Source: Eledone cirrhosa (lineage: Eukaryota). From it: a stretch of DNA of 26,508 bases. Of the stretch, positions 1 through 26,508 are shown piece after piece (the stretch's first letter is position 1; every line of letters starts with the position of its first letter). The stretch covers positions 1 through 26,508 of the forward strand of contig CAXHJY010001049.1 of assembly GCA_964016885.1 (NCBI GenBank). The letters are read 5' to 3'. The notes under the pieces are model-generated. The model made no database searches. It worked only from the letters and a program-made list of their open reading frames with translations, and was not told the DNA's origin. The position numbers and the translations under genes are program-made.

Positions 1-3000
1 ATTGTAGAGGGGGGAGTTGGTAGGGTGTGTATTGTAGAGGGGGGAGTTGGTAGAGTGTGTATTGTAGAGGGGGGAGTTGGTAGAGTGTGTATTGTAGAGG
101 GAGTTGGTAGAGTGTGTATTGTAGAGGGGGGAGTTGGTAGAGTGTGTATTGTAGAGGGAGTTGGTAGGGTGTGTATTGTAGAGGGGGGAGTTGGTAGAGT
201 GTGTATTGTAGAGGGGGGAGTTGGTGTTGGTAGGTGTGTATTGTAGAGGGGAGTTGGTAGAGTGTGTATTGTAGAGGGGGGAGTTGGTAGAGTGTGTATT
301 GTAGAGGGGAGTTGGTAGAGTGTGTATTGTAGAGGGGGGAGTTGGTAGAGTGTGTATTGTAGAGGGGGGAGTTGGTAGGGTGTGTATTGTAGAGGGAGTT
401 GGTAGAGTGTGTATTGTAGAGGGGGAGTTGGTAGAGTGTGTATTGTAGAGGGAGTTGGTAGAGTGTGTATTGTAGAGGGAGGGAGTTGGTATAGTGTGTA
501 TTGTAGAGGGAGTTGGTAGAGTGTGTATTGTAGAGGGAGGGAGTTGGTAGAGTGTGTATTGTAGAGGGAGTTGGTAGAGTGTGTATTGTAGAGGGGGTAG
601 GTGTATGTAGAGGGGGAGTTGGTAGGGTGTGTATTGTAGAGGGAGTTGGTAGAGTGTGTATTGTAGAGGGGGGAGTTGGTAGAGTGTGTATTGTAGAGGG
701 GGGAGTTGGTAGGGTGTGTATTGTAGAGGGAGGGATTTGGCAGAGTGTGTATTGTAGAGGCAGGGATTTGGTAGAGTGTGTATTGTAGAGGGGGAGTTGG
801 TAGAGTGTGTATTGTAGAGGGAGTTGGTAGAGTGTGTATTGTAGAGGGAGGGAGTTGGTATAGTGTGTATTGTAGAGGGAGTTGGTAGAGTGTGTATTGT
901 AGAGGGAGGGAGTTGGTATAGTGTGTATTGTAGAGGGAGTTGGTAGAGTGTGTATTGTAGAGGGGGGAGTTGGTAGAGTGTGTATTGTAGAGGGGGGAGT
1001 TGGTAGAGTGTGTATTGTAGAGGGAGTTGGTAGAGTGTGTATTGTAGAGGGGGGAGTTGGTAGAGTGTGTATTGTAGAGGGGGGAGTTGGTAGGGTGTGT
1101 ATTGTAGAGGGAGTTGGTAGAGTGTGTATTGTAGAGGGAGGGAGTTGGTATAGTGTGTATTGTAGAGGGAGTTGGTAGAGTGTGTATTGTAGAGGAGGGA
1201 GTTGGTATAGTGTGTATTGTAGAGGGAGTTGGTAGAGTGTGTATTGTAGAGGGGGGAGTTGGTAGAGTGTGTATTGTAGAGGGGGGAGTTGGTAGAGTGT
1301 GTATTGTAGAGGGAGTTGGTAGAGTGTGTATTGTAGAGGGGGGAGTTGGTAGAGTGTGTATTGTAGAGGGGGGAGTTGGTAGGGTGTGTATTGTAGAGGG
1401 AGTTGGTAGAGTGTGTATTGTAGAGGGGGGAGTTGGTAGAGTGTGTATTGTAGAGGGGGGAGTTGGTAGAGTGTGTATTGTAGAGGGGGGAGTTGGTAGA
1501 GTGTGTATTGTAGAGGGGGGAGTTGGTAGAGTGTGTATTGTAGAGGGAGGGGGGTAGAGTGTGTATTGTAGAGGGAGTTGGTAGAGTGTGTATTGTAGAG
1601 GGAGGGAGTTGGTAGAGTGTGTATTGTAGAGGGGGGAGTTGGTAGAGTGTGTATTGTAGAGGGAGTTGGTAGAGTGTGTATTGTAGAGGGGGGAGTTGGT
1701 AGGGTGTGTATTGTAGAGGGAGTTGGTAGAGTGTGTATTGTAGAGGGGGGAGTTGGTAGAGTGTGTATTGTAGAGGGGGGAGTTGGTAGAGTGTGTATTG
1801 TAGAGGGGGGAGTTGGTAGAGTGTGTATTGTAGAGGGGGGAGTTGGTAGAGTGTGTATTGTAGAGGGGGGAGTTGGTAGGGTGTGTATTGTAGAGGGAGT
1901 TGGTAGAGTGTGTATTGTAGAGGGGGGAGTTGGTAGAGTGTGTATTGTAGAGGGGGGAGTTGGTAGGGTGTGTATTGTAGAGGGAGTTGGTAGAGTGTGT
2001 ATTGTAGAGGGGGAGTTGGTAGAGTGTGTATTGTAGAGGGGGGAGTTGGTAGGGTGTGTATTGTAGAGGGAGTTGGTAGAGTGTGTATTGTAGAGGGGGG
2101 AGTTGGTAGAGTGTGTATTGTAGAGGGGGGAGTTGGTAGGGTGTGTATTGTAGAGGGAGTTGGTAGAGTGTGTATTGTAGAGGGAGGGAGTTGGTAGAGT
2201 GTGTATTGTAGAGGGAGGGAGTTGGTATAGTGTGTATTGTAGAGGGGGGAGTTGGTAGAGTGTGTATTGTAGAGGGAGGGGGGTAGAGTGTGTATTGTAG
2301 AGGGGGGAGTTGGTAGAGTGTGTATTGTAGAGGGGGGAGTTGGTAGAGTGTGTATTGTAGAGGGAGTTGGTAGAGTGTGTATTGTAGAGGGGGGAGTTGG
2401 TAGAGTGTGTATTGTAGAGGGGGGAGTTGGTAGAGTGTGTATTGTAGAGGGGGGAGTTGGTAGAGTGTGTATTGTAGGGGGAGTTGGTAGAGTGTGTATT
2501 GTAGAGGGAGGGAGTTGGTAGAGTGTGTATTGTAGAGGGAGGGAGTTGGTATAGTGTGTATTGTAGAGGGGGGAGTTGGTAGAGTGTGTATTGTAGAGGG
2601 GGGAGTTGGTAGAGTGTGTATTGTAGAGGGAGTTGGTAGAGTGTGTATTGTAGAGGGAGGGAGTTGGTAGAGTGTGTATTGTAGAGGGAGGGAGTTGGTA
2701 TAGTGTGTATTGTAGAGGGGGGAGTTGGTAGAGTGTGTATTGTAGAGGGAGGGGGGGTAGAGTGTGTATTGTAGAGGGGGGAGTTGGTAGAGTGTGTATT
2801 GTAGAGGGGGGAGTTGGTAGAGTGTGTATTGTAGAGGGAGTTGGTAGAGTGTGTATTGTAGAGGGGGGAGTTGGTAGAGTGTGTATTGTAGAGGGGGGAG
2901 TTGGTAGGGTGTGTATTGTAGAGGGAGTTGGTAGAGTGTGTATTGTAGAGGGGGGAGTTGGTAGAGTGTGTATTGTAGAGGGAGTTGGTAGAGTGTGTAT

Positions 3001-6000
3001 TGTAGAGGGAGGGAGTTGGTATAGTGTGTATTGTAGAGGGGGGGAGTTGGTAGAGTGTGTATTGTAGAGGGAGTTGGGAGAGTGTGTATTGTAGAGGGAG
3101 GGAGTTGGTAGAGTGTGTATTGTAGAGGGAGGGAGTTGGTAGAGTGTGTATTGTAGAGGGAGGGAGTTGGTAGAGTGTGTATTGTAGAGGGGGGAGTTGG
3201 TAGAGTGTGTATTGTAGAGGGAGTTGGGAGAGTGTGTATTGTAGAGGGAGGGAGTTGGTATAGTGTGTATTGTAGAGGGGGGAGTTGGTAGAGTGTGTAT
3301 TGTAGAGGGGGAGTTGGTAGAGTGTGTATTGTAGAGGGAGGGAGTTGGTAGAGTGTGTATTGTAGAGGGAGGGAGTTGGTAGAGTGTGTATTGTAGAGGG
3401 GGGAGTTGGTAGAGTGTGTATTGTAGAGGGGGGAGTTGGTAGAGTGTGTATTGTAGAGGGGGGAGTTGGTAGGGTGTGTATTGTAGAGGGGAGTTGGTAG
3501 AGTGTGTATTGTAGAGGGGGAGTTGGTAGAGTGTGTATTGTAGAGGGGGGAGTTGGTAGAGTGTGTATTGTAGAGGGAGTTGGTAGAGTGTGTATTGTAG
3601 AGGGAGGGAGTTGGTAGAGTGTGTATTGTAGAGGGAGGGAGTTGGTATAGTGTGTATTGTAGAGGGAGGGGGGTAGAGTGTGTATTGTAGAGGGAGTTGG
3701 TAGAGTGTGTATTGTAGAGGGAGGGAGTTGGTAGAGTGTGTATTGTAGAGGGAGGAGTTGGTAGAGTGTGTATTGTAGAGGGAGTTGGTAGAGTGTGTAT
3801 TGTAGAGGGAGGGAGTTGGTAGAGTGTGTATTGTAGAGGGAGGGAGTTGGTATAGTGTGTATTGTAGAGGGGGGAGTTGGTAGAGTGTGTATTGTAGAGG
3901 GAGGGGGGTAGAGTGTGTATTGTAGAGGGAGGGAGTTGGTAGAGTGTGTATTGTAGAGGGGGGAGTTGGTAGGGTGTGTATTGTAGAGGGAGGGAGTTGG
4001 TAGAGTGTGTATTGTAGAGGGAGGAGTTGGTAGAGTGTGTATTGTAGAGGGAGTTGGTAGAGTGTGTATTGTAGAGGGAGGGAGTTGGTAGAGTGTGTAT
4101 TGTAGAGGGAGGGAGTTGGTATAGTGTGTATTGTAGAGGGGGGAGTTGGTAGAGTGTGTATTGTAGAGGGAGGGGGGTAGAGTGTGTATTGTAGAGGGAG
4201 GGAGTTGGTAGAGTGTGTATTGTAGAGGGGGGAGTTGGTAGGGTGTGTATTGTAGAGGGAGGGAGTTGGTAGAGTGTGTATTGTAGAGGGAGGAGTTGGT
4301 AGAGTGTGTATTGTAGAGGGAGTTGGTAGAGTGTGTATTGTAGAGGGAGGGAGTTGGTAGAGTGTGTATTGTAGAGGGAGGGAGTTGGTATAGTGTGTAT
4401 TGTAGAGGGGGGAGTTGGTAGAGTGTGTATTGTAGAGGGAGGGGGGTAGAGTGTGTATTGTAGAGGGAGGGAGTTGGTAGGGTGTGTATTGTAGAGGGAG
4501 GGAGTTGGTAGAGTGTGTATTGTAGAGGGAGTTGGTAGAGTGTGTATTGTAGAGGGAGGGAGTTGGTAGAGTGTGTATTGTAGAGGGAGGGAGTTGGTAG
4601 AGTGTGTATTGTAGAGGGAGTTGGTAGAGTGTGTATTGTAGAGGGAGGGAGTTGGTATAGTGTGTATTGTAGAGGGGGGAGTTGGTAGAGTGTGTATTGT
4701 AGAGGGAGGAGTTGGTAGAGTGTGTATTGTAGAGGGGGGAGTTGGTAGGGTGTGTATTGTAGAGGGAGGGAGTTGGTAGAGTGTGTATTGTAGAGGGGGA
4801 GTTGGTAGAGTGTGTATTGTAGAGGGAGGAGTTGGTAGAGTGTGTATTGTAGAGGGGGAGTTGGTAGAGTGTGTATTGTAGAGGGAGTTGGTAGAGTGTG
4901 TATTGTAGAGGGAGGGAGTTGGTATAGTGTGTATTGTAGAGGGGGGAGTTGGTAGAGTGTGTATTGTAGAGGGAGGAGTTGGTAGAGTGTGTATTGTAGA
5001 GGGGGGAGTTGGTAGAGTGTGTATTGTAGAGGGGGGAGTTGGTAGAGTGTGTATTGTAGAGGGGGGAGTTGGTAGAGTGTGTATTGTAGAGGGAGGGAGT
5101 TGGTAGAGTGTGTATTGTAGAGGGAGTTGGTAGAGTGTGTATTGTAGAGGGGGGGAGTTGGTAGAGTGTGTATTGTAGAGGGGGAGTTGGTAGAGTGTGT
5201 ATTGTAGAGGGAGGAGTTGGGAGAGTGTGTATTGTAGAGGGGGGAGTTGGTAGAGTGTGTATTGTAGAGGGAGGGAGTTGGGAGAGTGTGTATTGTAGAG
5301 GGAGGGAGTTGGTAGAGTGTGTATTGTAGAGGGGAGTTGGGAGAGTGTGTATTGTAGAGGGGGGAGTTGGTAGAGTGTGTATTGTAGAGGGCGGAGTTGG
5401 TAGAGTGTGTATTGTAGAGGGGGGAGTTGGTAGAGTGTGTATTGTAGAGGAGGGAGTTGGTAGAGTGTGTATTGTAGAGGGAGGAGTTGGGAGAGTGTGT
5501 ATTGTAGAGGGGGGGAGTTGGTAGAGTGTGTATTGTAGAGGGGGGAGTTGGTAGAGTGTGTATTGTAGAGGGAGGGAGTTGGTAGAGTGTGTATTGTAGA
5601 GGGGGAGTTGGTAGAGTGTGTATTGTAGAGGGAGGAGTTGGGAGAGTGTGTATTGTAGAGGGGGGAGTTGGGAGAGTGTTATTGTAGAGGGGGGAGTTGG
5701 TAGAGTGTGTATTGTAGAGGGAGGGAGTTGGTAGAGTGTGTATTGTAGAGGGGGGAGTTGGTAGAGTGTGTATTGTAGAGGGAGGGAGTTGGGAGAGTGT
5801 GTATTGTAGAGGGAGTTGGGAGAGTGTGTATTGTAGAGGGGGGGAGTTGGTAGAGTGTGTATTGTAGAGGGCGGAGTTGGTAGAGTGTGTATTGTAGAGG
5901 GGGGAGTTGGTAGAGTGTGTATTGTAGAGGAGGGAGTTGGTAGAGTGTGTATTGTAGAGGGAGGGAGTTGGCAGAGTGTGTATTGTAGAGGGAGGGAGTT

Positions 6001-8846
6001 GGGAGAGTGTGTATTGTAGAGGAGGGAGTTGGCAGAGTGTGTATTGTAGAGGAGGGAGTTGGCAGAGTGTGTATTGTAGAGGGCGGAGTTGGTAGAGTGT
6101 GTATTGTAGAGGAGGGAGTTGGCAGAGTGTGTATTGTAGAGGGAGTTGGGAGAGTGTGTATTGTAGAGGGCGGAGTTGGTAGAGTGTGTATTGTAGAGGG
6201 GGAGTTGGTAGAGTGTGTATTGTAGAGGGAGGGAGTTGGTAGAGTGTGTATTGTAGAGGGGGAGTTGGTAGAGTGTGTATTGTAGAGGAGGGAGTTGGGA
6301 GAGTGTGTATTGTAGAGGGAGGGAGTTGGTAGAGTGTGTATTGTAGAGGGAGTTGGGAGAGTGTGTATTGTAGAGGGGGGGAGTTGGTAGAGTGTGTATT
6401 GTAGAGGGCGGAGTTGGTAGAGTGTGTATTGTAGAGGGGGGAGTTGGTAGAGTGTGTATTGTAGAGGAGGGAGTTGGTAGAGTGTGTATTGTAGAGGGAG
6501 GGAGTTGGCAGAGTGTGTATTGTAGAGGGAGGGAGTTGGGAGAGTGTGTATTGTAGAGGGAGGAGTTGGTAGAGTGTGTATTGTAGAGGGAGGGAGTTGG
6601 GAGAGTGTGTATTGTAGAGGGAGGGAGTTGGTAGAGTGTGTATTGTAGAGGAGGGAGTTGGCAGAGTGTGTATTGTAGAGGGAGGGAGTTGGGAGAGTGT
6701 GTATTGTAGAGGGAGGGAGTTGGTAGAGTGTGTATTGTAGAGGGAGGGAGTTGGTAGAGTGTGTATTGTAGAGGGAGGGAGTTGGAAGAGTGTGTATTGT
6801 AGAGGGAGGGAGTTGGTAGAGTGTGTATTGTAGAGGAGGGAGTTGGCAGAGTGTGTATTGTAGAGGAGGGAGTTGGCAGAGTGTGTATTGTAGAGGGCGG
6901 AGTTGGTAGAGTGTGTATTGTAGAGGAGGGAGTTGGTAAGAAGTGTGTATTGTAGAGGGAGGGAGTTGGTAGAGTGTGTATTGTAGAGGAGGGAGTTGGC
7001 AGAGTGTGTATTGTAGAGGGAGTTGGGAGAGTGTGTATTGTAGAGGGCGGAGTTGGTAGAGTGTGTATTGTAGAGGGGGGAGTTGGTAGAGTGTGTATTG
7101 TAGAGGGAGGAGTTGGTAGAGTGTGTATTGTAGAGGAGGGAGTTGGCAGAGTGTGTATTGTAGAGGGAGTTGGGAGAGTGTGTATTGTAGAGGGCGGAGT
7201 TGGTAGAGTGTGTATTGTAGAGGGCGGAGTTGGTAGAGTGTGTATTGTAGAGGGGGGAGTTGGTAGAGTGTGTATTGTAGAGGGAGGAGTTGGCAGAGTG
7301 TGTATTGTAGAGGGAGGGAGTTGGTAGAGTGTGTATTGTAGAGGGGGAGTTGGCAGAGTGTGTATTGTAGAGGGAGGGAGTTGGTAGAGTGTGTATTGTA
7401 GAGGGGGGAGTTGGCAGAGTGTGTATTGTAGAGGGGGGGAGTTGGTAGAGTGTGTATTGTAGAGGGCGGAGTTGGTAGAGTGTGTATTGTAGAGGGGGAG
7501 TTGGTAGAGTGTGTATTGTAGAGGAGGATTGAGTTGGTAGAGTGTGTATTGTAGAGGGCGGAGTTGGTAGAGTGTGTATTGTAGAGGGGGGAGTTGGTAG
7601 AGTGTGTATTGTAGAGGCAGGGATTTGGCAGAGTGTGTATTGTAGAGGCAGGGATTTGGCAGAGTGTGTATTGTAGAGGGAGGGAGTTGGAAGAGTGTGT
7701 ATTGTAGAGGGCGGAGTTGGTAGAGTGTGTATTGTAGAGGAGGGAGTTGGCAGAGTGTGTATTGTAGAGGGCGGAGTTGGTAGAGTGTGTATTGTAGAGG
7801 GGGGAGTTGGTAGAGTGTGTATTGTAGAGGCGGAGTTGGTAGAGTGTGTATTGTAGAGGAGGGAGTTGGCAGAGTGTGTATTGTAGAGGCAGGGATTTGG
7901 TAGAGTGTGTATTGTAGAGGGGGGAGTTGGTAGAGTGTGTATTGTAGAGGAGGGAGTTGGCAGAGTGTGTATTGTAGAGGGGGGAGTTGGTAGAGTGTGT
8001 ATTGTAGAGGGAGGGAGTTGGCAGAGTGTGTATTGTAGAGGGAGGGAGTTGGTAGAGTGTGTATTGTAGAGGGGGGAGTTGGCAGAGTGTGTATTGTAGA
8101 GGGCGGAGTTGGTAGAGTGTGTATTGTAGAGGGGGGAGTTGGTAGAGTGTGTATTGTAGAGGAGGGAGTTGGCAGAGTGTGTATTGTAGAGGGGGGAGTT
8201 GGTAGAGTGTGTATTGTAGAGGAGGGAGTTGGCAGAGTGTGTATTGTAGAGGGCGGAGTTGGTAGAGTGTGTATTGTAGAGGGGGGAGTTGGTAGAGTGT
8301 GTATTGTAGAGGAGGGAGTTGGCAGAGTGTGTATTGTAGAGGCAGGGATTTGGCAGAGTGTGTATTGTAGAGGCAGGGATTTGGCAGAGTGTGTATTGTA
8401 GAGGGAGGGAGTTGGAAGAGTGTGTATTGTAGAGGGGGGAGTTGGTAGAGTGTGTATTGTAGAGGGAGGGAGTTGGCAGAGTGTGTATTGTAGAGGGAGG
8501 GAGTTGGTAGAGTGTGTATTGTAGAGGGCGGAGTTGGTAGAGTGTGTATTGTAGAGGAGGGAGTTGGCAGAGTGTGTATTGTAGAGGGCGGAGTTGGTAG
8601 AGTGTGTATTGTAGAGGGGGGAGTTGGTAGAGTGTGTATTGTAGAGGAGGGAGTTGGCAGAGTGTGTATTGTAGAGGCAGGGATTTGGCAGAGTGTGTAT
8701 TGTAGAGGCAGGGATTTGGCAGAGTGTGTATTGTAGAGGGAGGGAGTTGGAAGAGTGTGTATTGTAGAGGGAGGGAGTTGGAAGAGTGTATTGTAGAGGG
8801 AGGAGTTGGCAGAGTGTGTATTGTAGAGGGGGGGAGTTGGCAGAGT
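1..8846. repeat. G-rich minisatellite, unit ATTGTAGA-(G/A-rich variable spacer)-AGTTGG(T/C/G)AGAGTGTGT, 27-31 bp, roughly 300 copies; truncated by window start
   Basis: Continuous tandem units; length variation is almost confined to the G-run after GTAGA; the + strand is nearly free of C; last partial unit ends ...GGGGAGTTGGCAGAGT at 8846. Confidence 0.98.
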
Positions 8847-8958
8847 TATTAGAACGTCAGGATACCTTGTTGATATTTGTTCCGGTTCTGTGAACCCTCT
8901 GAGTTCAAATCCAGCTGAGGTTAACTTTACCTTTTATCATTCGAGGGTCGATGAAAAA
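8828..8958 (+). mobile_element. Degenerate tRNA-derived SINE 5' part (octopus-type SINE)
   Basis: A-box-like TGGCAGAGTTA (8838-8848) and B-box-like GAGTTCAAATCC (8901-8912) at Pol III spacing, followed by AGCTGAGGTTAACTTTACCTTTTATCATTCGAGGGTCGATGAAA. This resembles my recollection of the abundant Octopus SINE body; family identity not database-verified. Confidence 0.7.
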
Positions 8959-9334
8959 CGTTCCTGTGTCAGACCTAAAGAGGTGGCTGACATAAAGAGG
9001 CATGGACACCCCCAGATTTACCTATGATACGCTATGTTACTTGAGCTCAACAGAGACCCAAATAGGTGTCAAATCTTTGTCTTTGTTCGCTGTATTGGGT
9101 CTGGTTTTATCTTTGATTATGATTATTCCTTCACTCAATATTCCGCACATACACCCTCGTGTGTGATATATATATTCAAAATTTTTTTCTGTTTCCCCGT
9201 TTTTTTCTCAGTTTCCCCGTTCCTTCCTCTCTTTACTGTATATTTATCTTCTATTTCTAAGACACTTCCTGCTATATCAAGCGTTAAACTAATATATTTA
9301 TTCCATGTACTGTACCGTTTGTATTGTTATTACT

Positions 9335-9337
<3 letters not shown>

Positions 9338-9388
<51 letters not shown>

Positions 9389-9391
9389 TAT
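9338..9391. repeat. (TACA)n/(TA)n microsatellite at the 3' tail end of the adjacent minus-strand RTE-derived element
   Basis: Direct reading of the sequence. Confidence 0.9.
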
Positions 9392-10047
9392 CTTCTCTTC
9401 TTGGTTGTCCGTCGTAAACGATGATGACATCTTTATTTTAGTTCCTGTCTGCCGTGGGCACGAAGGTGGCTGTGTAGGCCGATCCTTGACTTGCAGGTCC
9501 GGGCATCGCCGTAGGGCTTTGGGAGTGCACGCTAAAGAAGAAACATGTGCGGGAAAGGTTTATAGTGGGAGGGCCAGTGCACAATGACGGTCCCACTCAC
9601 TCGGCCACAGAAGCCAGAATCCGGTGGTACGGAGCACCGTCAAGACCAAGGACTTCCTTGGCTGCAGTGGATGGCTACGACGTCTGTAGTGCCTTGCCGT
9701 GCCCTAGCGCTCCACACCGCTTGCTGTCGCCGCCTTCGTGACCATTGGGAAGATCTTGTCCTCCTCCACTCACTCCGCCGGGTCCAGTCTTCGCATGCAG
9801 GGGCAGGCATCCCCTATCTAACTCACCGGGGGGGGGGGTTTCAGACACGTCCGGCTACCCTCAAACTGGTTCGGCCCGCCAGCTAAGGCGGTTTACCAGG
9901 GTGTAGCCGCTGTCCAATGCTACAGCTTCTTGGGGCCACAGGTGAGAGCTGAGTGTCAGGTGGGACCCAATGCAGGACGAGCTGTCCTGAAAAGGGCATG
10001 GCTAGCTCCCCCCCTCTACAGAGGTACATGCCCCTCCCTGACACCCC
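9391..10047 (-). mobile_element. Non-autonomous bipartite RTE-clade (BovB-like) retroelement: RTE 5'UTR-like body fused to RTE ORF C-terminus and 3' end
   Basis: Minus strand 9501-9433 translates RTCKSRIGLHSHLRAHGRQELK*, the C-terminal SRIGLxSHxRxH motif of RTE ORFs. It is followed by a short 3'UTR (GATGTCATCATCGTTTACGACGGACAACC) and an AAGAAGAGAAGA tail. The upstream ~550 bp is GC-richer, non-coding and resembles RTE 5'UTRs (recollection). No RT sequence lies between the two parts. Confidence 0.7.
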
Positions 10048-10070
10048 AAGCATATAGACACACATATCTA

Positions 10071-10288
10071 CATGTGTATATACATATTTACACATTTTTG
10101 GATGGCCGGTGACTCTTTTCAGTTCTTCCGCCCTTTGTCAGGTTTTGGTTTTTGTCCTGCAGGGTGTCCAAAATCACCCTCCTCACCAAGTAAACTTGGT
10201 GGTGTTGCCAGTTTAGTCGCCGACGACCCGACCAGGCGACAGGTTGTACTGGTTTACATGTTACCAGTAGCACTCAAGAGTGACCTGA
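10071..10288. repeat. Dispersed ~200 bp repeat, copy 1 (copy 2 at 11570-11771)
   Basis: Shared blocks CATGTGTATATACATATTTACACA, TGTCAGGTTTTG.TTTTTGTCCTGC.GGGTGTCC, CCAAGTAAACTTG, GTTTAGTCGCCGACGACCCGAC, ACAGGTTGTACTGG, TAGCACTCAAG.GTGACC; same orientation, diverged with indels. Confidence 0.9.
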
Positions 10289-10332
10289 TCATATATATGT
10301 ATATATTGTATATACACAATATATACTTAGGT

Positions 10333-10362
10333 TATCGTTCTCTTTTGTCGAACCGCTAAGTT
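10333..10362 (+). mobile_element. Possible 30-bp remnant of a second octopus-type SINE
   Basis: TATCGTTCTCTTTTGTCGAACCGCTAAGTT resembles a recalled Octopus SINE internal segment; short and unverified. Confidence 0.3.
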
Positions 10363-10435
10363 TAACTTTCAATAAGTATAAGTTCAATATCCCTTAAAGG
10401 CTTTCAAATTCTCAGACTGAAATCAATTAGAACAT

Positions 10436-10486
<51 letters not shown>

Positions 10487-10502
10487 CATATATATATATA
10501 TA
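10436..10502. repeat. (TA)n microsatellite
   Basis: Direct reading. Confidence 0.9.
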
Positions 10503-10511
10503 ATATAGAAA

Positions 10512-10564
10512 TGGGTTCTGCAGGACGAGAACTGCTTCATTCGGGAGAAATCACCAGGAAGCCA
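10512..10564 (-). ncRNA. Degenerate second hammerhead copy (core mutated)
   Basis: Minus strand reads TGGCTTC-CTGGTGA-TTTCTCCCGAAT-GAAGCAG-TTCTCGTC-CTGCA-GAACCCA: same fold, but CTGATGA>CTGGTGA and GAAA>GAAG. Confidence 0.55.
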
Positions 10565-10691
10565 ATAGCTAAGAGCGGCACAGTGAGTGTTAAAAGAAGT
10601 TTATCCAGGGTTCAATCGGGAGTAACCACAGTAAGTAAGGTACTCAATACATAGAGTCTAAATATTTAATATAGAAATGGCTTCTACAGGA

Positions 10692-10738
10692 CTTCCTGAT
10701 GATTTCTCCCGAATGAAACAGTTCTAGTCCTGTAGAAG
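10692..10738 (+). ncRNA. Type I hammerhead ribozyme
   Basis: Stem I CTTC(10692-95)/GAAG(10735-38); core CTGATGA (10696-10702); weak stem II T-TTC-tccc-GAA-T; GAA; stem III ACAG(10718-21)-ttctagtc-CTGT(10730-33); cleavage triplet GUA ending at A10734. Confidence 0.72.
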
Positions 10739-10818
10739 CCATTTCTATATTAAATATTTATACTCTGCTATGTATTGAGTACCATACTTACTGTGGTTAC
10801 CCCGATAACCATATATAT

Positions 10819-10821
<3 letters not shown>

Positions 10822-10849
<28 letters not shown>
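10822..10849. repeat. (AG)n microsatellite
   Basis: Direct reading. Confidence 0.95.
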
Positions 10850-11052
10850 TGTTAAACAGAAATAAAAAAAATAAAAAAACGACAGAGTACATTAATGGAA
10901 TCAGAGGATATATGGCCGTGCTGGTGGTAGATCATCTACGCCTGCTATTATATATACACTCTGCATGTCACCATGCATCGAATACTTTGATTAGTGGTCT
11001 TCCTGGTTCCAGTAGCGCCGACTGTATATATATATATAAAGAGAGAGAAACA

Positions 11053-11171
11053 GTATGTATGTATGTATGTATGTATGTATGTATGTATGTATGTATGTAT
11101 GTATGTATGTATGTATGTATGTATGTATGTATGTATGTATGTATGTATGTATGTAGAGAGAGAGAGAGAGA
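11053..11171. repeat. Perfect (GTAT)n of about 25 copies followed by (AG)n
   Basis: Direct reading. Confidence 0.95.
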
Positions 11172-11181
11172 ATGTGTATAT

Positions 11182-11520
11182 GATGGTGGCTGCCCCCTCG
11201 TTATCGAGTATGGCCATTACACGATATACCATTATTAATAATTATTAATTAATTCCATCGTGCGTGAAGATATTTTTTAAAGTGAGGAAAGACTGTGCAC
11301 GGAGCCAATCCCACTCTCTGAGCGACATAGCTATAACCGGAAAAGAAAAGATCAACATCATCGGTAACTACTGAGCTGCAGGTTTTATACCGGAGTTATC
11401 CCAGTTTGCTGAGTTGACTGCTCCTAGGAAAATGCCCTGAAAAAGGCTAAGGGTCCTTCACTCCCAGTGGTATAACCGCGCGATCGGGTGTCCAGCCCGA
11501 CTATTTCTATGTCCCCGCGC
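11182..11520 (-). mobile_element. Second, shorter RTE-related non-autonomous element
   Basis: 11188-11217 GGCTGCCCCCTCGTTATCGAGTATGGCCAT resembles the 3' end of the first element (GGTTGTCCGTCGTAAACGATGATGACAT, 9403-9430). 11260-11320 GTGCGTGAA...TTTAAAGTG...GTGCAC...TCCCACTCTCT resembles 9547-9601 GTGCGGGAA...TTTATAGTG...GTGCAC...TCCCACTCACT. Confidence 0.5.
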
Positions 11521-11569
11521 ATATACATACACATACACCCATGTATATACACATATACATACATATGCA

Positions 11570-11771
11570 CATGTGTATATACATATTTACACACTTTTCG
11601 ACGGCCGTTGACAATTATGAGTTCTTTCGCCCTGTGTCAGGTTTTGTTTTTTGTCCTGCTGGGTGTCCTAAATCAGCCCAAGTAAACTTGTAGGGTTGCC
11701 GGTTTAGTCGCCGACGACCCGACAGGTTGTACTGGGTTACAAGTTACCTGTAGCACTCAAGGGTGACCCGA
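11570..11771. repeat. Dispersed ~200 bp repeat, copy 2
   Basis: Aligns by eye to 10071-10288. Confidence 0.9.
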
Positions 11772-11960
11772 CATATATATACATAAGTGAAGAGAGGTTC
11801 TTTTATAGGTTTGTGTGTAGGATTTAGATAGTATTTGAAGAGTCAAAAATAATATTTATTGTTAACAATGAATGTTTGATTTGTATTTTCGCTGATACCA
11901 CTGGCTTCTCACTACTGTACATAAGTGTATGAGGGGGGATTTCTATATCTGAATATGAGT

Positions 11961-18512
<6,552 letters not shown>

Positions 18513-18528
<16 letters not shown>

Positions 18529-18682
18529 AGGCGGGTAAAACTCCCAAGATCCATGGACGAGTTCTCTCCAGCGGTCTCTGTCCCTCATTATCGCTGCCAT
18601 ATCCTGCATCTCCAACAGACCAGTGTCTGTCCTACATGGACACACTAGAAGGGGAAGACCAAGGTTAACATATGTTGATACA
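18513..18682 (-). mobile_element. 5'-truncated, 5'-inverted RTE-clade LINE 3' fragment
   Basis: Minus strand 18633-18526 encodes [35 protein letters not shown] running into a (TAGA)4 tail. Plus strand 18632-18682 encodes [17 protein letters not shown], the motif that normally precedes DTG...M.DR..WR in RTE ORF C-termini. Confidence 0.75.
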
Positions 18683-18749
18683 TATACATATATACATACA
18701 TACATATATATATATATACATACATATATATATATATATACATACATAC

Positions 18750-18787
<38 letters not shown>

Positions 18788-18937
18788 ATACATACATATA
18801 TATACATATATATATATATACATACATATATATGTATGTATATATATATATATGTATGTATATATATATATATGTATATATATGTATGTATATATATATA
18901 TATATATATACATACATATATATATATATATACATAC

Positions 18938-18968
<31 letters not shown>

Positions 18969-18998
18969 CATACATATATATATATATACATACATATA

Positions 18999-19039
<41 letters not shown>

Positions 19040-19070
19040 ATACATACATATATATATATATACATACATA
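18681..19070. repeat. (TA)n/(TACA)n microsatellite, left flank of the LINE
   Basis: Direct reading. Confidence 0.95.
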
Positions 19071-19150
19071 CGTGTTTTTACTTCTCTCCCCGAGTAAGCA
19101 GCAAGTCACACAGCCACAAAACAAAACCACAAGACAAAACCAAACAAACA

Positions 19151-19251
19151 AAAATTGACCGGTTAATACATTTTCATACATCTATATTATTATATATTTG
19201 AAAATTGACCGGTTAATACATTTTTCATACATCTATATTATTATATATTTG
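19151..19251 (+). repeat. 50/51-bp tandem duplication in the LINE 5' region
   Basis: AAAATTGACCGGTTAATACATTTT(T)CATACATCTATATTATTATATATTTG at 19151 and 19201. Confidence 0.95.
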
Positions 19252-19265
19252 AAACCACGTGTTTT

Positions 19266-19743
19266 CGAACTTGTGAGTACATTTTCCTTTAACTACAAAT
19301 TATTATTATATACTTTCGTCTTTTCATTAACTTAATTAATTTCAAATAACCAGAATATACATATATATATATATACTCATATTTATATATATACGCTTCT
19401 CACTCACACACAAGAAAAACAAAAAACAAAAATAAATCAAAAATAAATTTAAAAAAAATATATATATATTGAAATACTTAACTAAAACACACACACACGA
19501 ACTTGTGAGAACATTTTCCTTTAACTACAAATTATTATTATATACTTTCGTCTTTTCATTAACTTAATTAATTTCAAATAACCAGAATATACATATATAT
19601 ATATATATATACTCATATTTATATATATACGCTTCTCACTCACACACAAGAAAAACAAAAAACAAAAATAAATCAAAAATAAATTTAAAAAAAAAATAAA
19701 ATATATATATATATTGAAATACTTAACTAAAACACACACACAC
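19266..19743 (+). repeat. ~232-bp tandem duplication in the LINE 5'UTR (19266-19497 / 19498-19743)
   Basis: Both copies begin CGAACTTGTGAG.ACATTTTCCTTTAACTAC and end GAAATACTTAACTAAAACACACAC; they differ mainly in simple-repeat lengths. Confidence 0.95.
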
Positions 19744-19754
19744 TCAAAACTAGA

Positions 19755-20942
19755 ATGGCTAACCAGCAAAAATCCAAACAGAACTGGTCTGATAATGAAA
19801 TCGACATTCTAATAAACACATGGCATTGCCTTTCCCAAACAGAAAATATAGATGCTTCATCTCTGAACGACATTGCTAAACGTACAGTTCAATTTTTGAA
19901 AACTCGATCTGAACAACAGATTCAAAATAAATTAAAGCAAATCGAAATTGCTTTTAAATTAATCAATAAACATTTGGATAAACTACGGTGTGTTTTCTCT
20001 TTGAATGCTGTCCAGCAGCAGCAACAACAACAACAGCAGCTACAACAGCAACAACAACAACAGCAGCTACAACAGCAACAACAACAACAACAACAACAGC
20101 TACAACAACAACAACAGCAACAACAACAACAACAACGACAACAACAGTGTGAACCACTCCTTGATTCATCAACAATGGCCGATCTACTAAATGAAACTAT
20201 TGACCCCCCAGTAGCCTCTGTCTCACAGCATGAAACGCCACATCCTTTCTCTGGCCCAGCAGTCCAATCATCATCACCACTGCCAACATCTCTGCCTACT
20301 ACTACTACTACTACTACAACATTTTTGTCTACTGCTATGTCAAGGAATTTACCTTCTAATACCAGAACAAGAACTCTCCCTCCCACAGTCCACAAAGGTC
20401 ATCAAATCCTACCCAAACCATCATCTACACCTCTCACAACACCCACACCCACATGCCCACCCACTCGAAACCCCATCATTTGCCGCTACTCTCTACGCTA
20501 TAGAATATGTACGGATAGTGGCTGCAAATTCACCCATTTACCTAGGACAAAACGATCTATCCCCACAAACAGCCACCACCATAATACATACTCTAATTTA
20601 ACACCAACACAACCACCAATAACTCAAACAAGGAATCCACAAATCTGCCGTTTTTCCCTGCGAGACAGATTGTGTTTAGACCGGGATTGTCCCTTTACCC
20701 ATCTCCCGGGGACCCGTCGGATAAATGAAAATAAAATTAAAAATAAAAGCAAAAACAAAAACCATAACCTACATAAAAATAACCACTACCACAGTCACCA
20801 ACAGTCTTCTAAACAGGAAACTTCTTCCTCTTTTTTAGCCATAATGAATCTGGCAAAAGAACTGGAAAAAAACATTCGAGCTATCACCCAGCACCACCCT
20901 CCACTATCACCCCACTGCACAAACTCCCATTGCTGCCATTAA
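19755..20942 (+). CDS. LINE ORF1 protein, 395 aa: N-terminal Myb/SANT(trihelix)-like domain, polyQ tract, Pro/Thr/Ser-rich linker, two CCCH zinc fingers
   Basis: ATG start; WSDNEIDILINTW...IAK...RSEQQIQNKLKQI; C-x8-C-x4-C-x3-H at 20481-20537 and 20646-20702; lies immediately upstream of the RT ORF. Confidence 0.85.
   Translation: MANQQKSKQNWSDNEIDILINTWHCLSQTENIDASSLNDIAKRTVQFLKTRSEQQIQNKLKQIEIAFKLINKHLDKLRCVFSLNAVQQQQQQQQQLQQQQQQQQLQQQQQQQQQQLQQQQQQQQQQQRQQQCEPLLDSSTMADLLNETIDPPVASVSQHETPHPFSGPAVQSSSPLPTSLPTTTTTTTTFLSTAMSRNLPSNTRTRTLPPTVHKGHQILPKPSSTPLTTPTPTCPPTRNPIICRYSLRYRICTDSGCKFTHLPRTKRSIPTNSHHHNTYSNLTPTQPPITQTRNPQICRFSLRDRLCLDRDCPFTHLPGTRRINENKIKNKSKNKNHNLHKNNHYHSHQQSSKQETSSSFLAIMNLAKELEKNIRAITQHHPPLSPHCTNSHCCH
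20013..20147 (+). repeat. In-frame CAA/CAG repeat (about 41 Gln in 45 codons)
   Basis: CAA/CAG run broken by three CTA (Leu) and one CGA (Arg). Confidence 0.95.
20831..20837 (+). promoter_or_regulatory. Candidate -1 ribosomal frameshift slippery heptamer T_TTT_TTA
   Basis: In phase with ORF1 codons (TCT TTT TTA); the -1 frame is open from the TAA at 20810-12 straight into ORF2. Confidence 0.65.
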
Positions 20943-23900
20943 CAAACAAACAAATTAACAACACACCAAAACAATTAAAACCATCCACTCTCGCCTCTAC
21001 ATTTTTGCTTAACGCCCAAGGCATCAGCCCTTCCACCAATACTCAAAAATGGAAGATCAAATTCCTGGAGGACTGGATTGATGTCCATCCAAACCACATC
21101 CCTTTCTTCGTCCTCACTGAAACCCATCTCAGTAACCTCCACTTGGAAGCCGAGGTGAAAGTGAAAAATTTCAAAGCCATCCGTGCTGATCGCGCTGGCA
21201 GAAGAAAGGGCGGAACTGCCATTTATGTCCATAATTCTTTCTCAACAGAGGCTATGAACATATTCACTAATGGATACTGTGAGGCAGTCACTGTATTCAG
21301 TCAAACCAACAACCTATTAGTAGTTGGGCTCTATAGGCCACCCCAAACGCCTGTACCATGCTTCAAGGAATGCCTCAACAGCATAAAGTGTTTCATCCAA
21401 GAGTGTCACCCTGACAACATCTTAATGATGGGGGACTTCAACCTCCCCGGAGTTGACTGGTCCACAAACACCCTGCCACCAGGTTCTTCTGCCTCAACCT
21501 CTGACAGGGAAGCTGTGGAATCGCTTCTTGACTTCATGGATGATTTCTTCCTATCCCAACTAGTGCTCGAACCAACGAGGTGCCACAAAAACGTCCTAGA
21601 CTTAATTTTCAGCAATCACACTGACAATATCCACAATATTGCAGTGGAGAAAACTCTACTCTCTGATCATGACATGGTTCTCTGTGATCTGAGATTCCAC
21701 CGTCCAATATACAAACCCAATGTCATTTCTCCTGTCCATCCGTTTGACGCTATGGATTTCCACAATGCAAACTGGGAAGCGATCAGTCATGATCTTGCAC
21801 ATGTCGACTGGTCCTTCACGCACACTCATACACCCACTAACATCAAAAAGTCCTGGCAGACTTTTGTGGACACTGTTACAAACATATGTGCTAAACACAC
21901 CCCATTAAGAACTATAAACAAATCTAAGAGCAGAATCCCTAGAAATAGAAAAACACTCATCAGAAAAATTAAGAGAACGAACAAAAAAATCAACAAGCTG
22001 AAATACTGTCAGCAGCAACACATCAACTTGACTGCCATTTCATCACTAGAGATTAAAAAACATAACCTCCAAAACAACATAATGTCCCTCATCAACAATC
22101 AGAGAAGAGCTGAAGAGGCCTGGGCCATTGAGAAGATCAAACTCAATCCCAAAGTGTTCTTTTCATTTGCAAAAAAACACAAAATCACTGGCTCTACTGT
22201 TGGCCCTCTAATTGATGAAAATGGCACTCTTCAAGACAATGCTAAAACCATGGGTGAGATACTGCAGAAACAATACTGCTCTGTTTTCAGCAATCCTGAT
22301 ATGGCCGATCTGGGCTGTATCGGCGATGTTACTCCCCATTACACCTTATCGGACATAACGTTTGGCGCCCCTGATGTCTTGGCGGCAATAAAGGAAATCA
22401 AACATAATTCAGCAGTAGGTCCCGATAGGTTCCCTGCTTGTGTCTTGAAGGCGTGTCAACACCAACTTGCTTCTCCTCTTGCCAATCTGTGGCGGAACTC
22501 ACTGGATGCTGGATATGTGCCAGAAAACCTTCTATCCCAGTCTGTTGTCCCAGTTTTCAAAAAGGGAAACAAATCCCTTGCCGTGAATTACCGTCCAATC
22601 TCACTCACCTCTCATATCATTAAGGTATTTGAGCGAGTGGTGAGATCGCGAATGACCCACTTCCTTGAGAGTAACAATATGCTGAACTCCAACCAGCATG
22701 GATTCCGTAATGGAAGGGATTGCCTGACGCAACTACTGCATCACTTTGATGACATTTTGAGAGCCTTGGGAGAGGGTTCCAACACTGATGTTATCTACCT
22801 TGATTTCAGCAAGGCCTTTGACAGGGTTGATCATAACATTCTACTGAGAAAGCTGTCCAATATTGGTGTCACTGGAAAGCTGCTGCAGTGGATCAAGAGC
22901 TTCCTGTCAAACAGAACCCAACATGTTGTAGTTGAGGGAGTCAAATCAAGCCCAGCCAAAGTCAGTAGTGGAGTCCCACAAGGCACTGTGTTGGGCCCAC
23001 TTCTCTTCATCATCTATATTAATGACATCACTGACATCATCAAACACAGCAACATTAAAATTTTCGCTGATGATTCCAAGCTCCAAAAGGTCATCAATGG
23101 CGTGGATGACCGGATAAGCCTTCAGTCAGACCTACTGGCTGTTACCCAATGGGCAGAAAAGAACAACATGTTACTGAACGAAGACAAATTCGAACTGATC
23201 CACTTTGGAAAAGAGGATGCTCTGAAACTCCCGTACTCCCTTCCCTCCGGGGAAACTCTCGTGGCATCTAACAACATCAGAGACTTGGGAGTAACCGTGG
23301 ACAGCAACATAAGCTGGACCACGCATATAAGCAGCAAAGTTGACATGGCCCGCAGAATGTGTTCCTGGATCCTCAGAACCTTCCAGTCGAGAGATTCCCG
23401 CACCATTATCCTTCTCTTCTCTACTTTCGCCCGACCACACCTTGAATACTGTTGTCCACTGTGGTCTCCCCACACGAAACAAAGTATCATGAAACTTGAA
23501 GCTCCTCAAAGGGCAATCACGAAAAAGATAGATGGCATGTCAGACCTTGACTACTGGGGTCGATTGGAAAACCTGAAACTTTACTCACTCCAACGTCGCC
23601 GTGAGCGTTATATTATCTGCATGATGTGGAAAATGTTCCATCATCACTGCCCAAATGATGTTGGCATCGCCTTCAAGATACACCCAAGGCTTGGGCCCCG
23701 TGCTATCCGTCCCATTCAAAAATCTAAATCGCAACTCATAACAACAATACGGCACAATTATTTCACCTCAATCGGCCCTGCTCTCTTCAACATCACACCA
23801 GGACACGTCAAAACAGAAACTGACCACACAAGATTCAAGAAGTCTTTGGACAAATTCCTCCAAGTAATCCCGGACAAACCACCCACACCCGGATATGTCT

Positions 23901-23950
23901 CCGCAAACAGTAATTCTCTTCTCGAATGGGCCATGGTGCCCAAATCCTGA
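20930..23950 (+). CDS. LINE ORF2: APE-type endonuclease + reverse transcriptase, CR1 group (frame open from 20813; the TTG start is a track artefact)
   Basis: EN motifs [46 protein letters not shown] motifs [44 protein letters not shown]-terminal [13 protein letters not shown] and [10 protein letters not shown]. No stops or frameshifts. Confidence 0.97.
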
Positions 23951-23996
23951 ATTGAAAGACTTCGCCAGGTGGTGCTATTAAGTTAGACATGGCCTG

Positions 23997-24035
23997 GGCC
24001 AATACTGGCCAAAACATTTCAAAGTTATTCAAAGT

Positions 24036-24037
<2 letters not shown>
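23997..24037 (+). other. LINE 3' terminal stem-loop and tandem tail
   Basis: GGCCA-ATAC-TGGCC hairpin (23997-24010), then TTCAAAGTTA x2 (24018-24037); a stem-loop plus short-repeat tail is characteristic of CR1/L2-group 3' ends. Confidence 0.7.
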
Positions 24038-24087
<50 letters not shown>

Positions 24088-24095
24088 CATACATA

Positions 24096-24136
<41 letters not shown>

Positions 24137-24474
24137 ATACATACATATATATATATATACATACATATATATATATATACATACATATATATATACATAC
24201 ATACATATATATATATATACATACATATATATATACATACATACATATACATATATATATATATATACATACATATACATACATACATATACATATATAT
24301 ATATACATATATATATACATACATACATATACATATACATATATACATATATATATACATACATACACATATATATATATACACATACATATATATATAT
24401 ATACACATACATATATATATATATACACATACATATATATATATATATATACACATACATATATATATATATAT

Positions 24475-24505
<31 letters not shown>

Positions 24506-25226
24506 CACACATACATATATATATATATATATACACACATACATATATATATATATATATACACACATACATATATATATATATATATACACACATACAT
24601 ATATATATATATATATACACATACATACATATATATATATATACACATACATATATATATATATACACATACATATATATATATATACACATACATATAT
24701 ATATATATACACATACATATATATATATATACACATACATATATATATATATACACATACATATATATATATATACACATACATATATATATATATACAC
24801 ATACATATATATATATATACACATACATATATATATATATACACATACATATATATATATATACACATACATATATATATACACATACATATATATATAT
24901 ATACACATACATATATATACACATACATATACATATACATACATATATACACATACATATATATATATATACACATACATATATATATATATACACATAC
25001 ATATATATATATATACACATACATATATATATATATACACATACATATATATATATATACACATACATATATATATATATACACATACATATATATATAT
25101 ATATACATACATATATATATATATACATACATATATATATACATACATATATATATATACATACATATATATATATATACATACATATATATATATATAT
25201 ACATACAATATATATACATACATATA

Positions 25227-25258
<32 letters not shown>

Positions 25259-25371
25259 CATATATATATACATACATATATATATATATACATACATACA
25301 TATATATATACATACATACATATATATACATACATACATATATATATATATACATACATACATATAAATAC

Positions 25372-25410
<39 letters not shown>

Positions 25411-25487
25411 CATATATATATATATACATACATACATATATATACATACATACATATATATACATACATACATATATATATATATAC

Positions 25488-25521
<34 letters not shown>

Positions 25522-25525
25522 ATAC

Positions 25526-25559
<34 letters not shown>

Positions 25560-25605
25560 ATATACATACATACATATATATATACATACATACATATATA
25601 TATAC

Positions 25606-25639
<34 letters not shown>

Positions 25640-25645
25640 ATATAC

Positions 25646-25679
<34 letters not shown>

Positions 25680-25685
25680 ATATAC

Positions 25686-25747
<62 letters not shown>

Positions 25748-26497
25748 ATACATACATACATATATATATACATACATATATATATATACATACATATATA
25801 TATATATACATACATATATATATATATACATACATATATATATATACATACATATATATATATATACACACATATATATATATACACACACATATATATA
25901 TATATACACACATATATATATATATACACACATATATATATATATACACACATATATATATATACACACATATATATATATATACACACATATATATATA
26001 TATACACACATATATATATATATACTCACATATATATATATATATACTCACATATATATATATATATACTCACATATATATATATATATATACTCACATA
26101 TATATATATATATATACTCACATATATATATATATATACACACATATATATATATACATACATATATATATATATACATACATACATATATACATACATA
26201 TATATATACATACATATATATATATATATACATACATACATATATACATACATATATATATACATACATATATATATATATATACATACATACATATATA
26301 TATATATATACATACATATATATATATATACACACACATATATATATATACACACATATATATATATACACACATATATATATATACACACATATATATA
26401 TATACACATATATATCTATATATATACACACATATATATATATATATACATACATATATATTTATATATATACACACACATATATATATATACACAC
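24038..26497. repeat. ~2.5 kb compound (TA)n/(TACA)n/(CA) microsatellite, right flank of the LINE
   Basis: Direct reading; local 18-bp units ACACATACATATATATAT at ~24640-25090. Confidence 0.97.
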
Positions 26498-26508
26498 AAA
26501 CTGGAAAA

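What the first reader, a model, noticed from the sequence alone, without database searches (positions are those of the whole stretch)
19755..20942. CR1-group LINE ORF1 with unusual Myb/SANT-like + polyQ + tandem CCCH architecture
Seen: N-terminal NWSDNEIDILINTW...IAKR...RSEQQIQNKLKQIEIAFK has the W-S-x2-E...LI..W...RS..QI..K pattern of trihelix/Myb-SANT-like DNA-binding domains, as in Harbinger accessory proteins. Two C-x8-C-x4-C-x3-H fingers follow. Established: CR1/L2 ORF1s typically carry PHD, RRM/Tnp22-like, esterase or CCHC modules; none is evident here. Inference: a captured DNA-binding domain plus RNA-binding fingers could tether the RNP to targets such as TA/TACA tracts, which would be a distinct ORF1 type.
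Basis: partly seen in the sequence, partly recalled or inferred. Interest (0 to 1): 0.75.

Follow-up and report, generated by a model that had tools for sequence, protein, structure and literature searches.

The report
Myb-tipped LINE targeting TA repeats
A young, abundant jumping gene sits almost only inside TA-repeat DNA and its first protein begins with a Myb-type fold in place of the module its closest relatives carry, and ribosome slippage likely fuses that protein to the cutting-and-copying enzyme, which would give the enzyme a DNA-binding tip that may help steer it to those repeats.

Summary
The 395-aa ORF1 has a Myb/SANT-like (Myb_DNA-bind_4) three-helix domain, a polyQ run and two C-x8-C-x4-C-x3-H fingers. 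The Pfam hit is just under cut-off here but over it in a sister family and one other homologue. The domain is under purifying selection. The fingers are an ancestral trait of the clade; the Myb domain is the novelty and stands where three relatives have PHD-like modules. The element is a young, high-copy CR1-group LINE that inserts into (TA)n arrays: 57 of 58 and 28 of 28 3' flanks, against 7.8% background and 0 of 10 for a co-resident CR1-type family. New here: ORF2 has no AUG before the endonuclease and overlaps ORF1 in the -1 frame at an in-phase U_UUU_UUA, kept in all five best-ranked distant relatives. So ORF2 is likely made as a Myb-CCCH-APE-RT fusion, an R2-like layout. That the Myb domain does the targeting is unproven; the endonuclease alone may suffice. 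This scan has noted CR1 slippery sites before in other genomes, and other TA-targeting elements in this one (unchecked notes). It showed no note on a Myb ORF1.

The parts
19070..19754 (+). 5' UTR of the LINE (this copy lacks about 25 nt of the family's 5' head); holds a 51-bp tandem duplication and a ~232-bp duplicated block (19266-19498 / 19498-19743)
19755..20942 (+). ORF1, 395 aa
19779..19976 (+). Myb/SANT-like (Myb_DNA-bind_4, trihelix/MSANTD-type) three-helix domain, aa 9-74
20013..20147 (+). polyQ (CAA/CAG) linker, aa 87-131; 30-47 residues among 56 copies
20481..20537 (+). CCCH finger 1 (C-x8-C-x4-C-x3-H)
20646..20702 (+). CCCH finger 2; both fingers resemble the last finger of the clade's CCCH array
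20831..20837 (+). in-phase U_UUU_UUA slippery heptamer in the ORF1/ORF2 overlap; predicted -1 frameshift site
20867..20873 (+). second in-phase heptamer A_AAA_AAC (57 of 59 family copies; G_AAA_AAC in the sister family)
20813..23950 (+). ORF2 frame (1045 codons, -1 to ORF1, 130-nt overlap); APE from about 21005, RT core about 22586-23300; first AUG only at 21254, inside the APE
23951..24037 (+). 3' UTR ending in a short tandem-repeat tail (10-nt unit, two copies, 24018-24037); no poly(A)
18669..19069 (.). (TA)n/TACA array, 5' part of the target
24036..26498 (.). (TA)n/TACA array, 3' part of the target

Best explanation
This is a young CR1-group LINE family that inserts into (TA)n microsatellites, whose ORF1 protein begins with a Myb/SANT-like three-helix domain that likely binds DNA and is likely joined to the endonuclease and reverse transcriptase by a -1 ribosomal frameshift. 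Most ribosomes would make ORF1p (Myb, polyQ, two CCCH fingers that are predicted to bind the element's RNA). A minority would slip at U_UUU_UUA and make one Myb-CCCH-APE-RT protein. The Myb domain would hold the particle on AT-rich arrays while the APE makes the nick and the RT copies from the short repeat tail. Shown: architecture, selection, target bias, the AUG-less -1 overlap and the conserved heptamer. Inferred: frameshifting (about 0.75), DNA binding (about 0.65), a role of Myb in target choice (about 0.45).
For: Myb domain: Pfam PF13837 matches 10 of 12 aligned members and passes the cut-off of 27 bits in the sister family (32.3) and in P0037 (31.7). Of 4 hits among 1.84 billion proteins, the only named one is a fish 'Myb-like domain-containing protein' (E 1.4e-4). 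Profile-profile match to five host Myb_DNA-bind_4 domains: probability 88.6%, 63 columns. AlphaFold on 12 element-type sequences gives three helices, pLDDT 80, pTM 0.65; the nearest folds are homeodomains (DUX4 Z 7.7, rmsd 1.8, 64 aligned), Zeste (Z 6.5, rmsd 2.9, 63) and GT-1 (Z 6.2, rmsd 5.1, 74). dN/dS 0.13-0.19. Targeting: 3' flanks are TA-rich in 57 of 58 copies and 28 of 28, against 7.8% of 19,940 background windows. 5' flanks are TA-rich in 48 of 58 and at 5 of 5 truncation junctions inside ORF2. The two flanks of one copy share array variants (cosine 0.56 vs 0.30; 0 of 10,000 permutations reach it). Sister family: 8 of 8. A co-resident CR1-type family without Myb: 0 of 10. Three non-Myb clade relatives with a visible 3' end: 0 of 3. 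Frameshift: no Met before the APE in 59 of 59 copies. U_UUU_UUA is present in 59 of 59 family copies, 9 of 12 sister copies and 5 of the 5 best-ranked metagenome relatives at 37-47% ORF2 identity. In-phase heptamers occur in 13 of 16 elements with a -1 overlap, against 1 and 3 in the wrong phases, 10 of 173 control windows and 0 of 4 elements with a +1 overlap. The held-out family C has G_GGA_AAC plus stop in the same layout.
Against: The window's own domain is below the Pfam cut-off. No fold match reaches Z 8, and Foldseek gives none at E<=0.001. The second and third Trp of Myb repeats (recalled consensus) are replaced, and the domain is not strongly basic overall (read from the sequence), so it could be a SANT-like protein-binding module. 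The gain of Myb and of TA targeting is one evolutionary event, so the correlation is weak. 3 of 10 Ty3/gypsy copies were also TA-flanked (rough boundaries). A clade member of unknown ORF1 (L136) ends in (TACA)n. Unchecked scan notes report unrelated elements targeting (TA)n in this genome. No conserved stimulatory RNA structure follows the heptamer (z from -2.2 to +0.8 at 8 sites). The heptamer plus the next G also reads as a splice acceptor in 7 of those 8 sites, counting one with the AG three bases on. 6 of the 16 -1 elements have a Met more than 30 codons before the APE Glu.
Confidence: 0.45

Rival explanations
1. The endonuclease, with pairing of the TA-ending tail to the target and the unusual structure of (TA)n DNA, picks the target alone. 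The Myb/SANT-like domain replaces the ancestral PHD in a general chromatin-, protein- or promoter-binding role.
For: A reference title seen (Takahashi and Fujiwara 2002) says that swapping endonuclease domains of two LINEs transplants target specificity; the paper itself was not held. The Myb domain sits where relatives have PHD modules. Other element types in this genome lean to (TA)n without such a domain (unchecked notes).
Against: The non-Myb relatives examined are not TA-flanked (0 of 3; 0 of 10). In cockroach, site-specific R2 has a c-myb motif and non-specific BLAG elements lack it (PMC7650587, passages and title). TRE5-A ORF1p takes part in target recognition (PMC5911963, passages).
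Confidence: 0.35
2. ORF2 is made apart from ORF1, by AUG-independent reinitiation as proposed for L1, from a near-cognate codon, or from a spliced RNA that uses the U-tract plus AG as acceptor. The Myb domain would then act only from ORF1p.
For: L1 ORF2 is thought to use an AUG-independent initiation (PMC5009743, passage). Near-cognate codons exist in the ORF2 frame before the APE. There is no conserved stimulator. The junction looks like an acceptor, and a phase-2 GT after the Myb domain (19988) would splice in frame.
Against: In-phase heptamers of several different sequences are enriched only in -1 overlaps, which splicing or reinitiation does not predict. L134 keeps U_UUU_UUA without a following AG. 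The GT at 19988 is a weak donor, and the sister family encodes other residues there.
Confidence: 0.2
3. The TA association is not targeting: the element adds TA repeats itself, or copies elsewhere are removed by selection.
For: The tail ends in TA and could seed slippage. No empty site was seen.
Against: 5' junctions of truncated copies are TA-rich too. The two flanks share locus-specific array variants. Copies are about 99% identical, so young. An intact co-resident family is not TA-flanked.
Confidence: 0.05

Closest known systems
CR1/L2-lineage LINEs and ORF1 types I-V (Metcalfe and Casane 2014, PMC4120745; parts 1-2 of 6 read, whole text searched)
   Same: Two ORFs, APE plus RT, short repeat tail, 5' truncation, swappable ORF1 modules.
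   Different: No RRM, CCHC, PHD, Tnp22 or esterase hit. Myb/SANT-like plus CCCH is not among the listed types, so it would fall in unclassified type V. Strong microsatellite targeting.
Unnamed CCCH-ORF1 clade from metagenomes (L130-L134)
   Same: One RT clade with support 1.0, CCCH array ending in the same motif, -1 overlap with U_UUU_UUA.
   Different: Their ORF1s start with helical and PHD-like modules (Pfam PHD 31.1 bits in L130), not Myb. The three with a visible 3' end are not followed by (TA)n.
R2 elements (PMC7650587, passages)
   Same: N-terminal zinc fingers and a c-myb-like DNA-binding motif on the RT polypeptide of a site-specific LINE; the predicted fusion has a similar layout.
   Different: R2 has one ORF, a restriction-like endonuclease, CCHH fingers before the Myb motif and an rDNA target.
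Dictyostelium TRE5-A / TRE3-A (PMC5911963, PMC5006619, passages)
   Same: APE-type LINEs said to need a -1 frameshift for ORF2; TRE5-A ORF1p takes part in target choice.
   Different: L1 clade; targeting through TFIIIB near tRNA genes, not through a DNA-binding domain or microsatellites.
Target-specific LINEs of the R1, Tx1 and early-branched groups, microsatellite-targeting ones among them, e.g. Mino on AC repeats (PMC4640811, PMC3124438, passages)
   Same: Repeats as safe target sites; R1 and Tx1 use an APE.
   Different: The review names early-branched, Tx1 and R1 as holding most target-specific families; the CR1 group is not named among them.
Myb_DNA-bind_4 / MSANTD / trihelix domains (GT-1, Zeste; host genes L101-L105)
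   Same: Profile, first-helix motif and three-helix fold.
   Different: Only 28% identity to the nearest host domain tested; later aromatic positions replaced; sits in a LINE ORF1.

Membership tests
CR1-group (Jockey superfamily) LINE | ORF2 with APE followed by RT | tested here: met
   Pfam Exo_endo_phos_2 and RVT_1
CR1-group (Jockey superfamily) LINE | Short tandem-repeat 3' tail without poly(A), and 5' truncation | tested here: met
CR1-group (Jockey superfamily) LINE | RT phylogeny with named clade references (CR1, CR1-Zenon, L2) | not testable with these tools
   The tree holds only unnamed loci and proteins; the element falls in a clade with support 1.0 among elements with CR1-type ORF1s (judged from recalled motifs); the exact clade name is open
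ORF1 types I-IV of CR1/L2 | RRM+CCHC, Tnp22, PHD or esterase domain | tested here: not met
   No such Pfam match at E<=10; no HHpred available
Myb_DNA-bind_4 (PF13837) | Score at or above the curated cut-off of 27 bits | tested here: inconclusive
   23.8 bits for the window domain; 32.3 and 31.7 for homologues
Myb_DNA-bind_4 (PF13837) | Three-helix homeodomain-like fold | tested here: met
   Predicted model, pLDDT 80; nearest folds are homeodomains, Zeste and GT-1 at Z 6.2-7.7, all under Z 8
Myb_DNA-bind_4 (PF13837) | Sequence-specific DNA binding | not testable with these tools
   Needs EMSA or SELEX; R51, N58, K59 and K61 at the start of and in helix 3 are conserved
CCCH zinc finger | C-x8-C-x5-C-x3-H spacing and Pfam cut-off | tested here: inconclusive
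   Spacing is x8-x4-x3; zf-C3H1 19.6 bits against 20.9, zf-CCCH_2 17.9 against 25.8
Programmed -1 frameshift site | In-phase X_XXY_YYZ heptamer inside a -1 overlap | tested here: met
Programmed -1 frameshift site | Downstream stimulatory hairpin or pseudoknot | tested here: inconclusive
   No conserved stable hairpin at 8 sites; pseudoknots and protein stimulators not tested
Programmed -1 frameshift site | Measured fusion product | not testable with these tools
   Needs a reporter, ribosome profiling or proteomics
Microsatellite-specific LINE | Both junctions of independent copies lie in one repeat type, above background | tested here: met

The most novel reading that the evidence does not exclude
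A CR1-group LINE took up a host Myb/SANT-like domain in place of its PHD module and uses a retrovirus-style -1 frameshift to put it on its endonuclease-RT. That would rebuild an R2-like, DNA-guided integration protein that reads (TA)n, a modular targeting design in a group not listed as site-specific.
Probability: 0.3. Interest if true: 0.85.

Novelty: new variant of a known kind. Interest (0 to 1): 0.64.

Why it matters
It adds an ORF1 architecture to the CR1 group and shows near-complete microsatellite targeting in a group not named among the site-specific ones. The conserved slippery site gives a direct test of how AUG-less CR1 ORF2s are translated, here in invertebrate-type elements. If the fusion and DNA binding hold, target choice in an APE LINE could be set by a swappable ORF1 domain, which bears on how site specificity evolves and on retrotransposon-based gene insertion. 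The family is intact in many copies, so it can be assayed.

Tried and rejected
Single-sequence AlphaFold gave pTM 0.38 and only generic helical matches; it was set aside for the alignment-based model. A PDB sequence search with the domain profile gave coiled-coil peptides only. Word-index protein searches with the whole ORF1 and with the CCCH region found nothing among proteins of 217-692 aa, although relatives exist, so these blanks say little. The ESM Atlas gave no answer. Expression: no RNA holder was listed. Four contig sets laid on 20150-23950 showed no joint or loose end at the putative acceptor among the rows shown (11 joints and 307 loose ends were not shown); this is no evidence either way. 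A search of my own genome with a distant ORF2 returned rows that look like this family by frame length and position. The viral collection gave 2 weak RT hits. Target-site duplications could not be called inside TA arrays. Host locus L103 as direct donor: 28% identity only, not established. Literature: searches (Myb or CCCH in LINE ORF1; frameshift in LINEs; CR1 and microsatellites) listed no paper that describes this ORF1, a CR1 slippery site or a TA-specific CR1. Repbase, Dfam and most subscription papers were not searchable, so 'not in print' is limited to these searches; supplements were not read.

Full report
Observation. The + strand ORF at 19755-20942 encodes 395 aa: an N-terminal helical domain, a 45-residue polyQ, an S/T/P-rich linker, two C-x8-C-x4-C-x3-H fingers and a short C-terminal helix. 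An open frame of 1045 codons with APE and RT follows, then a 3' UTR with a 10-nt repeat tail. TA/TACA arrays lie on both sides. The host is a 3.0-Gb animal genome; earlier unchecked notes call it an octopus, which fits my own impression and was not tested.

The family. A search with aa 1-87 found 882 candidates; all 150 scored were at least 97% identical. I fetched 60 of the best-ranked copies. They are about 97-100% identical to the window copy; ORF1 is intact in 54 of 60 and both ORFs in 37 of 60. This sample was chosen by N-terminal identity, so it favours young copies. An older sister family (B) surfaced through the Pfam search. Of 20 fetched loci, those that extend far enough show the same order: Myb-like domain, polyQ, two CCCH fingers, the same C-terminal helix.

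Is the N-terminal domain Myb/SANT-like? Pfam Myb_DNA-bind_4 scores 23.8 bits on the window domain, under the cut-off of 27. It matches 10 of 12 aligned members and passes the cut-off in family B (32.3) and in P0037 (31.7). A scan of 1.84 billion representatives gave 4 hits: three unnamed proteins at 35-40% identity and one fish protein named 'Myb-like domain-containing protein'. The element profile aligns with five host domains at 88.6% probability. A model built on 12 element-type sequences, with no known Myb protein in the alignment, has three helices and pLDDT 80. Its nearest folds are homeodomains, with Zeste and GT-1 among the rows, but all are under Z 8 and Foldseek finds nothing significant. 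The single-sequence model failed. dN/dS between families A and B is 0.13-0.19, close to 0.12 for an RT block. I take the assignment as about 90% likely; DNA binding is untested.

What is new in ORF1. The five best-ranked of 80 metagenome loci fall in one RT clade with the window, support 1.0 (unnamed references only, segments over 200 aa kept). Four of them show CCCH arrays; the fifth starts too late to tell. The window's two fingers match the last finger of such an array (43% over 28 aa). The three with a whole ORF1 begin with helical and PHD-like modules (Pfam PHD in L130 only). So the CCCH part is ancestral and the Myb domain is likely a replacement. The survey of 448 elements lists neither (PMC4120745: parts 1-2 read; term search), nor does a 2026 paper on vertebrate CR1 (PMC13343379, term search only).

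Targeting. With 'TA-rich' set as at least 8 TA in 30 nt, 57 of 58 3' flanks pass (2 of 60 lacked the anchor), against 7.8% of 19,940 windows from 20 arbitrarily placed 10-kb stretches. A second set picked by the 3' end gave 28 of 28 (2 of 30 lacked the anchor; one copy is shared with the first set), and 5 of 5 visible truncation junctions inside ORF2 were TA-rich on the 5' side. In the first set 48 of 58 5' flanks pass; several misses are junctions miscalled inside UTR repeats. The two flanks of a copy share array variants more than flanks of different copies (0.56 vs 0.30), as expected for insertion into existing arrays or growth from a duplicated target. Family B: 8 of 8 copies with a 3' end. 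Controls: a co-resident CR1-type family C (RT 44% identical, no Myb hit, cysteine-rich ORF1) has 0 of 10 at the 3' side and 1 of 10 at the 5' side; Ty3/gypsy copies have 3 of 10, with rough boundaries.

How ORF2 is made. The ORF2 frame opens 130 nt before the ORF1 stop, in the -1 frame, and its first AUG lies inside the APE; 59 of 59 copies have no Met before APE motif I. The overlap holds U_UUU_UUA in phase (59 of 59) and A_AAA_AAC (57 of 59); family B keeps the first in 9 of 12. All five best-ranked relatives have U_UUU_UUA in phase. From each element's codon use, the chance of these codons given the residues is 1-2% each; the product, 2e-10, overstates the case because the elements are related. 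Of the 80 loci, 26 passed a filter for an intact ORF2 start and an upstream ORF. With the window, 16 have a -1 overlap, 5 a +1 offset and 6 the same frame. 13 of the 16 have an in-phase heptamer, against 1 and 3 in the wrong phases and 10 of 173 upstream windows; 0 of 4 +1 overlaps do. A four-heptamer set chosen after I had seen the data gives 12 of 16, 0, 0 and 2 of 173. Family C, examined afterwards, ends ORF1 on G_GGA_AAC plus stop in the same layout. These heptamers are known shift sites (PMC5009743, passages). Against: no conserved stimulator, an acceptor-like reading of the site, and upstream Mets in 6 of 16 elements. The acceptor reading fails in L134, which has no AG there.

Mechanism. 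Most likely ORF1p packages the RNA through its CCCH fingers (inferred from the finger class), a minority of ribosomes shift at U_UUU_UUA to give a Myb-CCCH-APE-RT protein, and the Myb domain helps hold the particle on TA arrays where the APE nicks. Precedents: R2 carries N-terminal fingers and a c-myb motif, absent from non-specific BLAG elements (PMC7650587, passages); TRE5-A is said to use a -1 frameshift and its ORF1p contacts TFIIIB (PMC5911963, passages). The main rival is that the APE picks the target alone (reference title; unchecked notes on unrelated TA-targeting elements here). One gain of Myb cannot separate the two.

Novelty. A review passage places most target-specific LINEs in the early-branched, Tx1 and R1 groups (PMC4640811). 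An octopus repeat paper lists recently active CR1 families without describing ORF1 or targets in the passages seen (PMC13282606). Ten paper searches found no account of this ORF1, of CR1 slippery sites or of a TA-specific CR1, but Repbase and Dfam were out of reach. This scan has noted CR1 frameshift sites in other genomes; I had recorded the site before seeing those notes. It showed no note on a Myb ORF1. Other papers touched, by passages only and without bearing on the verdict: PMC3124438, PMC10294476, PMC9115989, PMC7175516, PMC5405496, PMC4700185, PMC5006619. Verdict: new variant of a known kind, interest 0.64.

Noticed in passing
window 1-8846: A G-rich 30-bp satellite of about 300 copies with almost complete GC skew.
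   Followed up: no
window 18526-18668 (- strand): A short coding fragment that looks like the C-terminus of an RTE-type LINE (recalled motif) interrupts the 7-kb TA array just upstream of the element; a similar piece lies downstream of L126.
   Followed up: no
L135-L191 (metagenome CR1-type loci): CR1-type junctions fall into three kinds: -1 overlap with a slippery heptamer, +1 overlap with a Met in the first 7 codons of ORF2 (4 of 4), and same frame across a stop (6 loci), which suggests frameshift, reinitiation and readthrough as alternative routes.
   Followed up: partly
L242-L251 (G000 family C): A second CR1-type family with intact 945-codon ORF2, a cysteine-rich ORF1 without Pfam hit, a (TTA)n tail, G_GGA_AAC plus stop at the junction and no TA preference.
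   Followed up: partly
L103, L104 (G000 C24): Two short host Myb_DNA-bind_4 open frames 35 kb apart whose first helix is close to that of ORF1 (10 of 15 residues identical in L103); possible relatives of the donor.
   Followed up: partly
window 19266-19743: The 5' UTR carries a ~232-bp duplicated block present in one or two copies among family members, and has its own short TA runs, which resembles monomer-type LINE promoters.
   Followed up: no
runs X1, X2, X23 (organisms A, B, D): Related elements covering ORF2 and the CCCH region occur in other coded organisms, mostly at under 95% identity.
   Followed up: no

Follow-up and report, generated by a model that had tools for sequence, protein, structure and literature searches.

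The window, which is the whole 26,508-nt stretch of DNA analysed here, contains a near-full-length CR1-like LINE whose parts are arranged as follows.

19070..24037, + strand: near-full-length CR1-like LINE, sitting within a (TA)n/(TACA)n microsatellite
19070..19754, + strand: 5' UTR, in which self-matches reveal a duplicated unit of ~232 nt (19266-19498 and 19498-19743)
19755..20942, + strand: ORF1, 395 aa, with a Myb/SANT-like N-terminus, poly-Q, two CCCH-like fingers and a C-terminal helix
20481..20537, + strand: CCCH-like finger 1, C-x8-C-x4-C-x3-H, from the translation
20646..20702, + strand: CCCH-like finger 2, from the translation, with weak Pfam zf-CCCH matches (E 0.3-0.8)
20810..20812, + strand: TAA that ends the -1 frame, 18 nt 5' of the putative slip site
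20831..20837, + strand: putative slippery heptamer U_UUU_UUA, at ORF1 codons x-Phe-Leu, with G as the next base
20832..20891, + strand: conserved amphipathic helix FL..L..E.. of the ORF1 frame, beginning at the putative slip site and absent from the predicted fusion
20837..20995, + strand: S/T/P/H-rich linker in the -1 frame, without stops from the putative slip site to the endonuclease
20867..20873, + strand: second phased heptamer, A_AAA_AAC, not conserved
20996..21680, + strand: APE endonuclease (EN), its first strands lying 5' of the first ORF2 ATG (21254)
22565..23296, + strand: reverse transcriptase (RT) domain (PF00078, E=4e-31)
23951..24037, + strand: 3' UTR, predicted to fold into two hairpins; its 10-nt tandem-repeat tail ends at 24037

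Copies of this LINE align to window positions 19070-22950 with 98-99.8% identity, and two of them (L003 and L004) reach a few bases farther 5' than the window element. The ORF2 frame, which spans 20813-23950, overlaps ORF1 by 130 nt. The junction is present in 599 identical copies; all 40 scored copies are identical across 20650-21450, and none has an upstream ATG or a single fused ORF. Because these 599 junction-identical copies mark a young LINE, the AUG-less, -1-overlapping ORF2 is the design of the LINE family and not a product of decay. In run X9, four of the five listed changes in the overlap lie at ORF1 third positions (hand count), 11 of the 13 listed changes at 20992-21235 lie at ORF2 third positions, and the ATG at 21254 reads ACG in most of the depth.

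ORF2 combines an APE endonuclease with an RT, as elements of the CR1 group do. A hallmark of that group is a 3' tail of short tandem repeats together with 3' UTR hairpins and no poly-A; the window LINE has such a 3' end (its hairpins being predicted), and a comparable pair of hairpins is predicted for families 2 and 3, L094 and L104. Identity of the RT region is 36-40% with two bird proteins and 60% with one protein of Argonauta hians. A quick EN tree, built without named CR1, L2, Crack or Daphne references, gives one clade (SH-aLRT 99) with the bird row apart, and viral contigs contained no relatives of the window LINE. The original prediction placed Myb-like and CCCH domains on a fusion with the enzyme; the predicted layout does so, but the Pfam matches of the window ORF1 fall under the curated cut-offs (PF13837, E=0.0025, for the Myb-like region; E 0.3-0.8 for CCCH). 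A PF00642 match above cut-off occurs in the homologous ORF1 of L099. Within the first 350 aa of stored proteins the CCCH pattern matched 0 of 272, a length-limited set that says nothing on the absence of natural fusions. The C-terminal helix of ORF1 is assigned from its residue pattern in the codon table.

The arrangement of the junction is as originally described: ORF2 lies in the -1 frame relative to ORF1 and opens past the TAA at 20810-12, its first ATG (21254-56) lies 3' of the EN motifs LNAQG (21008) and LTETH, and a phased T TTT TTA is found at 20831-37, 18 nt past the opening of the frame. Two parts of an HIV-type -1 programmed frameshifting cassette are present, namely a phased X_XXY_YYZ heptamer and a -1 frame that is open into the enzyme and closed shortly 5' of the heptamer. 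The layout is not of the L1 type, which has non-overlapping ORFs and an AUG that opens ORF2. A start codon made by A-to-I editing was considered and rejected, there being no ORF2-frame ATA within 20813-21014. By itself, a single heptamer within a 130-nt overlap is not beyond chance; its conservation across families, judged by sequence comparison, is.

Relatives were chosen by endonuclease similarity alone (median amino acid identity 36%, with synonymous sites near saturation), and 16 representatives could be assessed: the window family, families 2 and 3, and 13 metagenome loci. A phased U_UUU_UUA is present in 13 of the 16, including 10 of the 13 metagenome loci; one representative has U_UUU_UUG, one (L092) has G_GAU_UUU, and one (L096), which was excluded from the 15-element statistics given below, has no site. 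In family 2 (70% amino acid identity) TTTTTTA is kept in 17 of the 22 copies that cover the junction, and in family 3 (34%), which has 222 exact copies, it is kept in 17 of 24. In all 13 carriers TTTTTTA is unique within the 1500 nt upstream of the endonuclease. The second heptamer, A_AAA_AAC, is rejected as the slip site because it is not conserved, reading G_AAA_AAC in family 2 and not being kept in the others.

The codons used at the site show that the heptamer is conserved at the nucleotide level, beyond what the amino acids need. The residue preceding Phe is variable (S, N, Y, H, P or D), and yet the third base of its codon is T in 15/15 elements. The Phe codon is TTT in 15/15 (6.8 expected) and the Leu codon TTA in 13/15 (2.05 expected); given the amino acids, the full heptamer is seen in 13/15 against 0.42 expected (P=4e-20 if independent, a value that overstates independence because the elements are related). 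In control comparisons the median codon identity at shared residues is 0.38, and at conserved Leu columns the top codon occurs in only 3-7 of 13-15 rows. Part of the conservation is at the protein level, since the site coincides with the FL..L..E helix of ORF1, which is conserved in 15/15. That the motif is a mere by-product of the conserved Phe-Leu start of this helix is almost certainly wrong, even with the mostly ORF1-synonymous overlap changes of run X9: it is largely refuted by the codon test, it leaves ORF2 without a way in, and synonymous positions are fixed at the heptamer only, the downstream Leu, Lys and Glu codons of the helix varying freely.

The -1 frame also avoids stops from the heptamer onward. 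Its 1467 codons up to the endonuclease include 0 stops (116 expected), and the third frame has 79 in 1321 codons; the 0-stop count is partly circular, because heptamers were first sought inside an open -1 frame, although the uniqueness of TTTTTTA limits this. The -1-frame linker of the relatives is 135 to ~640 nt long and open in every case, and the frame closes 0-42 nt upstream of the heptamer in 11 of 14 elements (directly before it in L103). These comparisons support the -1 frameshifting reading of the original prediction, and ribosomes probably reach clade ORF2 through -1 programmed frameshifting at U_UUU_UUA (20831-37 in the window), which would yield an ORF1-ORF2 fusion. Most of them would stay in frame 0 and produce the 395-aa ORF1p, complete with C-terminal helix. 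The others, a minority, would slip at Phe-Leu and enter ORF2 through a junction ...SSS-F-L/F-SHNESGK..., giving a fusion of ~1398 aa that consists of 361 aa of ORF1 (Myb-like, CCCH), a disordered linker, the endonuclease and the RT. Slippage would thus exchange the ORF1 C-terminal helix for EN-RT and would set a low ratio of ORF2p to ORF1p, as with gag and gag-pol.

A stimulator of slippage was sought downstream. The GCCA/TGGC arms at 20838-54 are present as described, and the original view that no convincing stimulator exists holds for the window family: none was found locally at any of the tested spacers and lengths (z -1.8 to +0.7). A stimulatory stem-loop or pseudoknot would stand 5-9 nt downstream; among the hairpins modelled, none stands there in this family, and 4 of 15 relatives have one; in some marine relatives it lies 5-7 nt 3' of the heptamer. 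The clade as a whole shares no stimulator either: z falls below -2 in 4 of 15 elements, and the consensus fold has -0.45 kcal/mol and 0 compensatory pairs. A structure in which the U run itself forms the 5' arm of a hairpin (z -2.8 in 1 of 40 sliding windows) was not accepted; 9 marine relatives show it weakly, with no compensatory pairs. Pairing of the slip-proximal region with the element's own 3' tail is likewise not supported: of 8 copies, 6 give p 0.16-0.55 and the two of family 2 give 0.028 and 0.054, and own pairs are no better than cross pairs. Because no RNA stimulator was found in the window family, slippage there might proceed at a basal rate or, perhaps, be driven by slow decoding of UUA. 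The window site would work like the HIV site, and it is not classed as a complete HIV-type cassette because this stimulatory element is lacking.

An unlikely alternative is termination-reinitiation near the ORF1 stop, at a non-AUG codon (AUG in some families), to give free ORF2p. In 15/15 elements ORF1 stops at EN-59 to EN+13, and its frame is open until there (0 stops in 1359 codons, 45 expected); neither feature is required by frameshifting, and reinitiation would need a stop in this position, but a long Q/P-rich ORF1 tail that ends at the EN start could explain the stop position equally well. L102 has a TAATG stop-start, of the SART1 UAAUG type that is absent from the window and 13 other elements, and an ATG lies at or near the EN start in L093, L094 (27 nt 5' of EN), L103 and L106; in 10 of 15 elements there is no ORF2 ATG between the heptamer and the first EN strand. 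Among 92 homologous predicted proteins, 67 start inside EN, and the start assigned to the other 25 lies at its first strand or farther 5', by a caller that may use GTG or TTG. L1 tolerates replacement of its ORF2 AUG by a sense codon (PMC1965478), and reinitiation routes are proposed for SART1 and L1 (PMC5972666). However, reinitiation leaves unexplained the fixation of the heptamer at synonymous positions, the swap to G_GAU_UUU, and a -1 frame that is open for 135-640 nt 5' of the restart point and closes just before the heptamer; in addition, no conserved near-cognate codon is visible at the ORF1 stop. It may coexist with frameshifting as a minor route.

It is very unlikely that TTTTTTAG is a 3' splice acceptor through which ORF2 gains an AUG exon from farther 5'. 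In 14 of 15 elements the heptamer is followed by the conserved G, and a pyrimidine-rich stretch lies 5' of the TAG in the window; however, the next ORF1 codon (E/D/A/V/G) starts with G in any case, most families have a purine-rich region 5' of the six T, and the base directly before them is never T (0/15). The site reads TAG, never CAG, and the AG is missing in L092 and L106. For splicing at this TAG, which the original prediction had named as a possible refutation, no retrocopy with foreign sequence at the AG was found, in a test that detects ~3 in 4 random junctions: non-T matches number 1 beside 599 intact junctions and 2 beside 222, all three being point variants. Eight sequencing runs, of DNA or of unknown type, likewise show no joint at 20838/39, but they weigh neither for nor against splicing, and X6, X7 and X8 have poor or no coverage of the junction. 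Trans-splicing would give no in-frame AUG. Slippage of RNA polymerase at U6, adding one base to give a fused-frame mRNA, is likewise highly improbable. Of the 11 T7+ copies among 599, 10 were viewed and five of these have a net one-base insertion, but such copies make up ~1% of the 599, a rate that homopolymer assembly error can produce, and with cis preference the enzyme-encoding RNAs should be over-represented among insertions. Moreover, the T run has a length of just six and is kept from lengthening (L092 has four T), and UUA would not be needed.

If the frameshifting reading is true, a large clade of animal LINEs would follow the logic of gag-pol with a fixed low enzyme dose, the RNA-binding CCCH fingers would be tethered to EN-RT as a physical basis for the choice of own RNA, and ORF2 starts would be widely mis-called in clade elements, as in the 67 of 92 homologs noted above. 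The worked animal examples of ORF2 translation, L1 and SART1, make free ORF2p by reinitiation. The seven-base signal and its natural variants make frameshifting directly testable by reporter. The broader proposal, that retrovirus-style -1 frameshifting is old and general in CR1-group LINEs and that their RT is made as an ORF1-ORF2 fusion, has about an even chance of being right.

SART1, which uses UAAUG coupling, and mammalian L1, which uses reinitiation, share with the window LINE a bicistronic RNA, low ORF2 output and an ORF1 stop near the EN start (PMC5972666, PMC1965478); they yield free ORF2p from an AUG, whereas the window LINE has no AUG or stop-start, its ORFs overlap by 130 nt and its heptamer is fixed. 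CR1-group elements (CR1, L2, Crack, Daphne, Kiri, Rex1) resemble it in their APE+RT ORF2, tandem-repeat tail and 5' truncation, and in the PHD-like finger in ORF1 of the marine relatives (PMC13343379, PMC4120745); they differ in that clade ORF1 has CCCH fingers and a Myb-like or PHD-like N-terminus. The main text of PMC4120745 does not mention CCCH, Myb, frameshift or overlap, PMC13343379 does not mention frameshift, overlap, slippery or CCCH, and the literature searched contained no statement of -1 frameshifting in CR1-group LINEs. Dictyostelium TRE5-A and TRE3-A are also APE-type non-LTR elements, and PMC5911963 states that their ORF2 requires a -1 frameshift; unlike the window LINE, they are Amoebozoan and tRNA-gene-targeting, with an oligo(A) tail and a C-terminal zinc finger. 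The G_GAU_UUU of L092, a single relative, is identical to the shift site of the umbravirus PEMV, a plant RNA virus (PMC5009743). The site of HIV-1 gag-pol is U_UUU_UUA (PMC6547452, PMC5009743). The window family differs in that no downstream stem-loop was found, and the LINE is non-LTR, with no protease or capsid, and its slip would remove a conserved ORF1 helix; it shares with HIV-1 the heptamer, its phase, the following G, and an RT in the -1 frame with a structural protein in frame 0. FL/FF heterogeneity at the junction is predicted for the window LINE as well, and family 3 reads N-F-L across the putative slip site, like HIV-1 gag-pol.

The element, a LINE of ~5 kb at the window's end in the 3.0-Gb genome, is embedded in TA/TACA microsatellite. 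A frame scan, with a domain search for ORF2, gives these frames:

19755-20942, + strand: ORF1 (frame scan)
20813-23950, + strand: ORF2 frame, 1045 codons, with endonuclease and RT domains (frame scan and domain search)

Among named proteins, one from Argonauta hians matches best (60%). The original prediction had placed a TAA at 20810-12, a phased TTTTTTA at 20831-37 and the first ORF2 ATG at 21254, all correctly; it had overlooked that A_AAA_AAC at 20867-73 is a phased heptamer too. We infer that most ribosomes would produce the 395-aa ORF1 protein, and that a few would slip -1 at Phe-Leu to make a fusion of ~1398 aa, which would retain the Myb-like and CCCH part, lose the C-terminal helix, and gain the linker, endonuclease and RT.

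The layout of this junction and its conservation are directly observed. Positions 20650-21450 are identical in all 40 copies scored (from 1547 candidates), and the 32-nt junction is matched exactly at 599 places in the genome; the AUG-less, overlapping junction is thus the design of the family. In a sequencing run of a relative (40 of its 88 change rows seen, codon positions assigned by hand count), ORF2 third positions take 11 of the 13 changes listed within 20992-21235, so the endonuclease upstream of ATG 21254 is under coding selection. At that ATG, ACG accounts for 9145 of a depth of 10878, so the ATG is dispensable; none of the listed changes falls in the heptamer.

Relatives were picked on their endonuclease sequence, without regard to the heptamer. 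Within the same genome, family 2 (137 pattern matches; 70% aa) retains TTTTTTA in 17 of the 22 copies that span the junction and family 3 (bait P0002; 34% aa; 222 exact junction copies) in 17 of 24, each from 30 fetched; copies that depart from it do so through scattered point changes and deletions. Four of the 22 family-2 copies (L038, L044, L045, L046) have short deletions in the junction hairpin region. A metagenome scan gave 64 loci: 13 close ones that extend upstream of the endonuclease, 5 similar ones cut off there (L098, L107, L115, L117, L128), and 46 more distant. Ten of the 13 carry a phased U_UUU_UUA, making 13 of 16 with the three genomic families. L106 has U_UUU_UUG; L092, the metagenome row closest to the window element in a quick endonuclease tree, has G_GAU_UUU one codon earlier; and L096 has no canonical heptamer, a broken upstream frame and in-frame ATGs. 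All 16 fall in one clade of that tree (SH-aLRT 99), and in 13 of 13 carriers TTTTTTA occurs just once in the 1500 nt that precede the endonuclease. ORF1 has a PHD-like finger and two to three CCCH fingers in marine relatives L095, L099, L101 and L102, and a Myb-like domain with one or two CCCH fingers in the genomic families; its N-terminal module may have been swapped within one clade, most domain matches being below cut-off.

The heptamer also marks where a conserved ORF1 helix (x-F-L-[EDAVG]...) begins, and protein and RNA constraint were compared in the 15 elements with a placeable helix (L096 left out). The residue before Phe is any of six amino acids, yet its third base is T in 15/15 (6.5 expected); Phe is TTT in 15/15 (6.8 expected) and Leu is TTA in 13/15 (2.05 expected). 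The whole heptamer is expected in 0.42 of the 15, with P=4e-20 under independence, a value that is too small because the elements share ancestry. As controls, median pairwise aa identity is 0.36, and codons at shared residues agree with a median identity of 0.38 (0.27-0.54), with synonymous sites near saturation; the commonest codon of conserved endonuclease Leu columns occurs in 3-7 of 13-15 rows. Bases upstream of the heptamer show no conservation, and the immediately preceding base is never T. We conclude that the heptamer is a genuine recoding signal, conserved across deep divergence.

Between heptamer and endonuclease, no stop interrupts the -1 frame over 1467 codons, against 116 predicted from the stop rate of the same frame beneath upstream ORF1; the third frame has 79 stops in 1321 codons. 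The -1 count is partly circular since heptamers were first sought within an open -1 frame, a circularity limited by the single occurrence of TTTTTTA ahead of the endonuclease in all 13 carriers. The -1 frame closes within 42 nt upstream of the heptamer in 11/14 (at 0 nt in L103), the linker ranges from 135 to ~640 nt among relatives, and 10/15 lack an ORF2 ATG up to the first endonuclease strand. Frame 0 is likewise uninterrupted, with none of an expected 45 stops in 1359 codons, and in 15/15 the ORF1 stop lies in the interval from 59 nt before to 13 nt past the endonuclease start. Reinitiation at that stop, which needs just such an arrangement, may be a second route to ORF2; L102 has a TAATG stop-start and L094 an ATG near the endonuclease start. 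A selected Q/P-rich ORF1 tail would account for the stop position as well. Splicing at the TAG, raised in the original prediction, would join an upstream exon to ORF2 and should leave spliced retrocopies, but none was found among the loci of the two families: a pattern requiring non-T three bases before the G matched 1 place versus 599 intact and 2 versus 222, all point variants. Transcriptional slippage on the T run is poorly favored, as only 11/599 copies carry a run of at least seven T (among the 10 inspected, 5 net +1, 1 +2, 3 substitutions, 1 truncation), and variants at ~1% are within reach of homopolymer error. Taken together, the sequence evidence makes it very probable that ORF2 is translated via -1 frameshifting.

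Local RNA folding tests found no downstream stimulator in the window element, in agreement with the original prediction. In 4/15 (L093, L097, L101, L106), a hairpin that starts 5-7 nt past the heptamer reaches z<-2, but no structure is shared across the clade. L093, L106, L102 and L101 have a common predicted hairpin that begins 6 nt downstream and includes, judged by eye, at least one apparent change from C-G to U-A; it is a candidate subclade stimulator. Pairing of the slip region with the element's own tail failed in 6/8 copies and was borderline in two family-2 copies. U_UUU_UUA is able to slip without a stem-loop. In the available text of PMC6547452, a Phe-Phe route rises when the UUA-reading tRNA is scarce.

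Phased heptamers in more distant LINEs are a lead: 12/51 other metagenome loci have one, as a raw count, and in 6 of the 8 inspected it lies at the end of a 210-795 nt upstream frame. L110, L111, L118, L149, L112 and L137, with other ORF1 types, have it near the ORF1 end (A_AAA_AAC three times, G_GGA_AAC, A_AAU_UUU, U_UUU_UUA).

Outside the junction, the 5' UTR (19266-19743) has a tandem unit of ~232 nt, with a shorter duplicated unit near 19151-19254 and apparently variable copy number among copies. Copy L003 extends ~30 bases further 5' than 19070, that stretch being present twice, and contains CAGTT and GGACGTG words that are absent from the window copy and are similar to the Inr/DPE internal promoter of insect LINEs. 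A double hairpin before the tandem-repeat tail (23960-24015), predicted also in L094, L104, L168 and L175, whose 3' UTR sequences are unrelated, is likely the RT recognition signal. Tails of families 1-3 continue into (TA)n, and 5' flanks of the window family are TA-rich in 19/22 visible (L001-L030); from this raw flank count, TA microsatellite is a possible target preference. In L172, at ~4350-5000, the 3' end of a family-2 copy is followed by a TA tract, beyond which that 3' end recurs in inverted orientation. Elsewhere in the window, 1-8856 is a G-rich minisatellite of 8.8 kb whose strand skew is extreme (GC skew 0.9-1.0) and whose minus strand has open frames, and 11800-19070 and 24038-26500 are multi-kb TA/TACA arrays with strand-skew switches.

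A literature search found no report of frameshifting in CR1-group LINEs, although subscription papers, Repbase Reports or supplements may hold one; a term search for 'frameshift' in the available text of two CR1 surveys (PMC4120745, PMC13343379) found none. Among other elements, SART1 and L1 are described as using termination-reinitiation (PMC5972666, PMC1965478), Paramecium LINEs have been suggested to rely on +1 frameshifting or reinitiation (PMC5405496), HeT-A gag requires a frameshift (PMC5009743), and Dictyostelium TRE5-A/TRE3-A are stated to use -1 frameshifting (PMC5911963).
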